In this document: in pieces, positions 1 to 64,000 of the stretch
Numbering within the stretch: position 1 is the stretch's first letter
Layout: the number at the start of each line of letters is the position of its first letter
Sequence record: OR062947.1
DNA length: 64,000 bases
Reading direction: 5' to 3' (one strand)
Source of the DNA: Escherichia phage 348Ecol098PP
Notes under the pieces: generated by a model
Told to the model about the DNA's origin: nothing
What the model saw: only the letters and a program-made list of their open reading frames with translations
The model's database searches: none
Position numbers and translations under genes: made by a program

Positions 1-1212
1 GACAATAATAATGCCTTTACCATTTTCTGCCATGACTTTAAGCGCGTTACGTGTTTCAGTATCAACTTCACCTGATACGTAATAAACTTTTTCGTATCCA
101 AGCTCTTTAATAGCTTCAAATATTTCTTTACCGTGTGTAACGTGTTTAAACATTACAAAGGCGTTCTCGTCTTTCTTAGCCAATTTGACTGAAAGTTGAG
201 CAATCCACTTTGTACGTCGTTTTAGTCCGGTAATAATTTTAACTTCTTCTTGGTATGTTTTACCTTTTAATTTAACAGTGAATTCGTCCGGATAACGAAG
301 GAAAATACTATTAATCTTAAGCTCAGTTACCTGTCCGTCTTCCATTAATTTAGACGTGCTAACAGGACGGAAGATTTCGCCGAACATACCTACGTACTGC
401 ATTACATTGGCTTTTCCGTCTCTTAATGAGCCAGATAAACCGAATTTAAACATGCAATTATTTAATCCCGAGATGATTGAAGAAATACTTTTGCCTGTTG
501 CTAAGTGGCATTCATCGTTCATCATCATACCGAACTGAGAGAACCATTCTTTAGGCTGCTTAACTACCGTTTGCCACGTGCCAACAATAATTGGAGCGTC
601 GTTTTTAGATTTGTCCGCTTTATCAGCACCACCACCAATTTTCTTAATCATCGAATGACTAAACAAACGATAATCAACAAAATCATTAGCCATCTGGGTT
701 GTCAATGCTGTTGTAGGGACGATAATGAGAATTTTACCTTCATAGTTCTCTAGATAATACCGAGCTAAAAGTGCTTGGATTAGTGATTTACCTGCTGATG
801 TCGGAAGGTTTAAAATTCGACGACGATTAACTAGTCCTTCGTATACTGCATCTTTTTGATACCAATGTGGTTCGATTTTGGCGTTGCCTGAATAAATTTC
901 TTGTTTAGAAAGCCATGCGTCAAAATCTTCCCTGGTAAGGTCTTCAGTCTCAAAGATTTTAGGGTCAATCCATACAGAATAACTCATATTGTTACAGAAC
1001 TTTTTTATTTGTCCTACAAGTCCATATGGTAACAAACGGTTGTAATCTAAAAGACGAATTCTACCATCCCATTGCCCATAGCGATATTTTGGGTTAAATT
1101 TATACCCGTCAGCTTCAAAGCTAAAAAAGTCACGAAGTTCGTAAAACGTACTTTCGTCGCATTCAATGCGAACGTGACTAAAATCATAAAAATGTACTTT
1201 AATGTCAGTCAT
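1..1212 (-). CDS. uvsW: UvsW-type helicase, N-terminal ~404 aa (C-terminus lies beyond window start)
   Basis: Minus-strand frame open from ATG at 1212 to window edge; translation MTDIKVHFYDFSHVRIECDE...; Walker A LPTSAGKS and DECH box; adjacent to inh/hoc as in T4. Confidence 0.8.
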   Translation of the reverse strand, partial: MTDIKVHFYDFSHVRIECDESTFYELRDFFSFEADGYKFNPKYRYGQWDGRIRLLDYNRLLPYGLVGQIKKFCNNMSYSVWIDPKIFETEDLTREDFDAWLSKQEIYSGNAKIEPHWYQKDAVYEGLVNRRRILNLPTSAGKSLIQALLARYYLENYEGKILIIVPTTALTTQMANDFVDYRLFSHSMIKKIGGGADKADKSKNDAPIIVGTWQTVVKQPKEWFSQFGMMMNDECHLATGKSISSIISGLNNCMFKFGLSGSLRDGKANVMQYVGMFGEIFRPVSTSKLMEDGQVTELKINSIFLRYPDEFTVKLKGKTYQEEVKIITGLKRRTKWIAQLSVKLAKKDENAFVMFKHVTHGKEIFEAIKELGYEKVYYVSGEVDTETRNALKVMAENGKGIIIV

Positions 1213-1241
1213 GTCAAATTACCATGTAATAAATATAGTTA

Positions 1242-1249
1242 TATTTATA
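1242..1249 (-). promoter_or_regulatory. Late promoter TATAAATA (uvsW)
   Basis: Plus-strand TATTTATA 30 nt upstream of uvsW ATG on minus strand. Confidence 0.5.
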
Positions 1250-1262
1250 ATGAGGAAATACC

Positions 1263-1931
1263 ATGATCGATAAAGACTATATTGAAGAGTTACGTGCTCT
1301 TTCTGATAAAAAGGAAGCCAAAGCTAAACTGTTTGAATATGCGGAACAATTTGGTATTAGTGTTAAGAAATCAAAATCATTCGATAATATTGTTATTGAT
1401 ATCGAAGAAGCTCTTAACGCACTGGCTGATGAACCATTACCTGAAACTGATGGATTATCTATTACCGATTTAATTACCGCCGCAGATGATGTGGACGGTG
1501 TTAATTTCACCAACGAAGAAGTTAAAGAAGAAGCTATTCTGTTGTTTGATTCTCCAACAGAACAAGTTGAAGTATTAGAAGTTGTCGAACAAGAAATAGA
1601 ATTCGACCATGATAAATTTGAAGAAGCAATTACTCAGGTTGTTGAATCTGAAAAAGAGCCTGAGCCAGAAGTAAATAAAGAAGTAAAATTTGTTCTGCCT
1701 GAAAATTTTAGTCCTACACTCATTAAATTAGGCAAAGGCCCAGGGTATGTTACTGTTCCTTGGTGGATTTATCAATGGATAGCTGAAACACCTGATTGGA
1801 AATCTCGCCCAACCAGTTTTGAACATGCGTCGGCACACCAAACATTATTTAGCTTAATTTATTATATTAATCGCGATGGATCAGTTCTAATTCGCGAAAC
1901 TCGTAATTCTTCTTTCGTAACATTAAAATAA
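1263..1931 (+). CDS. inh: Inh-like protein (inhibitor of prohead protease), acidic; positional assignment
   Basis: 222 aa ORF immediately upstream of hoc, same orientation, as in T4; acidic central region. Confidence 0.5.
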   Translation: MIDKDYIEELRALSDKKEAKAKLFEYAEQFGISVKKSKSFDNIVIDIEEALNALADEPLPETDGLSITDLITAADDVDGVNFTNEEVKEEAILLFDSPTEQVEVLEVVEQEIEFDHDKFEEAITQVVESEKEPEPEVNKEVKFVLPENFSPTLIKLGKGPGYVTVPWWIYQWIAETPDWKSRPTSFEHASAHQTLFSLIYYINRDGSVLIRETRNSSFVTLK

Positions 1932-1940
1932 GGATAACTT

Positions 1941-3356
1941 ATGGCCTTCACTGTCACGTTATCTCCTCTAACTCCTACAGGGGTTATTGGAGGTTCACAA
2001 ACATTCACTGCTACACCCGCAGGTGAAGCTCCAGACGGTACTATTACATACGTCTGGACTGTAGATGATATAACACAGGGCTCTACAGCTGCTACAATGG
2101 ATTATACTCTTGCTTCTCCAGCAGGAACAAAAAAAATTAAAGTGGTTGCAACTAATACACTTTCTGAAGGAGATCCGGAAATAGCTGAGGCATCAACAAC
2201 TATCACTGTTAATAAGAAAGAAAATAATTCCACTATCACTGTTACTCCGGCTTCTCCAGCGGCAGTAGAAATTGGAACAGCAACAACATTCACTGCTAAT
2301 GTAAACAATAAACCTACTGGTGCTGCTATTGTTTATACATGGAAAGTTGACGGGGACGCTGTCGACGGTCAAAAACAATCAACCTTTGAATATACACCAA
2401 CATCTGAAGGAACTAAGTCTATAACTTGCTCTGTCACAGTGACTGCAACTGATTACGTTGATAAAACGGTAGAATCATCAGCGGTTTCTTTGACTGTAAA
2501 TAAAAAGGCTAATTCTTCAACGCTAAAAATTACACCAGAGTCTCCGACTACAGTCTTTGGTGTTCCTATTACTTTAACTGCAAATGTCTCTAGTGCACCT
2601 TCAGGTGCTACTATAACATTCCAATGGTCAATGGATGACAGTAATATTCCGGATGCAACTTCTGCTACGTATAAATTCACTCCAACCGAAGTCGGAAGTA
2701 AAACTCTTAAATGCACCGCATCTGTTTCTGCAACAAATTATGTTACAAAAGAAATTTCAGCAGAAGCAACAGTAGTAACTAATAATGCGACATTTAATAG
2801 TGCCGCCATTTCTTTATCTCCGTCATCAGTTAATACTACTGTTGGTGAAACTGCAACTTTAACAGCATCTGTTACTGGTGCTCCTGGTGATACTAATATT
2901 GTGTATTCTTGGAAGAAAGACAATGTAGAAGAAAGTAATTCTACTAATACTTATAGTATTGATACCTCCTCAGCTGGTACTCATACAATTAAAGTTGAAG
3001 CAGTATTAACTAAAGATAATTATACTTCAAAGACAATTAGTTCAACCGCTGAAGTTGTCATTGCTGAACGGGCTCCAGTTGAACCAGAAGGTGAACTACC
3101 TTATGTTCATCCTCTTCCACATCGTACTTCAGCTTACATCTGGTGTGGATGGTGGGTTATGGATGAAATACAAAAAATGACTGAAGAAGGTAAAGATTGG
3201 AAAACTGAAGATCCGGATAGTAAGTATTACTTGCATCGTTATACGCTTCAGAAGATGATGAAAGACTACCCAGAAGTTGATGTTCAAGAATCACGTAATG
3301 GATACATCATCCATAAAACTGCTTTAGAAACTGGTATCATCTATACATATCCATAA
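1941..3356 (+). CDS. hoc: Hoc outer capsid decoration protein with four tandem Ig-like repeats plus C-terminal capsid-binding domain
   Basis: 471 aa; four ~95 aa Thr/Ser-rich repeats each ending ...TVNKK/..., then a Trp-rich C-terminal domain; position between inh and rnlB. Confidence 0.7.
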   Translation: MAFTVTLSPLTPTGVIGGSQTFTATPAGEAPDGTITYVWTVDDITQGSTAATMDYTLASPAGTKKIKVVATNTLSEGDPEIAEASTTITVNKKENNSTITVTPASPAAVEIGTATTFTANVNNKPTGAAIVYTWKVDGDAVDGQKQSTFEYTPTSEGTKSITCSVTVTATDYVDKTVESSAVSLTVNKKANSSTLKITPESPTTVFGVPITLTANVSSAPSGATITFQWSMDDSNIPDATSATYKFTPTEVGSKTLKCTASVSATNYVTKEISAEATVVTNNATFNSAAISLSPSSVNTTVGETATLTASVTGAPGDTNIVYSWKKDNVEESNSTNTYSIDTSSAGTHTIKVEAVLTKDNYTSKTISSTAEVVIAERAPVEPEGELPYVHPLPHRTSAYIWCGWWVMDEIQKMTEEGKDWKTEDPDSKYYLHRYTLQKMMKDYPEVDVQESRNGYIIHKTALETGIIYTYP

Positions 3357-3360
3357 TCGT

Positions 3361-3389
3361 AAGGGGCTTCGGCCCCTTTCTTCGTTTTT
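3361..3389 (+). terminator. Rho-independent terminator after hoc
   Basis: Hairpin GGGGC-TTCG-GCCCC followed by T-rich run. Confidence 0.6.
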
Positions 3390-3444
3390 AAAGCATAAAA
3401 ACACAACTTGAGATTGATGTATATAATGGCACCAACTCGATAAC

Positions 3445-3651
3445 ATGAGATTGATTATGAGAACTGAGGTTGAAGTTTATACATTACATGAGGCGGGATT
3501 TTCATTCGTAGAAATTGCTCAAAAAATCGGTTTACAACCTAAAGAAGTTGGATTACTATGGACTAAAGCCGAGATAGCTCGGTCAAAGTTTAAAGCAAAA
3601 GAAAAAGTTGTATACCGTAAACGTTTGATTAACAAAAAGGTGAAGAAATGA
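3445..3651 (+). CDS. Small basic protein with helix-turn-helix-like segment (T4 24.3 position)
   Basis: 68 aa ORF; FSFVEIAQKIGLQPKEV resembles HTH; lysine-rich tail. Confidence 0.4.
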   Translation: MRLIMRTEVEVYTLHEAGFSFVEIAQKIGLQPKEVGLLWTKAEIARSKFKAKEKVVYRKRLINKKVKK

Positions 3652-3899
3652 GTTTTGCACAGGAATTAAGAGAAAGGGCTCTGGCCACTAAAGCTAATTT
3701 GTTGAGTGATTTTATTACTAACTTCTCTGTGATGGCAGAGAAAGCTGCTGACAAAGGTCAGACACAATTCACGTACTATCCATCAAAGAATGATTTAACT
3801 ATCACTGAGCAAGTCGGGCAGTGGTTACGTGATAATGGCTTTCAGTATAAAATTAATCACGACCAGCGTGATGGTCATTGGATAGAAATCAAGTTCTAA
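3648..3899 (+). CDS. Hypothetical protein (T4 24.2 position)
   Basis: 83 aa ORF, start overlaps previous stop (ATGA). Confidence 0.4.
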   Translation: MSFAQELRERALATKANLLSDFITNFSVMAEKAADKGQTQFTYYPSKNDLTITEQVGQWLRDNGFQYKINHDQRDGHWIEIKF

Positions 3900-3901
3900 T
3901 A

Positions 3902-3927
3902 TGCTTTACATTTTTTGATGGTATAAT
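3902..3927 (+). promoter_or_regulatory. MotA-box type middle promoter (TGCTTTA, 13 nt, TATAAT) upstream of rnlB
   Basis: aTGCTTTAca at 3902-3908 and TATAAT at 3922-3927. Confidence 0.5.
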
Positions 3928-4018
3928 GAATCTAGGTTCTATCCATTCAAATTAAACATCTGGTCGGAGACAGAGTCTCTGCTAATTATTTTGATATTAT
4001 TATTTATAATGGTGATTT

Positions 4019-5017
4019 ATGTTTAAGAAATACAGCAGTCTTGAAAACCACTACAACTCTAAGTTTATTGAAAAACTCTACACTAATGGTTTGACTACTG
4101 GTGTTTGGGTAGCACGTGAGAAAATCCATGGGACCAACTTCTCGTTAATAATTGAACGTGACAACGTCACATGCGCCAAGCGCACAGGCCCTATTCTTCC
4201 AGCAGAAGATTTTTATGGTTATGAAATCGTACTCAAGAAGTATGATAAAGCTATTAAAGCCGTTCAGGAATTCATGTACACAGCTCGAGCCGTATCATAT
4301 CAAGTATTCGGTGAATTCGCTGGTGGTGGAATCCAGAAAGGTGTTGACTACGGTGAAAAAGATTTTTATGTGTTCGATATCCTTATCAATACAGAAAGTG
4401 GTGATAATACGTATTTGACCGATTACGAAATGCAAGATTTCTGTAATGAATTCGGTTTTAAAATGGCACCAATGCTTGGTCGTGGCACATTTGATGCTCT
4501 TATCATGATTCCAAACGACCTTGATTCTGTCTTAGCCGCTTATAATGCTACTGCGTCAGAAGACCTTGTCGAAGCAAATAATTGTGTATTTGATGCTAAT
4601 GTTATTGGCGATAATACGGCAGAAGGTTATGTTCTGAAACCTTGTTTTCCTAAATGGTTGCCAAACGGTACTCGTGTAGCTATTAAGTGCAAGAACTCTA
4701 AATTCAGTGAAAAGAAAAAGTCTGATAAGCCTATTAAAACTCAGGTTCCATTAACCGAAATTGACAAAAACTTGCTTGATGTCCTAGCTTGTTATGTTAC
4801 ATTAAACCGTGTTAATAATGTGATTTCTAAGATTGGGACTGTAACGCCAAAAGATTTTGGCAAAGTGATGGGATTGACTGTTCAAGATATTCTGGAAGAA
4901 ACTTCTCGTGAAGGTATTGTATTAACATCATCCGATAATCCGAATCTTGTTAAGAAAGAATTAGTCCGAATGGTGCAAGATGTTCTGCGTCCTGCATGGA
5001 TTGAATTAGTATCATAA
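4019..5017 (+). CDS. rnlB: RNA ligase 2
   Basis: 332 aa; lysine-adenylation motif KIHGTN near N-terminus; position next to gene 24 as in T4; preceded by MotA-box type promoter. Confidence 0.85.
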
Positions 5018-5020
5018 CTA

Positions 5021-5048
5021 AAAAGGGACCGTAAGGTCCCTTTTTTTG
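5021..5048. terminator. Bidirectional terminator between rnlB (+) and gene 24 (-)
   Basis: GGGACC-GTAA-GGTCCC flanked by A-run and T-run. Confidence 0.65.
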
Positions 5049-5049
5049 T

Positions 5050-6333
5050 TTATTCATCTATAATAATTTTAGGCAATTTAACACCGAGTAAAACAGACAA
5101 GTCTGAACGTCCTGCCATTTTATCCATGTCCCCACCATCAATTATTCTCGCTTCTTTTTCGTCTTTTGCTACTGTGTAAGGATTTGCTGATAAAGCATAT
5201 CTAACCAATAATCCAATAGACGGTTGCAAGCTTTCTGGATCAACTACAACTTTAAATGCACCAACATGTTCCGGGTCATCTAAATCTACTCCTTCAGTGT
5301 ATGGAGCATAAAAGATGGACCCTACAATTTCTTTTTCGCCGATATTTTCTACAACACCCACAATAACATAATCTAACGGACTGTTGGTATCGCAGTAAAG
5401 AGGTAATCCATTTGCCAAGAATCCATAAGCATTTTGTGAAAGATACTTGTCATCTTCTGGCTTATGTTTTAACCAACCAGAAGCAGCAAGAATAGCAGCT
5501 GCACGAGCTGAGGCTACACAAAACGTTGCAGTATAAGTTGTCTCTTTTTGAATGTGTGATACCATTTCACACACCATTCGATATAATGAACGACCTGCTT
5601 CTGGAGCGGATGCATAGCTCAAGTCAATAAATCCAGTGTCAGTAATTCCAGTAACTTTATAACGTTTCGATACAGTAATTAAAGACTGAAGAATATCTTT
5701 ATTAATTTCATCAGCCATTTCAGTAGCAAGCAAATCTTCTAAGAAGTTAGGGGCATCAAATCCATTCGCTTCTAAATCTTGCGCTAATTCGACCGTGAGG
5801 CCAGTTTTAAGTTTACGAGATTTGACTGAAGTTTGCCATTTATTAATCTGGAATCTTGCATCAGAAATTTCGCTATCGGAGCTTTCAAATTTGCTTGTTA
5901 CCGCTGCATCTGAAAATAACCGTACCTTTAAATGAACGACTGCAATTTGAAGAGCTAATTCTAGATCACTTTCTTGAATATCTGCAAATGGTGTATCTTC
6001 TAACACCTTATAGACGATATTATTATATTTGAAAAAATCACCTTTATTTAGTGTGACTTTTGATTCTTCTGTGAGCTCAGTAATTTTTTCTCGGTCTACA
6101 TATCCAACTTCACCCGCATAAGTAGCACCAGTTTTAAATGTGAATTCATTATCTGGGTTAAGATATTTGATACCATAAAAAGCAGCAACAGGCTGATTAG
6201 TTCTTTGTGTTGCTACAATGTCAGAATATATTAATTTAGTCGTAGCGCGAGTCAAAGCAACGAGATTTGGGCGACCAATTGAGTTGCTAGTAGACGTTGT
6301 AGATTCACGCAATAATTTTTGGATTTTACTCAT
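5050..6333 (-). CDS. 24: Capsid vertex protein gp24
   Basis: 427 aa, same length as T4 gp24; synteny upstream of gene 23; late promoter at 6361-6368. Confidence 0.9.
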   Translation of the reverse strand: MSKIQKLLRESTTSTSNSIGRPNLVALTRATTKLIYSDIVATQRTNQPVAAFYGIKYLNPDNEFTFKTGATYAGEVGYVDREKITELTEESKVTLNKGDFFKYNNIVYKVLEDTPFADIQESDLELALQIAVVHLKVRLFSDAAVTSKFESSDSEISDARFQINKWQTSVKSRKLKTGLTVELAQDLEANGFDAPNFLEDLLATEMADEINKDILQSLITVSKRYKVTGITDTGFIDLSYASAPEAGRSLYRMVCEMVSHIQKETTYTATFCVASARAAAILAASGWLKHKPEDDKYLSQNAYGFLANGLPLYCDTNSPLDYVIVGVVENIGEKEIVGSIFYAPYTEGVDLDDPEHVGAFKVVVDPESLQPSIGLLVRYALSANPYTVAKDEKEARIIDGGDMDKMAGRSDLSVLLGVKLPKIIIDE

Positions 6334-6360
6334 TGCATTTTTTCCTTATGTGATATAGAT

Positions 6361-6368
6361 TATTTATA
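6361..6368 (-). promoter_or_regulatory. Late promoter TATAAATA (gene 24)
   Basis: Plus-strand TATTTATA upstream of gene 24 start. Confidence 0.6.
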
Positions 6369-6374
6369 AAGATT

Positions 6375-6434
6375 GTTTACAACGTATTTGGTACGTGATA
6401 CTATAGACTTATCAACTACAGAGGAGTAAACAAA
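6375..6434 (+). promoter_or_regulatory. Early promoter cassette: -35 GTTTAC, 18 nt, extended -10 TGaTACTAT, 5'UTR with SD GAGGAG
   Basis: GTTTAC 6375-6380, TACTAT 6399-6404; 6395-6440 identical to 42998-43043. Confidence 0.6.
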
Positions 6435-6704
6435 ATGACTAAAGCACGTTTCTTACGAGATACTTTAAAAGTTCTGGAAGCTGAAGCAGTTAAGTTAGTA
6501 GAAAAATATGGTGCAAAAGTTAATGGTAATGCCTTCAACAAAGTATGGATGAAAGTTGATTCTGAAGCTCGAGCTAAAGGTTATTGGGCCACTGATAAAC
6601 TTGCATCATTCAAAAACAAAGACGGTTCTCCAGCATATGTCCAAGAAGGTATGCCTAATTGGCAAAATATTTTGAAAACTTACATCGAAATTGCACAGAA
6701 ATAA
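6435..6704 (+). CDS. Hypothetical protein expressed from an early-promoter cassette, antisense to flanking capsid genes
   Basis: 89 aa ORF with SD GAGGAG, own GTTTAC/-10 promoter, followed by hairpin terminator; sits between genes 24 and 23. Confidence 0.5.
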   Translation: MTKARFLRDTLKVLEAEAVKLVEKYGAKVNGNAFNKVWMKVDSEARAKGYWATDKLASFKNKDGSPAYVQEGMPNWQNILKTYIEIAQK

Positions 6705-6707
6705 AAC

Positions 6708-6736
6708 CAAAAATGGGAGACCGAAGTCTCCCAAAA
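6708..6736. terminator. Bidirectional terminator between ORF 6435-6704 (+) and gene 23 (-)
   Basis: GGGAGAC-CGAA-GTCTCCC flanked by A-rich runs. Confidence 0.6.
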
Positions 6737-6756
6737 TAAGATTTAATCAATTAAGA

Positions 6757-8325
6757 TTAGATGCCTTTTACATATACACGGCGGAAGTAAGCGTTCTTAC
6801 CAAGGCTGTTCAGGATAGACGGCATACCGGACTGGATGCGAGCACCTGGAGCCTGCAGGGAACTTTCAGCAAACGGGTTAACACCGATACCGTAACGAGT
6901 TTTAAAGCCCATTACCGGCTGGAAGTTCTTAGGATCGGAACCACGCAGTGGGGTAAGTGCAACGTAAGGAGCATAGTAAATACCTGCATCCATTTCGTTA
7001 GCGCCTTTGTAACCAACGGTGAAGTAATCCTGTTTAGCATACTGGTCGATGTATACGCGGTATTTACCACCAAGTACACCGGCAAATACAGACTTAGTAG
7101 TGTCGGTATTAAAACCAGAAGCCAGACCCTGTGCAGCATAAGAAATACCAGTATCAACTGAAGCCAGTACGTTAACTACGTTACGGGAAGCGATAATGAA
7201 GTTACCTTCACCACGACCGGTTTGACGAGCAATTTCAACTGCTTCTTTATCAATCTGGAACAACAGAGATTTAAAGCTTTCACCGGCCCAACGAGCACCA
7301 CGGATATCAATCGGGTCCTGGAAGTCAAATACACCAGCTTTAGAACCCGGAGTCAGGGTCATACCAGATTTACCAACCTGTGCCGAGTAGTTAATCCAAT
7401 CAACAACTTCACGGTTGATTTCTAGCATAATTTCTGTAGCCAGAATACCGCTCAGTTCAGCATCAGCATCCATACCGTGTACTGCACGGAGGTCTTGTGC
7501 CAATTCGATGGAGTAAGCAGCTTTCAGCTGGCGAGATTTAGCTTCGATAACTTGTTTATCGATACGGAAGCCCATTTCGTTCCACGGGTTGTCGGTAGAA
7601 CCGTTGAAACCTTCCTGGAGTTCAGCGATAGAAGTAGCCATACCTTCAGCGATTTCTACCAGTGCACCAGCTTCCATTTGTTTCTTAACTTCTGCATCTA
7701 ATTTAGCTGCATCAGTTGCACCAGAATCAAGTGTTACGATAGCAGAAGCTTGCAGATATACAGTACCAGTTTCTTGGAAGAAGTGAGTATAGATATCACC
7801 TACAACAGTAGTAGTGTCAGCAGCCAGAGCTGGGAATTTCTTAGCAGCACCCTGTCCAGAGAACATCGCGTCTGGGGCATACATCGGATGGAAAGCTTCT
7901 TTAGCGCCAGCAGCGATAGGGTCTTTACCATATACTGCACGGAGAGCAAATACCTGACCGGTAGGGCTGTTCATAGGCTGAACACCACAAATATCAAAAG
8001 CGATCAGATTAGGAATAGCACGACGAACCATACCCATAACTGCCGGCCCAATTTGGGTTACTGCACCAGAGGTTTGACCTGCTGCGATGTTCTGAGCATT
8101 ATAACCGTGGTCACCACCAATTTCAGCTTCGGTCAAGAAAGAACCAAATGCCTGAGCGATTTTCTCGTCTTTATATTCAGGGGATACTTCGAAATCTTTT
8201 TCCTGGTTTTCGAAGATTTTAGCGATAATAGCCTGCTTGCTATTAGCGATTTCCGGCAGGCCTTCACCTTCCAGCAGTTCTTTCCATTTGTCTACGAGCT
8301 GAGCTTTAGTTTTGATAGTAGTCAT
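6757..8325 (-). CDS. 23: Major capsid protein gp23
   Basis: 522 aa; N-terminal MTTIKTKAQL...GLPEIANSKQAIIAKIFENQEKDF and body closely match remembered T4 gp23. Confidence 0.97.
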   Translation of the reverse strand: MTTIKTKAQLVDKWKELLEGEGLPEIANSKQAIIAKIFENQEKDFEVSPEYKDEKIAQAFGSFLTEAEIGGDHGYNAQNIAAGQTSGAVTQIGPAVMGMVRRAIPNLIAFDICGVQPMNSPTGQVFALRAVYGKDPIAAGAKEAFHPMYAPDAMFSGQGAAKKFPALAADTTTVVGDIYTHFFQETGTVYLQASAIVTLDSGATDAAKLDAEVKKQMEAGALVEIAEGMATSIAELQEGFNGSTDNPWNEMGFRIDKQVIEAKSRQLKAAYSIELAQDLRAVHGMDADAELSGILATEIMLEINREVVDWINYSAQVGKSGMTLTPGSKAGVFDFQDPIDIRGARWAGESFKSLLFQIDKEAVEIARQTGRGEGNFIIASRNVVNVLASVDTGISYAAQGLASGFNTDTTKSVFAGVLGGKYRVYIDQYAKQDYFTVGYKGANEMDAGIYYAPYVALTPLRGSDPKNFQPVMGFKTRYGIGVNPFAESSLQAPGARIQSGMPSILNSLGKNAYFRRVYVKGI

Positions 8326-8342
8326 TTGTGTTAACCTTTAAA

Positions 8343-9155
8343 TTAGAAACGAGATGCGACTTTCGCATATAAACTTACATTAGAATTCTGTTCTACCTGA
8401 GTTGTGGTAGTGTCAACTGCTTCGGCAACAAAATTAAGACCGGCAGCGTCATTGTCAACTGTATTTATACTTTCGGTAATAGCGGCTTCTTCTTTAGTAG
8501 AACCTTTAACCATTTCTACAATAGCAGTTAACTTAGTACCAAATGCGTCAGAATAATCCATACCTTCAACCAGGCCAATAACTTTTTCTTTCTGAGATTC
8601 AGTCAGGTCTTTTACGCTTTCATTAATAGCGGTTTCACGCTGAACGTAATTGATATATGCATCACGTTTGGTAACTTCTTCGAACAAACGAGCGGTTTCT
8701 TCTTTATGTTCGGCCAGCTCTTCTTCCATTTCTGCTACAACATCTACAGATTCTTCTGGAACAACAACGTTATGTTCAACAAACAGTTCTTTCAGACCAC
8801 CAAGCATGGATTCGAACAAATCAGCTTTAATGCCTTTATCAACTGCGATTTGGTTTTCTGCGAGCCATTCTTTTGCAAGATGGTCTAGGAATTTAGAAGC
8901 TTGTTCAGCCAATTTTTTATCAGCTTTCTCTTCAGCATCTTCTTTAGCCTTTTCAACTTCTTCTTCGGCCTTTTCGGCGATGGCTTTGATATGAGATTCA
9001 GCCAGTTTGACTGCTTCCTGCTTAACGGTGGCTTCGAATACAGTGCTGAAATTAGCTTTAACGTCCGGAGACAGTTCTACTGATTCGAAAACACTATTAA
9101 GAGCAACTGAAGTCTCGATGTTCTGAGCTTCTTTCAAAAGTTGTTCTTTGATCAT
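8343..9155 (-). CDS. 22: Prohead core scaffold protein gp22
   Basis: 270 aa, acidic coiled-coil, synteny 21-22-23. Confidence 0.85.
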   Translation of the reverse strand: MIKEQLLKEAQNIETSVALNSVFESVELSPDVKANFSTVFEATVKQEAVKLAESHIKAIAEKAEEEVEKAKEDAEEKADKKLAEQASKFLDHLAKEWLAENQIAVDKGIKADLFESMLGGLKELFVEHNVVVPEESVDVVAEMEEELAEHKEETARLFEEVTKRDAYINYVQRETAINESVKDLTESQKEKVIGLVEGMDYSDAFGTKLTAIVEMVKGSTKEEAAITESINTVDNDAAGLNFVAEAVDTTTTQVEQNSNVSLYAKVASRF

Positions 9156-9185
9156 TTTAGTGTCCTGTGGTTTAGATTACATTAT

Positions 9186-9193
9186 TATTTATA
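9186..9193 (-). promoter_or_regulatory. Late promoter TATAAATA (gene 22)
   Basis: Plus-strand TATTTATA upstream of gene 22 start. Confidence 0.6.
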
Positions 9194-9830
9194 ATGCTTT
9201 TAAACTCTCTGCGAGAGCTTTAAATGCTTCATCAGCACTGTTTTTGGTGGTTTCCACCGAATTTTCTGATTCTGATATTTGTTTAGGAGTAACCCAAGCA
9301 TCTGGAGCAGAAGGTCCCCATACGGCATCTACGCCGACGGTTAATTTAAATCCTTCGTTCACGATACGGTACCCTTTATTGGTGTCGGTTAAAGAACCAA
9401 GACCACGAGAGGAAACACCTGGAATCCAACCAGCTCGTATATTAGCAGCTAATTTATCACCGGGACCATGGTCGCCTTCAATAATTCTAGCACGTCCATA
9501 TACATCGTTTCCTTTCCACCACATATCTTCAATAATGATAGCGGCTTGCATAGGGTCAACATTTGCACGAGGTGGATGGTTTAATTCTCCAAGGGCTTGT
9601 TTGGTTGCGACTTGTTCTTTAATATAGTCACTTACTGCTTTTTCCAAAACGCGTTTAGGATATAAACGTTTATTTCGGTTAACAACCTCTGCCTGAAGAA
9701 AAATACCTTCTATATAAAGCCCTGGTTTTAAGCCAGAATCTTTTCCATCATGAGATTCCAACATTGGAACGCCATCAATAATCTCACCGGGTTGACCCCA
9801 AGTTTCAATAAGTAACTCGGGTTTATTCAT
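9189..9830 (-). CDS. 21: Prohead protease gp21
   Basis: 213 aa; size and synteny match T4 gp21. Confidence 0.88.
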   Translation of the reverse strand: MNKPELLIETWGQPGEIIDGVPMLESHDGKDSGLKPGLYIEGIFLQAEVVNRNKRLYPKRVLEKAVSDYIKEQVATKQALGELNHPPRANVDPMQAAIIIEDMWWKGNDVYGRARIIEGDHGPGDKLAANIRAGWIPGVSSRGLGSLTDTNKGYRIVNEGFKLTVGVDAVWGPSAPDAWVTPKQISESENSVETTKNSADEAFKALAESLKAL

Positions 9831-10255
9831 TAGCTTAATCCTAATGCTTTACGACGTTTAAGAGCCTTTTTACGCTTACGCAAGCCTTTAACTTGGCCTG
9901 AAGGGTTAGCTTTTTTAGCTTTAACGACCTTACGAGCGATTTGTCTACGTTTTGCTTTAGAAAGACCAGTGGTTTGGAACGCGTTACGTTCACGAGTTTT
10001 ACGGTCTTTAGTGCGGGTGACTTCACCACGAGAAGAAACATGTTTAACGATAAACTCATTTAACTGTTCTTCATTAATAATGGAAGCCATTGCAACAGCT
10101 AAATCCGTTTCAGTTTCAAGCATGTTCTCGATAATAGTATTTATATCGTCAATATCGAGAGCAGAAGACAATGCATCGATTCGGCCCTGTGCTTCAGGAA
10201 TAAGTGCTTCGACATTTTCGAGTACCAATTCATAAGATTCAGGGATAAGATACAT
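9830..10255 (-). CDS. 68: Prohead core protein gp68
   Basis: 141 aa, basic C-terminus, between 67 and 21. Confidence 0.7.
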
Positions 10256-10485
10256 TATTCATCGTCCTCATCATCTTCGTCTTCGTCGTCATCGCCTTCA
10301 TCAGCGTCGTCTTCCGAAGCTTTCTTTTCTTCTTCAGGTTCTTCGCCTTCAATCAAAAATTGAGACGCGATTTCTGCTTTGCGTGCTTCAATCAAACGAA
10401 CCGTTTTTTCTGCCATTGCACTTTCAAAAAACTTTCGAGTAGCAACGAGGTCGTTTGATTTAATAGCTTGAATTAAATCGTCCAT
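10255..10485 (-). CDS. 67: Prohead core protein gp67
   Basis: 76 aa with poly-acidic C-terminus [18 protein letters not shown]; between 20 and 68. Confidence 0.7.
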
Positions 10486-12056
10486 TAAAAATCCTCTTGT
10501 TCTTGGTCGGGGTCTTGGAAACGAGCCTCTTTCGACTCTTCTTCAATTTGCTTAGCCTCTTGTTCAATTTCCTCGTCAGACATCTGAAGAATATCTTTCA
10601 TAGCTGTTCTGTGAGAAATATATTTACCAATAAATGGTTCGGCCATCTGAAGCATATTAATGCGACGCTCCAGAATCTCAGCATCCTTTAATTCCGAGAA
10701 ATAACTATCCCGATGAAATTTTATCTTAATATTATTTATTTCATCATTCCACTCATCTTCTGTAATAATTCCTTTAAGAATTAAATTAGTTTTAAGCGGG
10801 TCTAGGAATATCTCTTCAAATTTATGTTGCAGCTCACGAATAAATTTACCAAATGACAATTCATCTCGTGTAATAGAAGTACCAGCATCAAACTGTATAC
10901 CGCCTTGGTCACTTGGAATACGGGTAATAGGAATACGTAAAGCCATATAAAGCGCATTACGGAACCAACGTACATCTTCCATATTTCCTGTATTATCTGC
11001 ACCCGGTAATGTATCAACTTCTGTTACTGCTTTACCATCACGTCGTTGTAACCAATAATCTTCGGTCATCGACATAATATGCTGCTGGTTTTTAATCTTG
11101 CCTGTAGTAGCATCATATGCAATACGGTTTTTCATCGTATTCATAACATGCTGCATATGTTCTGCTGCTTTTCTTGAAGGCATATTACCTGTATCAACGT
11201 ACCATACACGACGATCAGGAGCACGAGTAATACGATAAATTACGACGGCATCTTCAAGAAGTTTTAATTGGTTCGCTGGCTTAATAGCCCGATGCAAATA
11301 ACCGATGATATTTTTACCACAACAATCAACTAAACCAGAATGGGCATAAACAATCGCGGCTTTAGGGATTTTTATTTTTGTGCCAGCTTCATATATGCGG
11401 CCATCACAAGCATAAGATTCGTGTGATGTGTCATAAATGAAATATTCTTTATAACCCTTGACTATTTTAACACCGGCTTCAGTGGTTGTAATAACTTCAC
11501 GGACATATTGAACTTGACGTGGGTCTAAACGACGAAGCTCTTTAATACCTTCTTTAGGGCGTTTAGGGTCAATAATTTTATGGAAGAAAATTCGAGAATC
11601 TACATACCAACGCCTAAAATGGTCTGAACCTTTACGTTGGAAAGATAAATGATTCAACACTTCGTTAAATTCATCCAACATCATTGATTTTATATTTGGA
11701 CTAAATTTTGTGTTGTCTAAATTTATAGAAACGACTTCTGTGTCATCTTCGTATACGATAGCATCAGAAACTATTTCAGAGACTGCATTATCCACTTCAT
11801 AGTTCGTCATCAAATTTCGATACGTATCGATTAATTCACGGGTTGATTTGAGCCCTGGTTCTTGACTACCGAACATTCTCTGAAACATAGCATTATATGT
11901 TTGCTGTGCTTCATTTTCAGATACTTCGTATTCTTTAGCGCCGTCGTCTAATTTTGGTGTGGTGATAGATTCTAAATTTTCTTTTTCTTGGTCTTTGTAA
12001 TCACGTTCGTCCATTTTTGCCCATGGAGCAAACAAACTTAAGATATTAAATTTCAT
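10485..12056 (-). CDS. 20: Portal vertex protein gp20
   Basis: 523 aa; synteny; late promoter upstream. Confidence 0.9.
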
Positions 12057-12084
12057 TGTATTCTCCGAATGGGAATTATAGTTA

Positions 12085-12092
12085 TATTTATA
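12085..12092 (-). promoter_or_regulatory. Late promoter TATAAATA (gene 20)
   Basis: Plus-strand TATTTATA upstream of gene 20 start. Confidence 0.6.
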
Positions 12093-12140
12093 TGGACTTC
12101 TCCGTCATCACGGGAAGCTGGGGATTTCTCCCCAACCAGA

Positions 12141-12632
12141 TTATTCCCACCAATCAAGAGCAAGAGTTACTTCGAACGTTTCAATCTCGTTATTCGAATC
12201 CCAATCAAGAGATACTTCACCGACGTTAGTAGGCCACAAGCCAACAATTTCAACTTCTTTAGTGACCGTTTTAGCATCACGAGCAAATTGACGAACGATA
12301 GCGGACTTTTTATATTCAGCAGGTTTACCACCGGTAATTTCATTACCTTGTCCTGCTGCAATACCTTGCCAATCAACAAATTTCTGACGAATGCTATGAG
12401 CATCATCGTTCATTACTGTAATAGTCCAATCATCGAATGTACGATCACCGGCCACGTTAATTTTACGGTTCATATAAGAAACAGGAACCTTTTCAACGAT
12501 CGCAGCAGGAAGAGCCGTAGCACGACACTGGAAGCTAAAGTTTTGCCCAAGATAAGAGATTTCTACTTCGAACAGGTTAGGGCGAGCGAAATCACCTGAT
12601 TCGAAGGCACGAGTTACGTCATCTACAAACAT
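12141..12632 (-). CDS. 19: Tail tube protein gp19
   Basis: 163 aa, same as T4 gp19; synteny. Confidence 0.9.
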   Translation of the reverse strand: MFVDDVTRAFESGDFARPNLFEVEISYLGQNFSFQCRATALPAAIVEKVPVSYMNRKINVAGDRTFDDWTITVMNDDAHSIRQKFVDWQGIAAGQGNEITGGKPAEYKKSAIVRQFARDAKTVTKEVEIVGLWPTNVGEVSLDWDSNNEIETFEVTLALDWWE

Positions 12633-12704
12633 ATTAGCCTCTGTAGTAATATGGGCTTAGGATTAACCTGATGCCCATAGAATTAATTTTTAAACGATAT
12701 AGTA

Positions 12705-12712
12705 TATTTATA
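12705..12712 (-). promoter_or_regulatory. Late promoter TATAAATA (gene 19)
   Basis: Plus-strand TATTTATA between the gene 18 terminator hairpin and gene 19. Confidence 0.55.
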
Positions 12713-12732
12713 TGGGCTACCGAAATAGCCCA
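12713..12732 (-). terminator. Hairpin after gene 18
   Basis: GGGCTA-CCGAAA-TAGCCC between gene 18 stop and gene 19 late promoter. Confidence 0.45.
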
Positions 12733-12744
12733 TCAGGCGTCTTA

Positions 12745-14727
12745 TTAGGCACCTACAGCACCAATTAGTTCGTCGAAATCGGCACCCGTTGCTGTTGCTA
12801 CAAAGTTCAACGTAATATAATTTATCGAGCGGGCAGGTTGTAAGTAGAAAGTAGCTACAAATTCATTACGGTCGATAACTGCTGGTGTGTTATTGGTAGT
12901 ATCACAAACAACTTTAAAGTTATATACACCACCGAGAGCTTTAATACCCTGTAGATATTGAGAAGTCTCTGTACGGAAAGAAGAACGGGTAAATGCGTTG
13001 TTCAATTCAAACAGGCGATATTTAGATGCTGAACCAATGTTCGTTTTAACCATATTGAACAAACGACGAACGTTAATACGGTCAAATGGTGAAGGAACAG
13101 AAGTGGCAGTTTTATCACCGTACAGAACATACCCATCACCACCGGTACCAGTAACAGGGTTAATAGCTTCCTGATACAAACGATCACGCTGCGCTTGGCG
13201 AGTTTCAATTGCAAGCTTAATAACGTTAAGAATTTGTCCACGGTTATAACCGGCAGGAGACATCCAAGGCTGAGAAATATTGTCTGTGCGAGCACAAAGA
13301 CCAGCAATATCAGCAGCTAATGGAACCCAACGATTCACATCATTATATTTGTCATATTGATATTTATAGTTACCGTCAATAGCAGCATAAGTAGAACTTA
13401 CATTAAAGTTATTATCAGTGTAAGTTCCTGACGCAGTACGCCAATCAACCAGATTATCAACTGCACGATTAACAGGAATACCGACTATAGTTGCACGTGG
13501 TGGTGAGCAAAGAACCAAACAATCTTGGCGAGAATCACCAATTGCTACAACATGTTTCTGAACTGTAGAAGCAACTTCTAAAGATTCACCTGCACAAGAA
13601 CCAGCAATAAACAACTGCGCATTAACAGATTCACGGTCAGCAAACAAATCCCAAGCTTCCATTAAATCACCAGCGTCAACAGTTTCATTAGATGATAAGC
13701 CACCACCCAGTTTGATTACGCCAGAGAAACCTTTTGGCCAACCTTGTGCAGTAGCGAAAATATAATTGCTTGCGCCTTTAGCAAAGAAATCATCAATAAA
13801 GATATTACTACCATAAATATCGCGTTCACCACGTTTAGTAGAAAGAACCACACTCTGGACTACAGCATCGTTACGACGAACGATAATTGCATATTGGTCA
13901 TCAGTTTGTGGGCCGTACCCAAAGATTGCTTTAGCAGTAGATGCACGAGTACCACCATCAGGATAAATTTTTAACTGGGCTGAAGCACCTTTGTCATAGT
14001 CTGCTTTAGATACGATTTCAATTTCAAGCTGGTCGCCAAGTTCACCAGGATAAAGAGCAACTACGCCTGGGACACCATATTTTTTAATAGATTCTTGGAA
14101 AGTTAGAGAAGTAATAGCTTCTTCAGAAGTTTCAACTTCAGTTAACAGAATACCCGAATCGGTTACGATAGAACCAATTGTAATAACGCCAGAGAGACCA
14201 GAAGAAGAACTGGCAACTTCGGCGGTCCAGTTAGAACCCAATGCCGGATATTCATTAATTTCTTTTGCACGAGCAATAATTTTACCGGTTGGGATATAAA
14301 TGTTAAGAATTTTACCATCGACATCAACTGAAGTGACATAACCATCTGCTTCAACAGTTTCGGTCAAATACTTAACGATAATTTTATCACCAACTGCATA
14401 GTTACTACCAGCAGCAGAGATTGTGAATTCAATATTGCCTGCTACAGGAGATGAGTTCTTAGCAGTATCACGATCAACTGCGCGTACAACACGAAGGTCA
14501 TTACCATATTGAAGGAAGTTCATAGCAGACATGAAATAATCTGCTGTATCCGTATTAGGAGTACCAAACATATCAACTAATGCAACTTCATCAGTGATTT
14601 GTTTAATCTGGAATGCAGGTCCCCATTGGAATTTTCCAGCCAGGGCAGCAGTACCAGTGGAGTTATTAACTACAGTACTCTGTACGGTAGTTTCTTTGAG
14701 CTCAACGCCCGGAGAGAGAAGTGCCAT
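12745..14727 (-). CDS. 18: Tail sheath protein gp18
   Basis: 660 aa; synteny; late promoter 14755-14762. Confidence 0.9.
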   Translation of the reverse strand: MALLSPGVELKETTVQSTVVNNSTGTAALAGKFQWGPAFQIKQITDEVALVDMFGTPNTDTADYFMSAMNFLQYGNDLRVVRAVDRDTAKNSSPVAGNIEFTISAAGSNYAVGDKIIVKYLTETVEADGYVTSVDVDGKILNIYIPTGKIIARAKEINEYPALGSNWTAEVASSSSGLSGVITIGSIVTDSGILLTEVETSEEAITSLTFQESIKKYGVPGVVALYPGELGDQLEIEIVSKADYDKGASAQLKIYPDGGTRASTAKAIFGYGPQTDDQYAIIVRRNDAVVQSVVLSTKRGERDIYGSNIFIDDFFAKGASNYIFATAQGWPKGFSGVIKLGGGLSSNETVDAGDLMEAWDLFADRESVNAQLFIAGSCAGESLEVASTVQKHVVAIGDSRQDCLVLCSPPRATIVGIPVNRAVDNLVDWRTASGTYTDNNFNVSSTYAAIDGNYKYQYDKYNDVNRWVPLAADIAGLCARTDNISQPWMSPAGYNRGQILNVIKLAIETRQAQRDRLYQEAINPVTGTGGDGYVLYGDKTATSVPSPFDRINVRRLFNMVKTNIGSASKYRLFELNNAFTRSSFRTETSQYLQGIKALGGVYNFKVVCDTTNNTPAVIDRNEFVATFYLQPARSINYITLNFVATATGADFDELIGAVGA

Positions 14728-14754
14728 TTTAATTCCTCTTAATTTGCTTTATTT

Positions 14755-17071
<2,317 letters not shown>

Positions 17072-17080
17072 ATTTACCTC

Positions 17081-17905
17081 TTATTGTTTTCTAGGACCAG
17101 GAGGGGTTGGTGGAGTCGGGATTGGAATATCATGAGTATAAGTTTGTTCAACTTCGCCATTCCAATCTTGTGCTTCAACGTCTCTCGGTTTAATTTCTGT
17201 ATCAACTGATTCAAAAACACTGGCGGCTGTTTGAAGGTCTCGTTCGTTAGCATGAAAATCAAGATAAGTCGTTTTAATAAGGCCTTCAGCTGCGCCTACC
17301 GGAGGATACATCCATCCATTTACTTCAAATGTTAATGACCACTCTAAACGTCGACGAGATAAATTATCACCGTCTATTTGTTCATCCATTGCTGCTGCCA
17401 TCCATACGACTTTAATATCCCTTTCAAATGGAATATCCTGCCCATATTGCTCAATCATAGTCGTATTAAAATGCGGCTGAAAATATGGAATAATTTGCTC
17501 AACGATTTGGAACATATCATCTTCATAACGAGTAAAGATGCTCAGTTCAAAAATCATTTTAATTGGTGATGGGTTGTATTGGTCTACAATATCCTTAGTT
17601 GATTTACTCAAAAGAGAGTTATTCAATATATTCGTTTTAAACGTTGGGTTATAAACGAAATCTACCATTTGGAGATTTATACGTGGTAGAATAGTTTCGA
17701 CTTTAGCCACATCTTCTTGTGAGTTTATAGAGGTCCATTTATTAAGTTTCATCATAAAGTGCTCTTTAGATGCATACGTAATAGGAACTCTAATTAATTT
17801 ATTGCCTGTAGACAATTGACGGTTAACTTGGATATTTGAAAACAAATCGCCCATCATTGTGATATATCGCCTGAACGACGAGTTGTAAAAATAACCAAAC
17901 ATCAT
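17081..17905 (-). CDS. 15: Tail sheath stabiliser/completion protein gp15
   Basis: 274 aa, synteny. Confidence 0.85.
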   Translation of the reverse strand: MMFGYFYNSSFRRYITMMGDLFSNIQVNRQLSTGNKLIRVPITYASKEHFMMKLNKWTSINSQEDVAKVETILPRINLQMVDFVYNPTFKTNILNNSLLSKSTKDIVDQYNPSPIKMIFELSIFTRYEDDMFQIVEQIIPYFQPHFNTTMIEQYGQDIPFERDIKVVWMAAAMDEQIDGDNLSRRRLEWSLTFEVNGWMYPPVGAAEGLIKTTYLDFHANERDLQTAASVFESVDTEIKPRDVEAQDWNGEVEQTYTHDIPIPTPPTPPGPRKQ

Positions 17906-17954
17906 TTCTCCTAACCGGCCTTTCGACCGGTGTTTGCTTTATCTTATCTATTTA

Positions 17955-18719
17955 TTAATTCATAAACCCATCGTCAAATGGTGAATTTTGTCTACCACGG
18001 TTGTTAACTACTACATACGGCTCAACGTATTCACTTGCCTCTGAATTGATTTGCTCAACTTCAGAATATTCATCGATATTAATGTCATGGATACCGTCAA
18101 GATTTCTAACAGGGTTAAGTTCCAAGTCACTAAATTCAGGTATATTGATACCTTCATTTTTCTGAAGCACCGGATTGATTTCTTCGCCAGAGTAAATAAA
18201 CTTGCCTGCAGTAATTTTACGAATCGCATTTTTACCTACTTGATAGAATGGGTCATATGGTTCAACCCAGTTAATCTCAAACAAACTGTTGTCCATTGGG
18301 AAGTATATTAAATCACCTTCCTTGGGCTCCTGATTGTTGACCTGGTGTTTGAAAAGACCCGGGTTAATAGATAATGTAACTTCGTCTTGAACTTGCATTC
18401 CGAAGTTGCTGAAGAACGATTTCGCTCCTTCATAACCTTCAAAAGAGTTCAGATATGCAGCAAATTTCCATGCTTTAGTAAATTTATTTTTAAGGTCCTC
18501 ACCAAAGATAAGGTCCACAGCAACATATTCACGTGGAACATAAAAACATTCAATACCGCGCATCTGTATGCTTTCTGCCACTAGAACATCGGCTAATGTC
18601 TGACTATTCTCATAATTATTAAAATTGACAAATGGATTGAGGATTTCAGTCTCATTTGTCTGAGAATACCCACCACGATTTTCTAGCTTGGCGAAAAGAT
18701 TTTTATCATAAGTTGCCAT
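17955..18719 (-). CDS. 14: Neck protein gp14
   Basis: 254 aa, synteny. Confidence 0.85.
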
Positions 18720-18720
18720 A

Positions 18721-19647
18721 TTAACCTACCAAAATACCTGCAGGAGGGTCCAGTAAATATAACTCTTCTCGTAAAGCTTCTTTCTCTAAACGAGCTTCTT
18801 CAATTAATCGAACACCATCAACAGTGACGCCACCAGGTAACATCATACCTTGATGTTTAGCAAGAATTTGTCCATTAAGCTCTTTAGCTAATGCAGTTGC
18901 ATAATCTTTAACCCAGCGGTTGTTATATGCGCCTTGTTTAGTTGCAGGATCTTCACCAACTCGACGTCCTACCAAATTATGGTCTGGATTATCATAACGT
19001 TCAGAAATAGACCATGAATCACGAGGACCAACCTGACCGTACCCTACTGTATTTCCTACCATCTTATGGGTCTCGATATAAGAGCGAACATACGATTCAA
19101 CGATAATGACATCTTTCTGTCTAAAGTTACCCATTACTTTTAATTGCTCGTTTGCAGAGTTAAACCAAAAATCTGGAAGAGGAGCAATCATATCTTGAAG
19201 CATACCCATATAAGATACTAATTGAGAATAATACCCGAGGTCAGCGCCAAAAGCGTTCGGACCGTAGAATTTACCACAATTACTACCCATACCACCTGAA
19301 ACACCTGCCATTCCTAAAAGGAAATCAGTGAACCATGGATAAGTTGCATTACCATCCATTGAAGTAATAGAGCCAACATTTGTTCTTATAATTCTTGTTA
19401 CAGCAAATACGTTAGAACCGCGCATATCAAATACGCCGTGACGGTATTTTTCTTCGTCATCAACAAAAAATACATGGAAACCTTTATTCAACCCGTCAAA
19501 ATGGTATTCGCCATAAAGTTCTAACGCTCGTGAAATACAATCATAAATTTGGTCTGTAGTTAATTCAACATTTACAATAGGAGCGCCTAAACGACGTAAT
19601 ATTACGTCCTTTAATTCTTTAGGGTTTTGTGCATTATAACCTGACAT
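18721..19647 (-). CDS. 13: Neck protein gp13
   Basis: 308 aa, synteny. Confidence 0.85.
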
Positions 19648-19679
19648 ATAAATCCTTTAGGGCCCGAAGGCCCTTTTCA

Positions 19680-21128
19680 TTAAGCTGTAGGAAGTTCAAC
19701 CCATGCACCATCTTTGCGAACATAGAATTTACCGTCTGAAGGAGCATCTTCAATATATCCAGCTTCCTTAAGAGTTTGGATTTCAGCTTCTGCAGCGGCC
19801 AAATCAGTTTCAAGAGTAGCAATTCTAGAAGTTAAACCATTAATTGTCGTATCATGACTTTTAACTGTAGGCAATATACCACGTTCTTCAACAGTCGAAC
19901 CATTTGGGTTGGTGCCATTTATAAGAGTATTTAATGTGTTTACAGAACCCTTAATTCCTGTGCTATTAGTCCCAACATCAGTTTGAATGTTCTGAATGTC
20001 ATTACTCAGCCCACTGATAGTTCCTTCAAGCTCTCGAGTACGATAAAGCAAAGAGCCGTCTGGTTCCGGTTTCCCGCCTGAAGCGTCAACACCGACTACG
20101 TTATTTAACCATGACACATTAAAACGCAATCCTGACGAAGAATCAGAGCCGACAACAGTGTTCAATGCTCCGATAGCATCAGTATTGAGTTTAATACGTC
20201 CTTGGATTGTAGTAGGCAAATCATCAGCGCCAATGGCAGTTTCTACTGTAGTCAAACGAGGTTTAATACCACCTGATTGATTGAGCTCAAGATTAATGTC
20301 ATTTATTGCTGAACTATTTGCATTAGTTGTAGTAATAATAGAAGTCGTATTAGGATACCCAATAGACTGTTTAATGCCGTCCAAGTCAGCATTTTGACGC
20401 GACAAAGTTAAATCAATACCGGAAAGACGACTAAACACTGGAGTAGTGAAAGAAGTACGAGGTCCCATTTCTTCGCGTAAGCGTTCGACTTCAATAGTTA
20501 AAGAGCCGACGTCAGAATCAGCAAATTTAGTTTCTAAATCGGTTAAACGAACACCATGGTCGACAATTACAGAGCTATTAGTCATAATACGGCGTTTCAT
20601 ACCAGTACTATCATTTCCTGGAGTAGGAACCCCATTAATATCTTGACCAGTATATTGTCCTAATTCGTTTTTAATCCAAAGCAGGTCGCTACGAACCGTT
20701 CTATAAACTGAATCTGTTTCCTGATTATAAACACCAATATCAACAGTATTCGCATCAATATGTTCATTCAAATCATTCAATTCACTAGCATGGGTTTGAA
20801 CTGTGACTTTAATGACATCAATATCTTGGGTGTTCTGGCCTATCTGTGCAAGAGCATCAACATCCCCGGAAACATCTAAAATACCTTGAATAACTTTGAT
20901 ATCTTCATTGGCCGTATTCAAAGAAGATGCTATAGTTTTAATATTAACATCTAACGCTTCTACGTTACGTTGAACTTCAACAATAGGACGGTTCATTACA
21001 CCTTCAGAACCGTATTTTGTGTCAGCACCTGTTATTTCTTCATCGTTTTTAATCCATTCAATACGACTCTGACCCGCGTCTGGCGGGCCGTCAACATATG
21101 GTAAATCTACCAGAGTTATATCAGCCAT
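19680..21128 (-). CDS. wac: Fibritin (whisker antigen control) with C-terminal foldon
   Basis: 482 aa; C-terminal GYIEDAPSDGKFYVRKDGAWVEL matches the T4 foldon pattern; segmented coiled coil. Confidence 0.9.
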   Translation of the reverse strand: MADITLVDLPYVDGPPDAGQSRIEWIKNDEEITGADTKYGSEGVMNRPIVEVQRNVEALDVNIKTIASSLNTANEDIKVIQGILDVSGDVDALAQIGQNTQDIDVIKVTVQTHASELNDLNEHIDANTVDIGVYNQETDSVYRTVRSDLLWIKNELGQYTGQDINGVPTPGNDSTGMKRRIMTNSSVIVDHGVRLTDLETKFADSDVGSLTIEVERLREEMGPRTSFTTPVFSRLSGIDLTLSRQNADLDGIKQSIGYPNTTSIITTTNANSSAINDINLELNQSGGIKPRLTTVETAIGADDLPTTIQGRIKLNTDAIGALNTVVGSDSSSGLRFNVSWLNNVVGVDASGGKPEPDGSLLYRTRELEGTISGLSNDIQNIQTDVGTNSTGIKGSVNTLNTLINGTNPNGSTVEERGILPTVKSHDTTINGLTSRIATLETDLAAAEAEIQTLKEAGYIEDAPSDGKFYVRKDGAWVELPTA

Positions 21129-22711
21129 TATTTTACCTTAATGATATAGTTTAAAGAAATATTCCATGGACGAGTTTCATTTCCAATTAATTCTGGACGA
21201 TTCATGGTATATTTAGAGTTACGCTGAGACGCTGGATCAATTTCATATCCTTCGTTAGTAAAATATGAACGGTTATCCCAGTCAAGTCCTTTACGAGTAC
21301 CAACAAAGTTTGAACGACGAGTATTACCAAATGCACCGGAATCGTCATGTTCACCAAAACCACCAGCATGCTTATGATATGACATCTGTTGTTTTTGCAC
21401 TTCACCAACATATCCACCGGTACAACCTACCGCCAGACGAGGCTTACCGAATTGGTCATTACCATTAACATTAGGGTTAGTTAAATGGTTACCACGACCT
21501 GAGCCGCGAACAAATAATCCACGCATATCAGGCAAGCCTGGGTTAGAAGAGCTACCACCATATCGTGTCCCAATTCTAGAAGCATATACCGGACATTCTG
21601 AAGCAGAAACGGTCCCACCGTGGCAGAAGCGCCAATCAGAACTCGGTAAACTATCTGCAGCCCACATTGTAATAGCGCCAACTGGAAGAATTCGGTCTAA
21701 TTCATTTTGAGTCACAATACGATTGCCTTGAATATAACCACCAGTCATATTGACATTACCAGTTATATTAGCTCCACCAGAACCAACCGTCAATGTATTA
21801 TTAATGCGAAGCGTGCCATTAATAGTTTGTCCGCCTCGTTGGTGGATAACATCAGCATTCCAAGCAAGGGCAGAAGAACCATCACCACCTGATTGGCTAC
21901 CAGCTTGTGTAGTTAAACGAACAACTCCACGTAAAGAAGTTGTAGCACCACGCCCGTTTAATGTTGCGCCGGTCACTACAACTGAAGAGTTGTTACTATT
22001 TACTTCAGTCTGTGTCCCTAGTTTAACGACACCTTTATTAGTTTCTGATGCTACTGAATTCATAAAGGTATAAGGTGAAATTGCATAGCCTTCACGCAGG
22101 GTGCCTTGTTGTGCTTGTGCAACTGTAGCTAAACGAACAACACCTGTAATAGATTCGGTGGCGTCACTATTATTTGGAGCAATTTGTGAAATAAGTTTAA
22201 TTGCTAATTGTTGTGTTTTTAACGGGGTCATTGCCGTTGTATCGTCAGAACCAGCTAATGCCGCAGCAGAAGTTGAAATTTTAATTACACCATTTGTTGC
22301 TTCTGTTGACACTTTTGTCTGAAATACATTGTCTATTTTTTGATTCAATTTAAGCGGAGTAATTGACGCATCGTCAATAGTTCCTGTTACTGCTTCATCT
22401 TCAGTAGCATAACGAGTTAAGCCATATTGAGTTTCGGTTGCATTAGGATATTGTAGACGAGCATTCAGTGTTGCCGGAGTAACAGCTTTACTATTATCTA
22501 ATCCATCAATAACTTCTTGTGGAGTAGCTATTTGAATAATTCCTGGTGTAGTAGTTGTTGCTTCCGGTACGCCATTAACACCTGAAGGAGAAATAGCAGC
22601 TAATGCGGCTTGGACATTAGTGACTGTATCTGGAAAATTCGACCCTGTAGGGTCGAATTCAACGTAAATGGATTCGTTTGAAACGTGTTGGTATGTATTG
22701 TTATTACTCAT
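21128..22711 (-). CDS. 12: Short tail fibre gp12
   Basis: 527 aa (same as T4 gp12), synteny. Confidence 0.85.
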
Positions 22712-23385
22712 GAGGCTCTCACAAAGTGGTAGAAAACGGTAGGAGTATCATGGTTATCAAGAGTAACCGTTTGGGCACCTAATAAATTCCATGTTCCGTA
22801 TCCGGATTTTGCTTCAGACAAAATTTCTTGCGAAATTGTTACACCAAACGAAGCATATGTTGGCAACACATGACGTTGGTTATCTAAATATGTCACCTGA
22901 AGTTTATTACCTTCAGACGGATGGTCTTTATAAGAAGAAATAGCGATTTGATTAGCAATGGCTTCTTGTAAAGCTATACGAACTTGTGCCGTTAATTCGT
23001 TATCAGTCATACCGATTGTTGCTTTAACAGCAAGTCCAAATACGTTAATAACGACCGGCGTTCCAGGGGCCAAAGTATCGTCGAGAACATCACCGGAAAA
23101 AGTCCAATAATCAACTTGTGCTGTACCTTCAGGCGATATGCCTGAAGTGTTTGTGACAACAGTACCAATATCGGCTCGTGCCATATTATGGACATCATTT
23201 ATTGCAGATTCTACGTTAGCATCATAAAAACCGCGAGCTAACTGAGAAATAGTCACGGAACCTACAGCTTGGTTGTTTAAAACATCAATTTGAGATGGAT
23301 TTTTTCTGTAATTCAAAAAATCAGCATGGCGGGAAATAACTCCCGCCTTTGTATTAAGTACAGTCATTATGCAATCCTTACCCAA
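22708..23385 (-). CDS. 11: Baseplate wedge protein gp11
   Basis: 225 aa, synteny. Confidence 0.85.
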
Positions 23386-25172
23386 CGGTATACAGTTATA
23401 GATGGCTGAATATTAGTTATAGAACGTGCTGGAACATGAGATCCGTTAGTCTTTGCATAGTCTTCACGATATTTAGTGTAAATAGGACCTTCTTCATCTG
23501 GGTCGTATTGGCAACCGCCTATAATTACTGTACCATTATCATCAGAAATAAGAACCTTTTCATCGGTTTGTGTAGCTGGTAAATCAGCATTTTCTAATGT
23601 GATGGATGTTACACCAACGGTACCACCTGCGGTATGAGTAGGGTTATTATTGACGTCGAGGTCATTATTATTTAATGCAAAATTAGGATCCGACGCGTCG
23701 TCATTCCAACCTGCTAATACTTTGCCTTGTCCCCAAATTTTCCACGAACCAAAACCTAAATAAGTGGCCGGATTATTAGGGTTAACCGCATTTTCGTAAA
23801 TAGTCCCGACAGGATAAATTGTGTCAAATATTGCTGAGATAGTCGAGAATTCACGTTCATACTTAGGAACAGGTTCTACATTAGGCCATCCAATTTTATC
23901 GAAATCGGTTAATGCAACGTCACCAGTAATTTCAATGTTAGACCCTTGAGAAACATATTTCTCATCAGCGACATCAAGAATTTCTTCCATTTCAAGAAGA
24001 GTTCCTAAATCGTTATTAAACCATGTGATGGTAATAATGTCTTGGTCTTCAAATTGACGGTCAAACAGAATTGCGCTAGGGATATTATCGGTATATTCAA
24101 TCGCGTAATCTGTATACGATTGAGTCCATGTCCCACCGAGATTAGCGCATGACTCTTCAGAATCAGCATCCACACCTTCACAACGGAAAATAGGAGTTCC
24201 AACAGTACCAGCTAATTCTTGGAGAATACCATTGAAGCGAACTTCTAACGAATTCGGGTTAGGTGGTTCCGTAGGATTAATACCAAATGCTGTAAATGGA
24301 ATAGACCTGAACGTACTCAAATCAGTGACGTAAATACTTCCATCAATAGACTTTTTAGCAGTCAATTTACTATCTAAAATGCGAACTTGGCGACGAGTAT
24401 ATGAACTACGCCACTGAGAAACACCATCTAGGAATGTCTCAATTTGTACAGTGTCCCCAACATTACATGGTTGGCGTAATCTAATATTAAATCCATCAAG
24501 TGCAACCAGTTCACCAGGATTAGCGCCTGGAGAACCAAAATCACTATTATCACTGAATACATCACCATAATACAATTCGTTGCCACGATGTTTTACGCGA
24601 ATGTTGTTAACGTTATAAGAGGTCCCGTTAAAAACATCCATGAAATCGGTCTGACCTTGGGTTTCAACCAGATATTCTCTACGAGCAACATTACTAATGT
24701 CAGAGCTAACTATTTTATCAATTTGTTTGTTCTTGATGTATTCCCAACGTCCAGGAGCACAATAAACTAATTCTAAATCAGAGAACTGAACGTTAATTTC
24801 TACCGGAGATGAAGAACCTTTAATCGTGTCCCCGTTTGCCGGAATTAAAGTAACAGGGTTAATGTTCCAAGTTGCAAATACGTCACGAGCACGAATAACT
24901 TTATTATAGTCTGCAATTGTACCTTTAGGAAGATTTACCGAAACTCGCCCAGAAGTAGTATTAATTGCATAAGATTTACCCCAAGCAGCCTTAAGATTAA
25001 GACCATCAGCCGCATCATAAGTCTTCCATGCGCCAGCGGCATAAGGAACTTCACCATCACCTAATTCATAATAGATTTCGTCAAAGTTCTCATTTATTTT
25101 TTCACCACCTCGACGAAGGTAATCGCCTTGTCCGTCATCAACGACGTTACCAATTTTAATATTTTGTTTCAT
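23367..25172 (-). CDS. 10: Baseplate wedge protein gp10
   Basis: 601 aa, synteny. Confidence 0.85.
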
Positions 25173-26044
25173 TATTGAGCGACCCCAATTTTCTGAGTTG
25201 AGATAATTTTAACTGCTGAACGTAATCCAATAATATCGGATGTAATCGTCATAGTAGCAAAGTTGTTAATAATACTAAAGCTAATATTAGCAATCTCGTC
25301 GGTTTCATCTACATTACCAACTCGCATTACTGCAAATTCGGTAGAAAGAACTTCTGAGTTAATTGTATCTATTAGAATATTTATTTCGCATGTTTTTATT
25401 TTTCTACCGTCGGCGGATTGGCATGTAACAAGCAATTTAGCCATGTTATAATCTGTGCGATAAAACAGAGGAATAGAAACTGTGTTTCCTGTAAGACCCC
25501 AAGTCCCATCGACAGGAGATTCTTTCTGCCCAAACATGCTATCAGTAGAATAATTCCATACTGAAGTTGGCCCATTAATTTCAACACAACGAAGAACAAC
25601 ATGGGTATAAGGGGTGGAAATAACAAGATTATTAAGAACACCTTTAATCGAACCATCGGTTACTTGGATACTTAAAGGATTGTTAACAGAAATAGACCCA
25701 TTAGAGTTTATGAATTCTACAGAGTCACCTAATTCAGGACGGTCAATAATAACAATCACACCGCCATCAGAAGCATCAATATCATGCATGGTGCCGGGTT
25801 TAATAGGAGTTTGATAATCGACCGCCTTTCCTTTTTGATAATAACCTGTAGCATGAATAGTTTGACCTGTAGGTCCGGTTCCATCTGCTACGGCCATTTT
25901 ACGTTGATCGCCAAATGCATTGTAAATAGCGTTGATATCGTCATTTATTTTATTACCACCGTCGAATAAGATATCACCTGTTGAGGCATTACCAATTTCG
26001 CCGGTATCGATTAATTGTTTAGGAGTTTGCTTAAAAAATGCCAT
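25172..26044 (-). CDS. 9: Baseplate wedge / long tail fibre socket protein gp9
   Basis: 290 aa, synteny. Confidence 0.85.
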   Translation of the reverse strand: MAFFKQTPKQLIDTGEIGNASTGDILFDGGNKINDDINAIYNAFGDQRKMAVADGTGPTGQTIHATGYYQKGKAVDYQTPIKPGTMHDIDASDGGVIVIIDRPELGDSVEFINSNGSISVNNPLSIQVTDGSIKGVLNNLVISTPYTHVVLRCVEINGPTSVWNYSTDSMFGQKESPVDGTWGLTGNTVSIPLFYRTDYNMAKLLVTCQSADGRKIKTCEINILIDTINSEVLSTEFAVMRVGNVDETDEIANISFSIINNFATMTITSDIIGLRSAVKIISTQKIGVAQ

Positions 26045-26076
26045 AATTCTGCCTTTTGTTGTCCGATATTATATTC

Positions 26077-26084
26077 TATTTATA
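26077..26084 (-). promoter_or_regulatory. Late promoter TATAAATA (gene 9)
   Basis: Plus-strand TATTTATA between gene 8 terminator hairpin and gene 9. Confidence 0.55.
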
Positions 26085-26089
26085 GATAC

Positions 26090-26115
26090 AAAAATGGGAG
26101 CCCGAAGGCTCCCTA
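26090..26115 (-). terminator. Hairpin after gene 8
   Basis: GGGAGCC-CGAA-GGCTCCC between gene 8 stop and gene 9 late promoter. Confidence 0.5.
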
Positions 26116-26116
26116 A

Positions 26117-27121
26117 TTAAAACATAAACAAAATGTTAATTTCTTCTGTTTGGTCCATTGCCATAATAACAGGTGGGCGGTTTTCCATATAAATCATTTC
26201 ACCAGAATGACGTTGCAGGTCTCTAGGGTCGTAATAATCCTTTTCTGCTTTAACATTAGGGTCATTTGGATTTTTCTTAGCTTCTAACGGGTTTGCGATA
26301 ATTGATATCTGTCTAAAACCCTTGTTACCAGGCAAAGCTGCCTCAGGGAAATAAACAGAATCAAAATATGCTTTAAACCGCATCGTATTAGCTTTAACAC
26401 GGTAAATCAAGCCGTAGTCATCTTGTTGCCAAGTTAAGTTATTTTCATATCCCCAACGGGTGGGGTCTTCTTTAATTTCTTCCGGCCATGGAACTACAAG
26501 ATATTCATTAGTGCAACGGTTAATTGACACATCGGCAGGAATCTCATAAAGATATTCCCAAATATATCCATCACCGGTTTCGATAACCCCATTAGCATCG
26601 CCTCTGCCTTCAGGAGGAGACATAGAACGAACAGACGGGGTCCATTTACCACCTAATTTAAGACATTCATCTTTATTATCTAAAGATTCTATTGAACAGA
26701 GCCCTACGTCAGGGACATCTAAACAACGGTAAATTAACCAACCGGCTCCAACTTCTGTCGCGTTATACGGAGCAGTATTACATGCGACTATATCGTTAAT
26801 TCTAAACGTGTAAGGGTCTGGATATCGCACATCTCCCCAATCACGTCTAGGAATAACAGAATCTAACATTGAAGGTAAAACTTTAACGGTGCCCATCATA
26901 TGGGTCCACATATCAGTAACGCCAAGAACAGAATCTGTAGGATAAGGTGGGGCGAAGCCCACCTCATTTTCATTTGACGCCCAAGGCTCTGAACGTCCAA
27001 ACGTAATATAAATGGAGTTCTTATCGTCTCCATCCCCAACTGAATTATAAAAATTCAGCATTTTCTCTGTTCTAAATTTTGATGTAACTATTGCACGATA
27101 GATAACACTTGAATCATTCAT
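26117..27121 (-). CDS. 8: Baseplate wedge protein gp8
   Basis: 334 aa (same as T4), synteny. Confidence 0.85.
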   Translation of the reverse strand: MNDSSVIYRAIVTSKFRTEKMLNFYNSVGDGDDKNSIYITFGRSEPWASNENEVGFAPPYPTDSVLGVTDMWTHMMGTVKVLPSMLDSVIPRRDWGDVRYPDPYTFRINDIVACNTAPYNATEVGAGWLIYRCLDVPDVGLCSIESLDNKDECLKLGGKWTPSVRSMSPPEGRGDANGVIETGDGYIWEYLYEIPADVSINRCTNEYLVVPWPEEIKEDPTRWGYENNLTWQQDDYGLIYRVKANTMRFKAYFDSVYFPEAALPGNKGFRQISIIANPLEAKKNPNDPNVKAEKDYYDPRDLQRHSGEMIYMENRPPVIMAMDQTEEINILFMF

Positions 27122-30100
27122 CTAATTTAACCTGTGGTGGATTCACGGGGTCTCTTGGATTTCCTACATTATCGATTAACCGTTGTTCAACCAAATCTCT
27201 AAATCTAGAGAATGTTGTTCCGGACGCATCAAATAATGGGCTCATCAGTTTACGTCGTTCCGATGGAAGTTGACCTTGAAATATGGAGTTATTGTTTTCA
27301 GCGTTATAATCTTCAGGTAATGGATAATCTTGACCAGCCATAGGGCCTATTTCATATATCGCTTTACCTGTAATAGGGTCAAACTCAACATTTCCTTGTG
27401 GGTCTAATTTAGCCACTCGGTCTGCATATTTAGTCGGTAATCCAGAATCCCACTTATAGTTTTTATATTTATTAATAATGGTTTCAACATGTTTAAGTGT
27501 TAATCCGGTGTTAATAAACATTGTGAGAAGGGTAATTGCGATAAATCCAAATCCAACCGGATGAACAAAACGTAATACGTCTGATTTCCAACGAGATGAC
27601 GGAAGTTTAGATTTAATCTTCATTACGTAGTATGCTCTACCACGATTTATGTAATCGATGTTGTTCTGAGAAAGCTCTTTACCTTTAATACCACGAACAA
27701 TTTCACCTTCAAAACTAGGGAGTCTTTCAGCTTTAACTTCCTGTCCTTGGATTAAACGACCTAAGAGGTTGTGAATTGTTACAGTCCATTGTAATTTACC
27801 TTTAGAGTAACTTCTCTCGATATACGTCACATTACAACGTCCTGTAGCGGTGTATATGGTTTGACCTACTAAATCTTCTGTCAACGAATCAGATTCAATG
27901 ATGATATCATATTCGGTCCCTGAACTGGATTCAATTTCAATTTCAACATCTTCGTTATAAAGCACTTTAAACAAGAATTTATATGATGCTTCAGTTCCTT
28001 TAGTTGAATAGAAGTCATAACTTCTTGATTCAAAGAAACGAGACACTAAATCACGTTTTTCAGCGTTTAAGTAAATGTTTCGTTTATAAATCTCAGACCA
28101 TAAATATTCCCACGCATGTTCTTCTCGCGGATATTGATTTTTAATAAGATTTAAAAGGTTGTTATAATGGGTCCCATAGCCATCAGAAAGATACTGAATA
28201 TAAGCCTCACAGAATGCTTCGAAGTTTGTATTATCTAAAAGATAAGACTCCGGCATCATTGTAGTGAGCAATGGTCGTAAATCTGGGTCCGCGATACCGT
28301 TCTCTTCCACAGGAGTCCATGTGGTATCTTTTTCTTGGTTTTGTAACGATGCTGTTAAGAATATATTAGTAGGCTTCCAAATTATAGAAACATTATCTCT
28401 AACACGATAACTAAAATCATAATAAGAAATAATCTCACCTGATGATTTATAGAAAATCATGCCAGATGCATATTTTTTAAATCCGGTGAAATCTACGTTA
28501 GGCATCACTATTGTACAGTCACCGTCCTTCCAATATTCATGAACTTCACGGTCTGAAGAACTAAGTGGATGATTCTCAATAACCTTAGTGTAAAGTAAAT
28601 CAGAATAAATTACAACGGCCTTGTCTGAGTTATTAATCCAACATCGAGTACCAGACTTTCTAGAATAACTAAAGAATGGCTCGGCATAGTATTCCATCGG
28701 TTGAGGAGTGAACGATTCCCATTGAGAGTCTTCGGTTGAAATAAATGCCATCATATGGTAATGTTTATCAGCCAACCATTCGCGAGGATACTCATATTTA
28801 GCAGCCCCGATTAAACCGTACTTGACTTGTGTTTTTGGGTCATCAACAATATCCGATTCTAGAAATTTAAAATTACTAGATGAAATAGATAACTCAACAC
28901 CATCAGTAGACATACTGGTGTACCCAGGTTCAATACGACGGCGTTCTTCTTCAGTATTACCAAACACACGTTTAAATGTGCCAGCATCATGGTCTAGAAC
29001 GTAAACACCCTTATCAGCAGAATCAACAATAGGAGTGGTCCTCGGGTCGTCATTAAGATTAACAACTTCACCGATAATCAGTGCAAATATTTTACCGCCG
29101 ACAGAATCCATTTTATAGCAAACTGCCTTAGGGTTACCTGTGATGTTAAATGTTTCTTGTTCAAACAAACGTTCGGAATATGTCGGAGATAACGGGTCTG
29201 AATCAATAGGGGCATTACTAGTTTTAATAAAACGAACTTTATCTCGAGCAGCAACGTATACATAATCGTCGTTGCAAACGATAGCTTCTGCAATACGTGA
29301 TACGTTAGCAGGTAATGATGCGTAGTTACCAAATATTTCTACATCATATCCTAAATTTAACTGGTCACCAATTTTAGCAAATGTTATATCTTGAGAACTA
29401 AATCTCACATCATCAGCAGACCAACGAACGTCGGTTGATTTACGGCCGTAAAATAATTTATCATACCCAAGAACATACGTGGTGTAATCTGTCTGGTAAT
29501 ACACTGTTCTTGATACAGGGTACCCTACACGGTCATTAAACAATTTAACCGATTTCCAGGTTTGTCCCTTATCATTAGAGACTTTAACCACGGGCTGATA
29601 CCGTTCAAACAAATAAAGAATTCCTTCGGATTCCATCAAATAAACACGGTTTATATCATGACACACCTGTTGAATCGAACCTTGAATTTCATGATACTCA
29701 TTTTCGCCAATAATGAAATTTTTAATAGATGAAATATCTGCATAAGCAGGGCTAAATTGGAACGATTCATTCATTAGAGCTGCCATTATAGTGTCGTTAT
29801 TAAAATCGACATAAGCCATGTTGTTATTTGTAAATTTTTCTCTAATAAAAGTGTTAGCCAATTGCATTTCAATCATATGTTGAAATGTATACGCGTTAGT
29901 CTGAAATGATTCAAATATTTCGGTATATACCCAATCAGATCTCTCGAAGCCTTCGGCTGCAGTTGATACACGAATAATATAAGAAGTTAATGGGTCTAAG
30001 CTACTTTCGAACCAGTTGCTATCAGGAGTATATCCTAAATTTATCCATCTGTAGCTGGCAGGGGGAATTATTTCCCCATCTGCCGTTTTAGTCTCAGCGA

Positions 30101-30212
30101 TTTCTACGAAATAGTAGAAATTAGCACCAACGTCATCCCAGCGTATTTGAACTTGGTTAGCGGACAACTTGGATATTCTGAGACTTGTGACTGCTGGCGC
30201 TTTTACTGTCAT
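27114..30212 (-). CDS. 7: Baseplate wedge protein gp7
   Basis: 1032 aa (same as T4 gp7), synteny. Confidence 0.9.
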   Translation of the reverse strand: MTVKAPAVTSLRISKLSANQVQIRWDDVGANFYYFVEIAETKTADGEIIPPASYRWINLGYTPDSNWFESSLDPLTSYIIRVSTAAEGFERSDWVYTEIFESFQTNAYTFQHMIEMQLANTFIREKFTNNNMAYVDFNNDTIMAALMNESFQFSPAYADISSIKNFIIGENEYHEIQGSIQQVCHDINRVYLMESEGILYLFERYQPVVKVSNDKGQTWKSVKLFNDRVGYPVSRTVYYQTDYTTYVLGYDKLFYGRKSTDVRWSADDVRFSSQDITFAKIGDQLNLGYDVEIFGNYASLPANVSRIAEAIVCNDDYVYVAARDKVRFIKTSNAPIDSDPLSPTYSERLFEQETFNITGNPKAVCYKMDSVGGKIFALIIGEVVNLNDDPRTTPIVDSADKGVYVLDHDAGTFKRVFGNTEEERRRIEPGYTSMSTDGVELSISSSNFKFLESDIVDDPKTQVKYGLIGAAKYEYPREWLADKHYHMMAFISTEDSQWESFTPQPMEYYAEPFFSYSRKSGTRCWINNSDKAVVIYSDLLYTKVIENHPLSSSDREVHEYWKDGDCTIVMPNVDFTGFKKYASGMIFYKSSGEIISYYDFSYRVRDNVSIIWKPTNIFLTASLQNQEKDTTWTPVEENGIADPDLRPLLTTMMPESYLLDNTNFEAFCEAYIQYLSDGYGTHYNNLLNLIKNQYPREEHAWEYLWSEIYKRNIYLNAEKRDLVSRFFESRSYDFYSTKGTEASYKFLFKVLYNEDVEIEIESSSGTEYDIIIESDSLTEDLVGQTIYTATGRCNVTYIERSYSKGKLQWTVTIHNLLGRLIQGQEVKAERLPSFEGEIVRGIKGKELSQNNIDYINRGRAYYVMKIKSKLPSSRWKSDVLRFVHPVGFGFIAITLLTMFINTGLTLKHVETIINKYKNYKWDSGLPTKYADRVAKLDPQGNVEFDPITGKAIYEIGPMAGQDYPLPEDYNAENNNSIFQGQLPSERRKLMSPLFDASGTTFSRFRDLVEQRLIDNVGNPRDPVNPPQVKLDE

Positions 30213-32182
30213 TGTGAAATAGGCTCCAAATCTATAGTTAAGTACTGAGGACGTAAGTCATTTTCGAATACGATTAAAGAACCATCCTTTGTAAAAATAA
30301 TATCATCTGCAGGGTCGGAATAAAGTTCAATTGTTTGAACTTCAAAACGGTCTGAAGTGAGGTCAATTTTAGCAATGTTCCAATAAATCGAATCGGCAGG
30401 ATAATTCACTTCACCAATTGAATAGTATTTGTTTCGTCCGTCAGTAACAGTAAGTTTATTAAAATCATTACCTGTATAAGGTTGTATATTTTCGTTTTCA
30501 ACAACATCACCGTCTGCAAATGGACCAATAATAACTTGACCTATGCCACGATCATTACGGTCAGAAGATACTATGCGAACACCGTATTTAATAGTTTCGT
30601 TTGCATTTTCTGGATTAGGTCTGTGCGAATCAAACGAGAATATATTAGATTCCATCGATCTATCTTTAATCTGATTATTGTATTTAATACCGGCCTCAGG
30701 CGTTTTATAGAAGTTTTGTACTTCGCGAACCATTTGAATAGTAGCTGAAGAACCAATAATAGAAATATCTGCATCATCGACATAAGTTAGCATTTTAGAT
30801 TTTGCAAACGATGAGTTAAAAATTTCTACATCTTCAATATAATATCGGTCAATTTTATTAATAATTTGCCCTTCAAGATATTGTTCTGATTCTTGGAGTT
30901 TATTCAACGCGTATGTAACTTTGATATTCATTTTGATAAACAAATAATCAGGCGAAATAACAACAGGTGTAATAGTCCCTAAGTTATAATCATTCAAATA
31001 GTTTTTGATATCATCACGTTGGACAGAAGTCAAATACAATCCAGATTTAGGCTTAGCAGCAATATATGCGTACCCTGGTTTAGATGAATCTGTGAATGTT
31101 TGAACCGCTTGAATAATAGAACCAAACCGCTCAGAAACGAATGTGTCATAGTCGGAAGCGGTTACACAACGTTGTTGAGTTTCGCGTTTAATTGTGCCTA
31201 ATTCGCGGATACGTTCAATATCTTCAGGGTCACCACCGCCGTCAGCCCCAACAAAGTCTGGGTTATTGCTAGGGTTCTCGTTAATATCGATTACCGTGAT
31301 ATTAGCTAATGTATCAGCATAAGAAAATCCTACGGCACCGTTAGCATCTGCGCCATTAGTAGAAATATACTCAATTACGATTTTAGAACCCTGAACAGGT
31401 TTAAGGCCACCAATATAGTTAGACGTTAACGCACCTTCTGACGTGTTAATAGAGATTTCGCCTTCACCAAAATAAAATTCGGTGTTCCCATCAACTGTTT
31501 CACGCATATAATAGATTGTTGACGTAGAACCAGCGTGAACCATCGACTTACGAGTCCAGTTAATCCATTCTGCTCCGTCAACATACAACTTAACCAAATT
31601 ACGGTCAATATTCTTATCACGAATAATGATAGGTTTTAATTTATCAAATGTTAATTCAGTGCGAACAATACGTCCTTGAGCTAATCGAAGACGTGGAAAA
31701 TATTGGTTATTTTTGTCTTTAACTACAATGACATCTTCAGTAGAAACAAAGTTATATGGGTTAACAGAAGTATCTTTAGCGTATGCTAAGAAACGAGTGC
31801 CACGTGGAATGGTGATATAGTTTCTATTTAATGCATCCGTACATGTGAGCATAATTTCTGTTTGTGCTGCTGATTTAGATGAAGGCAGATATCCGTTATC
31901 TTGAGCCGCTTGTACAACAGAACTACGCAAGTTTGCAGTACGCATAAAACTTTCATATACAGCGCTATTACTAAACTGTTGGATGTAAAGAGTGTTATAT
32001 GCTAAAAGGTCACACAATACGTTTAAGCGTGAACCTTCAAAATCATAATCAAGAAATTCATTCTGTCCATTGAGCCATTCGATAATGTTCTGTTTGATTT
32101 CGGCAAATGTGCCCCCGATAAAAATCTCGGGAATAGCATTCGCTGTTCGGGTTAATTGATAATTTACAGGAGTGTTTGCCAT
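30209..32182 (-). CDS. 6: Baseplate wedge protein gp6
   Basis: ORF track runs to 32239 but MANTPVNYQ... start at 32182 fits T4 gp6 N-terminus and avoids overlap with 5.4. Confidence 0.85.
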   Translation of the reverse strand: MANTPVNYQLTRTANAIPEIFIGGTFAEIKQNIIEWLNGQNEFLDYDFEGSRLNVLCDLLAYNTLYIQQFSNSAVYESFMRTANLRSSVVQAAQDNGYLPSSKSAAQTEIMLTCTDALNRNYITIPRGTRFLAYAKDTSVNPYNFVSTEDVIVVKDKNNQYFPRLRLAQGRIVRTELTFDKLKPIIIRDKNIDRNLVKLYVDGAEWINWTRKSMVHAGSTSTIYYMRETVDGNTEFYFGEGEISINTSEGALTSNYIGGLKPVQGSKIVIEYISTNGADANGAVGFSYADTLANITVIDINENPSNNPDFVGADGGGDPEDIERIRELGTIKRETQQRCVTASDYDTFVSERFGSIIQAVQTFTDSSKPGYAYIAAKPKSGLYLTSVQRDDIKNYLNDYNLGTITPVVISPDYLFIKMNIKVTYALNKLQESEQYLEGQIINKIDRYYIEDVEIFNSSFAKSKMLTYVDDADISIIGSSATIQMVREVQNFYKTPEAGIKYNNQIKDRSMESNIFSFDSHRPNPENANETIKYGVRIVSSDRNDRGIGQVIIGPFADGDVVENENIQPYTGNDFNKLTVTDGRNKYYSIGEVNYPADSIYWNIAKIDLTSDRFEVQTIELYSDPADDIIFTKDGSLIVFENDLRPQYLTIDLEPISQ

Positions 32183-32190
32183 TTTAATTC

Positions 32191-32484
32191 CTATTTTATA
32201 AAGACTTTTGACGAGGCCTGAGAAACAGTATCCCCGCATGAAATTGGGTCAGCCATTTGAACGGCCTTTTTACCTGTGACGTATACTTTAGATGTACGAG
32301 GTTCAGTAACACCTCCATGAGTCTCGTATGGTTTTTTAATTTCTGTATGAGGTGTTATTTGGTCTCCTGCCACAAGAACAGGAATACCGCCGGTGAACAC
32401 TTTAGATTGGGAAGCATTTATTACAGTAGGAGGCCATGCTTCATGACCTGCTGTAACGCACTTGTCGTAACTTAAGCCAGACAT
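32191..32484 (-). CDS. 5.4: PAAR-type tail spike tip protein gp5.4
   Basis: 97 aa from internal Met (MSGLSYDK...), same length as T4 gp5.4; between 5.1 and 6. Confidence 0.75.
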
Positions 32485-32486
32485 TT

Positions 32487-33002
32487 TCACGGCCTCACAT
32501 AAACATAGTTTCGTAATTGATGGGCCCATTTGCTCCAATTTCCTACTATAGTTTTTGTATAAACCTTAGTAAGAGTTTTTTGTACTGGAGCTGGTGGAGG
32601 TTCTGTACCAGAGTCACTTCTAGAACCGCCTGATGAACTTTCTTCTTGGTAGTTATAAATCATTTCAACCGTATAACTAAACACTTTACGAAGATTCTGA
32701 GGAGCTCTCCACAAATATAACTGTGTGGATTCATCTTTTGGTAAATCATCCCATGAAGATGCGGTTTCAAAATCATCATTTAATCGGTATTTCAATGCAT
32801 CCGAAGAAAAGCTAAACACACTTTCATATATTCCATATAAACGATTGCCATCTACCGTAATGCCTTGTGTCGGTTCATAATCTGTTATATTTATTGACAC
32901 TAAAGTTTCGGTTGTTTCTAACTGTGGAGTAAAAAGGACGTCAATAGACGCCCCTTCCATGTCTTCTCCTAAGTCGGTATTTAAAGGAAGTATTTGTGCC
33001 AT
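32487..33002 (-). CDS. 5.1: Hypothetical protein in gp5-gp6 interval (5.1 position)
   Basis: 171 aa ORF between gene 5 and 5.4. Confidence 0.5.
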
Positions 33003-33005
33003 ATA

Positions 33006-34739
33006 TTACCCAATATCAATACGAGATCCGTCAACAGTGTATTGTCCTGAAGCTACTGAGCTCATTGTAGACATTGTTTCTGCCCAATCCCCGGCAACAG
33101 TCATATCAACATTACCATTAACGGTCCATTTAACGTTTCCGTTGACAGTGTAATCATGATTCCCTTCGACCTGAGTTTTAGCATCACCTTTAACAAGAAT
33201 ATCTGCATTTCCGTCAACAACTATTTTGATATTACCCTTAACGTAAAGAGTTCCATCGCCTTCAACAGTTTTAGTTTGGTTACCACGAATAAAGATTGTG
33301 TCATTGCCGTCTATTTGATGGAGGCGGTCTGCCATGTTATAATATATTTCATTAGCACCAACGTTAACAAGCTTATCGCCAGAAATCAAGAAGTTCCCAT
33401 CGCCATTAGTGATGTCAAAAAGGTCTTCTACAGTTTTACGAGTACGACGCCCAGACGGAGAAACTTCCTCATATGACCCTGTTGGATGAACTAAGCGATA
33501 ACGTTCATTACCTGGAGTATCGTCAAATTCTTGGATATGACCACTTTCTGTTTCCATAGCATGAACGTATGGATACTCACCACGATAACTTGATTCCGGT
33601 TCTTTAAAAAGGATACGTGAATCTAATGGAACAGGAGGACCAGCCGGGTCTTCTGGATCGGTATTTCTAGTAACTAAATCAGCACCAACTCCTGGTGAAG
33701 GCGGTGTTTTAACAGGAACACCGTATGATTCCATGTTACCAGTTAAAATAATTGTTGTTACACGTGAAGCACGCCCTTTAGTCTGTTGGAACCATAATGA
33801 ATCGCGTCCAGATTTGTATGCAGTTTTCCAATCACCTGTGGCCATTGCTTTAAGCATAGTATTGAATTTTGCTACACCACCAACACCCATTTGGAAGCAC
33901 ATGTTTTCTAATGCCATTTGACGAGACCTGTTCATTTTAGCATAAACAGGACCTACTTTAGAATTAGAACGAATGTCTTTCTGCATCTTAGCAAGGTCTT
34001 TCTCAAATAACGCTGTTGCTTCTTCTAATGTAATAGTTCCGGGATTTCCTGTTACTTCACGCCCTACTTGATCGGATAACAATTTATTAATTCGAGACAT
34101 ATCTCGGGTCTTTTCCATTACGATAAGGTGTCCAATACCTACTGTAGGATATCCGAGATGGTCCCAATACACTTTATCACGAAGACCTTCGTCACGACGT
34201 AACATTTCTGTTATTGTAAAATTAGGGTCATCATCTTCTGGAATATTTGCTAAATCTGTATCATCTGGGTTTATACCATAATCCAAGTTGTTGTCTTGAA
34301 TTACGTTAGAGTTCGAATAATAACCAGCTTCACCACCTTGGTTTAATACGTTCGTATCATTACCTAAACGTCGTGGATACTGGCCTGTCGGGTCCGAAAA
34401 ACCTTCAAGTCTATTAGGCTTTTCACGTACGATTCCGCCGTATGTACCAAGTACGATCCCGTTTGTTTTCCATTTGTCTAAGAAATGACCATATACTCGA
34501 GTTCCTTCAACAGGACCTGTAACAGAACCACCAATACCTGACATTGATGCAGACGTAATAGGTTGAATAACAGTCATCCATGGAAGTTTTTCTGTAGGAA
34601 TACCCTGCACATCGCCTTGTACTCTCTGTGCGGGATGAAGTCCAACTACTCGCACTCGAACTCGCCCTTGTTTTAATGGGTCCATTCTGTCTTCGACAAC
34701 ACCCACGAACCAATTAAGGCTACTGCTAATCATTTCCAT
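33006..34739 (-). CDS. 5: Baseplate hub subunit and tail lysozyme gp5
   Basis: 577 aa; internal lysozyme domain DEGLRDKVYWDHLGYPTVGIGHLI similar to gene e lysozyme motif; C-terminal beta-helix repeats (VxGNxxxxV). Confidence 0.9.
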   Translation of the reverse strand: MEMISSSLNWFVGVVEDRMDPLKQGRVRVRVVGLHPAQRVQGDVQGIPTEKLPWMTVIQPITSASMSGIGGSVTGPVEGTRVYGHFLDKWKTNGIVLGTYGGIVREKPNRLEGFSDPTGQYPRRLGNDTNVLNQGGEAGYYSNSNVIQDNNLDYGINPDDTDLANIPEDDDPNFTITEMLRRDEGLRDKVYWDHLGYPTVGIGHLIVMEKTRDMSRINKLLSDQVGREVTGNPGTITLEEATALFEKDLAKMQKDIRSNSKVGPVYAKMNRSRQMALENMCFQMGVGGVAKFNTMLKAMATGDWKTAYKSGRDSLWFQQTKGRASRVTTIILTGNMESYGVPVKTPPSPGVGADLVTRNTDPEDPAGPPVPLDSRILFKEPESSYRGEYPYVHAMETESGHIQEFDDTPGNERYRLVHPTGSYEEVSPSGRRTRKTVEDLFDITNGDGNFLISGDKLVNVGANEIYYNMADRLHQIDGNDTIFIRGNQTKTVEGDGTLYVKGNIKIVVDGNADILVKGDAKTQVEGNHDYTVNGNVKWTVNGNVDMTVAGDWAETMSTMSSVASGQYTVDGSRIDIG

Positions 34740-35314
34740 TATGCAATCTCCATCTCACGAATCAAATCTGTGATAAACGAGTTTATATCTTCTTTTGCAA
34801 CAATTTTTATTTTACGAAGTTTTTCATTATCTAATACTGCCGCTTCATAAGTATCTACTGCAGCTAAAGGTCCTTTATATTGCGGATACTTACGAGCTTC
34901 ATCACCTTTATCGTACCACACTAAAGGCTCGTCCGGATATGAAACCAAATTGTAAAATTTCTCACGATTTTCATTAATATGATAAAGAACTTGGTCGCCG
35001 CCCGCATTAGCATATTTCTGAATAGAAGCTTGATAAGCTGCTTCCTGAGATGTAATCCAACCATAATACGGATCATAGTTATCATTACACATCAAAAGGA
35101 CCCAGTATAATTGAGGGTTGCCATAAATTATGTTTGCTAGTTCTTCAGGACGCGGAGAGCCTTTAATATAATAAGAACGTAATCTATAATTGGCAGCAAC
35201 ACGTTTAAAGTACTCTTTATAGTTACGAAATATGTCTGTCATAGGAATAGTAGGTGCATTCTTATTAACTGTTTTAGCACTATATCCTATTGGGTCGAAG
35301 AATGTAAATAACAA
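34739..35314 (-). CDS. 53: Baseplate wedge protein gp53
   Basis: 191 aa, synteny; late promoter 35357-35364. Confidence 0.8.
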   Translation of the reverse strand: MLFTFFDPIGYSAKTVNKNAPTIPMTDIFRNYKEYFKRVAANYRLRSYYIKGSPRPEELANIIYGNPQLYWVLLMCNDNYDPYYGWITSQEAAYQASIQKYANAGGDQVLYHINENREKFYNLVSYPDEPLVWYDKGDEARKYPQYKGPLAAVDTYEAAVLDNEKLRKIKIVAKEDINSFITDLIREMEIA

Positions 35315-35341
35315 GATAGTCTCCTTCCAATATGAAATTGG

Positions 35342-35349
35342 TATAAATA
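35342..35349 (+). promoter_or_regulatory. Late promoter TATAAATA (gene 4)
   Basis: TATAAATA 27 nt upstream of gene 4 ATG. Confidence 0.6.
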
Positions 35350-35356
35350 ATAATAC

Positions 35357-35364
35357 TATTTATA
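35357..35364 (-). promoter_or_regulatory. Late promoter TATAAATA (gene 53), divergent from the gene 4 promoter
   Basis: Plus-strand TATTTATA upstream of gene 53 on minus strand. Confidence 0.55.
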
Positions 35365-35375
35365 AGGAGGACAAC

Positions 35376-35825
35376 ATGGCCTACTCTGGTAAATGGGTCC
35401 CAAAAAATTTAAAAAAATACCGTGGAGACCATACCAAAATAACGTATCGTTCAAACTGGGAAAAATTCTTTTTCGAATGGTTGGATAAAAATCCAGAAAT
35501 TATTGCATGGGGTAGTGAAACAGCAGTAATTCCATATTTTTGTAATGCTGAAGGTAAGAAACGTCGATACTATATGGACATATGGATGAAAGATGCATCA
35601 GGTCAAGAGTTTTTTGTAGAAATAAAACCAAAGAAAGAAACTCAACCACCTATTAAACCGGTGAATCTTACAACTGCGGCTAAGAAACGTTATATGAATG
35701 AAATATATACCTGGTCTGTGAACTGTGACAAATGGAAAGCTGCCTCAGCTGTTGCTGAAAAGAGAAATATAAAATTTCGAGTTCTAACCGAAGATGGTCT
35801 TAGAAAACTCGGATACAAGGGGTAA
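35376..35825 (+). CDS. 4: Head completion protein gp4
   Basis: 150 aa from [10 protein letters not shown] start with SD AAGGAGG; ORF-track upstream extension overlaps gene 53 and is rejected. Confidence 0.8.
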
Positions 35826-35827
35826 TT

Positions 35828-36649
35828 ATGAGCATATTCCAAATTATATCTGAAGGCGTACAAGCCCCTAAGATTGCTCAGTCTATGAATGAAAGAAAAT
35901 GGATTGAGATAGGATTAGAATACAAGAAAGCTAAAGAGAAAGGAATCACTGCAAAAGCATTTGCAGAATCAAAAGGAATAAAATACTCGTCGTTTACATC
36001 TGCAATGTCTAGATATGCATCATCTATTAAGACTGCACAGAAAATTGAAACGCTTGAATCTAAACCTAAAAATAAACTCAATAAGCAAGAACGTCAACTT
36101 CTGATGATAAACTCGTTTCGCAGTTCAATACGAGAAAAGATTAGAAATGAAGGCGCAGCAGTAAACAACAAATCATCTAAGTGGTTTGTTGAAACAATTA
36201 AGAAAAGTGTAAAAGGTCATAAAGTAGTCAAGCCTACGCCAGGCAAAATTTATACTTACGTGTATGATGCTAAACATAAAGATACTCTACCGTATTGGGA
36301 CAGATATCCTTTGATTATTTATTTAGGATTAGGTAAACATAATTTGATGTACGGGTTAAACTTGCACTATATCCCACCTAAAGCACGTCAACAGTTTCTT
36401 GAAGAATTGCTGAAGCAATATGCTAGCACAACTACTATTACTAATAACACAAAGTTGAAGATAGACTGGAGCAAGGTGAAAGGATTTCAAGGTGCTGACA
36501 AAATGATTAAAGCATACCTGCCAGGCCACATTAGAGGAACAATAACAGAAATCGCTCCTAAAGACTGGGCCAACATAATCATGTTACCTACTCAGCAGTT
36601 TATGTCAAAAGGAAAACGTTTCTCTGCGAATACTGTTTGGAAATCTTAA
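35828..36649 (+). CDS. 2: DNA end protector protein gp2
   Basis: 273 aa, synteny 4-2-3-1. Confidence 0.85.
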
Positions 36650-36751
36650 TTCTATTCTCTTCCGTTCTTCTGATATTCTGTTGAACCAGATTAATGGAAG
36701 AGACCTAAAACCATTATACTGCATTTTTATTAAAGCGTTTTTGAGGTGCTT

Positions 36752-37336
36752 ATGACTCGTCCAGCGAGACAGATTTTTAACCAAACAAATATAACAAACT
36801 TTGTTGTGGATATCCCAGATAGTACACGAACTTCAGGTTTTGTGCTCAATGCCCAAACGGCTCCATTGCCAGGTGTGAGAATTCCTGTTGTTGAAACTGT
36901 GACAGGCACAATGGGGCTAGGACGTGCAATGCGTGCAGGCACCACATTTGAATATGACCCTTTTATTGTACGATTTATAGTTGATGAAGACATGACGTCC
37001 TGGATGAACATGTATAAATGGATGCTCAGCACTAATAATTATATAACCGGCCATAATACGGCCCACTCTGATGGTCCTGAGTTTGTTACTTTGCACATTT
37101 TAAACAACAATAAGACCGAAGTAGTTTTGACGGCAAATTTCTATAAACCATGGATTTCCGATTTGAGTGAAATTGAATTTAGTTACACTGAAGACTCTGA
37201 CCCTGCCGTTACTTGCGTAGCAACTATTCATTACGCGTATATGACGATAGAAAAAGATGGCGAAGTCATTGTATCTCAACAACCACGTCAAGCGGTCGAA
37301 TCTAAATCCATTTCTAGACACCCTTCCTTGCGTTAA
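36752..37336 (+). CDS. 3: Tail completion / sheath stabiliser gp3
   Basis: ATG at 36752 (MTRPARQ...), 194 aa; synteny. Confidence 0.75.
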   Translation: MTRPARQIFNQTNITNFVVDIPDSTRTSGFVLNAQTAPLPGVRIPVVETVTGTMGLGRAMRAGTTFEYDPFIVRFIVDEDMTSWMNMYKWMLSTNNYITGHNTAHSDGPEFVTLHILNNNKTEVVLTANFYKPWISDLSEIEFSYTEDSDPAVTCVATIHYAYMTIEKDGEVIVSQQPRQAVESKSISRHPSLR

Positions 37337-37389
37337 TCGCTTCTAGCTCCGTATGTTATAATCACTCATAAATTATATGAGGAAAACCT

Positions 37390-38124
37390 ATGGAGCTAAT
37401 CTTTTTAAGTGGCATCAAACGTAGTGGTAAAGACACTACTGCTGATTACATCAATTCAAACTTTAAATCCGTAAAATACCAATTGGCATATCCGATTAAA
37501 GACGCTCTAGCAATAGCCTGGGGACGTAGGCATGCTGAAAACCCTGATGTATTCACAGAGTTGAAATACGAATACTTTGAAGGCATTGGATACGACCGTG
37601 AAACACCATTAAATCTCAATAAGTTGGATGTTATTGAATTATTGGAAGAAGCGCTAATTTATTTGCAAAGTCAATATTTACCAATTAATAATGTTAAAGT
37701 ATTATCATCGTTAGAAGGTGGATATTCGTATCTAGATATTAAACCATATGAAGCCCTGCGTGAAGCTATAAATAATATCAACGACACATGGTCAATCCGC
37801 CGTCTTATGCAAGCCCTCGGTACGGATGTTGTCGTTAATTTATTTGACCGTATGTATTGGGTTAAACTTTTTGCATTAAACTATATGGATTATATTGGAA
37901 GTGATTTCGATTACTATGTCGTAACCGATACACGTCAAGTCCATGAAATGGAAACCGCTAGAGCGATGGGTGCTACAGTTATTCATGTGGTTCGCTCTGG
38001 TACGGAATCCACCGATAAACATATTACAGAAGCTGGGTTGCCTATTGAAGAAGGCGATTTAGTTATTACAAACGACGGCTCTTTAGAAGAGCTTTATTCT
38101 AAAATTGAAACAATCTTAAGGTAA
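37390..38124 (+). CDS. 1: Deoxynucleoside monophosphate kinase
   Basis: 244 aa; P-loop GIKRSGKDT; synteny 3-1-57A. Confidence 0.9.
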   Translation: MELIFLSGIKRSGKDTTADYINSNFKSVKYQLAYPIKDALAIAWGRRHAENPDVFTELKYEYFEGIGYDRETPLNLNKLDVIELLEEALIYLQSQYLPINNVKVLSSLEGGYSYLDIKPYEALREAINNINDTWSIRRLMQALGTDVVVNLFDRMYWVKLFALNYMDYIGSDFDYYVVTDTRQVHEMETARAMGATVIHVVRSGTESTDKHITEAGLPIEEGDLVITNDGSLEELYSKIETILR

Positions 38125-38128
38125 TAAA

Positions 38129-38814
<686 letters not shown>

Positions 38815-38827
38815 TTTTCACAAAACA

Positions 38828-38857
38828 GTTTACATAAAGATGATGGTGTGTTACTAT
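38828..38857 (+). promoter_or_regulatory. Early promoter GTTTAC / TGTTACTAT
   Basis: GTTTAC 38828-38833, 18-nt spacer, TACTAT 38852-38857. Confidence 0.55.
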
Positions 38858-38891
38858 CATCCTATCAAATAAACAGCCTCAAGGAAATAAA

Positions 38892-39203
38892 ATGAAAACT
38901 TATCAAGAGTTTATCGCTGAAGCTACTAAAGCCGATAAAAATTTTATTATTAACACCACCGGTCCGTTAGATGATGAATACGCTAATGCTATTATTAAGT
39001 CAATTTCTAATCAAGGCGTTGAAGTAACAAATTTCGAATATAAGAAAAATGATACTTATATGATAATTAGTATCAAAAAAGGTTCAAAGGCTAAAATTAA
39101 ATCTGCATTTGGTGTTATGCGAGTCGACCAAATCGATAACCACGATTTTTCACAAACAGGGGCCAAACGCCAAAACACCATTTCTTCTAAAGGCATAAAA
39201 TAA
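38892..39203 (+). CDS. Internal-protein-like, capsid-targeting leader MKTYQEFIAE
   Basis: 103 aa; N-terminal 10 aa identical to the remembered T4 IP capsid-targeting sequence ending ...IAE (gp21 cleavage context); early promoter upstream. Confidence 0.6.
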   Translation: MKTYQEFIAEATKADKNFIINTTGPLDDEYANAIIKSISNQGVEVTNFEYKKNDTYMIISIKKGSKAKIKSAFGVMRVDQIDNHDFSQTGAKRQNTISSKGIK

Positions 39204-39241
39204 TTTACAACTTGATAGGACTACTATATCATAGTCCTATC
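39203..39241 (+). promoter_or_regulatory. Early promoter-like element inside a 10-bp inverted repeat GATAGGACTA / TAGTCCTATC
   Basis: aTTTACa 39203-39209; IR arms 39214-39223 and 39232-39241. Confidence 0.45.
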
Positions 39242-39264
39242 AAAATAACCAAATGGAACCTAAA

Positions 39265-39528
39265 ATGAAAACTTTCAACGAATTCATCTCAGAATCGTCT
39301 GGTGTGAAAATTAACAAAGCGGTCAATCAGGTTATTGCTGATATTCTTAATTTGTATAACATTGACTTAACTCCGCATATCACGCTTGGTAACAAACGAA
39401 ACTTTTTCATATTTGACACATCCGAACTTGATGAAAATCAGTTCAATAACATTCAACGTTTTGCGAATGATAAAGGTCTTCGACACGAGCCTGGTGGCTA
39501 TAAAAAATACGCAATATATTTGAAATAA
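39265..39528 (+). CDS. Internal-protein-like, leader MKTFNEFISE
   Basis: 87 aa from internal Met of ORF 39253..39528; CTS-like leader. Confidence 0.55.
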   Translation: MKTFNEFISESSGVKINKAVNQVIADILNLYNIDLTPHITLGNKRNFFIFDTSELDENQFNNIQRFANDKGLRHEPGGYKKYAIYLK

Positions 39529-39530
39529 AG

Positions 39531-39560
39531 GTATACAAGCCTATAGGGATATGTTATAGT
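39531..39560 (+). promoter_or_regulatory. Early promoter GTATAC / TGTTATAGT
   Basis: -35-like 39531-39536, 18-nt spacer, TATAGT 39555-39560. Confidence 0.5.
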
Positions 39561-39597
39561 AGTCCTATCAAAACAAATGAGTAAATGGAGAAATAAA

Positions 39598-39783
39598 ATG
39601 AAACGCGCTGAACTGATTCGTAATGTTGCTGTAGTAATTGCTTCAATGGCTTTTAGTTTTTCGATGTTTGTAGGATTCATTTGTGGACTACTGACAACAA
39701 CTGAAAACTCTATCTCATTGGTAGTAGCATTTCTAATCGGCTTAATCGCTATCGTTATGGATAAAATTGCAAAAGGTGAGTAA
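39598..39783 (+). CDS. Small membrane protein
   Basis: 61 aa from Met with SD GGAGAA; two hydrophobic helices. Confidence 0.45.
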   Translation: MKRAELIRNVAVVIASMAFSFSMFVGFICGLLTTTENSISLVVAFLIGLIAIVMDKIAKGE

Positions 39784-39784
39784 A

Positions 39785-40147
39785 ATGAAATATCACGTAT
39801 ATGCGGATTTTGAAGCAAATCCTTCTAAAGACCCCGATTGTCGTTTGATACGCAGACCATTTGATTCAGCAGCTCAAGCCTGGGCCTGGATTAAAACTTG
39901 TACTCCTTCTTACACTTTCTTTGAAGTGGTAGATGATAACGGTGTTCTGCATCCAGAACCTACAGAAACTATTAATTTCCTTCTGTTTGCAGGTTATGAC
40001 TGTTATCCTCTTGGCGGTATTGATGATCTTGTTGCTACAGGAAAAACTGTTGAGGCTCTTCGCGAAATCTACAAAAATGCTGAAGAAAATTTTGACTGGT
40101 ATCATATTGTTGATGCTCATACCTTTGAAATGGTGGAACATTCATGA
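39785..40147 (+). CDS. Hypothetical protein
   Basis: 120 aa from MKYHVYADFE with SD AAGGTGAG. Confidence 0.45.
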   Translation: MKYHVYADFEANPSKDPDCRLIRRPFDSAAQAWAWIKTCTPSYTFFEVVDDNGVLHPEPTETINFLLFAGYDCYPLGGIDDLVATGKTVEALREIYKNAEENFDWYHIVDAHTFEMVEHS

Positions 40148-40434
40148 TTCTTTACGCTAAAATAAAATCTGTCGAGAACGGATATGAAAGCGACCGTCGA
40201 GCGGCTAAAGCATTAGTCGATGACTACGGTATTTTGACTATTTTTGAGGTTGAAAAGGTTTACATCGACCGTTCGTCTTCACAGGTCAAATTACTATGGG
40301 AAGACCGTAAATTTAATACAGTGAACTTTGATTTCTTTATTGAAACCGAATCAGGTCCTGTTGAATATGATATTTTCAAGAATCCTTTGAAATTACGTTG
40401 CATTGAATATAATTACATTAATATGGTACGGTGA
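40144..40434 (+). CDS. Hypothetical protein
   Basis: 96 aa ORF, ATGA-overlap with upstream gene. Confidence 0.45.
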   Translation: MILYAKIKSVENGYESDRRAAKALVDDYGILTIFEVEKVYIDRSSSQVKLLWEDRKFNTVNFDFFIETESGPVEYDIFKNPLKLRCIEYNYINMVR

Positions 40435-40438
40435 GTAA

Positions 40439-40954
40439 ATGAATATTTGTTTAGGCAGTACAATTCCTAAGGGTTACGTAATTGATGTCACTACTTGGGA
40501 AAATGACGGCGACAACTATAAAACCAAAACATTATTTGGTGTAGAAGAGCATGAGCTCCAACAGTTTAAATATCTCTTGAAGAAATTTAAGAGTCGTCAT
40601 TCTAGCACTAAAGCTGAACGTTACTGTGGTAATACACCATTCAGTGATTGCTCGCTTTTAATCTATGAATACTTGGTTGAAGGACTGTTCTCAGACCAGC
40701 TTTATCCAGAATTCATTAAAAAGGTCTTTGGTATTGAAGTCGACCTTGGTGATAAATCTGAAGAAGACGAAGCCCGCGTATTCGACCTGTTCTTTGTGAA
40801 AGGCGATGAGGTATCTCAAGGACTTATTGATATTCTTGGCTATGCTTCTGAATACTACGACTATGATTTCTTGCGTGTAGTTGAACGTGTTGAATTCGCT
40901 TATATTGAAGAAGAAATTGTTTTGCCGACTGTTAAAATGATTGATTTGCTTTAA
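40439..40954 (+). CDS. Hypothetical protein
   Basis: 171 aa ORF. Confidence 0.5.
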   Translation: MNICLGSTIPKGYVIDVTTWENDGDNYKTKTLFGVEEHELQQFKYLLKKFKSRHSSTKAERYCGNTPFSDCSLLIYEYLVEGLFSDQLYPEFIKKVFGIEVDLGDKSEEDEARVFDLFFVKGDEVSQGLIDILGYASEYYDYDFLRVVERVEFAYIEEEIVLPTVKMIDLL

Positions 40955-41033
40955 GAATTATGTGTTATTATTAATTCATACCCTCTATTACCAAAGGTGC
41001 TCTAAAGTGCCTTTCATAATAGAAAGTTATTTA

Positions 41034-41107
41034 GGCCCTGTAGCTCAACGGTTAGCAGCAGTCCCCTCATAAGGGAAAGGTTACCAGTTCGAATCTGGTC
41101 TGGGTCA
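41034..41107 (+). tRNA. tRNA with anticodon CAU (Ile2/Met type; T4 tRNA-Ile uses CAU)
   Basis: Hand-folded cloverleaf: acceptor GGCCCUG, T-arm ACCAG-UUCGAAU-CUGGU, anticodon loop CUCAUAA; one acceptor mismatch and a weak outer anticodon-stem pair; no encoded CCA. Confidence 0.55.
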
Positions 41108-41113
41108 TATATT

Positions 41114-41189
41114 CGAGGCATAGCTCAGAAGGAAGAGCAAGGACCTTCTAAGTCCTAGGTCGTAGGTTCGATCCCTACTGTCTCGACCA
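41114..41189 (+). tRNA. tRNA-Arg (anticodon UCU)
   Basis: Hand-folded canonical cloverleaf: acceptor CGAGGCA/UGUCUCG, D-arm GCUC-AGAAGGAA-GAGC, anticodon arm AGGAC-CUUCUAA-GUCCU, T-arm GUAGG-UUCGAUC-CCUAC, encoded CCA. Confidence 0.8.
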
Positions 41190-41207
41190 ACTTTAAGTGA
41201 GGAAAAT

Positions 41208-41552
41208 ATGAAAGGCAATATTTATCTGGTAGTTCATGATTTAACGTTTTATTTTAACGAATATGATACAGTTATTTCTCATCGATTGATTAATTCGCTG
41301 TATCAGCATGCCGATTACATTTATGTTCAAAATGAATTTGGACATTGGAAGTTCATTAAAAACCGTTCTGGGTTAACTAGTTTTGAATACTTTGATCGCA
41401 AAGACCTTTTAAACGAAATCCCATTGCAACATCGGTTCCAGAAACGCGAATCATTATATTATTGCCGTCATATACCAAACGCCGAATGTGTTAATGAAGC
41501 GATTAATCTATGGCGTCGGCGTCGAGAGCAAATTGATGATATGCCAAAATAA
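41208..41552 (+). CDS. Hypothetical protein within tRNA region
   Basis: 114 aa ORF between tRNA-Arg and structured RNA region. Confidence 0.45.
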   Translation: MKGNIYLVVHDLTFYFNEYDTVISHRLINSLYQHADYIYVQNEFGHWKFIKNRSGLTSFEYFDRKDLLNEIPLQHRFQKRESLYYCRHIPNAECVNEAINLWRRRREQIDDMPK

Positions 41553-41559
41553 GAAGCCG

Positions 41560-41812
41560 GGTCGCTACCGGTAAGTCGTCGGACTGATGTTCCCTGAGTA
41601 AGGACTGGTCTTAATAAATCTTTATGATTTGTTAATATCCCCTTACATCACAGCAGAAACGGCGCACAGAATTATCGATTCGAGGAAATATCTTTGCCGT
41701 AAGCCGAGTAGCGTTTTTGACGGAACGTTCGGATATGGTCGAGATATGGCCTTTTAAAAATATTGAGTAGCGTCAACTACTTAATAACCGGGTTCGAATC
41801 CCGGCGTTTCGT
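41560..41812 (+). ncRNA. Candidate stable small RNA(s) with tRNA-like 3' end (comparable to T4 RNA C/D species)
   Basis: ~375 nt ORF-free region; canonical T-arm CCGGG-UUCGAAU-CCCGG at 41788-41804 with 7-bp acceptor pairing (41721-41727 with 41805-41811) but no canonical anticodon arm; followed by terminator. Confidence 0.35.
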
Positions 41813-41851
41813 ACAAACACTTACTTAGTAGGTGGAAACCCCGACAAGGTA

Positions 41852-41884
41852 TATAGCCCCTTCCGAAAGGTTGGGGCTTTTTTG
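41852..41884 (+). terminator. Rho-independent terminator after tRNA/small-RNA region
   Basis: AGCCCCTTCCGAAAGGTTGGGGCT + TTTTTT; same module as 57113-57145. Confidence 0.65.
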
Positions 41885-41892
41885 TATAAATA
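41885..41892 (+). promoter_or_regulatory. Late promoter TATAAATA upstream of the 208-aa CTS-bearing gene
   Basis: TATAAATA 36 nt upstream of ATG 41928. Confidence 0.55.
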
Positions 41893-41927
41893 TAGTAAAC
41901 AATAAACCTACTTTCTAAGGACCGTCA

Positions 41928-42554
41928 ATGTATACTTTTAATGAATTTTTAGCCGAAACGGAAGTAATCACCGAAGCCGGTGTACGTATGACAAAAGAGA
42001 AATGGCAAGCTGCTTACGATGCTATTTCTGGTACAAAAACTAGTACAGAGTTTTTCAAAAACGTTCAAGCCATGTACGGTATCGACACTTCCAGCCAAAA
42101 AGAATATTACAGAGCTTCTAAAGCATTCAAAGATATTGTTAGTGGTGGTGTTTCTGCTAAATCGGGTTCGCCTAAAGTAAAACCTGCTCCTACCATTCCT
42201 AAACCTGCGACCCCTAAAGCAATAGCAAAACCTGAGCCTAAGCCGGAAGTAAAAGCAACTCCTAAAGCTCCTGCTCTTAAGTTTGATACTTCTAGCCTGG
42301 AAAAAAAATATAAACAACTATCTTCGCTTGTTCGCGATATTGAATCCGATACATCTTCACTCGTTCGTGAATTCAATAGTCTTCGTAATGGCCAACATAT
42401 CAACAACCTTGATACCCCGGACCTTTATCGTCTTTATTTGACTATCGAAGGTTTGAAGTACACTCAACCACTTCACGACGCGATTAAAGAAAAACTTCGT
42501 CAGGCAGGTCGTTTGGCTGCTGACGCTGCTCAGTATGCAAAAACTCGTAAGTAA
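41928..42554 (+). CDS. Internal-protein-like (large), leader MYTFNEFLAE, proline/lysine-rich linker
   Basis: 208 aa; CTS-like N-terminus; PKVKPAPTIPKPATPKAIAKPEPKPEVKATPKAP linker; TATAAATA late promoter at 41885-41892. Confidence 0.55.
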   Translation: MYTFNEFLAETEVITEAGVRMTKEKWQAAYDAISGTKTSTEFFKNVQAMYGIDTSSQKEYYRASKAFKDIVSGGVSAKSGSPKVKPAPTIPKPATPKAIAKPEPKPEVKATPKAPALKFDTSSLEKKYKQLSSLVRDIESDTSSLVREFNSLRNGQHINNLDTPDLYRLYLTIEGLKYTQPLHDAIKEKLRQAGRLAADAAQYAKTRK

Positions 42555-42555
42555 A

Positions 42556-42585
42556 GAATGGGGACTTCGGTCCCCTTTAGGGGGT
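42556..42585 (+). terminator. Rho-independent terminator
   Basis: GGGGAC-TTCG-GTCCCC then TTTAGGGGG. Confidence 0.55.
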
Positions 42586-42606
42586 CTATAACTTACTGAA
42601 AAAGTT

Positions 42607-42635
42607 GTTTACTTCTTCCCTAGATGTGTTACTAT
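42607..42635 (+). promoter_or_regulatory. Early promoter GTTTAC / TGTTACTAT
   Basis: GTTTAC 42607-42612, 17-nt spacer, TACTAT 42630-42635. Confidence 0.55.
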
Positions 42636-42663
42636 AGACCTATCAAAACACGTGGAGAATATT

Positions 42664-42969
42664 ATGAGTCTTTACACTGAACTGAATAAAAAATCTGAAG
42701 AATCCGCTGAAACTATTTTTAAAAACGTGCAAAAGCGTATTTTAGAAAAGATGTATAACACTGCAGCTAAAGGTGAAAAATCTTGCCGGTTTCCGATTAG
42801 GTGTTCTTCAGATTTATGCGCAAATACTATTGAATGGCTGGAAAGTGAAGGTCTTACAGTAGAGAAAAACCCGGCGACTTCTATTGACGGCGAATCATAT
42901 ATTAGTATTTCTTGGGATAAACCACGTATGAATGAAGGACACTACAAGTTGTTAAGTTGGAAAAATTAA
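42664..42969 (+). CDS. Hypothetical protein
   Basis: 101 aa from MSLYTELNKK with SD GGAGAA; early promoter upstream. Confidence 0.45.
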   Translation: MSLYTELNKKSEESAETIFKNVQKRILEKMYNTAAKGEKSCRFPIRCSSDLCANTIEWLESEGLTVEKNPATSIDGESYISISWDKPRMNEGHYKLLSWKN

Positions 42970-42978
42970 AAATAATGA

Positions 42979-43007
42979 TGTACAAGCACCAAGGATGGTG
43001 ATACTAT
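42979..43007 (+). promoter_or_regulatory. Early promoter TGTACA / TGaTACTAT (duplicate of 6395-6404 -10 region)
   Basis: TGTACA 42979-42984, 17-nt spacer, TACTAT 43002-43007. Confidence 0.55.
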
Positions 43008-43043
43008 AGACTTATCAACTACAGAGGAGTAAACAAAATGACT
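42998..43043 (+). repeat. 46-bp exact duplicate of 6395-6440 (promoter -10, 5'UTR, SD, ATGACT)
   Basis: gTGATACTATAGACTTATCAACTACAGAGGAGTAAACAAAATGACT at both loci. Confidence 0.8.
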
Positions 43044-43202
43044 ACTTTAATTATTTGGTTCGATGAAAATGAAGAAACATACTGTGTGAATATTGGTGAA
43101 AGTCCAATGCCTGAATTTGAATCCTCAGATAAAAACTCTGTTGTATCTTGGGCTGAAGGTTATAAAGCAGCTAAAGGTGACGTTGAAATAATTTACATCT
43201 AA
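43038..43202 (+). CDS. Small hypothetical protein (54 aa)
   Basis: Below ORF-track cutoff; preceded by the exact promoter/5'UTR cassette also found at 6395-6440. Confidence 0.35.
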   Translation: MTTLIIWFDENEETYCVNIGESPMPEFESSDKNSVVSWAEGYKAAKGDVEIIYI

Positions 43203-43220
43203 GTAAGTTTATGTTATAGT
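43191..43220 (+). promoter_or_regulatory. Early promoter ATTTAC / TGTTATAGT
   Basis: -35 43191-43196, TATAGT 43215-43220; followed by AGTCCTATCAAA box. Confidence 0.5.
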
Positions 43221-43248
43221 AGTCCTATCAAATCAAGAGGAAAACAAA

Positions 43249-43476
43249 ATGGCTAAAGTTAGTATTGATGTCGTTGATTATGAATACACCGAAGAAGTTA
43301 TTCGCAACCGTCACCCTGAAGTTCGTATCGATTCAGCCCAAGATTCCAAGTTCTGGACAACTGAGCTTAATCTGAGTGGTCCTTATGAAGCTGTTAAGAA
43401 GTTCATGGTTGAAGAATACTGCGAAGGCATGCACCCGGAAGACGCCAAGTTTTATGTCAATTTGATTAAAAAATAA
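43249..43476 (+). CDS. Hypothetical protein
   Basis: 75 aa ORF with early promoter. Confidence 0.45.
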   Translation: MAKVSIDVVDYEYTEEVIRNRHPEVRIDSAQDSKFWTTELNLSGPYEAVKKFMVEEYCEGMHPEDAKFYVNLIKK

Positions 43477-43511
43477 TTTACAAACTCTTGAGAGCAGAGT
43501 ATAATGCTCTC
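43477..43511 (+). promoter_or_regulatory. Promoter TTTACA / TATAAT with GAGAGC/GCTCTC inverted repeat around the -10
   Basis: TTTACA 43477-43482, 17-nt spacer, TATAAT 43500-43505; IR 43490-43495 / 43506-43511. Confidence 0.5.
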
Positions 43512-43546
43512 ATTGGATAATAAACCACCAATTGAAAGGTAATAAT

Positions 43547-44140
43547 ATGAACACACTGAAGAAACTTGTCGAATTCATCCGCACTAAATTGGGTACTGCT
43601 ATGGCTAAAAATCTGACTGTCGAAGAACAGTATAACGCAGCTGCAGATAAGTTGATTACCCAAATCAAAGAACTAAAAACGGCTTCTGTTAAATCTATTA
43701 ATGAAGAAAAACGTATTCGCGAACTTGTTAATGAAAAGAACAAGCAAGCCGCTTCTAAGGAACGTGAAATTCGTAAGCTCCTGGCCGAAGGACAAGATGT
43801 TACCATGCATGCTAAGCTTGGTCTTCTGTATCGTCGAACTGCCGAACAACTTAATACAAAAGCTGACGGGTATGCCGCTATGCGAATTGAAATTGCTCGT
43901 AAGGTGGTTGAACTTGATGATGCTCGTCAGAACCTGGCAATCAAACTCGAATACATTCGTGAAACTCGAGCAGCCAATGCCCTTGGTATCTCTACGGCCG
44001 ATGATGTAATTGAAATCGCTGCACTGACTAAGGTTGATATCGAAGACACTCTGACTCGTGTTGAAACGTTCAATGGCACTCCAGCAGGTGTCGAAACCAC
44101 TTCTGCTGATGTACAAGAATATATTAACTCTTTGAAATAA
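43547..44140 (+). CDS. Coiled-coil protein with PspA/IM30-like character
   Basis: 197 aa from [10 protein letters not shown]; long amphipathic heptad pattern; segment pattern reminiscent of PspA (weak, by eye). Confidence 0.35.
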
Positions 44141-44148
44141 AATAATAC

Positions 44149-44170
44149 GGAGGACTCCGGTCCTCCTTTT
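44149..44170 (+). terminator. Rho-independent terminator
   Basis: GGAGGAC-TCCG-GTCCTCC + TTTT. Confidence 0.55.
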
Positions 44171-44189
44171 GGATAATAAAGGAGTTAAC

Positions 44190-44792
44190 ATGCGAAACCA
44201 AAATAATGATATTGACTCAATGTTCGAAGAGTTCCGAGATAAGGTAAATCCACCTACGTCTTTAGTTGATTCATTACGATATGTTGCAACCGGACGTAAA
44301 TGGTACTGGTCGTCTTCTTATGAGACCACCGAGAAAACGGCTAGCCATAGCAGAAAATCTTTATTAGCCCCAGGTATTATGATTCATGATATCGGAGCTA
44401 TTGCTAAACTAGTTGCAGATCATGATATTAGATTCACCGATTTCGTTGCTCCTACATGGTCTGTTTGTTGTTTAAACACTGAATTGGAATATATCAGCGA
44501 ACGCTCTGAAGATTATTATGGTTTTAGAGATAAGCTTCTGAGGTCTAATATGTTTTATATCGATACAGAAGTTCTAGTCGATAATAAAAAATATTACTTT
44601 ACGTTAATCATCGATTCTGAAACTATGTATGAAGGCAAGCCTTTGCTTAAAAGAGTTGATGCTTTAAGTGCTATTGATGCGCTTTATGAAACCATGGTTG
44701 TTAGTCCTAATTTCACTAACAATTTAATCCTTGAGCAATTTATTATGGAATGTAGAGAATATGTCAAAGCCAACCCTGTACATGCCAAGTAA
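44190..44792 (+). CDS. Hypothetical protein with C-terminal FIMECR tail
   Basis: 200 aa from MRNQNN; ends ...EQFIMECREYVKANPVHAK. Confidence 0.45.
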   Translation: MRNQNNDIDSMFEEFRDKVNPPTSLVDSLRYVATGRKWYWSSSYETTEKTASHSRKSLLAPGIMIHDIGAIAKLVADHDIRFTDFVAPTWSVCCLNTELEYISERSEDYYGFRDKLLRSNMFYIDTEVLVDNKKYYFTLIIDSETMYEGKPLLKRVDALSAIDALYETMVVSPNFTNNLILEQFIMECREYVKANPVHAK

Positions 44793-45153
44793 GCCCTGGG
44801 CATACGAATACAAACGTAAATTAATCCCAAACGAAGTACTATTTGGCCCTATTTTAGCTTTAGCATTTTTAATCTTTATGATTATAGGAGCTGTTTTAGA
44901 TTCTAGTGAAGTTATATCGTCTGATGCAGTGTTTTTACTTATTATAGCTGGGTCGTTTATTGTGCCATTTTTATTAATGCCTATTAATTGGGTGGGATAT
45001 TGGTACCAAGGACGTCATCACAGAGCTAGAGTACGCGAATGGAAAATTCAATGTGCAAAAGCAAGAGCTCAATATGACGAGGCTGTTAAAAAATATGAAT
45101 ATGACGAAGCCATGGAATTCGTTAAGGAGATAAGATGCAAAAGCCTGAACTGA
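44761..45153 (+). CDS. Small membrane protein with C-terminal EFVKEIRCK tail
   Basis: 130 aa from ATG at 44761; two hydrophobic helices. Confidence 0.45.
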   Translation: MSKPTLYMPSKPWAYEYKRKLIPNEVLFGPILALAFLIFMIIGAVLDSSEVISSDAVFLLIIAGSFIVPFLLMPINWVGYWYQGRHHRARVREWKIQCAKARAQYDEAVKKYEYDEAMEFVKEIRCKSLN

Positions 45154-45162
45154 ATTTATGCT

Positions 45163-45192
45163 GTTTACGCTTCTCAAATGATTAGTTATAAT
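45163..45192 (+). promoter_or_regulatory. Early promoter GTTTAC / TATAAT
   Basis: GTTTAC 45163-45168, 18-nt spacer, TATAAT 45187-45192. Confidence 0.5.
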
Positions 45193-45255
45193 GAACTCCT
45201 AGCTAGACGTGAAAATGAAACAATCGAAAACTTTATTAAGGAATGTAGAAAATGA
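45178..45255 (+). pseudogene. Vestigial 25-codon ORF retaining the ENFIKECRK tail
   Basis: MISYNELLARRENETIENFIKECRK; contains the -10 of the promoter for the next gene, so likely a remnant 3' end. Confidence 0.3.
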
Positions 45256-45557
45256 GTAAGATTATTGAAATTAAAGTACCAGAGTTTAATGATGCCAAAT
45301 CCGCTTCAGATGCAATTTATAAACTTCTGAATCAAGCTGAACGTATCGAAGAAGAAGCAACAAAGATCGCAGACCAATATGCCGTATCATTTTCTGTAGG
45401 TGATTATGGTAGCGGTCGTACTTATTATCCTAAGGGTGAAATCGTATCCCAGTGGATGAAAAATGAAATTGAAAATAATGGTGGCGATGTTAAGCGTGAA
45501 GGTAATGGTTACGTTATTACTGAAGGTGCTTGGGTTTCGTCTTCTGCGTTGTGCTAA
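45252..45557 (+). CDS. Small protein, WVSSSxxC-tail family member 1
   Basis: 101 aa; ends GAWVSSSALC. Confidence 0.5.
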   Translation: MSKIIEIKVPEFNDAKSASDAIYKLLNQAERIEEEATKIADQYAVSFSVGDYGSGRTYYPKGEIVSQWMKNEIENNGGDVKREGNGYVITEGAWVSSSALC

Positions 45558-45566
45558 GGAATCATT

Positions 45567-45839
45567 ATGTCTAAAGAACAAACCGAACTGGCTGAAGCTG
45601 TAGCAAAAATCTATGCAGCTATTGAGGCTGCCAAAGAAATTGCTGATAAACAAAACACAACATTCGACTTGCACCCAGCTTATGGTATGGGTGGAACCTA
45701 TCATTCACCCGGACATCTTAAAGCCGATCTTGAACGTTGTACAAAAAACGGCTATGCTGAATGGGCTGACGTTTACCAATACGACTACAACCTGAGCCTC
45801 GAAACTGGTGGTTGGGTCGCATCTTCTCACACTTGCTAA
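45567..45839 (+). CDS. Small protein, WVSSSxxC-tail family member 2
   Basis: 90 aa; ends GGWVASSHTC. Confidence 0.5.
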   Translation: MSKEQTELAEAVAKIYAAIEAAKEIADKQNTTFDLHPAYGMGGTYHSPGHLKADLERCTKNGYAEWADVYQYDYNLSLETGGWVASSHTC

Positions 45840-45848
45840 GGAAACTAT

Positions 45849-46046
45849 ATGTCTCGTGAATTAGATTGTGCTGTACGTACCGCAGTAGCTGCCCTGGAAA
45901 ACCTGTTCCAAATTGCAACAGAAGAACGCGAAGAAGTTACATTGTGGATTGAAGATAACGCAGGTCTGAATCTCCAGGACGCGATCTCATTATCCCACAA
46001 TAGTATCACTGTTCAAGGCTGGGTATCATCTAGTTATTCTTGCTAA
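45849..46046 (+). CDS. Small protein, WVSSSxxC-tail family member 3
   Basis: 65 aa; ends QGWVSSSYSC. Confidence 0.5.
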   Translation: MSRELDCAVRTAVAALENLFQIATEEREEVTLWIEDNAGLNLQDAISLSHNSITVQGWVSSSYSC

Positions 46047-46050
46047 AACA

Positions 46051-46088
46051 GTTTACAACAAGATAGGGCTATGTTATAGTAGTCCTAT
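46051..46088 (+). promoter_or_regulatory. Early promoter GTTTAC / TGTTATAGT with imperfect IR ATAGGGCT / AGTCCTAT
   Basis: GTTTAC 46051-46056, TATAGT 46075-46080. Confidence 0.55.
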
Positions 46089-46108
46089 CAAATTAAATGG
46101 AGTCCACA

Positions 46109-46348
46109 ATGATTTATTACGAAAGTATCGGAACCAAAGTGGTTGCTAAAACCATTACTCGTGAAAAGTTTGCAAAGATATTCGATATGCGTTATAAAAA
46201 ATCTGAACACAAAGGCATCCGATTCGAAGATGCGCACTGTACAATTTGCCCTTATAATGAAGACATAAACGGTACAATCGTTCCATTGGTAGAGGCTTCA
46301 CACGATGACCTCTGGGATGAATATGATATCGCATGTCGTGAAATTTAA
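46109..46348 (+). CDS. Hypothetical protein
   Basis: 79 aa from MIYYESIG with SD GGAG. Confidence 0.4.
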   Translation: MIYYESIGTKVVAKTITREKFAKIFDMRYKKSEHKGIRFEDAHCTICPYNEDINGTIVPLVEASHDDLWDEYDIACREI

Positions 46349-46376
46349 GTTAATGAATTAATCCGAGGAAAATATT

Positions 46377-47333
46377 ATGATGTTAGTTATTGGTTCTCGT
46401 GCACTTCACTATCACGGTCTTATTGATTCTAGCGCTATCAAAAATAGTGATTGGGACTTTATTGCGGACCAAGGTTCTTGGAATGCATTCAAAAATCAAA
46501 TGATGGGTGTATATGTTCACCAAGATAACCCTAATGTTCAAGTTTTCAAATGCTTCCATAATGGACGCGAAACTCATTTTGAAGCATATATTGTTCCGGC
46601 AATCACTAATGTCCGTGAATTAGTCGGTGAACTCACTCCTGAAGATTTCACGTCTTCTTATGACCTTTTAAAATACGCCAAGAAAAATTTGACTAAAGAC
46701 CGTTTGAACGGGTTTTACTGGGCAACTCCTGAGATATGTCTTGCAATTAAGATGTCTCATCGTTTCAAGAAAAATAATCCATTCTTTTTAAAGACTATGA
46801 ACCATATTCAGTATCTTCGTGGTAAAGGTGTTACACTGAACGATGAACTTACTGAAATTATGCTGAAACGCCAGAAAGAAACCTTGAACTATGCTCACCC
46901 AGTTCTTGACACTTCTAAAAGTGCGTTCTTTAAAGATGACATCTATACATATGACCATGATACTATTCATGAAGCCATTGCACTAACAGACCGTCCAGCG
47001 TATACATTTTATATGAAAGATGGTTCTGAAGTCATGACCTCACGCGAGAAGTTCGAATCGTTACCCGAAATGATTAAACTGGCTGGTGTATACGAAGAAT
47101 CATGTGTACTAGCATTAGAACGTTCTCAAATTCCTAATGACTTTAAAATTAACCCTGAAGCCAGTTTTATGATGGCATTGGAAAAAGTCTGTACAAGCAT
47201 CACCTCCGGTTGGTTCCGTGAATACGCATACGAGAACTATTATGAAGTAGTGGCTATGTATCATAAGCTCGGCAAAAATGATTACGTCAAACGTTTCAAA
47301 CAAAATTTCCATATGGTAAAACCTTTCAAATAA
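46377..47333 (+). CDS. Hypothetical protein (318 aa)
   Basis: Long ORF; N-terminal IGSRAL...SDWDF loosely resembles a nucleotidyltransferase motif (weak). Confidence 0.45.
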   Translation: MMLVIGSRALHYHGLIDSSAIKNSDWDFIADQGSWNAFKNQMMGVYVHQDNPNVQVFKCFHNGRETHFEAYIVPAITNVRELVGELTPEDFTSSYDLLKYAKKNLTKDRLNGFYWATPEICLAIKMSHRFKKNNPFFLKTMNHIQYLRGKGVTLNDELTEIMLKRQKETLNYAHPVLDTSKSAFFKDDIYTYDHDTIHEAIALTDRPAYTFYMKDGSEVMTSREKFESLPEMIKLAGVYEESCVLALERSQIPNDFKINPEASFMMALEKVCTSITSGWFREYAYENYYEVVAMYHKLGKNDYVKRFKQNFHMVKPFK

Positions 47334-47345
47334 CTTCACAAAACT

Positions 47346-47383
47346 GTTTACGCAATTATAGGACTATGTTATAGTAGTCCTAT
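47346..47383 (+). promoter_or_regulatory. Early promoter GTTTAC / TGTTATAGT inside IR AATAGGACTA / TAGTCCTATT
   Basis: GTTTAC 47346-47351, TATAGT 47370-47375; IR arms 47357-47366 and 47374-47383. Confidence 0.55.
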
Positions 47384-47403
47384 TAAAACATGAGGAGAAT
47401 ATT

Positions 47404-47709
47404 ATGAAATTAGGCGAAACCAACCGAATTGGTCTTTTAACAATATTTGCATCACCTTTTTACGCAACTCTTTCTGTTGCAGTATTACAAAAGGCTTACA
47501 GTATGGATGGTGTTCCTGGTTTTGTATTCTTATCACCGTTTTTATTATTCGTCGGAGCTTTGTTATTATATGCCACGACTAGTTTCGACCATAATGTCTG
47601 GGTCAATTATAAATGTAAATTGTCCGAAGAAGAACACGCAGAAGCTCGTAAAAAAGCTATTGAATCTACCAATCTAGAAAATTTCATTAAAGAATGTCGA
47701 GGAAAATAA
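47404..47709 (+). CDS. Small membrane protein with C-terminal ENFIKECRGK tail
   Basis: 101 aa; two hydrophobic helices. Confidence 0.5.
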   Translation: MKLGETNRIGLLTIFASPFYATLSVAVLQKAYSMDGVPGFVFLSPFLLFVGALLLYATTSFDHNVWVNYKCKLSEEEHAEARKKAIESTNLENFIKECRGK

Positions 47710-47710
47710 T

Positions 47711-48397
47711 ATGAATAGTTCTAAAGTGTTTAATAGTCAAGCTCGTGCAGTAGGTGGTTTTGCTCATGCGATTAAAAACGACCAGATTAAAAACGAGCCT
47801 ATGTTCTTTAACTGCGATTTGAATTTTGCTTTTGATAATGGTGGTCCAATTACTCGTAGCTTTATCATGAACTTGCCAGATGATTGGAACACCGACCAGG
47901 TTGTATTTGATTCACGAGTCCACATGCTGATGCCAGGTTGGTACCCTGCTATTCCTGGATATCACCATGACGATGTTCCACGCCCTGATATTCCAGTTGG
48001 TCAACACTTTATTACTGCAGGACAACCTGACTATGACAATCCTCGTTATTTGTCTGAACATATTCTTGGTCTTGTTAACGCTGATGTGTGTCCTACTCAT
48101 TTTGCAACAGGAACTGCAGAGTTCAGTCAGATTCCTGATGGCGAACTTATCTATCGCCAGTGGCACAAAGAAGTCCTCGAAAAAATTGAAAAAGGTGAAC
48201 TAGAGAAATGGGAAGCTCCAGATCGTACTCTTCTTCAGTTTGATTGGCAAACATGGCACACTGGTTCTCGTGCAATTAGTAACGGATGGCGTTGGTTCGG
48301 ACGTGTATCTCGTAATACAGACCGAGTTAAAAAGATTACCAATGAAATTCGTGTCAACGCTCAAGTTTATCTGGAATTCCCTATGGAAGGCTGGTAA
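47711..48397 (+). CDS. Hypothetical protein (228 aa)
   Basis: Starts 2 nt after previous stop; His-rich PGYHHDD segment. Confidence 0.45.
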   Translation: MNSSKVFNSQARAVGGFAHAIKNDQIKNEPMFFNCDLNFAFDNGGPITRSFIMNLPDDWNTDQVVFDSRVHMLMPGWYPAIPGYHHDDVPRPDIPVGQHFITAGQPDYDNPRYLSEHILGLVNADVCPTHFATGTAEFSQIPDGELIYRQWHKEVLEKIEKGELEKWEAPDRTLLQFDWQTWHTGSRAISNGWRWFGRVSRNTDRVKKITNEIRVNAQVYLEFPMEGW

Positions 48398-48876
48398 TGA
48401 TTAACAATAATATAGACGATGGCAATGAAGGTATTTCGTATTATTCAGTAGATTGGACAGGATGTCCATCCTACTTAGTGAAACATATTTGCCAAGAATT
48501 TAAAATCGACCAGCCAGCAGGTATTATCGTGAACAGATACATTAATGGATATCAACCTATCGATGAAGTAATACGAACAACTCAAGCTGAGCTTGAAAAG
48601 TTTTTCAATAAGTGCCAATGGATAACAGGATGGATTATATTTGTACCGTCGGTATGGTTTTTCGGTACTAAGGTGAGTTCTTTCGGTTTTGTTGATATTA
48701 TTGCTATCTTATTAGCATCTACTATCGTAAGTATTATTGGTGGTATTATTGGTGGAGGTACTGTAGGCATCATTATTAATCTTGTTAAAAGTAGTTTACA
48801 GGAACGTAAAGACAAGATAAAAGCCAAGAATAATGAAGTTGAACGTTTTATTACCGAATGCAGGAATTTGAGATGA
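48397..48876 (+). CDS. Membrane protein with C-terminal ERFITECRNLR tail
   Basis: 159 aa; Gly/Ile-rich helices IIGGIIGGGTVGIII. Confidence 0.5.
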   Translation: MINNNIDDGNEGISYYSVDWTGCPSYLVKHICQEFKIDQPAGIIVNRYINGYQPIDEVIRTTQAELEKFFNKCQWITGWIIFVPSVWFFGTKVSSFGFVDIIAILLASTIVSIIGGIIGGGTVGIIINLVKSSLQERKDKIKAKNNEVERFITECRNLR

Positions 48877-49109
48877 GTATAGCAATTTACGTTAAATCAG
48901 AATCATGTGATAGTTATCTGTACACATACGATAAAGATGTGTCAGAAGAAAAAATCAAAGACGACCTTAATATGGACCTTGATATGTTCTGTCCTATTGC
49001 AGATTACAAACTTGCGGTCTCTAATAGTGAAAGTCCATCTAAAGAAACGCGCATTGAAGAATTTATGTCCGAATTAATGGCCAAATCATGGGACCGAGAT
49101 GATGAGTAA
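48873..49109 (+). CDS. Hypothetical protein
   Basis: 78 aa from ATG overlapping previous stop (ATGA). Confidence 0.4.
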   Translation: MSIAIYVKSESCDSYLYTYDKDVSEEKIKDDLNMDLDMFCPIADYKLAVSNSESPSKETRIEEFMSELMAKSWDRDDE

Positions 49110-49557
49110 GAAAAATAAAGTGAAAGAACTATCAGCCGGTATTATTTTCCTTACCGAAGATAAAGAGTTATTCATGGGGCGTGTAACTGGTTCTCGTCCT
49201 AAAGGTGCATTAGCTCATCGGTGGGATATTCCTAAAGGCCGTGTCGAACCTGGCGAATCTCCTATTGAAGCCGCTATTCGTGAATGCGAAGAAGAAACTG
49301 GGTTTACACAATATGACCCTGCCTTCCTGAAAGACTTAGGTGAACGTCATTACTCAGACAATAAGAATATTCATCTGTTCCAATATACCATCCCTGTAGA
49401 GCACGAGCAATTCAGAAACAGTGTTTGTAATTCCTATCATACATTCCCAGACGGACGTCAGATTCCTGAATTTGATGCATTCGCTTTAATTAAACCTTCT
49501 CAATGGGAATATGTAATGGGCAAATCATTATATAAGGTGCTCACTACCCTCCTATAA
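49099..49557 (+). CDS. nudE: Nudix hydrolase
   Basis: 152 aa; Nudix box GRVEPGESPIEAAIRECEEETG; immediately upstream of e as in T4. Confidence 0.8.
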   Translation: MMSKKNKVKELSAGIIFLTEDKELFMGRVTGSRPKGALAHRWDIPKGRVEPGESPIEAAIRECEEETGFTQYDPAFLKDLGERHYSDNKNIHLFQYTIPVEHEQFRNSVCNSYHTFPDGRQIPEFDAFALIKPSQWEYVMGKSLYKVLTTLL

Positions 49558-49565
49558 GTAATAAA

Positions 49566-49589
49566 TACCTCCTATAAACGTGGGAGGTA
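49566..49589 (+). promoter_or_regulatory. Gene e translation-initiation hairpin: IR TACCTCC / GGAGGTA with TATAAAcg in the loop
   Basis: Arms 49566-49572 and 49583-49589; right arm is the SD of e; loop carries a late-promoter-like box. Confidence 0.5.
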
Positions 49590-49591
49590 TT

Positions 49592-50080
49592 ATGAATATA
49601 TTTGAAATGCTTCGTAATGACGAAGGTCTTAGACTGACTTTATATAAAGACACTGAAGGCTTTTGGACGATTGGCATAGGCCATTTAGTAACAAAGAACC
49701 CGTCTTTAGCCGTAGCTAAAGCTGAACTTGACAGAATGATCGGTCGTAAATGCAACGGTACAATTACCCTTGATGAGGCTGAAAAGCTATTTAATGAAGA
49801 CGTTGATAAAGCCGTTCGCGGAATCTTGGGTAATGCTAAACTTAAACCGGTATACGATTCTTTAGATGCAGTTCGTCGATGTGCATTGGTCAATATGGTC
49901 TTCCAAATGGGTGTAGCAGGCGTCGCCGGTTTTACTAATTCTCTTCGTATGCTTCAACAGAAACGTTGGGATGAAGCGGCAGTAAATCTAGCCCAATCTA
50001 AATGGTATCGTCAGACACCTAATCGCGCGAAACGCGTAATCTCAACATTTAAAACAGGAACTTGGAAAGCGTATATATGA
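49592..50080 (+). CDS. e: Endolysin (T4 lysozyme)
   Basis: 162 aa from [32 protein letters not shown]...; close match to remembered T4 lysozyme. Confidence 0.95.
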
Positions 50081-50358
50081 AAACATATAGTGAATTTTTA
50101 TCAGAATCTATTCTTAACGAAGCTACTGACACATTTGCAACTAAGCTAGGTGCAGCTTTGGTTGAAGCTGAAAGTCTATTAGCACGTATTTCTGAACTTG
50201 CTAGTAAGATAGATACTCGCAAATTTGAGCGCACCAGTGATATCGTTAAGCTTGAAGCCTTATTGCGTATGTGCGATAAACCGGAAGAAATCGCTAAGAA
50301 CGGCTCGCTGATGAAACAACGTCTTGAAAAATATATTTCAGGCGCTTCAGAAAAATAG
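50077..50358 (+). CDS. Internal-protein-like, leader [10 protein letters not shown]
   Basis: 93 aa; start overlaps e stop (ATGA); CTS-like leader. Confidence 0.55.
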
Positions 50359-50359
50359 T

Positions 50360-50413
50360 GTTTACTTCCTCCAAGGGTTTTGATACTATACATTCATCAA
50401 CTACTTGGAGGAA
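50360..50413 (+). promoter_or_regulatory. Early promoter upstream of denV with 10-bp IR TTCCTCCAAG / CTTGGAGGAA pairing the -35/-10 spacer with the SD
   Basis: GTTTAC 50360-50365, TACTAT 50384-50389; IR arms 50366-50375 and 50404-50413. Confidence 0.6.
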
Positions 50414-50416
50414 ATT

Positions 50417-50830
50417 ATGACTCGTATCAATTTAACACTTGTTTCTGAACTGACCGACCAACACCTTATGGCTGAGTATCGTGAATTACCACGCGTATTT
50501 GGTGCAGTCCGTAAACATGTTCAAAACGGTAAACGTGTAAAGGATTTTAAAATCTCTCCAACATTTATCTTAGGCACAGGTCACGTAACATTCTTTTACG
50601 ACAAACTCGAATTTTTACGTTTACGACAAATCGAGCTAATCGCTGAATGTTTGAAACGTGGTTTCAAAATCAAGGACACGACAGTCCAGGATATTTCCGA
50701 CATCCCTGCCGAATTTCGTAATAATTATGTCCCGTCCGAAGCGTCCATTGCGATAAGTCAAGCGCGCTTAGATGAAAAAATTGCTCAACGTCCGACTTGG
50801 TACAAATACTATGGTAAATCAATTTACTAA
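50417..50830 (+). CDS. denV: Endonuclease V (pyrimidine dimer DNA glycosylase)
   Basis: 137 aa from [12 protein letters not shown]...; close match to remembered T4 DenV. Confidence 0.93.
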
Positions 50831-50836
50831 GGAAAA

Positions 50837-51097
50837 ATGAAAATGTATCAAGAATTTATCGTTGAAGCAGATGCCAAAGGTCCTAAATTTAAAGTTAAAG
50901 CTTTCATTGGTGATGCGGAAGACTTTGGCTCATTAAAACGTAATGGGTATTCTTTCTTAGGTGGCAATGGTAAAGAAATCAACACCTATGCAAAACGTAG
51001 TGAAATTGCTTATGTTGTAGCAAGTCCTAAAGTAGATGTTGACGATATTGGATATGATTTTAACAACTTCGGAATTATTTCTGGCGGTAAAGCTTAA
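50837..51097 (+). CDS. Internal-protein-like, leader MKMYQEFIVE
   Basis: 86 aa; CTS-like leader. Confidence 0.55.
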   Translation: MKMYQEFIVEADAKGPKFKVKAFIGDAEDFGSLKRNGYSFLGGNGKEINTYAKRSEIAYVVASPKVDVDDIGYDFNNFGIISGGKA

Positions 51098-51100
51098 ACG

Positions 51101-51130
51101 GTTTACGCTTAAGTATTAATATGGTATAAT
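51101..51130 (+). promoter_or_regulatory. Early promoter GTTTAC / TGGTATAAT
   Basis: GTTTAC 51101-51106, 18-nt spacer, TATAAT 51125-51130. Confidence 0.55.
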
Positions 51131-51161
51131 TACTCTATCAAAACAAACAAGGAAACAAAAA

Positions 51162-51476
51162 ATGAAAACGTATAAAGAATTTATTGCAGAATCCGCCAAC
51201 CAACGCGTTGAAGGTGGTTATATTTGGATTGAACAAGTTGAGCCACCGAGCCGCACTTCTACAGGTAAATGGAAAATTACTGTTGACGGTCCTGGCGGTA
51301 AACGTAGGACTCTTAAAGAAATTAATGGGTACTATGAAGAAGCTCTTTCGGATGCAGGAACTTACATGATGCAAATCATGATTAAAAACCCTGAAAACCG
51401 TTTTGCAGCTAAAGTCTTCCGTCGTATTGGTAATAAACTTTATGATGCATACTCTAAAAACTTCCCTAAAGAATAA
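51162..51476 (+). CDS. Internal-protein-like, leader MKTYKEFIAE
   Basis: 104 aa; CTS-like leader; early promoter 51101-51130. Confidence 0.6.
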   Translation: MKTYKEFIAESANQRVEGGYIWIEQVEPPSRTSTGKWKITVDGPGGKRRTLKEINGYYEEALSDAGTYMMQIMIKNPENRFAAKVFRRIGNKLYDAYSKNFPKE

Positions 51477-51501
51477 CATAAATTAAAACAATAGGAACAA
51501 A

Positions 51502-51831
51502 ATGAAAACATATCAGGAGTTTATCACTGAAGTTACATTATCTGCGGAACAGAAAGCTGCTATCGAAGAAGGTAAAAATCCCAAAGTAACATATAAAGTA
51601 AATAGTAAAGGCGTTTTTGATGGCTTGGTTCAAGACCCTGAATTGAAAAAAGTTCTTTCTAAAACTAATGCGTACTTTGCTCCTAAATTTAACACAGCCG
51701 GTGTACTTATTGGATTGGATGTATTCAACTCTAAAGGTGTTCTATCTAATGCCTTTGGTTATGCCGCTAACAAAATTACCAAAGCCGCATGGGAATCCAA
51801 TACTAAACAAGCTCAAAAGCCTAGAGTATAA
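51502..51831 (+). CDS. Internal-protein-like, leader MKTYQEFITE
   Basis: 109 aa; CTS-like leader. Confidence 0.6.
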   Translation: MKTYQEFITEVTLSAEQKAAIEEGKNPKVTYKVNSKGVFDGLVQDPELKKVLSKTNAYFAPKFNTAGVLIGLDVFNSKGVLSNAFGYAANKITKAAWESNTKQAQKPRV

Positions 51832-52003
51832 TTCTTGCCTAATAAAGGGAAACGCAACCTCTCCTTATGAACGTCGAGTCCTCTAAGTGATGTACCTTTT
51901 CCAACCTGTAATAAGGTCGAGCGCAATGCGGTAATGGGTTTACATAGCGAGTCGAAGGACCTAACATGTGCCATGGAATGGCCCAAACCTTAAGAGAAAT
52001 AAT

Positions 52004-52543
52004 ATGAGAACATTTTTAACTGGTCCTTATCTATCCCTGATGAATGCTTTTACACACCATTCTGATGCTAGAGTAGAAGAAATTTGTAAGAATGGTTATG
52101 TCCCACCATTTGAAGACGTACTCAAGCAGTACTGTACACTTCGTTTAGACGGTGGCAGACAATCAGGTAAATCAACCGCAATAACTAATTTTGCTGTTAA
52201 TTGGCTGTATGATGGTGGAACAGTTATTGTTCTTTCTAATACTTCAGCTTATGCTAAAATTTCTGCTGGCAACATTAAAAAAGAATTTTCTCGTTATTCT
52301 AGCGATGATATTCGATTCCGTTTATTTACTGATTCTGTTCGTAGTTTTATTGGCAATGAAGGTTCTAAATTCCGTGGATTAACGCTTTCTCGTATTCTGT
52401 ATATAATTGACGAGCCTATTAAAGCTCCTGATATGGATAAGATTTACAATGTCCACATTAAAACAGTACAGCACTGCTGCAAAAGCAAATATTGCATCGG
52501 CGGTAATGCTCGTCCTCAATTTTTTGTGATTGGAATGCAATGA
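52004..52543 (+). CDS. Small P-loop NTPase
   Basis: 179 aa from MRTFLTG; Walker A GGRQSGKST, Walker B-like ILYIIDEP. Confidence 0.45.
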   Translation: MRTFLTGPYLSLMNAFTHHSDARVEEICKNGYVPPFEDVLKQYCTLRLDGGRQSGKSTAITNFAVNWLYDGGTVIVLSNTSAYAKISAGNIKKEFSRYSSDDIRFRLFTDSVRSFIGNEGSKFRGLTLSRILYIIDEPIKAPDMDKIYNVHIKTVQHCCKSKYCIGGNARPQFFVIGMQ

Positions 52544-52848
52544 TGACCACTATTGAAGTTTTTGAGTATTGTTATAACAGCCCAGTATGCAATAAAAGGG
52601 CTCTTGTAGAAAATTATGAGATTTACCATTTTAAACCTAAACGATATCGTTTGACTAAAGGTCCGTTCGCAGGGCAGCAGGTTCTTTGTACTGCTCCTAA
52701 TGCACGGTTGATGACTAGTATTCCGCATTTCAAAATGGAATTTATTGATGGGCCATTTAAGGGATTAATCACTCAAAGTTTAATGGCGTTTAATTCCGAC
52801 CCATTTTTGATTAAAGAACAATCTTGGATAAATTTATTTTCTAATTGA
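52540..52848 (+). CDS. Hypothetical protein
   Basis: 102 aa, ATGA overlap with upstream. Confidence 0.4.
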   Translation: MMTTIEVFEYCYNSPVCNKRALVENYEIYHFKPKRYRLTKGPFAGQQVLCTAPNARLMTSIPHFKMEFIDGPFKGLITQSLMAFNSDPFLIKEQSWINLFSN

Positions 52849-52854
52849 GGTTAT

Positions 52855-53217
52855 ATGAAAGCATATCAAATTCTTGAAGGTGCACATAAAGGCACTATTT
52901 ATTTTGAAGACGGTACTCAAGCCCGGATTATTGTCTCTAAGACTTTTAAAGAAGACTCTATTGTAGACCCGGAAATTTTCTATGGTTTGAATGCCCGTGA
53001 AATTGAAATTGAACATCAACCTAAAGTTAAAATTGAAGGTGGTCAACATCTGAACGTTAACGTTCTGCGTCGTGAAACTCTAGAAGATGCAGTTAAGCAT
53101 CCGGAAAAATATCCGCAGCTGACCATCCGTGTATCCGGTTATGCAGTTCGCTTTAACTCTCTGACTCCAGAACAGCAGCGCGACGTTATCGCTCGTACCT
53201 TTACTGAGAGTCTATAA
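52855..53217 (+). CDS. Autonomous glycyl-radical cofactor (GrcA/YfiD-like; T4 tk.4/Y06I type)
   Basis: 120 aa; C-terminal ...[60 protein letters not shown] contains RVSGY glycyl-radical motif. Confidence 0.8.
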
Positions 53218-53441
53218 TGGCTAAATTGATTATAGAAGGGTCTGAAGATGTTTTAAAATGTTTTGCCGCCTGGTTTAGTTGCTCAGGCGAGCAATCATTC
53301 ATTGAAGCATTTAGAACGGGTGATATTACTGGAAAATATCCGTCAACCGATATCACTGTACGCGGATATGGTATTAATGAGCCTATCCAATTGGTCGAAT
53401 ATGACCTTGCCACCGATGAGGAAATTCCTTATGTCGATTGA
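53217..53441 (+). CDS. Hypothetical protein
   Basis: 74 aa ORF. Confidence 0.4.
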   Translation: MAKLIIEGSEDVLKCFAAWFSCSGEQSFIEAFRTGDITGKYPSTDITVRGYGINEPIQLVEYDLATDEEIPYVD

Positions 53442-53697
53442 AGACATCAAAGGCTACAAGCCGCATACCGATGATAAAATCAGTAAAGTGAACGCTATTA
53501 AAGACGCAGAAGTCCGTCTTGGATTGTTGTTTGATGCTCTGATTGAAGAAGCATATATCTTGAAAGAAAACGAAACAGAGCAACAAACCAAAGAAGATAT
53601 GGATGCAGTGCAGGCTCTTAAGTATGCTAAGCAACATCTAAAAGAAGCCAGCATGTGGGCATGTCGTGCGGTATTTCGACCTGAGGAAAAATACTAA
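53431..53697 (+). CDS. Hypothetical protein
   Basis: 88 aa from MSIEDIKGYK with SD GAGGAA. Confidence 0.4.
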   Translation: MSIEDIKGYKPHTDDKISKVNAIKDAEVRLGLLFDALIEEAYILKENETEQQTKEDMDAVQALKYAKQHLKEASMWACRAVFRPEEKY

Positions 53698-53912
53698 TGG
53701 CTTCTACTATTACTGGGTTATTGGACTTTCAAGAAAAGGTCAACAAAATTTGTAGTGAATACTTAAAGTATCTTGAAGAAGACCTTGAAGATTGTAAGGA
53801 AGAAGGCGAAGAAGACTATGCTGACCAGCGTCGTCGCCAAATCGAAGAGATGAGGCATTTCGCCAATATGGTATCTAAAGAATCTTGGGCTTTAACTCCA
53901 TTTTATCAATAA
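53697..53912 (+). CDS. Hypothetical acidic protein
   Basis: 71 aa ORF. Confidence 0.4.
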   Translation: MASTITGLLDFQEKVNKICSEYLKYLEEDLEDCKEEGEEDYADQRRRQIEEMRHFANMVSKESWALTPFYQ

Positions 53913-53916
53913 AGTA

Positions 53917-53967
53917 GTTTACTTCTCCTCTAGTTGTGTTACTATAGACCTGTCAACTAGAGGAGAA
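53917..53967 (+). promoter_or_regulatory. regB early promoter with perfect 14-bp IR TTCTCCTCTAGTTG / CAACTAGAGGAGAA (spacer vs SD)
   Basis: GTTTAC 53917-53922, TACTAT 53940-53945; IR arms 53923-53936 and 53954-53967. Confidence 0.65.
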
Positions 53968-53973
53968 ATCAAA

Positions 53974-54432
53974 ATGACTATCAATTCAGACGTTTTTATC
54001 CGCCGTAATAAACTCCGTCGAATCTTTGAAACGGAGTTCCGCAAAATAAATGCCGGTATAAAAGATGCTGCAAAGTCTCTTGGACTACCAGGCTTTCATA
54101 TCAAGTATTCTCAACATCTCTTAGATCGTGCCATCCAGAGAGAAATAGATGAGAATTACGTTTTTGAATTATTTCATAAAGTAAAAAATCATGTTAAAGA
54201 AGTTGCAGAATTTTTATCAATGCCGGCACGTCCAGATGTTGATGAAGATTTTGTCGAAGGTGTCGAATATCGCCCAGGCCGTTTAGAAATAACTGATGGA
54301 AATCTTTGGTTAGGACTTACAGTTTGTCGCGAAAATCCAGCATTCAAAATGAAGACTCTTCAATGCAGAATGGCTATTATTAACAGTAAACGACTACCAG
54401 GAAAAGCTTCTAAAGCAGTGATTAAAATCTAG
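53974..54432 (+). CDS. regB: RegB endoribonuclease
   Basis: 152 aa; MTINSDVFIRRNKLRR...YSQHLLDRAIQREIDE...RLPGKASKAVIK matches remembered T4 RegB. Confidence 0.9.
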   Translation: MTINSDVFIRRNKLRRIFETEFRKINAGIKDAAKSLGLPGFHIKYSQHLLDRAIQREIDENYVFELFHKVKNHVKEVAEFLSMPARPDVDEDFVEGVEYRPGRLEITDGNLWLGLTVCRENPAFKMKTLQCRMAIINSKRLPGKASKAVIKI

Positions 54433-54440
54433 AGGTAAAC

Positions 54441-54983
54441 ATGAGAAAAGCACTACTCGCTGGTCTATTTGCTCTTTCGTTATCAGCACATAGCTCCGAG
54501 CATACTTTTAGTAATGTCCAACTCGATAACTTGAATTATGCTTATCAGTTTGGGGAACAGTTTTCTAAGGACGGAAAATTTAAAACGCATGAAAATATGC
54601 ATAAGAAAGGACTTGGATACATAATGGCCGCAATACTATGGCAAGAATCATCTGCCGGTATTAATCTTAAAGATAAGAAAGGTCACCATGCGTATGGAAT
54701 GTTCCAAAACTATCTACCGTCAATGAGGGCAAGAATTAACCAGCTTGGTTATAATATGACTGATGCCCAAATTAAGAAAATGCTATCTAAGCGGTCTAAT
54801 TCAGCCAGATGGGCTTATATCGAATTTTCTTATTGGTTAAATATACATAATGGGGATATAAGAAAAGCTATATCCTCATATAATGCGGGATGGAAGACAA
54901 GTGCTGGAAGTAAATATGCTTCTGAAGTCCTAGAAAAGGCTAATTACCTTAAATCAAATAAACTACTGGAAATAAAAGAATGA
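54441..54983 (+). CDS. Secreted lytic transglycosylase (SLT-domain) protein
   Basis: 180 aa; N-terminal signal peptide; SLT-like motifs WQESS, AYGMFQ, YNAG. Confidence 0.55.
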   Translation: MRKALLAGLFALSLSAHSSEHTFSNVQLDNLNYAYQFGEQFSKDGKFKTHENMHKKGLGYIMAAILWQESSAGINLKDKKGHHAYGMFQNYLPSMRARINQLGYNMTDAQIKKMLSKRSNSARWAYIEFSYWLNIHNGDIRKAISSYNAGWKTSAGSKYASEVLEKANYLKSNKLLEIKE

Positions 54984-55327
54984 CCAAAATGTTGGCTTTA
55001 ATAGTTGGCTTGGTTTCATTTAACGCTCTTGCTAATACTACATATACTGATGTAACGGAGTATACAAACAGAACGGCGTCTGATTATTGTGGTAAAAGTC
55101 AAGAGTGTAAAGTAGATTTTTCACAAAAATTGTTATATGCGTATAAAGACGGAGAAAAAGATGGGGCGTCTAGTAGGTTCAAGGCGTCTACCTTAATTAA
55201 AAGATACTATAAAAAATGGCAAATATTAGAATGCTCGGTGGCGGAACCTAAAGATAAGGCAGCATGCAATTCTATGGTGGACCGTCTAGTTGACTCTTAT
55301 ACTAGAGGACTTGCAGCAAGTGATTAA
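54980..55327 (+). CDS. Predicted exported/periplasmic protein
   Basis: 115 aa; signal peptide MTKMLALIVGLVSFNALA; 4 Cys. Confidence 0.45.
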   Translation: MTKMLALIVGLVSFNALANTTYTDVTEYTNRTASDYCGKSQECKVDFSQKLLYAYKDGEKDGASSRFKASTLIKRYYKKWQILECSVAEPKDKAACNSMVDRLVDSYTRGLAASD

Positions 55328-55784
55328 AAACTATATCAAGGGCGATATTGTCGCCCTGTTTTCTAAAGGTAATAATATTGCTCATGGGTGTAATTGTTTT
55401 CATACAATGGGCGCTGGTGTGGCAGGACAATTAGCAAAGGCTTATCCAAAAATTCTGGAAGCCGATAAACTTCAAACCGAATTCGGAGACGAGTCTAAAC
55501 TCGGGACTTATTCGGTTTATGAAAAATATTTTAAGACCCATAAAGCTTATTGCTTTAATCTTTATACACAGTTTGAGCCGGGACCTAATTTTGAGTACTC
55601 TGCTTTAATGAATTGTATAATAGAATTAAATGAATTCGGAAAGAATAAGATAACAAAGCCTGTAATTTATATGCCAAGAATTGGTGCAGGTATTGGTGGT
55701 GGAAACTGGGACGTCATCGAAGAGATTTTAGATACGTATTCTACTAAACTAGAAATTGTGATTGTTGATTGGGAACCTAAATGA
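55320..55784 (+). CDS. Macro-domain protein (ADP-ribose binding/processing)
   Basis: Macro-like motifs GDIV...IAHGCNC...GAGVAGQLAKA and IGAGIGGG; start uncertain (GTG 55320 or TTG 55290). Confidence 0.5.
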   Translation: MIKNYIKGDIVALFSKGNNIAHGCNCFHTMGAGVAGQLAKAYPKILEADKLQTEFGDESKLGTYSVYEKYFKTHKAYCFNLYTQFEPGPNFEYSALMNCIIELNEFGKNKITKPVIYMPRIGAGIGGGNWDVIEEILDTYSTKLEIVIVDWEPK

Positions 55785-55963
55785 AATTAACTAAAGAAGA
55801 GAAAGCTAAACTGTTCGAACTTATCCATGACCTATTGGATGAGCAAGCAGCCACCAATGCGTACGATGAATATGCTCCTTTAACAGATGAAGAATATCAA
55901 GCATTGATGGAATCATTTGACAGGAAAGAACAAGAACTCATTGACTACGTGAATTCACTATAA
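55781..55963 (+). CDS. Hypothetical acidic protein
   Basis: 60 aa ORF overlapping upstream stop. Confidence 0.4.
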   Translation: MKLTKEEKAKLFELIHDLLDEQAATNAYDEYAPLTDEEYQALMESFDRKEQELIDYVNSL

Positions 55964-55972
55964 GGGACTCTT

Positions 55973-56554
55973 ATGGCTAGTTTAATTTTTACATATGCCG
56001 CTATGAACGCTGGTAAGTCTGCTTCATTACTTACTGCCGCACATAACTATAAAGAACGTGGCATGGGTGTATTAGTTCTTAAACCGGCTATTGATACTCG
56101 TGATTCAAAGGGTGAAATAGTCTCTCGTATTGGTATTCGTCAGGATGCCAATATAATTACAAAAGACATGGATATCTTTGAATTCTATAAATGGGCTGCA
56201 GCACAAAAGGATATTCACTGCGTATTTGTTGACGAAGCTCAGTTCTTAACTACTGAAAAGGTGTATCAACTTAGTCGTATTGTTGACGTATACAATGTGC
56301 CAGTAATGGCATATGGACTACGAACAGATTTTAAAGGTAATCTATTTGAAGGTTCTCAAGCATTAATGGCTATTGCCGATAAGCTTGTTGAACTTAAAGG
56401 TGTCTGTCATTGTGGTAAAAAGGCCACAATGGTAGCTAGAGTCACGGAAGATGGACTTCCAATTACAGATGGCAGTCAAATTGAAATTGGTGATACCGAT
56501 AGATATGTGTCATTATGCCGGAAGCATTGGAATGATTTGACAGGGTTGTTATAA
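55973..56554 (+). CDS. tk: Thymidine kinase
   Basis: 193 aa; P-loop AMNAGKSA; C-terminal Cys cluster; size matches T4 Tk. Confidence 0.9.
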   Translation: MASLIFTYAAMNAGKSASLLTAAHNYKERGMGVLVLKPAIDTRDSKGEIVSRIGIRQDANIITKDMDIFEFYKWAAAQKDIHCVFVDEAQFLTTEKVYQLSRIVDVYNVPVMAYGLRTDFKGNLFEGSQALMAIADKLVELKGVCHCGKKATMVARVTEDGLPITDGSQIEIGDTDRYVSLCRKHWNDLTGLL

Positions 56555-56581
56555 ATACTAATATCTAACCAAGAGGTATAT

Positions 56582-56794
56582 ATGCAGCAATTAAACGAAA
56601 GACAACTTCGTAATCTTACTGTAACCCAATTGGATGAAATCCGAAGAGAATTAGGACATTCTATTTCTCATTTAAACGAGGATATCCGTCAAACTGGTTC
56701 TAAAGCTGATTATACACGCAAGCGCAAGCTGGAAAAATACCTCACAGATGTTAAGGCCGTCCAAAGGCGAAAAATAAATACTGGCCAAAATTAA
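56582..56794 (+). CDS. Hypothetical protein (T4 rI.-1 position)
   Basis: 70 aa ORF between tk and rI. Confidence 0.45.
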
Positions 56795-56806
56795 CAGGAG
56801 GCCTAT

Positions 56807-57109
56807 ATGGCCTTAAGAGCGATAGCTGTCATGGCGATGCTGGGGTTTTTTGCAGCAACAACTCCTATCGTTGGTACTGCATATATCGACCCATATTTTG
56901 ATAACTTTATGGAATCAGGGATTAAAAACGTATATACTTTGTTTGAAATTCAAAATGTCGAGAATTCTGAAAAATTCTATAAGTATATGGCAAAGCATTA
57001 CAAAAATAGCCCCTGTGATGATGCATTTGAATGTCATGAACAAGGCATAAAAACTGCCAGACAATTTGCCGAGTTCATGAAAATAAAATTAGAGCCTACA
57101 TCTATCTAA
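56807..57109 (+). CDS. rI: Lysis inhibition regulator RI (antiholin)
   Basis: 100 aa; signal-anchor MALRAIAVMAMLGFFAA then DPYFDNFMESGIKNVY...; resembles remembered T4 RI. Confidence 0.8.
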   Translation: MALRAIAVMAMLGFFAATTPIVGTAYIDPYFDNFMESGIKNVYTLFEIQNVENSEKFYKYMAKHYKNSPCDDAFECHEQGIKTARQFAEFMKIKLEPTSI

Positions 57110-57112
57110 TTT

Positions 57113-57145
57113 ACTAGCCCCTTCCGAAAGGTTGGGGCTTTTTGG
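57113..57145 (+). terminator. Rho-independent terminator after rI
   Basis: Same hairpin+T-run module as 41852-41884. Confidence 0.65.
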
Positions 57146-57154
57146 CATCTATCA

Positions 57155-57206
57155 GTTTACTTCTCCTCAGGTTGTGTTATAGTAAACCTTACTTACTAGA
57201 GGAGAA
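57155..57206 (+). promoter_or_regulatory. Early promoter with IR TTCTCCTC / GAGGAGAA (spacer vs SD)
   Basis: GTTTAC 57155-57160, TATAGT 57179-57184; IR 57161-57168 and 57199-57206. Confidence 0.55.
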
Positions 57207-57210
57207 CGTT

Positions 57211-57390
57211 ATGTCACGTAAAGAAAAAATTTCTAAGTTAATGTTTTTGATTGAAGAGTACGCTAATGCGGTATCTGATTGGGAAAATGCTCATGGTTGC
57301 GAAGATGGAGACATCGACATTAACAGAGCTATGAAAAAGATGGCTGATACGCACACCGAATTGCAAATGTATGTTAACGAGATTATGTGA
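57211..57390 (+). CDS. Hypothetical protein
   Basis: 59 aa from MSRKEK with SD GAGGAGAA. Confidence 0.4.
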   Translation: MSRKEKISKLMFLIEEYANAVSDWENAHGCEDGDIDINRAMKKMADTHTELQMYVNEIM

Positions 57391-57397
57391 GGACATT

Positions 57398-57607
57398 ATG
57401 CTTTACGATTATACTGGAAAATCTGAAGACGGTGTACTTGAACTTTTACCTGAAAGTGCTGAAGATGATGATATGACGACGGTGATGTTTTGTAAAAATG
57501 GCCCTGGGGATAAGGGATGGATTTATCTTCGTCAAGAAAATGACTTAATTGTTTTGGACCCTAAACAAGTTGAAGAACTTTATCAACATTTAAAACACAA
57601 TCGGTAG
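57398..57607 (+). CDS. Hypothetical acidic protein
   Basis: 69 aa from MLYDYTGK. Confidence 0.4.
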   Translation: MLYDYTGKSEDGVLELLPESAEDDDMTTVMFCKNGPGDKGWIYLRQENDLIVLDPKQVEELYQHLKHNR

Positions 57608-57645
57608 TTTACAACTTGGTAGGACTATGTTATAGTAGTCCTACC
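57607..57645 (+). promoter_or_regulatory. Early promoter inside IR GGTAGGACTA / TAGTCCTACC
   Basis: GTTTAC 57607-57612, TATAGT 57631-57636; IR 57618-57627 and 57636-57645. Confidence 0.55.
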
Positions 57646-57664
57646 AAAACAAATGGAGAACAAA

Positions 57665-57775
57665 ATGAAACTTTTGCTTATCGCTTATGTTGTAGTACAA
57701 TACAATTATCCGATGTTTACGTATAACATGGTAAATGGTATAATGAATCTTATTGAAGCGAGTATGGTAAAATGA
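57665..57775 (+). CDS. Possible 36-aa hydrophobic peptide
   Basis: Short ORF MKLLLIAYVVVQYNYPMF... directly behind an early promoter stem-loop. Confidence 0.25.
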   Translation: MKLLLIAYVVVQYNYPMFTYNMVNGIMNLIEASMVK

Positions 57776-57887
57776 CCTGTGAACAAGCTAATAAATTGAT
57801 AGATCTTATTTAATTTTTATAGAAATCAGGTTGATGCTCGTCAGAATTATTTGGTGAATTTTGTTGAAACTTTAATTGGTGAATAAT

Positions 57888-58418
57888 ATGAAAACTGTAA
57901 TTGAAACGACTGAGTTGTTTGGTGATTTATGTATCGAAAAACGTGGTTATGCGTACGTTCTGACGCAAGAAGATGATGTTGTTACTATTCTTCCTATGGA
58001 ACTAGACAAGATTTTGAAACTCAATCCACCTGGTCATGCATCTGTAATTAACATTGATGGAGACCTTCAAGTTCGTTTTTATCACGGACTTTATAGCGGG
58101 GTTAATATCGAAACCGAAGATGAATGTTTTTCTATTAATAATTGGAAAACATTTGTCACTAAGGTGAAAGAATTCATGGAATCTGAAACAGCCAAAAAGG
58201 CCAAACTTCAATGGGCTAAATGCCGTAATGCTTTTATTACAAATCAGGACCGCCCTGACTATACAACAGTCCTGGGAGTTAATCCTTCTTATGAAGATGG
58301 TGATGTCGTAGTTATTCGTCAAATTGATGACCTTCGTCAACATATCATTACATTAGACAAAGATGAAGCAGTTGCTCTTAAAGCTTATCTTGATTCTATT
58401 ATCCCGACTTTGAAATAA
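57888..58418 (+). CDS. Hypothetical protein
   Basis: 176 aa from MKTVIETTE. Confidence 0.45.
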   Translation: MKTVIETTELFGDLCIEKRGYAYVLTQEDDVVTILPMELDKILKLNPPGHASVINIDGDLQVRFYHGLYSGVNIETEDECFSINNWKTFVTKVKEFMESETAKKAKLQWAKCRNAFITNQDRPDYTTVLGVNPSYEDGDVVVIRQIDDLRQHIITLDKDEAVALKAYLDSIIPTLK

Positions 58419-58427
58419 GGAATTATT

Positions 58428-58901
58428 ATGATTATCAATGAAAACTCTTGGCACTTTAAAATTTATGCAGCGTTCAATAGTACATGGAATCGTCCGAAAA
58501 CGTTGTGTGCTTATTTTTGGAAAACGTTAATCCCGGTATTGGCTGCTTCAATTATTGGATTTGCGATTTTAGCAGCAGTCACAATCATTGGCCAGGAAAT
58601 TTTAACTAAATTCTTTGTTTTTAGCAGTCTATGGACATTAGTTCCAGCCTCAATTGGTGTAGGCATTTTAATGGTAGCAGTCATGGCTTTTATTGCTACT
58701 GGGTTGGTAATTGGTCCGTCTTGGTTGTTAGACAAATATAACGACAGAAAATATTATAAAGAAATTGAGCTCATTGCACAAAACCAAGAACGAATTAAAA
58801 ATGGACTTGAGCCTATTGAACGTAAGAAATCATTAATAGGTGAATACCTTAAAGCTCGTAAAGAAAAAGTCTGTCCTACTCTTGAATATAAGGCTAAATG
58901 A
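58428..58901 (+). CDS. Membrane protein
   Basis: 157 aa with 3 predicted TM helices. Confidence 0.45.
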   Translation: MIINENSWHFKIYAAFNSTWNRPKTLCAYFWKTLIPVLAASIIGFAILAAVTIIGQEILTKFFVFSSLWTLVPASIGVGILMVAVMAFIATGLVIGPSWLLDKYNDRKYYKEIELIAQNQERIKNGLEPIERKKSLIGEYLKARKEKVCPTLEYKAK

Positions 58902-59887
58902 TGAAAACAATTATGAAAGGCTACTTTGGTAGCCACCTTTATGGAACGTCTACTCCTGAATCTGACGTCGATTTTAAAGAAATTTATGTCCCTCATGCTC
59001 GTGATATCTTGACCGGTAACGTTAAAGAACACATGAGCAAGAACACGAATAACACATCTTCTAAGAACACAAAAGACGACGTGGACCATGAGTTGTATAG
59101 TCTCAAATATTTCTTTAAACTAGCTGCGGATGGTGAAACCGTCGCATTAGATATGCTTCACACTCCACCAAGTCTAGTAGTTAAATCTGATTTGCCTGAT
59201 GTATGGAAGTATATTCAAGATAACAGGTCTCGTTTCTATACCACTAACATGAAATCTTATTTAGGGTATGTCCGTAAGCAAGCTTCTAAATATGGTGTCA
59301 AGGGTTCTCGACTGGCTGTTCTTCGTCAAGCCCTTAAACGTTCTAATGAATGGGGACAATACTTTGATAATGGTGCAGTAATTCGTTTATCACATATGAA
59401 GAATGTTCTGCCTGTAGGTGAATTTGCTTCGTGGGTTGAAACCGAAAACGAGAAAACAGGTAAGCAAACATTCTATAATCTGTTAGACCGTAAATTCCAA
59501 GACACATTAACCAATAAAGAGTTCAATGCCATCCTGGTTAAACTGGAAGAGAACTATGGTGAACGTGCTCGTAAGGCAGAAGCTAACGAAGGTATTGACT
59601 GGAAAGCATTGAGTCATGCATGTCGTGGTGGACTTCAACTATTGGAAATTTACAAAACCGACGACCTGGTTTACCCACTTCAGGATGCTCCATTTATTCT
59701 CGATGTTAAGCTTGGTAAACATACATTTAAAACTGTACAAGAATTCCTAGAAGATATCGTTGACCAAGTTGAACAAGCATCAGAACAAGCCGCTAAGAAC
59801 GGTATGCAACAAAAAGTAGATATGAGTTTCTGGGATGATTTCCTTGAGCAAGTCTATCTCGAAAATCATAATTCTTACTATAAATAA
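58898..59887 (+). CDS. Nucleotidyltransferase-fold protein (pol-beta-like GS...D.D motif)
   Basis: 329 aa; N-terminal YFGSHLYGTSTPESDVDF and later ALDMLH (third acidic residue); ATGA-coupled to upstream membrane ORF. Confidence 0.5.
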   Translation: MMKTIMKGYFGSHLYGTSTPESDVDFKEIYVPHARDILTGNVKEHMSKNTNNTSSKNTKDDVDHELYSLKYFFKLAADGETVALDMLHTPPSLVVKSDLPDVWKYIQDNRSRFYTTNMKSYLGYVRKQASKYGVKGSRLAVLRQALKRSNEWGQYFDNGAVIRLSHMKNVLPVGEFASWVETENEKTGKQTFYNLLDRKFQDTLTNKEFNAILVKLEENYGERARKAEANEGIDWKALSHACRGGLQLLEIYKTDDLVYPLQDAPFILDVKLGKHTFKTVQEFLEDIVDQVEQASEQAAKNGMQQKVDMSFWDDFLEQVYLENHNSYYK

Positions 59888-59918
59888 ATAGATAAATAAC
59901 CCTTAACTTGAGGTAAAT

Positions 59919-60200
59919 ATGAAAAAATTAGTAATTGGTTTATTCGCAGTAATGATGGCATTCTCTGTTGGTGCTACCACAGGTGCAGCCGGCGGTAGTG
60001 CAGGAGCTGGTGGTAACCAGTCTTCTGGGCCTTCCAACGGTTCGGTAAATGCATCACATTCTCAGGGTATTGAGAACATTAAATCAAGCTATATTAATAG
60101 CACGGCCGGACAAGCAACTGAAGCATGGTCAAAGGGCCGAGTAGTTACTCGCTCCGTATTCTGTGATATGCCTAATTATGTTGCTAAGTGCGATAAGTAA
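59919..60200 (+). CDS. Small secreted Gly/Ser-rich protein
   Basis: 93 aa; signal peptide MKKLVIGLFAVMMAFSVGA; followed by terminator. Confidence 0.45.
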   Translation: MKKLVIGLFAVMMAFSVGATTGAAGGSAGAGGNQSSGPSNGSVNASHSQGIENIKSSYINSTAGQATEAWSKGRVVTRSVFCDMPNYVAKCDK

Positions 60201-60203
60201 ATG

Positions 60204-60235
60204 TGGGGACCTTCGGGTCCCTTTAGGGGGTTAAA
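60204..60235 (+). terminator. Rho-independent terminator
   Basis: GGGGACC-TTCG-GGTCCC then TTTAGGGGG (related to 42556-42585). Confidence 0.55.
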
Positions 60236-60251
60236 ATATTTAAAAAAGTAG

Positions 60252-60279
60252 TGTACATGCTTTTAGGATATGTTATTAT
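60252..60279 (+). promoter_or_regulatory. Early promoter TGTACA / TGTTATTAT
   Basis: -35 60252-60257, TATTAT 60274-60279. Confidence 0.45.
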
Positions 60280-60317
60280 AGACCTATCGAAACGAAATGA
60301 GTAAATTGGAGAATAAA

Positions 60318-61298
60318 ATGTTCAACGTTCAAATCAAAAAAGGTATCTATCGTAATAACGAAATCTCTGGTTCTTATGTTGCCACAAAGACCTGGTTCCC
60401 GGCAAAGCTTAATCCTGAATGTTCCCACTTAGGTGATGGTAAAATTTTCGTTATTATTGATGGTTCTGAACGTGGAGTATGGGTCTTCAAATCAGACATC
60501 GTAATGGAAGGAGTTGAGACATCACCAGTTGCAGTTGTTGAAAGCACTGAAGATATGAAAACTCGTATCAACAAACGCTTTAAAGTAATGAACATGATGA
60601 CGAATGGCATTATCGATGGCAAAATTCGTTCACTCATTATTTCAGGTGCAGCCGGTATTGGTAAGACGTATTCTCTGGATAAAGCACTTAATAATGCTAA
60701 TGATAATGGTTTCATCAAATACAAAAGCATTAATGGTAAAATCTCTGGTATTGGCCTTTACGAACAACTTTGGCTCAACCGTGATGCAGACAGCGTTCTC
60801 TTAATCGACGACGTTGACGTATTCTCAGATATGGACATCTTGAACCTTCTTAAAGCAGCATTAGATACAGGCGATAAACGCAAAGTTTGTTGGAGCACTG
60901 CGTCATCTTATCTCGAGGATAAGGGTATTGATAAAGAATTTGAGTTTGAAGGTACTATCGTTTTCATTACAAACGTTGATATAGATAAAGAGTTAGAACG
61001 GGGTTCGAAACTTGCTCCACACCTTCAAGCTTTAGTATCTCGTTCAGTGTATCTCGACCTTGGAGTACACTCTAATGAAGAGATTATGGTTCGAGTTGAA
61101 GATGTAATATTATCTACTGACATGATGCAGAAACGTGGTCTGACGGATGCAGAAACGTATAAAGCATTGTCCTGGATGAAGGCTAATGTATCTCGTCTTC
61201 GCAATGTATCATTACGTACCGCTCTTTATGTAGCAGATTTTATTTCAACTGATAAAGATGGTTGGGAGGAAATCTCTGAAGTAACTTTACTGAAATAA
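60318..61298 (+). CDS. AAA+/P-loop ATPase with N-terminal ~100 aa domain
   Basis: 326 aa from MFNVQIKKG; Walker A GAAGIGKT, Walker B VLLIDDVD, sensor-1-like FITN. Confidence 0.5.
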   Translation: MFNVQIKKGIYRNNEISGSYVATKTWFPAKLNPECSHLGDGKIFVIIDGSERGVWVFKSDIVMEGVETSPVAVVESTEDMKTRINKRFKVMNMMTNGIIDGKIRSLIISGAAGIGKTYSLDKALNNANDNGFIKYKSINGKISGIGLYEQLWLNRDADSVLLIDDVDVFSDMDILNLLKAALDTGDKRKVCWSTASSYLEDKGIDKEFEFEGTIVFITNVDIDKELERGSKLAPHLQALVSRSVYLDLGVHSNEEIMVRVEDVILSTDMMQKRGLTDAETYKALSWMKANVSRLRNVSLRTALYVADFISTDKDGWEEISEVTLLK

Positions 61299-61435
61299 GC
61301 TTATAGGAAGTTCTGAGGTAACAAAAGCCATAAAGATGAATAATCATATGGCTTACCTCAAAGAAGGACACCAGGAACCTACTGAGGGCATAGAAATATT
61401 TAAAATAATGATGTACAAATCAAAGAGGATATGTT

Positions 61436-61723
61436 ATGGATTTTATGCAAAAAATTAAAGCCGCAGTCGAACTGTATGCTCATCGTATGGTTAGTTCTAC
61501 GATGCAATATAGTGAGGAGGTTCGCCAGGACTCTTCCTTGAAAGGAAAAACTAAAGCCTTAATTACCTTAGATCGTTTGCAAAAGAATGCCATAGAGATG
61601 CTCCAGTACGACAAGGGTGTATATAAGAAAGAACAGGAAGAGAAACTTAAATCTGAAAAATTACAAAAAATCCCGAAGTCTGTTTGGTTCAGTGGAAAAA
61701 ATACCGAAAAAAGTTTCTTTTAG
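61436..61723 (+). CDS. Hypothetical protein
   Basis: 95 aa ORF. Confidence 0.4.
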   Translation: MDFMQKIKAAVELYAHRMVSSTMQYSEEVRQDSSLKGKTKALITLDRLQKNAIEMLQYDKGVYKKEQEEKLKSEKLQKIPKSVWFSGKNTEKSFF

Positions 61724-61725
61724 TT

Positions 61726-61760
61726 GTTTACAAGGTCTATGGTTATGTTATTATAGACCT
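61726..61760 (+). promoter_or_regulatory. Early promoter GTTTAC / TGTTATTAT with IR AGGTCTA / TAGACCT
   Basis: GTTTAC 61726-61731, TATTAT 61749-61754; IR 61733-61739 and 61754-61760. Confidence 0.5.
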
Positions 61761-61781
61761 ATCAACTACTGGAGGTAAAAC

Positions 61782-62309
61782 ATGAACGCTAAAGATATTT
61801 TCAACCTGGTAAATTATAACGACGGTAAATTTAAATCTGAAGCACAAAGCAAGTTCTTTAATGACGTTGCTTATGGTAACGAGATTACCGTGGACGGAGG
61901 TCAGATTTTCAAATCTCGCTGGAATTGGATTGTTATCATCGATTCAGTTGGAATTGTGGAAGTCTACAAAAACACTAACAAAAAACGTACATTATTCTGG
62001 TCTCGTGAAACTAACGAGCAGTACAAAAAGGATAAAGCATCTCGTTTATCCAAAGTAACCCAGGAAGATATCGACTTCATCAAGAAAGATATCGAGATGT
62101 ACGAAAATTTAATTGCTGAAGACCAGGCAGTACTCGATAAGTTTGATGAAATTAAAGCTTCTCGTGAAATCCCTGACTTCATGAAAGAAACAGTAAACGA
62201 ACGATACGCTCTCACTTCAGAACGTATTGCAAACTATACAAAACAGAAAGCAGAACGTATTAGTACTCTTCGGAAATTTGAAGAACGTTTAAAGACGGTT
62301 CACGCATAA
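61782..62309 (+). CDS. Hypothetical protein
   Basis: 175 aa ORF behind early promoter stem-loop. Confidence 0.45.
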   Translation: MNAKDIFNLVNYNDGKFKSEAQSKFFNDVAYGNEITVDGGQIFKSRWNWIVIIDSVGIVEVYKNTNKKRTLFWSRETNEQYKKDKASRLSKVTQEDIDFIKKDIEMYENLIAEDQAVLDKFDEIKASREIPDFMKETVNERYALTSERIANYTKQKAERISTLRKFEERLKTVHA

Positions 62310-62311
62310 AC

Positions 62312-62336
62312 GCTTTACCCAAGGACGGGTTATAAT
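62312..62336 (+). promoter_or_regulatory. MotA-box type middle promoter (cGCTTTA, 12 nt, TATAAT)
   Basis: GCTTTAC at 62312-62318 and TATAAT at 62331-62336; spacing too short for a -35/-10 sigma70 promoter. Confidence 0.4.
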
Positions 62337-62371
62337 GGTTTTGAGTTCCAATTCAATCTGAGGAAATAGTT

Positions 62372-63367
62372 ATGAGCATTACATCTGATGCGGTAAAACA
62401 TGAAATTAACGGTTTATGTGCTTCACAGATTAAAGTGTGGTTTAAAGACCATAACGATCGCAGAGCACTTAATTATGAACAAATTGCTATCCAAGTTCAT
62501 CAATTACTGGTTAGTAAATTTGATTTTCATATGCCGTCTGAAATCTATACTAATCTGCCGCGAGCACTTATTAAAGCGTGTAAAGGTTATGGAAAATCAA
62601 TGGCTGATGGAATCTTCAGCGCGCTGAATAAACTTAACGTTCTGTCGATGATTAACTCTAACAACATCCTGCGTAATCTAGGACGTACTGATTTGTTCGG
62701 CCGTGAACAGTGTAAAATGCCTTTGAAATGGATTGTTGCTCATCTTAACGAGAACCAAACACGTTTTATGGCCGTAACAGCACGCTTACAAATGGGCCTA
62801 GATCGTCAGATGAACTTTAAAACTCATCCACGTTATTCAGGTTCAACTGACTTTTATAAATGTGAGCTTCAAAAGGTTGCAGGTAAAACTGTCTTAGTAG
62901 TTCGTGTAACGTTTGAAGGACGACGTCAAGGATATTTTGACATAATCGGCTCCGGGCTTAAACATTGTGGATTTATCGACGAAGTTGATATCAAGCGAGA
63001 CGGCATTGGATACCGTATTGGATATGTTTGTACTCTTAAAGAAGAGATTTCAGGACCAGCACCAGGACTAAAAGACGTTAGATATAAAGACGAGCTCGTT
63101 GAAGAAATAAAAGAAGTTGAATATGATATCAACCAAGAAGATGCTCTTAAAGACCTTATTGATGAACCGAACCAAGACGTTATTCCTGTTCAGAAATTTG
63201 AATCAAAACATGCTGAGCAAATCAAATACTTTGAAGCTTTGATTAACGAACTTAATGTAACTATTCAACAGACTGACGATGAAATCTCACGATTAGCAGG
63301 TTTAAACGGTAAAAATAAAACAGAACGAGCTAATCTTATTCAGGTAGTAAAACTTCTTAAGGAATGA
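62372..63367 (+). CDS. Hypothetical protein (331 aa)
   Basis: Long ORF behind MotA-box type promoter. Confidence 0.45.
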   Translation: MSITSDAVKHEINGLCASQIKVWFKDHNDRRALNYEQIAIQVHQLLVSKFDFHMPSEIYTNLPRALIKACKGYGKSMADGIFSALNKLNVLSMINSNNILRNLGRTDLFGREQCKMPLKWIVAHLNENQTRFMAVTARLQMGLDRQMNFKTHPRYSGSTDFYKCELQKVAGKTVLVVRVTFEGRRQGYFDIIGSGLKHCGFIDEVDIKRDGIGYRIGYVCTLKEEISGPAPGLKDVRYKDELVEEIKEVEYDINQEDALKDLIDEPNQDVIPVQKFESKHAEQIKYFEALINELNVTIQQTDDEISRLAGLNGKNKTERANLIQVVKLLKE

Positions 63368-63396
63368 TGTACAACCAAGGATGGTTGGAGTATAAT
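63368..63396 (+). promoter_or_regulatory. Promoter TGTACA / TATAAT (17-nt spacer)
   Basis: TGTACA 63368-63373, TATAAT 63391-63396. Confidence 0.5.
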
Positions 63397-63422
63397 AAAT
63401 TTTTCAACATGAGGAATATAAA

Positions 63423-64000
63423 ATGGCTTTTATTACACGTAGAGAACTTATCAAAGAATTTACCTCGAACGCATATACTCCAGGACCTAATCCTATCCGT
63501 ATGCCTGTAAAGACTCCTGAAGAGATTGAGGAAATCTGTTCATATTATGGGATTACTTCTCGTAAGTTTACTCAATTTGAATGCGTTACTAACACACCCG
63601 TTAAAGAGTTCATTAAAAATGGCGAGTTCAGCCGTTTATTGGCCAAACAGAAACTTCGTAATTTTTGTATTGGCGGTGAAGGACAATATTTCGCTAAGCA
63701 GTTCCGGAATAACCTTAACAATCTGATGGCCATTGCTTCTCGTATTCGTCCTCAAGCAATTAACATGAAACATTTGAAATATACTTACGATAAGTTGGAA
63801 ATCATGGTTATCAGTGAGAACGAGTTCACTCTCACGTATAAACCTAAGAATGATAACGTTGCTCGTGTATTCCACCAAGCGTTGGAAGTTTTAGGTGATA
63901 ATATTCACCAGATTAAAGCAATTTATTCTCGTGAGCTTAATATTATCGACCCTATCAAGAATAAGGGCCATATCGCTATCCAAGCTCGTGTATCTATTGG
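63423..64000 (+). CDS. Hypothetical protein, 3' end beyond window
   Basis: Open frame from ATG 63423 (MAFITRRELIKEF...) to window end; SD GAGGAA. Confidence 0.45.
   Translation, partial: MAFITRRELIKEFTSNAYTPGPNPIRMPVKTPEEIEEICSYYGITSRKFTQFECVTNTPVKEFIKNGEFSRLLAKQKLRNFCIGGEGQYFAKQFRNNLNNLMAIASRIRPQAINMKHLKYTYDKLEIMVISENEFTLTYKPKNDNVARVFHQALEVLGDNIHQIKAIYSRELNIIDPIKNKGHIAIQARVSI

What the first reader, a model, noticed from the sequence alone, without database searches (positions are those of the whole stretch)
43547..44140. Long coiled-coil protein with PspA/IM30-like features in a phage early region
The 197-aa product is almost entirely amphipathic helix and shows, by eye, segment patterns similar to bacterial PspA (for example [17 protein letters not shown] and the following hydrophobic heptads). 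If real, the phage would encode its own membrane-stress/membrane-remodelling protein, which could stabilise the envelope during infection or antagonise host envelope-stress signalling. The similarity is weak and needs a profile search.
Basis: inference. Interest (0 to 1): 0.45.

Follow-up and report, generated by a model that had tools for sequence, protein, structure and literature searches.

The report
Phage T4 e.6: divergent PspA homolog
This early gene of a T4-like phage (the counterpart of T4 gene e.6) encodes a highly diverged relative of the bacterial membrane-repair protein PspA/Vipp1, so the phage probably brings its own inner-membrane stabiliser, although nobody has yet tested what it does.

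Summary
The ORF is real: 43547..44140 (+), 197 aa. It has its own early-type promoter and terminator, and its predicted structure is about 80% helical. It is the ortholog of T4 gene e.6 (PHROG 1203) and occurs intact in about 1,100 phage genomes.

The window protein alone gives no Pfam PspA hit, but the family does.
- Ackermannviridae (Vi01-like) members of the family pass the Pfam PF04012 gathering cut-off (39.0 and 35.1 bits against 33.9).
- These members match the T4-type profile at 99.9% probability (E 1.9e-37).
- The whole family matches a PspA/Vipp1 alignment collinearly from residue 1: hhalign 93.6%, E 2e-7.
- Controls are clean: reversed template 0.5%; heptad-block shuffles score 16.5±2.9 against 51.6 for the native template.
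- Two AlphaFold models show an N-terminal amphipathic helix followed by a long hairpin. The top 8 and top 11 Foldseek PDB hits are all Vipp1.

It is not fully new. A 2022 paper predicted PspA homology for PHROG 1203 from a Kuttervirus member. T4 e.6 itself was still listed as unknown in 2025, is expressed early, and scored dispensable on laboratory E. coli.

The function (membrane and proton-motive-force protection, possibly against abortive-infection defences) is inferred, not shown.

The parts
43477..43505 (+). sigma-70 / T4-early-type promoter, TTTACA-17 nt-TATAAT (11 of 12 matches)
   Evidence: It lies 42 nt upstream of the ATG. T4 e.6 RNA is classed early (PMC9697503 supplement). This is a consensus match only: the number of promoter-like sites in the region equals the shuffle expectation.
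43534..43539 (+). Shine-Dalgarno-like GAAAGG, 7 nt before the ATG
   Evidence: Read directly from the sequence.
43547..44140 (+). CDS, 197 aa: ortholog of T4 gene e.6 (PHROG 1203) and a divergent PspA/IM30-family protein
43550..43612 (+). Residues 2-22: predicted N-terminal amphipathic cationic helix, equivalent to PspA/Vipp1 helix alpha0
   Evidence: The AF2 helix spans 2-22 with low pLDDT of about 55. Hydrophobic moment is 0.43 against 0.42 for E. coli PspA, and net charge is +3. hhalign aligns it to PspA residues 1-22.
43619..43786 (+). Residues 25-80: first arm of the helical hairpin (alpha1)
   Evidence: AF2 pLDDT is about 85-97. It is collinear with PspA alpha1.
43802..43981 (+). Residues 86-145: second arm of the hairpin (alpha2/3), including the highly conserved [11 protein letters not shown] segment just after the turn
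43982..44137 (+). Residues 146-197: family-specific C-terminal module (LGI..DDV..VD(I/V).D..RVETF.G...D..EY..SLK). It is short and modelled with low confidence, and only loosely alignable to PspA alpha4/alpha5 (RVETF against RFESF).
44149..44170 (+). Intrinsic-terminator-like hairpin GGAGGACTCCGGTCCTCC followed by TTTT. It also scores on the minus strand.

Best explanation
The gene is the RB69/HX01-type ortholog of T4 e.6. It encodes a strongly diverged, shortened member of the PspA/IM30/Vipp1 family (the bacterial ESCRT-III superfamily), and it is transcribed as a stand-alone unit from an early phage promoter.

Shown here:
- homology to PspA/IM30;
- a predicted alpha0 helix plus alpha1-alpha2/3 hairpin architecture;
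- early expression of the T4 ortholog;
- wide conservation in T4-like and Vi01-like phages.

Inferred mechanism:
- Like PspA, the protein sits on the cytoplasmic face of the inner membrane through its cationic amphipathic N-terminal helix.
- It self-assembles through the hairpin into carpets or polymers that seal or stabilise stressed membrane.
- This preserves the proton-motive force in an infected cell that can no longer induce its own sigma-54-dependent psp operon, because T4-type phages shut off host transcription (established knowledge).
- The likely pay-offs are sustained energy supply, avoidance of premature holin triggering by depolarisation, tolerance of superinfection damage, and resistance to membrane-depolarising abortive-infection effectors.
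For: Homology:
- PF04012 hits above the gathering cut-off in family members P0183 and P0177, both collinear (protein 6-146 to profile 2-143).
- Precomputed PF04012 on many Vi01-like members, one of which NCBI names 'PspA/IM30 family protein'.
- P0183 finds T4-type e.6 genes directly by tblastn. One example is Klebsiella phage Mineola, which the window protein also hits at 62% identity.
- hhalign of family A2 against PspA/Vipp1 gives 93.6%, E 2e-7, aligning 1-148 to 1-157. Without the Pfam-positive members it gives 89.7%. Reversed template gives 0.5%. Seventy heptad-block shuffles score 16.5±2.9 (maximum 27.9) against 51.6 native, z=12.
- A profile against PDB sequences gives Vipp1 as 3 of 6 weak collinear hits.

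Fold:
- AF2 models have pLDDT 75 and 79 with a hairpin of 25-80 and 86-145.
- The Foldseek top 8 and top 11 hits are all Vipp1, E down to 1.3e-4, followed by CdvB2 and PspA.
- The alpha0 helix has a hydrophobic moment equal to that of PspA, and net charge is +1 to +5 across the family.

Expression and conservation:
- Own promoter and terminator.
- T4 e.6 RNA is early and the protein is detected.
- 1,101 phage records carry the gene, against 1,486 carrying T4-type gp3.

A membrane or anti-Abi role was proposed independently for a Kuttervirus member (PMC9409062). T4 induces the host psp operon only weakly (PMC12795941).
Against: - The window protein on its own, and T4-type sequences alone, give only weak signals: no Pfam hit, and hhalign 9.8% and 27%.
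- The C-terminal third, which in PspA/Vipp1 (alpha4-alpha5) builds the polymer, is shortened, divergent and poorly modelled. Polymerisation may therefore be lost or altered.
- There are no PspB/PspC/PspF or LiaI-type partners nearby.
- The amphipathicity of alpha0 is only modestly above shuffles (p about 0.08).
- Knock-down of T4 e.6 caused no fitness loss on laboratory E. coli (PMC11879866 supplement), so any role is conditional.
- No membrane binding, oligomer or PMF data exist.
Confidence: 0.5

Rival explanations
1. Dedicated counter-defence. The phage PspA homolog exists specifically to block abortive-infection systems that kill by depolarising or permeabilising the inner membrane (Rex-like, AbiZ-like, transmembrane CBASS or retron effectors). 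It is otherwise dispensable.
For: - This hypothesis was put forward for the PHROG 1203 member of Salmonella phage SeF3a (PMC9409062).
- T4 e.6 is 'Not Fit' (dispensable) on a laboratory host in CRISPRi-ART, as is typical of anti-defence genes.
- The gene is early-expressed, stand-alone, and sits in an accessory-gene region.
Against: - The gene is very widely and stably conserved (about 1,100 genomes, with long-range sequence conservation) rather than patchy like most anti-defence genes.
- No defence system is known to be countered by it.
- This reading overlaps mechanistically with the main explanation and differs only in the selective benefit.
Confidence: 0.2
2. Regulatory mimic or poison subunit. 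The protein uses its PspA-like hairpin to bind host PspF, PspB/C or PspA itself. It thereby silences or hijacks the host envelope-stress response rather than protecting membrane directly.
For: - Only the alpha0-alpha3 part is conserved with PspA (Pfam profile 2-143 of 220). In E. coli PspA this part (residues 1-144, PDB 4WHE) is, to my knowledge, the region that carries PspF regulation.
- The polymer-forming C-terminus is divergent.
- T4 triggers only weak psp induction (PMC12795941).
Against: - T4-type phages already shut off host transcription globally (established knowledge), which makes a specific PspF inhibitor largely redundant.
- Homologs occur in phages of hosts with different Psp architectures, such as Aeromonas and Acinetobacter-type contigs.
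- No conservation of PspF-contact residues could be tested.
Confidence: 0.12
3. A generic coiled-coil hairpin protein unrelated in function to PspA, for example a scaffold, adaptor or lysis accessory. On this reading the PspA similarity reflects common helical-hairpin architecture, or homology so ancient that it carries no shared function.
For: - There are weak hits to many coiled-coil families, including Rz-like spanin models: phrog_1267 at E 0.042 and TIGR03495 at E 0.014.
- The T4-type subfamily alone gives only 10-27% hhalign probability.
Against: - Reversed and heptad-block-shuffled controls remove the signal.
- Pfam hits exceed the curated cut-off.
- The match is collinear from residue 1, including alpha0 and the position of the hairpin turn.
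- Foldseek top hits are exclusively Vipp1.
- No signal peptide, lipobox or transmembrane segment is visible in the sequence, so a spanin role does not fit.
Confidence: 0.08

Closest known systems
Bacterial PspA / LiaH / cyanobacterial-plastid Vipp1 (IM30), Pfam PF04012, bacterial ESCRT-III superfamily
   Same: - N-terminal amphipathic helix followed by a long alpha1-alpha2/3 hairpin with nearly identical helix boundaries.
- A collinear profile match over about 150 residues.
- Distant family members pass the PF04012 cut-off.
- Vipp1 chains are the best structural matches by Foldseek.
   Different: - About 25 residues shorter (197 against 222 aa).
- About 10-18% identity.
- The alpha4/alpha5 region is replaced by a short family-specific module.
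- Basic pI of 7.8 against 5.4, with a more cationic alpha0 (+3).
- No pspBC/pspF or liaI neighbours.
- Encoded by lytic phages and driven by an early phage promoter rather than by sigma-54 and PspF.
- Does not match the PspA or LiaH equivalog models.
PHROG 1203 members of Ackermannviridae (for example Salmonella phage SeF3a Gp_125, and the Vi01, T751 and SP1 proteins), predicted 'phage shock protein A' in PMC9409062
   Same: - Same protein family: the window protein hits phrog_1203 at E 4.6e-87, and hhalign A1 against A4 gives 99.9%.
- Same length (about 200 aa).
- Same C-terminal motif.
- Stand-alone gene among early and replication genes of a large lytic myovirus.
   Different: - Only about 21-25% identical to the window protein.
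- The Vi01-type proteins retain enough PspA signal to pass Pfam on their own, while the T4/RB69-type do not.
- Flanking genes are not conserved.
T4 gene e.6 (NP_049742, UniProt P39224)
   Same: - Direct ortholog at 88% identity.
- Same position between the tRNA genes and e.5/e.4.
- Early RNA, with the protein detected.
   Different: - Still annotated 'conserved hypothetical / unknown function'.
- Scored dispensable on laboratory E. coli.
- No link between T4 e.6 and PspA was found in the searchable literature.
Archaeal and eukaryotic ESCRT-III (CdvB, Snf7/CHMP)
   Same: The same hairpin core. CdvB2 and Snf7 appear among the structural matches.
   Different: - Much weaker matches.
- No Snf7 Pfam hit.
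- No Vps4-type partner was seen in the region examined.

Membership tests
PspA/IM30 family (Pfam PF04012) | The protein itself scores above the PF04012 gathering cut-off | tested here: not met
   The window protein gave no PF04012 hit even at E<=10. The T4-type members also gave none.
PspA/IM30 family (Pfam PF04012) | Family-level (transitive or profile-profile) homology to PF04012 proteins | tested here: met
   P0183 scores 39.0 bits and P0177 scores 35.1 bits, above the cut-off of 33.9. Both match the e.6 profile over full length at E 5e-17 and 2.7e-20. hhalign of A1 against A4 gives 99.9%. hhalign of A2 against PspA/Vipp1 gives 93.6%, E 2e-7. Reversed control gives 0.5% and block shuffles give z=12.
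PspA/IM30 family (Pfam PF04012) | ESCRT-III-type core: long alpha1-alpha2/3 helical hairpin | tested here: met
PspA/IM30 family (Pfam PF04012) | N-terminal amphipathic membrane-binding helix alpha0 | tested here: met
   Predicted helix at 2-22. Hydrophobic moment 0.43 (PspA 0.42, Vipp1 0.57). Net charge +3. Family mean moment 0.40. The region aligns to PspA 1-22. The amphipathicity is only modestly above shuffles (p about 0.08).
PspA/IM30 family (Pfam PF04012) | C-terminal helices alpha4 and alpha5 that pack on neighbouring hairpins to build rings or rods | tested here: inconclusive
   Residues 146-197 are short and have pLDDT of about 47-86. Pfam hits stop at profile position about 143-158 of 220. 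hhalign extends to an RVETF/RFESF match in some runs only.
PspA/IM30 family (Pfam PF04012) | Homo-oligomerisation, membrane binding and PMF maintenance | not testable with these tools
   Requires biochemistry, cryo-EM and physiology.
Canonical Psp or Lia stress-response system | Genomic association with pspBC/pspF or liaI-type partners and stress-responsive regulation | tested here: not met
   Neighbours are T4 e.8/e.7/e.5/e.4-type ORFs of unknown function. Distant loci also lack such partners. The gene has its own early-type promoter.
PspA proper (TIGR02977) or LiaH (NF045984) equivalogs | Score above the NCBIfam equivalog cut-off | tested here: not met
   No hit for the window protein or T4 e.6. 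The Vi01-type members score 14-16 bits against cut-offs of 243 and 380.
Rz-like spanin (phrog_1267, TIGR03495) | Significant profile match plus an N-terminal transmembrane segment or signal anchor | tested here: not met
   E 0.042 and E 0.014, far below the cut-offs. The sequence shows no hydrophobic transmembrane stretch.

The most novel reading that the evidence does not exclude
T4-type and Vi01-type phages carry a streamlined ESCRT-III-like machine. It polymerises on the host inner membrane early in infection and actively repairs or remodels it. Candidate activities are sealing injection and superinfection lesions, holding the proton-motive force so that holin triggering and lysis inhibition stay under phage control, and neutralising membrane-depolarising abortive-infection effectors. 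On this reading, virus-encoded membrane repair is a general and previously unrecognised layer of phage takeover.
Probability: 0.3. Interest if true: 0.7.

Novelty: new member of a known kind. Interest (0 to 1): 0.42.

Why it matters
T4 is the best-studied lytic phage, yet e.6 is still listed as 'unknown function'. Assigning it to the PspA/Vipp1/ESCRT-III superfamily gives a concrete hypothesis that can be tested immediately. The gene is present in more than a thousand T4-like and Vi01-like genomes, including many therapeutic candidates.

The assignment also extends a superfamily regarded as a universal cellular membrane-repair system to lytic bacteriophages. It suggests that phages replace the host envelope-stress response they switch off. 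If the protein protects the proton-motive force, it bears on three things: control of lysis timing, lysis inhibition, and resistance to membrane-targeting anti-phage defences.

The novelty is limited, because a 2022 genome-mining paper already predicted PspA homology for this PHROG from a Kuttervirus member.

Tried and rejected
- **Single-sequence searches.** Pfam, NCBIfam and PDB-sequence searches with the window protein gave only noise-level coiled-coil hits.
- **hhalign of the close-homolog alignment against a single E. coli PspA sequence.** Nothing found.
- **Attempts to gather a diverse PspA set.** I tried search for homologous proteins with E. coli PspA, a genome-contig scan, and a plasmid tblastn. 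These returned almost only enterobacterial PspA at 78-100% identity. The template profile therefore had to be built from those sequences plus Synechocystis Vipp1 (copied) and three about-30%-identical PspAs.
- **afdb50 fold search.** The library was unavailable.
- **Synteny with Ackermannviridae-like loci.** The gene downstream of P0177 is not homologous to the window's e.5-like gene.
- **Spanin or lysis-accessory reading.** Rejected: the hits are sub-threshold and there is no membrane anchor.
- **'Host specificity protein' label.** Some records carry it, but I found no supporting evidence.
- **Literature search for T4 e.6.** Gene name, locus tag, protein accession and UniProt accession returned no functional study. 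The T4 genome review could not be read.

Full report
**1. Observation**

The window carries an ORF on the + strand ending at 44140. The ATG at 43547 gives a 197-aa product, [10 protein letters not shown]...EYINSLK. A GAAAGG Shine-Dalgarno-like element lies 7 nt upstream, and every homolog starts at the same methionine.

A TTTACA-17-TATAAT promoter (11 of 12 matches) lies at 43477..43505. A GC-rich hairpin with a T-run lies at 44149..44166, so the gene looks like a self-contained early transcription unit. These are consensus matches only: the region's count of promoter-like sites equals the shuffle expectation.

**2. Identity and context**

- The surrounding DNA is 97-98% identical to RB69/HX01-type T4-like coliphages such as moha, moskry and HX01.
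- The protein is found by tblastn in 1,101 of 50,697 phage records, and 1,099 of these cover at least 80% of it. It is 88% identical to the product annotated 'e.6' in T4-type genomes.
- In T4 itself, e.6 (NP_049742) lies between e.5 and e.7, downstream of the tRNA cluster.
- The window has the same order: tRNA-Met and tRNA-Arg at 41034..41189, several small ORFs, e.6, then ORFs in the PHROGs of T4 e.5 (phrog_2607) and e.4 (phrog_2604, predicted membrane protein).
- The window protein matches phrog_1203 at E 4.6e-87. T4 e.6 is listed as phrog_1203, 'unknown function', in a 2025 data set (PMC11879866 supplement).
- An exhaustive profile search of 1.84 billion representative proteins found only 45 clusters, all of about 200 aa.
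- A T4 core tail protein (gp3) is found in 1,486 records. Roughly three-quarters of T4-type genomes therefore carry a readily detectable e.6.

**3. Test of the PspA idea by sequence**

The window protein alone gives no PF04012 hit at E<=10, no PDB-sequence hit, and nothing against single E. coli PspA by hhalign. The by-eye similarity was therefore not valid evidence in itself.

Scanning each of 45 diverse family members against Pfam changed the picture.
- PF04012 was hit by five members.
- Two exceed the curated cut-off of 33.9 bits: P0183 at 39.0 bits (E 8.9e-10) and P0177 at 35.1 bits (E 1.4e-8).
- Three are sub-threshold: P0181 (E 1.3e-4), P0182 (E 1.1e-4) and P0172 (E 0.13).
- All five align collinearly, protein residues about 2-146 to profile positions 2-143 of 220.

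These proteins are encoded on contigs carrying T4-type UvsX and gp41-like helicase genes. They belong to Vi01-like Ackermannviridae such as Vi01, T751, SP1 and RCIP0012. Many have PF04012 precomputed, and NCBI names one 'PspA/IM30 family protein'.

They are unambiguous full-length homologs of the window protein.
- hmmsearch with the close-homolog profile gives E 2.7e-20 (P0177) and 5e-17 (P0183) against the whole library.
- hhalign of the T4-type alignment against the distant group gives 99.9%, E 1.9e-37.
- They share the family-specific C-terminal motif.
- P0183 even finds T4-type e.6 genes by plain tblastn. Examples are Edwardsiella phage PEi20 'e.6' at E 2e-7 and Klebsiella phage Mineola at E 4e-6. 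Mineola is 62% identical to the window protein.

**4. Profile-profile comparison with controls**

I built a PspA/Vipp1 template alignment from enterobacterial PspAs, Synechocystis Vipp1 and three about-30%-identical PspAs.

| Query | Template | Probability | E-value | Note |
|---|---|---|---|---|
| 45-sequence e.6 family (A2) | PspA/Vipp1 | 93.6% | 2e-7 | residues 1-148 to PspA 1-157 |
| A2 without the five Pfam-positive members | PspA/Vipp1 | 89.7% | 1.9e-6 | |
| Distant group (A4) | PspA/Vipp1 | 94.3% | 1e-7 | |
| T4-type sequences only (31) | PspA/Vipp1 | 27% | 6.7e-4 | collinear |
| Closest 24 (A1) | PspA/Vipp1 | 9.8% | 3.3e-3 | collinear |
| A2 | reversed PspA/Vipp1 | 0.5% | 0.12 | control |

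Seventy shuffles of the template in 7-column blocks keep coiled-coil periodicity. They gave a score of 16.5±2.9 (maximum 27.9, best probability 16%), against 51.6 for the native template, z of about 12. The signal is therefore not a composition or heptad artefact.

A profile search of PDB sequences had already put Vipp1 in 3 of 6 weak hits, collinear from the N-terminus.

**5. Structure**

Two AlphaFold2 models, from 24 and 45 sequences (mean pLDDT 75.1 and 78.7), agree on the layout:
- helix 2-22, low confidence;
- hairpin 25-80 and 86-145, pLDDT about 85-97;
- a poorly defined 146-165;
- short helices 166-174 and 186-196.

To my knowledge this is the alpha0 / alpha1 / alpha2-3 layout of PspA and Vipp1, at nearly the same residue numbers.

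The N-terminal helix has a hydrophobic moment of 0.43 (E. coli PspA 0.42, Vipp1 0.57). It is cationic: +3 in the window protein and +1 to +5 across the family.

**6. Differences from cellular PspA**

- It is 25 residues shorter.
- It is only about 10-18% identical in the aligned region.
- Its pI is 7.8 against 5.4.
- The region that in PspA/Vipp1 forms alpha4-alpha5 is replaced by a short conserved module, LGI..DDV..VD.D..RVETF.G...D..EY..SLK. Only part of this (RVETF against RFESF) aligns in some runs.
- It fails the PspA and LiaH equivalog models.
- No PspB/C/F- or LiaI-like genes are nearby.

It is best filed as a divergent phage clade of the PspA/IM30 family, not as an ortholog of PspA.

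**7. Expression and fitness data from the literature**

- In T4, e.6 RNA is classed early and the protein middle (PMC9697503 supplement).
- In a genome-wide CRISPRi-ART screen, e.6 (7 guides, score 0.30) was 'Not Fit', meaning dispensable on laboratory E. coli. The lysozyme gene e was also 'Not Fit', so the screen is not very sensitive (PMC11879866 supplement).
- T4 infection induces the host psp operon only weakly compared with phiX174 (PMC12795941).

**8. Prior knowledge**

A 2022 genome-mining paper reported from an HH comparison with pdb70 that Gp_125 of Salmonella phage SeF3a (Kuttervirus, phrog_1203) is homologous to PspA. It proposed annotating phrog_1203 as 'phage_shock_protein_A' and hypothesised an anti-abortive-infection role (PMC9409062).

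I found no paper connecting T4 e.6 by name with PspA. I also found no mention of phage-encoded members in two broad PSP/ESCRT-III surveys, and no experimental work on the family. The homology is thus a confirmation and extension to the T4/RB69 branch, not a first discovery.

**9. Mechanism**

The following steps are inferred.
- By analogy with PspA/Vipp1, the cationic amphipathic alpha0 helix would anchor the protein to the anionic cytoplasmic face of the inner membrane. This draws on established knowledge of alpha0-mediated membrane binding and of hairpin-mediated carpets, rings and rods that reduce proton leakage.
- The hairpin would drive self-assembly on stressed membrane.
- T4-type phages abolish host transcription, so the sigma-54/PspF-dependent host response cannot be mounted. 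An early phage-encoded substitute would maintain the proton-motive force through injection damage, superinfection and late membrane crowding.
- It would also prevent depolarisation-triggered premature holin firing.

The main rivals are these.
- A dedicated anti-Abi role. The biochemistry is the same and only the selective reason differs.
- A PspA mimic that titrates PspF, PspBC or PspA.
- A functionally unrelated coiled-coil protein.

The tools available here cannot separate them. The experiments that would are listed under next steps.

**10. Verdict**

Function is inferred, at about 0.5 for direct membrane and PMF protection. Novelty is 'new member of a known kind': a phage branch of PspA/IM30 that had been partly predicted before. 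Interest is moderate. The gene is conserved in the model phage T4, and the hypothesis is directly testable.

Noticed in passing
window 45252..45557, 45567..45839, 45849..46046 (+): Three tandem small paralogous ORFs of 101, 90 and 65 aa. The first two match phrog_899. All three end in a shared C-terminal motif, G(A/G)WV(S/A)SS..C, and their function is unknown.
   Followed up: partly
L086 (MT835668.1, 3476-4144) and L087 (MT839532.1, 2206-2883): Two 'UNVERIFIED Bacteriophage sp.' faecal-metagenome contigs encode canonical full-length PspA of 225 and 227 aa. They start MGIISRFKDIMSANINALLDK and are 31% and 28% identical to E. coli PspA. These are the only phage-collection hits to E. coli PspA. 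Whether they are real phage genes or bacterial fragments is unknown.
   Followed up: no
GenBank and UniRef records of e.6 homologs (for example MZ502379, MT515752, OR125554): Several records call this protein 'host specificity protein'. Nothing seen here supports that name, and it looks like a propagated annotation.
   Followed up: no
window 44149..44166: The terminator-like hairpin after e.6 is palindromic and scores as a terminator on both strands, with a T-run on each side.
   Followed up: no
window 44190..44792 and 44785..45153 (+): The e.5-like ORF (phrog_2607) overlaps the start of the e.4-like ORF (phrog_2604). The T4 counterpart of the latter is annotated as a predicted membrane protein, and its sequence shows hydrophobic stretches. 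A membrane protein two genes downstream of the PspA-like gene could be a partner, but this was not tested.
   Followed up: no
window 41928..42554 (+): A 208-aa ORF (phrog_2280, unknown function) with a Lys/Pro/Ala-rich low-complexity middle segment (KPAPTIPKPATPKAIAKPEPKPEVKATPKAP).
   Followed up: no
window 41034..41189 (+): Only two tRNA genes (Met-CAT and Arg-TCT) lie upstream of the e.8-e.6 block between 36000 and 43000. T4 has eight tRNA genes at the equivalent place.
   Followed up: partly

Follow-up and report, generated by a model that had tools for sequence, protein, structure and literature searches.

A conserved C-terminal peptide tail on otherwise unrelated early proteins encoded upstream of nudE in T4-type phages

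Tail-bearing genes of the locus

The window analysed here is a 64,000-nucleotide stretch of Escherichia phage 348Ecol098PP (OR062947.1), a Mosigvirus (RB69-group T4-like phage). Its gene order e.6-e.5-e.4-e.3...e.2-nudE-e is common to phage APCEc01 and to T4, and the genes that carry the tail described below lie on the plus strand in an early-type promoter context. The first carrier is a soluble e.5-like ORF of 200 aa (44190-44792), which starts at an ATG with an AAGGAG Shine-Dalgarno sequence, belongs to phrog_2607 and is 47% identical to the T4-type e.5 protein P0019. Its tail, EQFIMECR (44733-44756), lies 11 codons before the stop and 4 nt before the ATG of the next gene at 44761; the C-terminus of T4 e.5 reads ...EKFVKECREYVKAITIPSK. 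The second carrier (44761-45153, 130 aa) is an e.4-like ORF with two predicted transmembrane segments (2-TM), at residues 26-44 and 57-75, and 53% identity to T4 e.4 over 128 aa (E = 2e-57). Its tail, MEFVKEIR (45112-45135) followed by CKSLN, is a diverged variant (FVKEIRC) that lacks Cys at position +4 relative to Phe, the Cys being shifted to +6. Further downstream, a Mosigvirus-specific 2-TM ORF of 101 aa without a T4 counterpart (47404-47709; phrog_9798; hydrophobic segments 9-27 and 37-55) ends in ENFIKECR (47677-47700), and an ORF of 159 aa (48397-48876; phrog_2203) combines an N-terminal domain and two hydrophobic segments with the tail ERFITECR (48841-48864). A homologue of the latter is annotated in its source as 'e.2 conserved hypothetical, predicted membrane protein [RB69]'. 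The window carriers other than 47404 were thus assigned to the T4 e.2-e.5 families by full-length similarity and gene order, in the case of e.2 by the source name, an identity that the first-pass annotation of this DNA had missed.

The products of 44761, 47404 and 48397 had been described as having two transmembrane helices, and each indeed contains two strongly hydrophobic 19-mers (mean Kyte-Doolittle hydropathy ≥1.7, a measure of hydropathy only) together with a K/R-rich C-terminal region. Searches of PHROGs, Pfam, NCBIfam and PDB matched the membrane carriers to no family of known function, which gives no backing to the superinfection-exclusion or lysis-control role suggested by the first-pass annotation.

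The e.3 homologue of the window is disrupted. Alignment to the intact homologue of phage APCEc01 (APCEc01_164), a 119-aa 2-TM protein with 35% identity to T4 e.3 (E = 2e-24), revealed a 239-bp frame-shifting deletion, which leaves a 5' stub (45135-45185) reading MQKPELNLCCLRFSND up to its stop and a 3' stub (45178-45255) that retains the tail ENFIKECR (45226-45249). The 3' stub had been listed as a 25-codon ORF; in light of the deletion it is the 3' end of the e.3 homologue, and we reject it as an independent small gene. All five tails reported by the first-pass annotation are present, on four genes and one deletion stub.

Occurrence of the motif in the window and in related phages

When all six frames of the window were scanned, there were four matches to the strict pattern E.F[IV].E[CI]R and five to the core F[IV].E[CI]R, all on the plus strand between 44.7 and 48.9 kb. 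The means expected by chance in first-order Markov random windows were 0.005 and 0.19, respectively, and the observed counts were reached in none of 200. The tails either overlap the next ATG or stop short of it by no more than 4 nt or by about 10 nt, and they differ at synonymous positions (ttt/ttc, tgt/tgc, aga/cga/agg and aaa/aag), both as previously claimed. On a position-specific scoring matrix (PSSM) made from 26 clusters of carriers, the window's own e.4 tail among them, that tail scored 15.5 bits, while all non-carrier 10-mers of the window scored 9.0 bits or less.

A search of related phages, as the first-pass annotation had proposed, recovered one to five motif copies at 37 of 42 nudE-anchored loci from many genera. 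Across these phages the motif takes the general form Φ-[E/N/D]-x-[F/W]-[I/V]-x-x-C-[R/K], with 0-15 residues after it, most of them basic or polar, and a conserved core of Φ(-3), [FW](0), [IV](+1), C(+4) and [RK](+5). Of the two Glu residues in the earlier consensus, E-x-F-[IV]-x-E-[CI]-R, neither the one two positions ahead of Phe nor the one next to Cys is a general feature, the latter (+3) occurring in 28% of clusters and 36 of 114 contexts. Counted by cluster, Cys is present in 96% and Arg/Lys in 100%, and conservation extends beyond the search pattern, with L/F/I at -3 in 78% and acidic or amide residues at -2/-4.

The tail is restricted to one gene cluster upstream of nudE and is strictly C-terminal. 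In coding-strand ORFs upstream of nudE at the 37 loci, the pattern [FW][IVL]..C[RK] occurred in 128 copies within 16 residues of the stop and in three copies deeper, compared with 1+3 copies in a similar amount of coding sequence downstream of nudE. A separate count gave 151 C-terminal against four deeper copies, and tails lay 0-22 residues from the C-terminus with none at the N-terminus. The T4 genome, scanned in six frames, contains five motif copies in ORFs with at least 30 upstream codons; three are C-terminal, in e.5, e.3 and the 3' end of e.2, and the others are an antisense-frame match and an internal FLQGCK inside gene 30.3. T4 e.4 bears a Cys-less variant of the tail. Every intact homologue recovered with queries from which the tail had been removed still bears it, and among members of the e.5 superfamily, which are 14-22% identical to the window protein, only Met1, one Asn and the F, C and R of the tail are invariant. 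The e.2-e.5 families were already known; for their common C-terminal tail we found no description in the searchable literature, in agreement with the first-pass annotation.

Unrelated carriers and the predicted form of the tail

The first-pass annotation called the carriers otherwise unrelated, and on a wider set they fall into about 25 clusters without BLAST links, comprising both 2-TM and soluble proteins. HHalign matches between clusters were confined to the last 20-45 residues and collapsed once the tail was removed, except among e.5 subfamilies; between 47404 and e.3, for example, only 13 tail residues align. At least four soluble families without hydrophobic segments carry the tail (e.5-like proteins and proteins of 92-99, 109-116 and 131-162 aa), and their similarity to the membrane carriers is limited to it.

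The hydrophobic residues of the tail are spaced 3-1-3, as is usual where they line a single side of a helix, and the tails have a hydrophobic moment of 0.27-0.49 at 100 degrees. AF2 models also place the tail in a helix, at a confidence (pLDDT 39) too low for them to be informative. The tail is probably a short amphipathic helix. The K/R-rich ends, read with the positive-inside rule, suggest that the C-termini are cytoplasmic.

Selection on the peptide and rival explanations

All six codons are in use at the Arg position of the tail, both Cys and both Phe codons occur, Phe, Ile and Cys codon use is close to background, and replacements are conservative (F/W, I/V/L, R/K). A degenerate DNA pattern of the tail was found in 130 copies in frame at the 3' ends of long coding-strand ORFs; elsewhere, out of frame or in short ORFs, it showed no excess, with 39 copies on the coding and 36 on the antisense strand. 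The next start lies 1-28 nt away in 118 of 131 distinct contexts and 48-116 nt away in 13, several of these with a visible early-type promoter in between. The Shine-Dalgarno sequence occupies different codons in different carriers. Because of the six Arg codons, the conservative exchanges, the enrichment in frame only, the persistence without an adjacent start and this varying position of the Shine-Dalgarno sequence, selection is shown to act on the tail peptide, and the earlier claim of selection at the amino-acid level is borne out. The bases are also constrained. The Shine-Dalgarno sequence of the next gene lies inside most tails; the two x residues ahead of Cys are frequently K-E or K-G (AAGGAA or AAAGGR), stop/start overlaps (ATGA, TAATG) are common, and since AGA/AGG codons are enriched at Arg (52% vs 22% background) an RNA-level constraint acts as well, which is a secondary overlay and not the explanation of the motif. 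The K-E and K-G residues, the AGA/AGG enrichment and the distance of 1-28 nt from most tails to the next ATG are what would be expected if the conserved bases were merely a downstream initiation region (A/U-rich enhancer, Shine-Dalgarno, spacer) with the peptide a by-product of a fixed frame. Such a nucleotide-level element, named beforehand as the finding that would overturn the peptide claim, is largely refuted by the present analysis and highly improbable, given the codon use and in-frame enrichment above; moreover, F to W and I to V exchanges keep residue type and not bases, the peptide is absent from other gene junctions of these operons, and no Rfam match was found. The short distance to the next ATG, which is 11 nt or less from the Arg codon in 88 of 131 contexts, and the frequent stop/start overlaps could instead reflect a nascent peptide that acts in cis from the exit tunnel, modulating termination or re-initiation and so coupling translation of the next gene; the motif always lies within about 16 residues of the stop and would therefore be inside the tunnel at termination. 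We consider this very unlikely, since neither the spacing to the stop (0-15 codons) nor that to the following start (1-116 nt) is fixed, unlike in known arrest peptides, the motif is kept where the next gene is more than 48 nt away behind a promoter, and compact phage operons place any C-terminus beside a start codon. It is extremely improbable that the tail DNA serves as a short homology patch for gene shuffling in this hyperplastic region. A linker role of this kind has been proposed for the DNA of the capsid-targeting leader and for PeSL cassettes, the PeSL concept coming from PMC2839356 and PMC4122927, and the region does have variable gene content and PeSL-like promoter stem-loops, in the window at 46040-46085 and 47335-47385, apart from the tails. 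Over 30 nt, however, non-orthologous tails are only about 53% identical at the nucleotide level and no more alike within a genome (0.528) than between genomes (0.522). Homologous exchange would need more similarity than this, and there is no sign of gene conversion.

The tail may also be the remnant of one small ancestral membrane protein, spread by repeated tandem duplication with replacement of the N-terminal part and kept for intrinsic reasons, such as folding, topology or stability of the cytoplasmic helix, instead of as an address for a common partner. Adjacent tandem paralogues with near-identical tails (NWIKGCRK/NWVKGCRK in a Klebsiella phage, FIKGCRNG/FVKGCRNG in ZX14) fit this history, as do the confinement of all carriers to one gene cluster and the weak full-length alignment of some 2-TM clusters even without the tail (comparisons 0-4 and 0-11: E about 1e-3, probability 12-25%). 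We nevertheless regard it as somewhat unlikely, as an intrinsic folding role would have to span the unrelated folds of at least four soluble families whose resemblance to the membrane carriers stops at the tail. Quite improbable in our estimation is a stability or modification signal, either a C-degron that sets when early proteins are removed or a recognition site for covalent modification of Cys or Arg, for instance by phage ADP-ribosyltransferases. The position at the C-terminus of early proteins and the near-invariant Cys-Arg would suit these roles, and T4 is annotated with a Lon inhibitor, pin, and with the Arg-specific ADP-ribosyltransferases Alt, ModA and ModB; against them, the extreme C-terminus read by classical C-degrons varies in sequence and in length (0-15 residues after Arg), and the e.4 family lacks Cys at +4.

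A putative docking module

We propose, at about even chance, that the tail is a protein-level C-terminal module, kept by purifying selection, for docking or assembly of the early proteins of this cluster; docking is the most likely function. The tail would be kept on the cytoplasmic C-termini of early proteins encoded upstream of nudE, both small proteins with two transmembrane segments and soluble ones, represented by e.2, e.3, e.4 and e.5 in T4 and by 44190, 44761, the e.3 stub, 47404 and 48397 in the window. It would bring three to six different proteins per phage to one common partner, which may be the carriers themselves, with soluble members tethered to membrane ones, or else some protein of the host or the phage that all of them meet on the inner side of the membrane. 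In most cases the DNA of the tail doubles as the Shine-Dalgarno sequence of the next gene, which adds a constraint on the nucleotides.

Several observations sit less easily with docking. A Cys that hardly ever varies is not what one would normally see at a purely hydrophobic docking position, and it may point to a metal site or modification instead of packing; small, fast-evolving membrane proteins could be undetected paralogues with a retained ancestral end. Non-orthologous tails are also no more alike within a genome than between genomes (amino acid identity 0.45 vs 0.42; nucleotide identity as given above), and lineage-specific co-variation, which would have hinted at a common partner evolving along with them, is therefore absent. 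A more specific form of the proposal, which we think rather unlikely, is that the tail labels the members of an early membrane-associated assembly, in which three to six proteins, 2-TM anchors as well as soluble ones like e.5, would be joined by their tails, with the invariant Cys serving an intermolecular metal site or thiol chemistry. If so, the e.2-e.5 cluster would encode one inner-membrane machine, for example for envelope remodelling, superinfection exclusion or counter-defence, and the label would correspond to the capsid-targeting leader, but at the C-terminus and in the early phase.

Even in T4, which has been studied more than any other virulent phage, e.2-e.5 have no known role, and the same holds for dozens of ORFs near them in related phages. 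As the most conserved feature of the carriers, linking membrane and soluble members of one early operon, the tail offers a single experimental handle on the cluster. It is also an annotation marker for fast-evolving ORFs and exposes disrupted copies, such as the e.3 stub of the window and a truncated e.2 in the reference T4 sequence.

Relation to other phage proteins, junctions and short peptides

In size, in their two hydrophobic segments and in their basic C-terminal region the membrane carriers resemble class II holins and antiholins and T4 Imm, and tail-bearing ORFs of Serratia phage Muldoon are labelled 'putative holin or antiholin' in one genome annotation. They differ in having no sequence relationship to these proteins, in their early-type promoter context and in a tail that is also found on soluble proteins. 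None of the carriers falls into the holin, antiholin, Imm or Sp families; their PHROGs have no assigned function, and no Pfam or NCBIfam match was above threshold. PeSL cassettes, early promoters embedded in stem-loops at module boundaries, differ in that the PeSL-like elements are separate from the tails, whose DNA is only about 53% identical between families. With stop/start coupling junctions the tails share a Shine-Dalgarno sequence for the next gene within the upstream gene, ATGA/TAATG overlaps and the AGA/AGG bias. Generic junctions conserve no peptide, whereas the tail is conserved across synonymous codons and even without an adjacent start; a Shine-Dalgarno near an adjacent start was found in most copies, and the conservation was neither frame-independent nor start-dependent.

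The capsid-targeting sequence (CTS) of T4 IPI, IPII, IPIII and Alt is an N-terminal leader (MKTYQEFIAE; consensus M-K-T-[YF]-x-E-F-[IL]-x-E, directly after Met) that acts as an address tag; its carriers are packaged into heads, and it is cut off by the gp21 protease after Glu at the site [LI]-x-E. Seven CTS-led ORFs occur in the same window. Like the CTS, the tail is a peptide of about ten residues on otherwise unrelated proteins from polymorphic loci of T4-type phages, and both contain F-[IL]-x-E with a hydrophobic residue at the third position ahead of F. The tail, however, is C-terminal, needs a Cys-Arg that the CTS leaders lack, shows Glu at +3 in no more than about 28% of families and so does not qualify as a gp21 site, and is carried by early proteins that are predicted to be membrane-bound or cytoplasmic and not head contents. 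The tail PSSM gives in-register CTS leaders 6.5 to -2.1 bits and carriers 15.5-26.7 bits. We therefore reject the tail as a CTS; the analogy drawn by the first-pass annotation stands as a concept and fails as sequence. As a concept, the tail would be a second case of T4-type phages reusing a short peptide on interchangeable genes of a hyperplastic region. Another conceptual parallel is provided by the C-terminal peptides shared by T4 gp43, gp33 and gp55, which dock to the gp45 sliding clamp. These too are similar short peptides at the ends of several unrelated phage proteins, with a different hydrophobic motif, different carriers and a known partner, gp45. The tail looks like a common address or docking tag of early proteins.

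Tail-bearing genes and their surroundings

Five reading frames of the Escherichia phage 348Ecol098PP window end in a common C-terminal peptide, here termed the tail, of the form Φ-[E/N/D]-x-[F/W]-[I/V]-x-x-C-[R/K], with positions counted from the aromatic residue (F/W = 0) and Φ at -3; in the e.4 homologue the peptide has diverged and Cys is missing at +4. The first-pass annotation had described it as E-x-F-[IV]-x-E-[CI]-R, and all five of its peptides were confirmed, at 3' ends 44792, 45153, 45255, 47709 and 48876. A six-frame scan of the 64 kb recovered the strict pattern E.F[IV].E[CI]R four times and its core F[IV].E[CI]R five times, all on the plus strand at 44.7-48.9 kb, against expected means of 0.005 and 0.19, respectively, in random first-order Markov windows.

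Mosigvirus genomes, which belong to RB69-group T4-like coliphages (e.g. moha and APCEc01), share 96-97% identity with the 5 kb around the tails. The counterpart of this stretch in the annotated relative APCEc01 lies between tRNA genes and nudE/e (lysozyme), and that in T4 is the early 'e.2-e.8' block, whose ORFs have no assigned function. Gene names in the window were assigned from similarity and gene order, giving an e.6 homologue of 197 aa (43547-44140), e.5 (44190-44792, 47% identity to the T4-type protein), e.4 (44761-45153, 53% identity) and e.2 (48397-48876, a homologue of which carries that name in a source), together with a Mosigvirus-specific ORF with two transmembrane segments (2-TM) at 47404-47709. 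In the search database, precomputed Pfam accessions correspond to e.2 (PF26896), e.5 (PF26876) and e.4 (PF26873); carriers and neighbours gave no above-threshold match in Pfam, NCBIfam or PDB, searched as single sequences and as e.5 and e.6 profiles. With e.5 as query, a word-indexed search returned three close relatives only and an exhaustive representative search two clusters only, and a tail-profile search found nothing but fragments belonging to these same families.

The 25-codon ORF ending at 45255, previously listed among five otherwise unrelated ORFs, proved to be what remains of the 3' end of a disrupted e.3 homologue (its 3' stub). An intact 119-aa 2-TM homologue with 35% identity to T4 e.3 is present at the APCEc01 locus, relative to which the copy in the window (45135-45255) has been destroyed by a 239-bp frame-shifting deletion that also leaves a 5' stub of 16 codons (45135-45185). 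Single-piece matches over this region, equal in length to the query, suggest that moha, G2469 and PTE-Eco05 share the deletion. A promoter-like TTTACG-17-TATAAT sequence lies at 45164-45192, within the remaining e.3 3' stub.

The e.6 homologue has a mean column identity of 78% across genera and is followed on its 3' side by a strong hairpin terminator (44149-44166). Its sequence looks helical and coiled-coil-like; no relatives were found in Pfam, NCBIfam or PDB, and a PspA-like identity was unsupported by sequence searches. The 228-aa ORF between two carriers (phrog_1843, 47711-48397) is unusually widespread: T4-like phages of enterobacteria and Aeromonas have copies with 75-99% identity, and Gordonia and Mycobacterium phages have homologues of 28-33% identity. 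Aeromonas phage 31 has this gene elsewhere, near rIIB and ndd, in surroundings where no tails were found, so the presence of the tail is not bound to this gene.

Distribution across T4-like phages

The tail terminates T4 e.5 (...EKFVKECREYVKAITIPSK), e.3 (...KEFVIDCRKIK) and e.4 (...MKFVKESRCKSQS). Reference T4 e.2 (NC_000866, 67491-67960) is annotated at 102 aa, against 162 aa for the intact e.2 of close relatives, relative to which it is shortened by two one-base indels, a -1 followed some 77 nt later by a +1; its tail, ...NNFITECRKLK before the stop, is still encoded at the 3' end, directly upstream of nudE. The short form reflects either a pseudogene or an error in the old sequence. Across the whole T4 genome, [FW][IVL]..C[RK] occurs five times when all six frames are read and 30 or more codons of open frame are required upstream of the match: three matches are C-terminal (e.5, e.3 and e.2), one is in an antisense frame and one is an internal FLQGCK in gene 30.3.

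Syntenic loci of Dhakavirus, Gaprivervirus, Kanagawavirus, Moonvirus and a Klebsiella phage also contain tails, including NSFIEECRK, ETFIKECKS, NFIKGCRK, NWIKGCRK, AFIQMCRRNQNVS and NFINSCRIIK, each ending at the stop codon, and DFVEQCR.... A search of related phages, proposed in the first-pass annotation, was widened to 42 loci from IMG/VR anchored on NudE, of which 37 have carriers (1-5 per locus), the distant ones among them including Serratia phage Muldoon and Erwinia phage Cronus. The five carrier-free loci are the most distant, with partial or weak NudE matches (E >= 5e-14) and identity of at most 45% in the matched segment. On the coding strand upstream of nudE, the 37 loci together have 128 copies no more than 16 residues from the stop and 3 deeper, compared with 1 and 3 over a similar number of residues downstream and 3 and 5 in antisense ORFs.

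When conservation was weighted by family, with one vote per family, it reached outside the searched pattern: 78% of families had L, F or I at position -3, E, N or D predominated at -2 and -4, and K stood at +2 in 45%. In the peptide originally described, the two Glu are therefore lineage features rather than part of the core.

Unrelated carriers and purifying selection

With the tail removed, the 153 carriers fell into 28 BLASTP clusters, two of them spurious alternative-frame ORFs, so that about 25 remain. Many are 2-TM families (e.2-, e.3- and e.4-like, 47404 and others) and at least four are soluble (e.5-like, 92-99 aa, 109-116 aa and 131-162 aa). HHalign joined many cluster pairs at 60-95% probability, aligned only over the last 20-45 residues; without the tail, probabilities were below 25%, except for the e.5 subfamilies (74%) and one 92-99-aa soluble pair (36%). 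The alignment of 47404 with e.3 spans 13 residues only. Apart from the e.5 subfamilies, the carriers otherwise show no detectable relationship, as had been claimed for the window. Membrane proteins and soluble proteins that are unrelated carry the tail, several to a genome; it is always C-terminal and is confined to one early gene cluster.

The tail peptide is under purifying selection. An e.5-superfamily alignment of eleven lineages (14-22% identity to the window protein, except the T4-type sequence at 47%) has as its only invariant columns Met1, one Asn and the F, C and R of the tail. Within the large families, in a sample chosen by motif, mean column identity is 28-46% in the body and 52-62% in the tail, with F and C invariant. 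As a check on circularity, homologues were searched for with tail-less bodies, and every intact homologue recovered had the tail, the exceptions being out-of-frame artefacts or disrupted genes.

Level of conservation and proposed role

The synonymous differences from which the first-pass annotation had argued for amino-acid-level selection (ttc/ttt, aaa/aag, cga/aga/agg, tgt/tgc) are real, and five tests agree in favouring the peptide as the conserved unit. Among 114 distinct nucleotide contexts, codon use is near background for Phe (TTT 70, TTC 37), Ile (ATT 60, ATC 21, ATA 8) and Cys (TGT 61, TGC 52), and all six Arg codons are used. Replacements keep the residue type rather than the bases (W for F 7; V 18 and L 7 for I; K for R 10). 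The degenerate DNA pattern is enriched only in frame near the 3' ends of long ORFs on the coding strand (130 copies), its counts in short or closed frames being alike on both strands (39 versus 36), contrary to what conservation of a nucleotide-level element only would give. Of 131 contexts, 118 have the ATG of the next gene 1-28 nt past the Arg codon; in the remaining 13 the gap is 48-116 nt and in several includes a visible early-type promoter, yet the motif is intact. A nascent-chain effect on termination or re-initiation appears quite improbable. The next gene's Shine-Dalgarno sequence varies in position by carrier, falling on K-E or K-G at x-x or on an AGG Arg codon. That the tail is solely an element of the translation-initiation region is very improbable, since codon use, frame dependence and the 48-116 nt gaps favour the peptide; in its support, AGA/AGG make up 52% of tail Arg codons against a background of 22%, an excess expected if the purine-rich Arg codon also contributes to the ribosome-binding site. 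An RNA-level overlay also acts on the tail DNA. Rfam gave no match at E <= 1 across 43-50 kb, and RegB (GGAG), MotA-box and late-promoter readings were discarded, as their motifs are absent from the sequence.

As to what the peptide does, our confidence is about evenly balanced that the tail is a cytoplasmic tag for docking or assembly, which would bring carriers onto a common partner, either other carriers or one shared host or phage target. The two membrane segments proposed earlier for 44761, 47404 and 48397 are supported by hydropathy, and the C-terminal regions of these proteins are K/R-rich. Under the positive-inside rule K/R-rich regions are cytoplasmic, which suggests a cytoplasmic location for the C-terminal regions of the 2-TM carriers. 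An amphipathic helix would account for the hydrophobic positions at -3, 0, +1 and +4 and for hydrophobic moments of 0.27-0.49, and AF2 models built on shallow alignments of four (e.5-like) and nine (e.2) sequences, with a mean pLDDT of 39 each, weakly suggest helicity in placing the tail within helices (179-194 and 98-158, respectively). A membrane-targeting amphipathic helix of the MinD/FtsA type was rejected, the tail being too charged. Simple helix docking does not explain why Cys at +4 is near-invariant and yet missing from the e.4 family, which has I/V/M/S instead (in T4 and Mosigvirus e.4, a Cys lies two residues later). A degron or modification site centred on Cys-Arg is improbable, and a CaaX-like lipidation box was dismissed, as the residues past the Cys are polar or basic. 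That the tail is an inherited end, retained for intrinsic reasons, seems unlikely, although near-identical tails on adjacent tandem paralogues indicate that duplication contributes. A recombination linker is scarcely credible: tail DNA of non-orthologous carriers is equally alike within genomes (identity 0.528) and between them (0.522), which argues against such a role and against gene conversion.

Comparison with known systems

Size and hydropathy are the only points in which the membrane carriers are like holins or Imm. In Serratia phage Muldoon (locus L041, 9000-10400), 2-TM ORFs beside nudE are publicly annotated 'putative holin or antiholin', a label that appears to be based on topology alone; one of them bears the tail ...DEFIKYCKDKY at its stop. 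Promoter/stem-loop (PeSL) cassettes are known from T4-type hyperplastic regions (PMC2839356, PMC4122927); stem-loops of this type lie close to the tails, yet are distinct elements. Early-type promoters (GTTTAC, 17 nt, TATAGT) inside an inverted repeat (ATAGGRCTATGTTATAGTAGTCCTAT) at 46040-46085 and 47335-47385 look like PeSLs. A different C-terminal motif is common to three tandem small ORFs (phrog_899, phrog_4882) at 45252-45557 (...GAWVSSSALC), 45567-45839 (...GGWVASSHTC) and 45849-46046 (...QGWVSSSYSC), and other genera have 3-5 paralogues of these ending in W-[VI]-x-S-S-x-x-C-stop or ...WQPSSC-stop.

Literature searches on motif strings, T4-like C-terminal motifs and hyperplastic regions returned nothing relevant except the PeSL papers. 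Like the first-pass annotation, we came across no account of a tail common to several families; individual families are already in Pfam. Seven ORFs with a leader of the capsid-targeting type begin at 38892, 39253, 41928, 50062, 50837, 51162 and 51502, and the internal-protein repertoire of the window is large and dispersed. The capsid-targeting leader of T4 internal proteins, to which the tail had been likened, is its nearest analogue in kind, being a short peptide on unrelated proteins at a polymorphic locus. The two are separate elements: the leader sits at the N-terminus, has no Cys-Arg, terminates in a protease site and gives low scores against the tail PSSM, a bit-score profile from 26 tail clusters. 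Like that leader, the tail belongs to the class of short shared peptide modules on interchangeable phage genes.

Follow-up and report, generated by a model that had tools for sequence, protein, structure and literature searches.

A probable remnant of the early gene e.3, carrying a predicted promoter and the initiation region of the next gene, in an RB69-like phage

The 64 000-nucleotide stretch of phage DNA analysed here (the window) contains a 25-codon open reading frame at 45178-45255 on the plus strand (translation MISYNELLARRENETIENFIKECRK), the TGA of which (45253-45255) overlaps the ATG of the next gene (45252-45254) as ATGA at 45252-45255. The question raised by this locus is whether so short a frame is a gene, part of one or a chance occurrence. 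The initial annotation described a full tail motif, the ATGA junction and a GTTTAC/TATAAT pair with its -10 box inside the frame, all of which are found in the sequence, and interpreted the frame as the 3' end of a tail-bearing gene, stranded when a promoter cassette replaced the gene body by recombination at conserved gene 3' ends. Short open reading frames are common in the window (139 of at least 20 aa in 10 kb), so that a length of 25 codons is not unusual by itself. The non-random feature of the micro-ORF is its identity with the end of a known gene. A search of Rfam gave no RNA family match in 44000-46500.

A sequence search with the 2-kb region around the micro-ORF gave 96-98% identity to over 130 RB69-like coliphages (genus Mosigvirus), with moha (98.3%) and moskry as the best matches to the window; by this similarity the source is an RB69-like T4-type coliphage (Mosigvirus). 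The setting of the micro-ORF is a variable early region; the T4-type lysozyme gene e follows downstream at 49580-50080, after a Nudix gene, and genes for tRNA-Met and tRNA-Arg are located at 41034-41189. The micro-ORF is surrounded by the genes of the e.8-to-e.1 block, which are early, small and non-essential and share the plus strand; their annotated order in RB69 is e.6, e.5, e.4, e.3, ORF139c/138c, 137c, 136c, 135c, 134c, 133c, 132c and e.2. Gene e.4 (44761-45153, plus strand) is intact according to the ORF list, the RB69 annotation and a match to phrog_2604 (E = 5e-62); it encodes a 130-aa predicted membrane protein with the tail ...EFVKEIRCKSLN, and its 3' end overlaps the start of the e.3 remnant described below. 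The downstream gene (45252-45557, plus strand, 101 aa) is identified by the ORF list, the RB69 annotation and PHROG as a homologue of RB69 ORF139c/138c. It opens a tandem array of three small paralogues (45252-45557, 45567-45839 and 45849-46046) that share a C-terminal G-x-W-V-(S/A)-S-S-x-x-C signature (GAWVSSSALC, GGWVASSHTC and QGWVSSSYSC) and belong to the families phrog_899 and phrog_4882. In RB69 the first of the three is split into ORF139c and ORF138c, and the Gaprivervirus phages TH54 and P479 carry the same paralogue pair after e.3.

For many relatives the match to the 2-kb query was broken into two parts, which together extended over about 2240 bases of the relative as against 2001 of the window. 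Alignment of the window with moha, RB69, mar007P3, KAW3E185 and AV118 located the extra DNA: the window and moha read ATGCAAAAGCCT followed by 16 nt (GAACTGAATTTATGCT) and GTTTACGC..., and RB69, mar007P3, KAW3E185 and AV118 have 255 nt in place of the 16. This is the position of gene e.3, which in RB69 is 360 nt long and encodes 119 aa (MQKPQLLTVWPSLGEN...KKVYASQMISYNELLAKRENETIENFIKECRK, ending ...VYASQMISYNELLAKRENETIENFIKECRK). In RB69 and about 110 relatives the orthologous place, with e.4 on one side and the ORF139c homologue on the other, is occupied by the full-length gene (119 aa, ...ENFIKECRK), so that the description of the micro-ORF as the stranded 3' end of a tail-bearing gene stands. 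In the alignment the window is identical to intact e.3 from GTTTAC through the ATGA junction, and these last 93 nt are identical or nearly identical to e.3 of RB69, mar007P3, KAW3E185 and AV118. The micro-ORF corresponds to e.3 codons 95-119, with one K-to-R difference from RB69 and 96-100% identity to the end of e.3, and its ATG is an internal methionine codon of that gene. A tblastn search with e.3 residues 90-119 gave 93-100% identity in the phages that carry the deletion.

The net loss of 239 nt shifts the reading frame and removes e.3 codons ~5-89 (about 85 codons). The hydrophobicity of RB69 e.3 places its hydrophobic core at residues ~15-48 and ~62-79, entirely within the deleted part. 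What is left of the 5' end is a 16-codon stub (45135-45185, plus strand) that starts with the ATG at 45135 after the strong Shine-Dalgarno sequence AAGGAG, encodes the first four residues MQKP and then continues out of frame to a stop (MQKPELNLCCLRFSND). Compared with RB69 e.3 (AAP76042) and T4 e.3 (NP_049739) of phrog_2330, the locus keeps the MQKP start, codons 95-119 and the synteny (e.4 upstream, an ORF139c-type gene downstream and the start/stop overlap, as seen in the RB69 and moha annotations and the alignments); unlike them, it is frameshifted and lacks every hydrophobic segment. A full-length e.3 protein, with about 117-124 aa and a hydrophobic membrane core, is thus absent from the window. 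The family is one of predicted membrane proteins with no assigned function. IMG/VR gave five e.3 loci, and the family was therefore surveyed by tblastn on GenBank phages, where 665 of 701 hits, in Tequatrovirus, Mosigvirus and Gaprivervirus, cover at least 80% of the protein; e.3 is widely conserved. The micro-ORF is very probably a fragment of a pseudogene, namely the final 25 codons of e.3, a T-even early gene, after an internal deletion, and the locus as a whole would be non-functional as a member of the e.3 family, judging from what the sequence retains.

The deletion junction lies at 45162/45163 and ends exactly at GTTTAC. Immediately upstream is an 11-nt patch, GAATTTATGCT (45152-45162, plus strand), which is found only in deletion alleles; intact e.3 has CTTAACCGTAT there. 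The patch and the sequence that it displaces are of equal length, and joined to the e.3 body the patch would keep the reading frame and yield MQKPQLKLCWPS. It means that the deletion was not clean, and the need for a second step or a template switch counts against a simple deletion. A candidate template is present 1.7 kb downstream within the ORF134c homologue, where ACTGAAATTATGCTG (46851-46865, plus strand) reproduces the junction 15-mer of phage FL31 (its form of the patch, GAAATTATGCT, with the flanking ACT and G) without a mismatch and differs from the junction of the window by one base. Chance matches to this 15-mer at up to one mismatch are expected 0.02 times per window, and the patch was probably copied from ORF134c by template switching or a short ectopic conversion rather than being random filler. 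IMG/VR was also considered as a source of the junction filler and was rejected: the 58 exact 15-mer hits comprise 57 chance matches and one contig with the same deletion allele (phiE142-like, L037).

Given the patch, the deletion joins ...TATGCTG/GCC to ...AAAAAG/GTTTAC with 1 nt of microhomology. When a synthetic sequence of patch plus e.3 body was used as a BLAST query, no intact e.3 with the patch was recovered, the one partial exception being the record of OLB35 (MH992122, flagged UNVERIFIED), in which the patch precedes e.3 body sequence; the patch may therefore be older than the deletion and may have arisen in a still-intact variant of e.3. The OLB35 record has a tandem duplication of the segment from the 3' part of e.4 to the 5' part of e.3 (560-990 in L064). 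In its first copy the patch is followed by some 130 nt from the body of e.3 and then by a further deletion (GGCGTTGT/TTACGC), the end of which again falls at the -35 hexamer; the second copy shows the standard deletion junction. This arrangement may be real or may reflect the assembly of a mixed population.

Among 139 phage records with e.3 DNA, 110 contain the full gene, and in nearly all of the others the match starts exactly at GTTTAC. A junction-spanning query retrieved 29 GenBank records, representing about 17 distinct phages and several named species. The micro-ORF exists as a separate frame only in these 29 records, compared with about 110 in which the same sequence is the end of e.3, and in every record inspected the 25-aa remnant, being too short, is unannotated. 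The junction is identical in all ten sequences inspected, and the flanking e.4 haplotypes differ; from this combination we infer that the deletion allele had one origin and then spread among Mosigvirus by descent and homologous recombination. Within the stub, position 45147 (the first base of codon 5) occurs in three states: C in FL31, as in intact e.3; G in the window, moskry, moha, phiC120, phiE142 and PTE-Eco05; and T, which creates a TAA stop, in p000v, OLB35, LF82-1 and TH12. This variation suggests relaxed constraint and decay of the stub.

The promoter-like site at the right-hand end of the deletion (45163-45192, plus strand) consists of GTTTAC (45163-45168), a MotA-box-like sequence TTACGCTTCT (45165-45174), a 12-nt spacer and TATAAT (45187-45192). 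Read as GTTTAC-N18-TATAAT, it has its -35 element just upstream of the micro-ORF ATG and its -10 element inside the frame; sites of the form GTTTAC-N16-19-TATAAT occur three times in the window against 0.07 expected. The 30-nt sequence GTTTACGCTTCTCAAATGATTAGTTATAAT that runs from GTTTAC to TATAAT is present base for base in intact e.3, where it encodes VYASQMISYN. Window positions 45163-45192 correspond to positions 70129-70100 of the RB69 record, for which Nolan et al. (2006; PMC1524935) predicted both an early promoter, Pe:70143 (score 4.9, the lowest of 58), and a middle promoter, Pm:70132 (score 16.2, mid-range among 32). The site in the window has the same sequence and the same position relative to the downstream gene as these RB69 sites; it differs in that the A-rich AAGAAAAATAAAAAG upstream of the -35 element is replaced by CTGAATTTATGCT, so that any UP-element contribution is lost. 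The record of phage SA79RD annotates the site as a T4-type middle promoter. The consensus MotA box is (a/t)(a/t)(a/t)TGCTTtA at 12 +/- 1 bp from a -10 TAtaaT; MotA reportedly accepts departures from it. TTACGCTTCT followed by 12 nt and TATAAT fits this rule, having the GCTT core and a box that is off at three positions. The same bases read as TTTACG-N17-TATAAT are a near match to the T4-type early promoter TTTACW-N17-TAYWAT, but their early score is the lowest in RB69. These resemblances point to a predicted MotA-type middle promoter combined with a weak early promoter, for which activity is plausible; transcription would start near 45199, downstream of the micro-ORF ATG.

The two hexamers differ in their conservation. 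At the -35 position the intact alleles of Mosigvirus have GTTTAC or ATTTAC and T4 has GATTAC; in Gaprivervirus the hexamer is missing, P479 having AGATAT. The Tyr-Asn pair encoded by TAT AAT is conserved in T4, AR1 and P479, and the conservation of TATAAT could be owed to the protein rather than to a promoter. A second GTTTACGCTT...TATAAT site with an early -35 element and a GCTT MotA-box core is located at 51101-51130, downstream of gene e, and might, from its sequence, be a dual early/middle promoter like the site internal to e.3.

Variable regions of T4-type phages are known to shuffle by way of PeSL promoter/stem-loop cassettes (Arbiol et al., 2010, PMC2839356; Comeau et al., 2014, PMC4122927), which are composites of a stem-loop and a promoter, intergenic in position and repeated. 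The window has intergenic early promoters of the form GTTTACa/g-N17-TATAGT at 46052-46092, 47347-47385 and 57608-57650, with a partial copy at 43192-43232. The three share a near-identical hairpin, (A)TAGGACTATG-TTATAG-TAGTCCTA(T), across the -10 element, with fold z scores of -2.4 (46052), -2.9 (47347) and -4.4 (57608). These promoters resemble a repeated cassette of promoter and stem-loop, PeSL-like except that the stem lies over the -10 element rather than upstream, and they correspond to the high-scoring RB69 sites Pe:69254 and Pe:67959. The site internal to e.3 resembles a PeSL in being a candidate sigma-70-like promoter that adjoins an indel, in a variable region made up of non-essential early genes. 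It differs in lacking a stem-loop, a repeat and a partner cassette and in lying inside the coding sequence of an intact gene: the region 45130-45260 folds at -11.6 kcal/mol with z = +1.67, leaving the site unstructured. As a PeSL cassette the site was rejected on all three counts of stem-loop, intergenic position and repetition.

The tail motif FIKECR of the micro-ORF (45232-45249, plus strand) forms the end of a C-terminal module of about 17 aa. In a six-frame translation the pattern F[IV]xE[CI]R matched five times against 0.21 expected from shuffles, at the ends of e.5 (44739-44756), e.4 (45118-45135), the e.3 remnant, ORF133c (47683-47700) and e.2 (48847-48864). All five are on the plus strand, at most 11 codons from the gene stop and within one 4.2-kb cluster; a looser match at 2161, inside hoc but in another frame, was dismissed as chance. 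The module E-x-x-(I/L/M)-E-x-F-(I/V)-x-E-C-R is thus common to e.2, e.3, e.4, e.5 and ORF133c, which are otherwise dissimilar early proteins. The tails of T4 e.3 (...EFVIDCRKIK), e.4 (...KFVKESRCKSQS) and e.5 (...KFVKECREY...) and of AR1 e.2 (...NFITECRKLK), and those of Gaprivervirus e.3, e.4 and e.5, retain the motif. An origin of the tail as a DNA-level element, a by-product of the Shine-Dalgarno sequence of the next gene, was rejected as the sole cause because the tails in the window use different codons (TTT/TTC, AAG/AAA, TGT/TGC and AGA/AGG/CGA), because in e.2 and ORF133c the Shine-Dalgarno sequence of the next gene comes after the motif and because the amino acids are shared by T4, RB69 and Gaprivervirus, in which the codons and surrounding DNA have diverged.

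With hhalign, BLASTP and PHROG cross-hits, only the C-terminal 17-41 residues of these proteins could be aligned confidently (probability 66-78%). Full-length cross-hits among e.2, e.3, e.4 and ORF133c are weak (E = 0.001-0.1), and full-length paralogy of these four proteins was not accepted. The tail is accordingly a short shared C-terminal protein module, possibly derived from old duplications. No Pfam family scored above threshold for e.2-e.5, ORF133c or the downstream paralogues. Literature searches found nothing on a shared C-terminal module and nothing usable on e.3, e.4 and e.5 or on transcription-start data for T4.

Other stranded ends occur in this cluster. T4 e.2 (102 aa; 1653-1961 in L066) is truncated and has no tail, compared with AR1 e.2 (162 aa; 1072-1560 in L074) and e.2 of the window (159 aa). 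Among PHROG families, phrog_35580 (36 aa, the e.2 tail) and phrog_37104 (59 aa, the e.4 C-terminus) are, like the e.3 remnant, C-terminal pieces left after truncation that still carry the tail; unlike it, they come from different genes and different lesions. In P479 the place upstream of e.3 that is taken by e.4 in Gaprivervirus TH54 is occupied by two small ORFs (399-663 in L073), which may be a split e.4. Recurring stranded ends of this kind fit a frequent decay of dispensable genes.

For the origin of the locus, the initial annotation had proposed that the body of a tail-bearing gene gave way to a mobile promoter cassette through the conserved 3' ends, with the junction left as a scar. The promoter-like site does lie exactly at the right breakpoint, PeSL shuffling is known in the variable regions of T4-type phages and the tail recurs in five clustered genes. 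The identical promoter sequence, however, is native to e.3: it occupies the same place in the intact gene of more than 100 relatives and was already predicted there in 2006. The net change is a loss of 239 nt, and the only incoming sequence is the 11-nt patch. The site has no stem-loop (z = +1.7, against -2.4 to -4.4 for the real cassettes), and no second copy of the junction 22-mer exists in the window at up to three mismatches. Nor does the right breakpoint coincide with a gene end, the tail lying 69 nt and the ATGA 89 nt farther downstream; the tail and the ATGA junction survive because they lie outside the deletion. Likewise, the block that distinguishes the RB69 lineage from T4 between e.3 and e.2 is not bounded by a tail on its right side, where ORF132c intervenes. 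Neither the replacement by a cassette nor the recombination at gene 3' ends is thus borne out, and the cassette model must be considered most improbable.

A different possibility is that the micro-ORF encodes a functional free peptide of 25 aa, made by termination-reinitiation between the stub stop (TAG, 45183-45185) and the ATG at 45178. The ATGATTAG stop/start overlap is present in the window, the whole conserved module is retained, the allele persists in about 17 distinct phages and the few changes seen within the frame are also polymorphic in intact alleles; reinitiation after the stub is conceivable for the alleles with G or C at 45147. Against this, the micro-ORF ATG has no Shine-Dalgarno sequence of its own (the upstream TTTACGCTTCTCAA is not purine-rich), and a transcript from the internal promoter would start downstream of that ATG. 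In p000v, OLB35, LF82-1 and TH12 the TAA at stub codon 5 stops translation about 30 nt upstream, which removes the coupling and indicates that it is not conserved. For some 80% of relatives this sequence is no more than the end of e.3, and its conservation is explained by the promoter and initiation region that it contains and by the youth of the allele. An independent small protein is therefore unlikely in the extreme. Equally little credence is given to the related suggestion that the module acts as a functional peptide of a portable kind, such as a common docking or targeting signal, released as a free 25-aa micro-protein in the G and C alleles by termination-reinitiation, or the mark of past modular exchange; the evidence at this locus neither requires nor supports such a reading. 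Short ORFs are abundant in AT-rich DNA and the one record with a complex arrangement, that of OLB35, is flagged UNVERIFIED, but an assembly or sequencing artefact, or a chance frame with no history, is scarcely credible given the identical junction in 29 independent GenBank records and one IMG/VR contig and the 96-100% identity of the frame to the end of e.3.

The preferred reading, decay of e.3 by internal deletion, would give the following history. In an ancestral phage the deletion would have removed the membrane-spanning sequence of e.3 and shifted the frame, leaving behind the e.3 start with its 16-codon stub, the 11-nt junction patch and the untouched last 93 nt. The patch would have come from ORF134c, possibly in an intact e.3 variant before the deletion occurred. 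The retained 93 nt hold the embedded promoter-like site and the initiation region of the next gene (45238-45255, plus strand), in which the Shine-Dalgarno sequence AAGGA (45238-45242) is followed by a 9-nt spacer and the ATGA overlap. They may persist as regulatory DNA for the downstream ORF139c-type genes, with the open frame as a by-product. The gene at 45252-45557 is the likely beneficiary of the retained predicted promoter and initiation region. We infer that it is this regulatory content, rather than a peptide, that keeps alleles with this right boundary and that the peptide itself has no function.

On this reading the locus is what is left of a known and annotated gene, with a promoter that had been predicted before, and it lies where the gain and loss of genes are familiar. 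The segment 45135-45255 should be annotated as an e.3 pseudogene containing the predicted promoter and the ribosome-binding site for the downstream gene, and not as a new micro-gene or a recombination scar; beyond correct annotation it matters little. The C-terminal module of e.2-e.5 is a genuine uncharacterised motif, to which the e.3 remnant adds no functional evidence. The breakpoint is a small case of illegitimate recombination in T-even phages, with a probable templated 11-nt patch. Gene e.3 is dispensable in nature, having been lost in about one fifth of the sequenced RB69-like phage records, and the locus illustrates cleanly how regulatory signals that lie within a coding sequence can outlive the gene.

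Follow-up and report, generated by a model that had tools for sequence, protein, structure and literature searches.

What holds three consecutive small genes, with different bodies and one shared C-terminus, in a phage genome? We examined this question in a 64-kb window (64,000 nucleotides of Escherichia phage 348Ecol098PP, record OR062947.1, in whose coordinates all positions are given), which derives from an RB69-like Mosigvirus. The ORF list and the nucleotide sequence agree on three consecutive plus-strand ORFs that share a C-terminus with Cys as the last residue (Table 1), as a sequence-only reading of this DNA had described. That reading also placed TAAGGAA, a stop codon overlapping the next Shine-Dalgarno sequence, after each gene; the element follows ORF1 and ORF2, whereas ORF3 is followed by TAAAACAG. 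The same reading called the gene bodies divergent. The paralogues are only about 25–34% identical to one another, yet some resemblance remains outside the tail: an N-terminal helix ending in ..IAD.. and a YG.G.TY motif are common to ORF1 and ORF2, and pairwise BLASTP comparisons among the three give E values of 2e-4, 4e-4 and 7e-3.

Table 1. Positions of the triplet genes, their tails and flanking features in the window
Feature	Position	Strand	Description
Promoter-like site TTTACG-17-TATAAT	45164..45192	+	Upstream of ORF1; weak evidence
ORF1	45252..45557	+	101 aa; GDYGSGRTYYP subtype of Cys-tail family; C-terminus GAWVSSSALC
ORF1 tail codons	45531..45554	+	W-V-S-S-S-A-L-C
TAAGGAA	45555..45561	+	ORF1 stop overlapping ORF2 Shine-Dalgarno; read from sequence
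ORF2	45567..45839	+	90 aa; AYGMGGTY subtype of Cys-tail family; C-terminus GGWVASSHTC
ORF2 tail codons	45813..45836	+	W-V-A-S-S-H-T-C
TAAGGAA	45837..45843	+	ORF2 stop overlapping ORF3 Shine-Dalgarno; read from sequence
ORF3	45849..46046	+	65 aa; short subtype without YG.G.TY motif; C-terminus QGWVSSSYSC
ORF3 tail codons	46020..46043	+	W-V-S-S-S-Y-S-C
83-aa gene	46097..46348	+	PHROG 3723; between triplet and nucleotidyltransferase gene
Nucleotidyltransferase (NTase)	46377..47333	+	318 aa; Pfam DUF7277 + DUF7275; conserved partner gene of Cys-tail family

A phage family defined by its C-terminal tail

A six-frame translation of the window contains exactly three matches to W.[SA]SS..C, and each abuts the stop codon of a triplet gene. 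Of the window's 334 ORFs with at least 40 aa, only 8 end in Cys; from composition, the tail motif would be expected at any one C-terminus with a probability of about 1.3e-7. Because their codons differ between copies (Val as GTT, GTC or GTA; Ser as TCG, TCT or AGT), the three tails are not a recent DNA repeat.

ORF1 and ORF2 match phrog_899 (E = 1.8e-22 and 6e-19) and ORF3 matches phrog_4882 (E = 7.7e-37), both of them bare clusters with no annotation. PHROGs thus divides these proteins into two families, whereas the tail and gene context show a single superfamily, whose HMM matches ORF1, ORF2 and ORF3 with E values of 1.3e-34, 1.6e-22 and 4.4e-6. This Cys-tail family comprises at least 672 clusters at 50% identity, and its proteins are small and acidic, with a median net charge of -8 (-5, -6 and -7 for ORF1–3). 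Its defining tail, the extreme C-terminal W-x-x-S-S-(x)0-2-C, is present in all three ORFs and is the sole element common to every subtype, including 65-aa forms like ORF3 and forms of 140–170 aa with other N-termini. In a logo of 189 members, Trp is kept in 187, Ser(-4) in 188 and Ser(-3) in 187; the Cys(0) position of the logo was set by the selection of members, and among new cluster representatives 129 of 138 end exactly in Cys. Each of the two invariant Ser positions is encoded by TCN in some members and by AGY in others, both Cys codons (TGC and TGT) are used, and the genes end in any of the three stop codons. This turnover indicates that selection acts on the peptide, and the conserved C-terminus proposed from the triplet alone proves to be under strong protein-level selection across the family. 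Acidic linkers in 35 of the 189 members contain degenerate forms of the motif, [DE]W.SS.C, at internal positions, as expected of a short recognition site.

These observations leave almost no probability for chance resemblance, an annotation artefact or a conserved non-coding DNA element. A motif expected at roughly 1e-7 per C-terminus stands three times in a row, the 672 clusters would have to be accounted for, and codons at the invariant residues turn over both synonymously and between TCN and AGY. An Rfam scan of positions 40000–50000 gave no match on the triplet or its neighbours and found only two tRNAs, at 41034–41189.

In near-identical Mosigvirus genomes all three ORFs are annotated CDSs labeled "hypothetical protein"; RB69ORF139c is a frameshifted copy of ORF1, and tblastn with ORF2 finds it in 280 phage records. 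Searches of ORF1–3 against Pfam, NCBIfam and PADLOC returned sub-threshold noise only (Peptidase_S78_2, E217_Gp32, an MscS C-terminal domain), and the longer family members carry no informative domain fusions. We found no papers on RB69ORF139c, DUF7275, DUF7277, PF23940, PF23942 or the PHROG identifiers, and keyword searches gave nothing relevant. Three anonymous proteins are thereby placed in a very large, phage-restricted family with a chemically suggestive signature, tied to one enzyme.

The sequence-only reading had taken the triplet for a locally amplified family. The genes are indeed three paralogues of one family, but their triplication is ancient, because orthologues of ORF1, ORF2 and ORF3 (42–63% identical) keep the same order in Dhakavirus and in T4-like phages of Klebsiella, Enterobacter, Edwardsiella and Yersinia, while the paralogues have diverged to the low identities given above. 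The family also occurs far outside T4-like phages. T4 itself does not have it, in line with the earlier statement that the family was not recognizable from T4: a whole-genome HMM and motif scan of T4 found no tail ORF, and the relatives recovered in homologue searches were not those of a characterized T4 gene lacking a conserved C-terminus. The T4 HMM scan likewise found no DUF7275 homologue; nrdC.11, which is annotated "nucleotidyltransferase" in T4, was considered and is not one.

Linkage of the family to a nucleotidyltransferase

The NTase gene starts 331 bases downstream of the ORF3 stop. The 83-aa gene in the interval is found in T4-like lineages only, is not among the families common to lineages in neighbour clustering, has its own promoter-like site and is unrelated to the triplet; it is probably not a core part of the module described below. 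The promoter-like site upstream of ORF1 lies within the remnant of a deleted gene, and a scan of the triplet region for promoters and terminators gave a site count not above that of shuffled sequence. Upstream, a 140-aa membrane protein is labeled "sulfurtransferase" in one relative's annotation, a label we set aside as it is without Pfam or PHROG support.

Linkage between family and enzyme holds in both directions. Starting from the small proteins, a same-strand homologue of the 318-aa NTase, at identities down to 38%, lies within about 0–2 kb in 36 of 36 family-bearing loci with enough downstream DNA, among them a 361-kb jumbo-phage contig and unclassified contigs of 11–40 kb. Starting from the enzyme, 70 of 80 IMG/VR loci retrieved with the NTase have upstream same-strand matches to the family HMM, and six more contain tail ORFs that the HMM missed and that were recovered by regular expression or ORF reading, two of them shorter-spaced variants (WVQSSC and WDSSTC). 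Loci with tail genes carry one to six copies. ORFs ending in W..S[ST]..C account for 152 of 1440 within 4 kb upstream on the same strand versus 7 of 6675 elsewhere. Across 19–20 NTase lineages (<60% identity), Cys-tail clusters are the only widely shared neighbours, reaching 12 lineages by BLAST linkage alone, and every other neighbour family is confined to four or fewer. The NTase is present in 733 phage records, and its pairing with the tail family recurs in the unrelated Phapecoctavirus, Otagovirus, Lazarusvirus, Mimasvirus, Menderavirus and a Variovorax phage.

Near-obligatory linkage of this kind points to an undescribed two-part phage module, though co-regulation or a common pathway could produce it even if the parts never interact directly. 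In another reading the small proteins would be independent binders for host takeover or anti-defence, such as acidic DNA or RNA mimics, with the NTase a mere syntenic neighbour in an early-gene cassette and the terminal Cys serving disulfide-linked or metal-bridged oligomerization or target binding. Small, acidic, early-region proteins with multiple paralogues are typical of phage inhibitors, and a coiled coil could arise from the long amphipathic helix at the N-terminus; lacto-N-biose phosphorylase (see below) aside, the only weak PDB sequence matches are to coiled-coil proteins (GCN4 fusions and designed helical proteins). A few NTase loci are without tail genes: four with a C272-type enzyme (see below; L064, L082, L083 and L085) have none within 6 kb. 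Nor is gene order fixed, since Stenotrophomonas phage YB07 has its tail genes after the NTase instead of before it. We nonetheless judge independent binding unlikely, since the linkage persists in phage groups in which all other neighbours have been replaced, none of the 36 family loci is without the NTase, and T4 is without both parts together. Fusion of the tail or the family to NTase homologues was seen in 0 of 120.

The two-part module occurs in many large virulent phages, including therapy and model genera (Mosigvirus, Dhakavirus, Phapecoctavirus, Acinetobacter and Klebsiella T4-likes, and jumbo phages). Even a conservative reading yields a testable gene pair, a defined mutagenesis target (W, SS and the terminal C) and, in T4, a negative control without both parts.

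The enzyme and a candidate docking site

The NTase combines a DUF7277 catalytic domain with a DUF7275 helical domain and has a MenT/AbiEii/ANT-like Pol-beta NTase fold. Its catalytic signature, G-S...D-x-D...E, is intact. Its best structural matches are the tRNA-modifying toxins MenT1, MenT3/TglT and MenT4, and its nearest structural relatives act on tRNA or small molecules, not proteins. The majority of its invariant residues fall in the C-domain, the DUF7275 helical domain, for which a PDB search gave no match.

Both structure predictions were of single chains. AF2 models ORF1 as a compact fold of helix plus sheet (pLDDT 92, pTM 0.77), with the tail as a strand and short helix that pack against the body (pLDDT about 87 over residues 91–100); judging from this model, the tail Trp may be a core residue rather than part of a free docking peptide. 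A PDB fold search with the small proteins found no match, and none to the beta-grasp fold. The best PDB profile match, residues 640–704 of lacto-N-biose phosphorylase ("DYGKGRGVY...AAWSSSNPEC", E = 0.06), was taken as chance or local convergence.

On this evidence we favor a model in which ORF1–3, paralogues that separated long ago within a phage-restricted family of small, acidic, folded proteins, would form a conserved functional module with the NTase. The highly conserved helical C-domain of the enzyme would recognize the equally conserved tail, with the free carboxylate and thiol of the terminal Cys, together with Trp, providing the docking handle, and the hydroxyls of the two invariant Ser residues would be placed at the NTase active site. 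The small proteins would then be dedicated NTase partners, most likely acceptors nucleotidylated on the tail Ser, or else adaptors, and their divergent bodies might direct each copy to a different downstream target in the infected cell. That the tail is a handle by which the NTase binds, and perhaps nucleotidylates, ORF1–3 is a tentative reading, plausible if short of probable; within it, physical contact between tail and NTase is what we infer from the data, and Ser nucleotidylation and the biological target are speculative. Of the roles that the sequence-only reading suggested for the tail (modification, metal binding or docking), modification and docking have some indirect backing in the near-obligatory linkage to the NTase gene, which that reading had not noticed. 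Acceptance on Ser alone would leave the strictly terminal position of Cys unexplained. Should the NTase modify the tails or be controlled by them, the module would provide a new case of host takeover or counter-defence driven by an enzyme, possibly with a new protein-nucleotide modification, and would provide a function for two Pfam DUFs.

The likeness to MenT suggests a different relationship, in which the NTase would be MenT-like and directed at tRNA, and the small proteins would regulate or inhibit it in the manner of antitoxins, timing or restricting its activity during infection. As acidic nucleic-acid mimics they would plug the active site with the tail, carboxylate and thiolate binding the catalytic metals and Ser hydroxyls mimicking ribose. 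MenT1, MenT3/TglT and MenT4 are controlled by cognate small proteins, the small genes here precede the enzyme gene, as antitoxin genes usually do, and the family is strongly acidic. Metal chelation would explain the obligatory terminal Cys, and several loci have tRNA, RNA-ligase or PNK genes close by. We still find inhibition improbable. The one to six paralogues per enzyme form distinct orthologous lines, unlike a one-to-one antitoxin, and no likeness to MenA or AbiEi was found in the small proteins; the NTase, for its part, has no sequence-family match to DUF1814/AbiEii and carries the extra, highly conserved DUF7275 domain. Where MenAT and AbiE are two-gene cassettes of bacterial and archaeal chromosomes and plasmids, this module belongs to virulent phages, which have no obvious need to shield the host from their own enzyme, and is essentially absent from bacterial genomes: a search of 185,579 species representatives yielded only 5 loci, each on a MAG contig and accompanied by tail genes.

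For the favored docking model, precedents exist among Pol-beta NTases that add AMP or UMP to a side-chain hydroxyl of a dedicated partner protein, namely MntA-HepT (MNT-HEPN), GlnE and GlnD. The likeness is that an NTase here accompanies partners with invariant Ser and a mostly invariant Tyr as well; the difference is that the known acceptors are Tyr residues in HEPN, GS or PII proteins. ORF1–3 do not resemble HEPN proteins, having no R-x4-6-H motif (ORF1 is without any His), no HEPN Pfam match and no fold match. Ubiquitin-like and ThiS-MoaD sulfur carriers combine a beta-grasp fold with a C-terminal Gly-Gly that an E1-like enzyme activates, whereas the tails here end in x-x-C and the partner enzyme has a Pol-beta NTase rather than an E1 fold.

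Another possible chemistry of the tail is RiPP-like: Ser would be nucleotidylated and eliminated to dehydroalanine, to which the terminal Cys adds, giving a lanthionine- or AviCys-like ring and a cross-linked or reactive C-terminus. S-x-x-C-COOH is the spacing of the AviCys ring in epidermin-type peptides and recurs in the triplet (S-A-L-C, S-H-T-C and S-Y-S-C). An invariant Ser and an obligatorily terminal Cys suit such chemistry, and the many invariant polar residues of the NTase C-domain could hold a second active site. We consider this route very unlikely. Ser-to-Cys spacing varies in some members, and the presence of zero or one residue between SS and C (WYTSSC, WDSSTC) precludes one fixed ring; the proteins are folded domains of 65–170 aa, as in the ORF1 model, not leader-core peptides. 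A Pfam scan of 17 neighbouring ORFs found no flavoprotein (LanD-type) Cys decarboxylase, no LanB/LanM/LanKC-type Ser/Thr dehydratase and no cyclase, and no LanD/LanB/LanM-type gene is a conserved neighbour across the 80 NTase loci. We know of no NTase-driven dehydration.

One phage-encoded NTase-fold protein has a described role in anti-defence: Gad2, which counters Gabija, has a predicted NTase domain and occurs almost exclusively in phages (bioRxiv 10.1101/2023.05.01.538930). By its description it differs in being a 400-aa protein of SPbeta-like Bacillus phages with no Cys-tail partner reported.

Variation among the enzymes parallels the presence of the tails. Individual alignment of six tail-linked NTases shows H174, C272, S277 and R281 (motif KVCTSITSGWFRE) retained in every one, and C272 is kept in all 122 tail-associated NTases examined; in tail-less "short" NTases, C272, S277 and R281 are replaced in six of six and H174 in five of six. 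The correlation may mark a single ancient subfamily split rather than co-adaptation. Four tail-less NTases, from Streptomyces, Gordonia, Rhodococcus and Vibrio K470 phages, precede one to three tandem paralogues of a second family of small proteins. These too are acidic, and they are unrelated to the Cys-tail family; homology between the two was considered and rejected (hhalign probability 0.2%). Arrays of small partners therefore look like a general trait of this NTase family.

The most far-reaching form of the docking model is a phage protein-modification system not recognized before, in which the NTase would covalently load a nucleotide, or prime a short oligonucleotide, on the invariant tail Ser, possibly with further chemistry at the terminal Cys, and the paralogues would act as protein-nucleotide conjugates that attack or decoy different host targets, the second family doing likewise for the "short" enzymes of actinophages. 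Taken as a whole, this seems to us rather doubtful. Possible host targets of such conjugates are tRNA-directed or nucleotide-sensing defences.

A small-protein family defined by its C-terminal tail

At about 98% identity the window matches Escherichia phages moskry and moha and further genomes of the RB69-like Mosigvirus group, and its three consecutive small genes (ORF1, ORF2 and ORF3) encode proteins that share a Cys-ending C-terminus, at the positions and with the termini that a sequence-only reading had reported. Six-frame translation of the whole window gave exactly three matches to W.[SA]SS..C, all immediately 5' of the ORF1-3 stops; composition predicts about 1.3e-7 at a given C-terminus, and 8 of the window's 334 ORFs of at least 40 aa are Cys-terminated. 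That reading is confirmed with two small corrections. TAAGGAA, said to follow each gene, holds the stop codon of ORF1 and of ORF2, and TAAAACAG stands after ORF3 instead; the bodies, described as divergent, have indeed diverged (pairwise BLASTP E 2e-4 to 7e-3), but ORF1 and ORF2 have in common an N-terminal helix ending ..IAD.. and a YG.G.TY motif, which ORF3 lacks.

Coordinates of the triplet and associated features
Feature	Source	Position	Strand	Length (aa)	Detail
ORF1	window	45252-45557	+	101	C-terminus GAWVSSSALC
ORF2	window	45567-45839	+	90	C-terminus GGWVASSHTC
ORF3	window	45849-46046	+	65	C-terminus QGWVSSSYSC
Predicted nucleotidyltransferase (NTase)	window	46377-47333	+	318	Pfam DUF7277 + DUF7275
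Two tRNA genes	window	41034-41189			anticodon CAT (Ile2 in a relative's annotation); Arg-TCT
T4 frd.3 homologue	window	43249-43476			Pfam Phage_FRD3
Terminator-like hairpin	window	44149-44166			GGAGGAC..GTCCTCC + T run
Predicted membrane protein	window	44731-45153		140	
Gene remnant	window	45154-45251			5' of ORF1
Promoter-like site	window	45164-45192			upstream of ORF1
Predicted membrane protein	window	47404-47709		101	
Conserved protein	window	47711-48397		228	PGYHHDDVPR stretch
'Short' NTase locus with second family	L041	4633-5634			
'Short' NTase locus with second family	L042	4454-5657			
'Short' NTase locus with second family	L138	5785-6824			
'Short' NTase locus with second family	L043	4991-5356			
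Tail genes 3' of NTase gene	L136 (Stenotrophomonas phage YB07)	6207-6745			
Tk.1	T4, NC_000866	60346-60534		62	..FEISSEYGDAETYYE..

The suggestion that the triplet was locally amplified did not hold: Dhakavirus and T4-like phages of Klebsiella, Enterobacter, Edwardsiella and Yersinia have orthologues of ORF1, ORF2 and ORF3 in that same order, frequently alongside one or two extra tail-bearing paralogues, and these orthologues are 42-63% identical, against only about 25-34% among the window's own paralogues. Judged from these identities, the triplication is an old, maintained duplication. The RB69 copy of ORF1 is frameshifted (RB69ORF139c, 71 aa).

ORF1-3 had no match in Pfam, NCBIfam or PADLOC; phrog_899 takes ORF1 and ORF2 and phrog_4882 takes ORF3, both PHROGs being of unknown function. 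Word-indexed searches gave 64 relatives, and when 1.84 billion cluster representatives were searched exhaustively with a profile, 672 proteins matched at E <= 1e-3 (102 at E <= 1e-10), almost all 65-140 aa long and aligned through the final residue. Cys is the exact last residue in 129 of 138 new representatives among the matches listed, most of the rest carrying one residue more. Across 189 Cys-ending members (median net charge -8), W is found at position -7 in 187, S at -4 in 188 and S at -3 in 187, with S, A or P at -5, and YG.G is present in 172. A less common subtype ends W-x-x-S-S-C, with zero spacer, so that the constant core is W-x-x-S-S, 0-2 residues and a terminal Cys. RiPP-like cross-linking of these Ser and Cys residues is, in our estimate, highly improbable. 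Because 142 distinct tail DNA sequences encode both invariant Ser from TCN and AGY boxes and the terminal Cys as TGC (88) or TGT (54), and use all three stop codons, selection acts on the peptide and not on an element of the DNA or RNA; neither the triplet nor its neighbours gave an Rfam match, the two tRNAs being the sole hits within 40000-50000. A confident AlphaFold2 model of ORF1, with the family alignment as input (pLDDT 92, pTM 0.77), predicts a long helix (15-43) and a small sheet, with the tail as a strand (93-96) and short helix (97-100). In 35 of the 189 members the acidic linkers contain additional, degenerate versions of the tail motif (P0081, P0099, P0184 and P0202 among them; for example WESSSEGWESSSEGWVSSSSQC and DFDSSGCSDDFDSSGCS), which suggests that the motif is a short, repeatable recognition site.

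The family had not been recognised from T4, and a scan of the whole T4 genome indeed revealed neither a tail gene nor a DUF7275 homologue. T4 Tk.1 gives a weak family-HMM match to the body (E = 0.0045), has no tail and is possibly a degenerate relative. T4 nrdC.11, annotated as a nucleotidyltransferase, was rejected as a counterpart, being unrelated to DUF7275.

Linkage of tail genes to a predicted nucleotidyltransferase

The first two distant loci, one on a jumbo-phage contig of 361 kb and the other on a contig of 87 kb, have a pair of tail-bearing paralogues apiece; farther downstream by 0.7-1.5 kb, and on the same strand, each encodes a homologue of the window's 318-aa NTase with 38-44% identity. 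In counts over loci from pattern-based scans, taken without phylogenetic correction, the NTase gene accompanied the family in 32 of 34 IMG/VR loci, the two exceptions being contigs whose end lies no more than 0.9 kb from the small gene, and in 36 of 36 once four further look-ups were added and those exceptions left out. Searching from the enzyme, 70 of 80 IMG/VR loci had same-strand upstream family-HMM matches; a regular expression or reading of the ORFs recovered tail ORFs in six more (two shorter-spaced variants), and four had no tail gene, copy number per locus ranging from one to six. Endings of the form W..S[ST]..C occurred in 152 of 1440 same-strand ORFs in the 4 kb upstream, versus 7 of 6675 ORFs in the remainder of these loci. 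When neighbours were clustered across 19-20 enzyme lineages (<60% identity), Cys-tail clusters alone were widely shared, and no other neighbour family was found in more than four. That the small proteins are independent acidic host-binding proteins, merely syntenic with the NTase, we consider unlikely.

The pairing extends to Phapecoctavirus, Otagovirus, Lazarusvirus, Mimasvirus, Menderavirus and one Variovorax phage; among bacteria and archaea, scanned at one genome per species, just five loci turned up, each of them on a MAG contig and accompanied by tail genes. Menderavirus has its tail genes 3' of the enzyme gene, L136 being the sole locus seen with this order. At four loci (L064, L082, L083 and L085) the NTase is of the C272 type described below, yet the 6 kb upstream contain no tail gene; the enzyme gene of L085 is itself split by a frameshift.

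Enzyme residues and a proposed partnership

NTase homologues share invariant G6, S7, D25, D27 and E69, the Pol-beta nucleotidyltransferase signature, and some 40 further invariant residues, mainly in a helical C-domain (motifs YDHDSIHE, ALERSQIP and KVCTSITSGWFRE) that matched nothing in the PDB by sequence or fold comparison. The gene is present in 733 phage records, a few of which label it a nucleotidyltransferase. H174, C272, S277 and R281 are conserved in six tail-linked lineages, individually aligned, and C272 in 122 of 122 tail-associated enzymes examined, whereas six 'short' NTases with no nearby tail gene all have C272 changed to I, F or V, S277 to K and R281 replaced, with H174 replaced in five. 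This contrast may reflect one old subfamily split, and is a lead and not proof. The residues flagged in the enzyme are these four and C243, and the KVCTSITSGWFRE motif with its invariant C272 is specific to Cys-tail-neighboured enzymes; this site may serve in tail binding or in thiol chemistry, or may simply mark a subfamily.

Four of these six 'short' NTases, from phages Streptomyces Faust, Gordonia Culver, Rhodococcus NiceHouse and Vibrio K470, have 1-3 paralogues from a different family of small acidic proteins in tandem behind the enzyme gene. These proteins end ..F[RK]..G.Y.S[WY]D..W...EV.P..KT[IV]TVY and have no Pfam match; homology to the Cys-tail family was not detectable (hhalign probability 0.2%). 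Because these enzymes too carry tandem acidic small proteins, such partner arrays seem to characterise the enzyme family in general.

The reading with the best support unites ORF1-3 and the NTase in a single functional module, sharply defined and previously uncharacterised; the finding is real, and wider and more structured than was visible in the sequence-only reading. The tail and the NTase C-domain are its two most conserved features and are therefore inferred to be interacting surfaces, although we rate a tail-NTase interface as plausible and a little short of probable. We favour a scheme in which the small proteins would be dedicated partners of the NTase, either acceptor substrates nucleotidylated on a tail Ser or adaptors, their different bodies leading to different targets; Ser nucleotidylation, taken by itself, is rather doubtful. 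It is similarly improbable that they are antitoxin-like inhibitors plugging a tRNA-directed enzyme. NTases with dedicated small partner proteins are a known kind of system; the small-protein component here has no known relatives. Neither family was mentioned in any paper in the literature searched; among phage NTases, Gad2, an anti-Gabija protein with a predicted NTase domain, was the sole precedent found for a part in anti-defence (bioRxiv 10.1101/2023.05.01.538930).

Surroundings of the triplet

The segment 5' of ORF1 is what remains of a gene for a 120-aa membrane protein that many relatives have (F27_0135 in OP870146). A deletion of about 250 bp took out most of it, leaving the start (MQKPEL) and the final ~27 codons (..ENFIKECRK*). 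Within this remnant lies the promoter-like site, which is not statistically meaningful. The predicted 140-aa and 101-aa membrane proteins and the deleted gene have similar C-terminal endings (EFVKEIRCKSLN, ENFIKECRGK and ENFIKECRK), and look like members of a second family of small paralogues, interspersed with the Cys-tail genes. One relative's annotation of the 140-aa gene as a sulfurtransferase is unsupported by Pfam or PHROGs. The two tRNA genes lie some 4 kb 5' of the triplet, and the frd.3 homologue is located here, not beside frd. The 228-aa protein had no match in Pfam, NCBIfam or PADLOC; it is unusually conserved, with 73-94% identity among T4-like genera and 43% in an unrelated 87-kb contig, and its His/Asp-rich stretch could mark it as an enzyme. 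The strong terminator-like hairpin stands between genes for 202-aa and 207-aa proteins.
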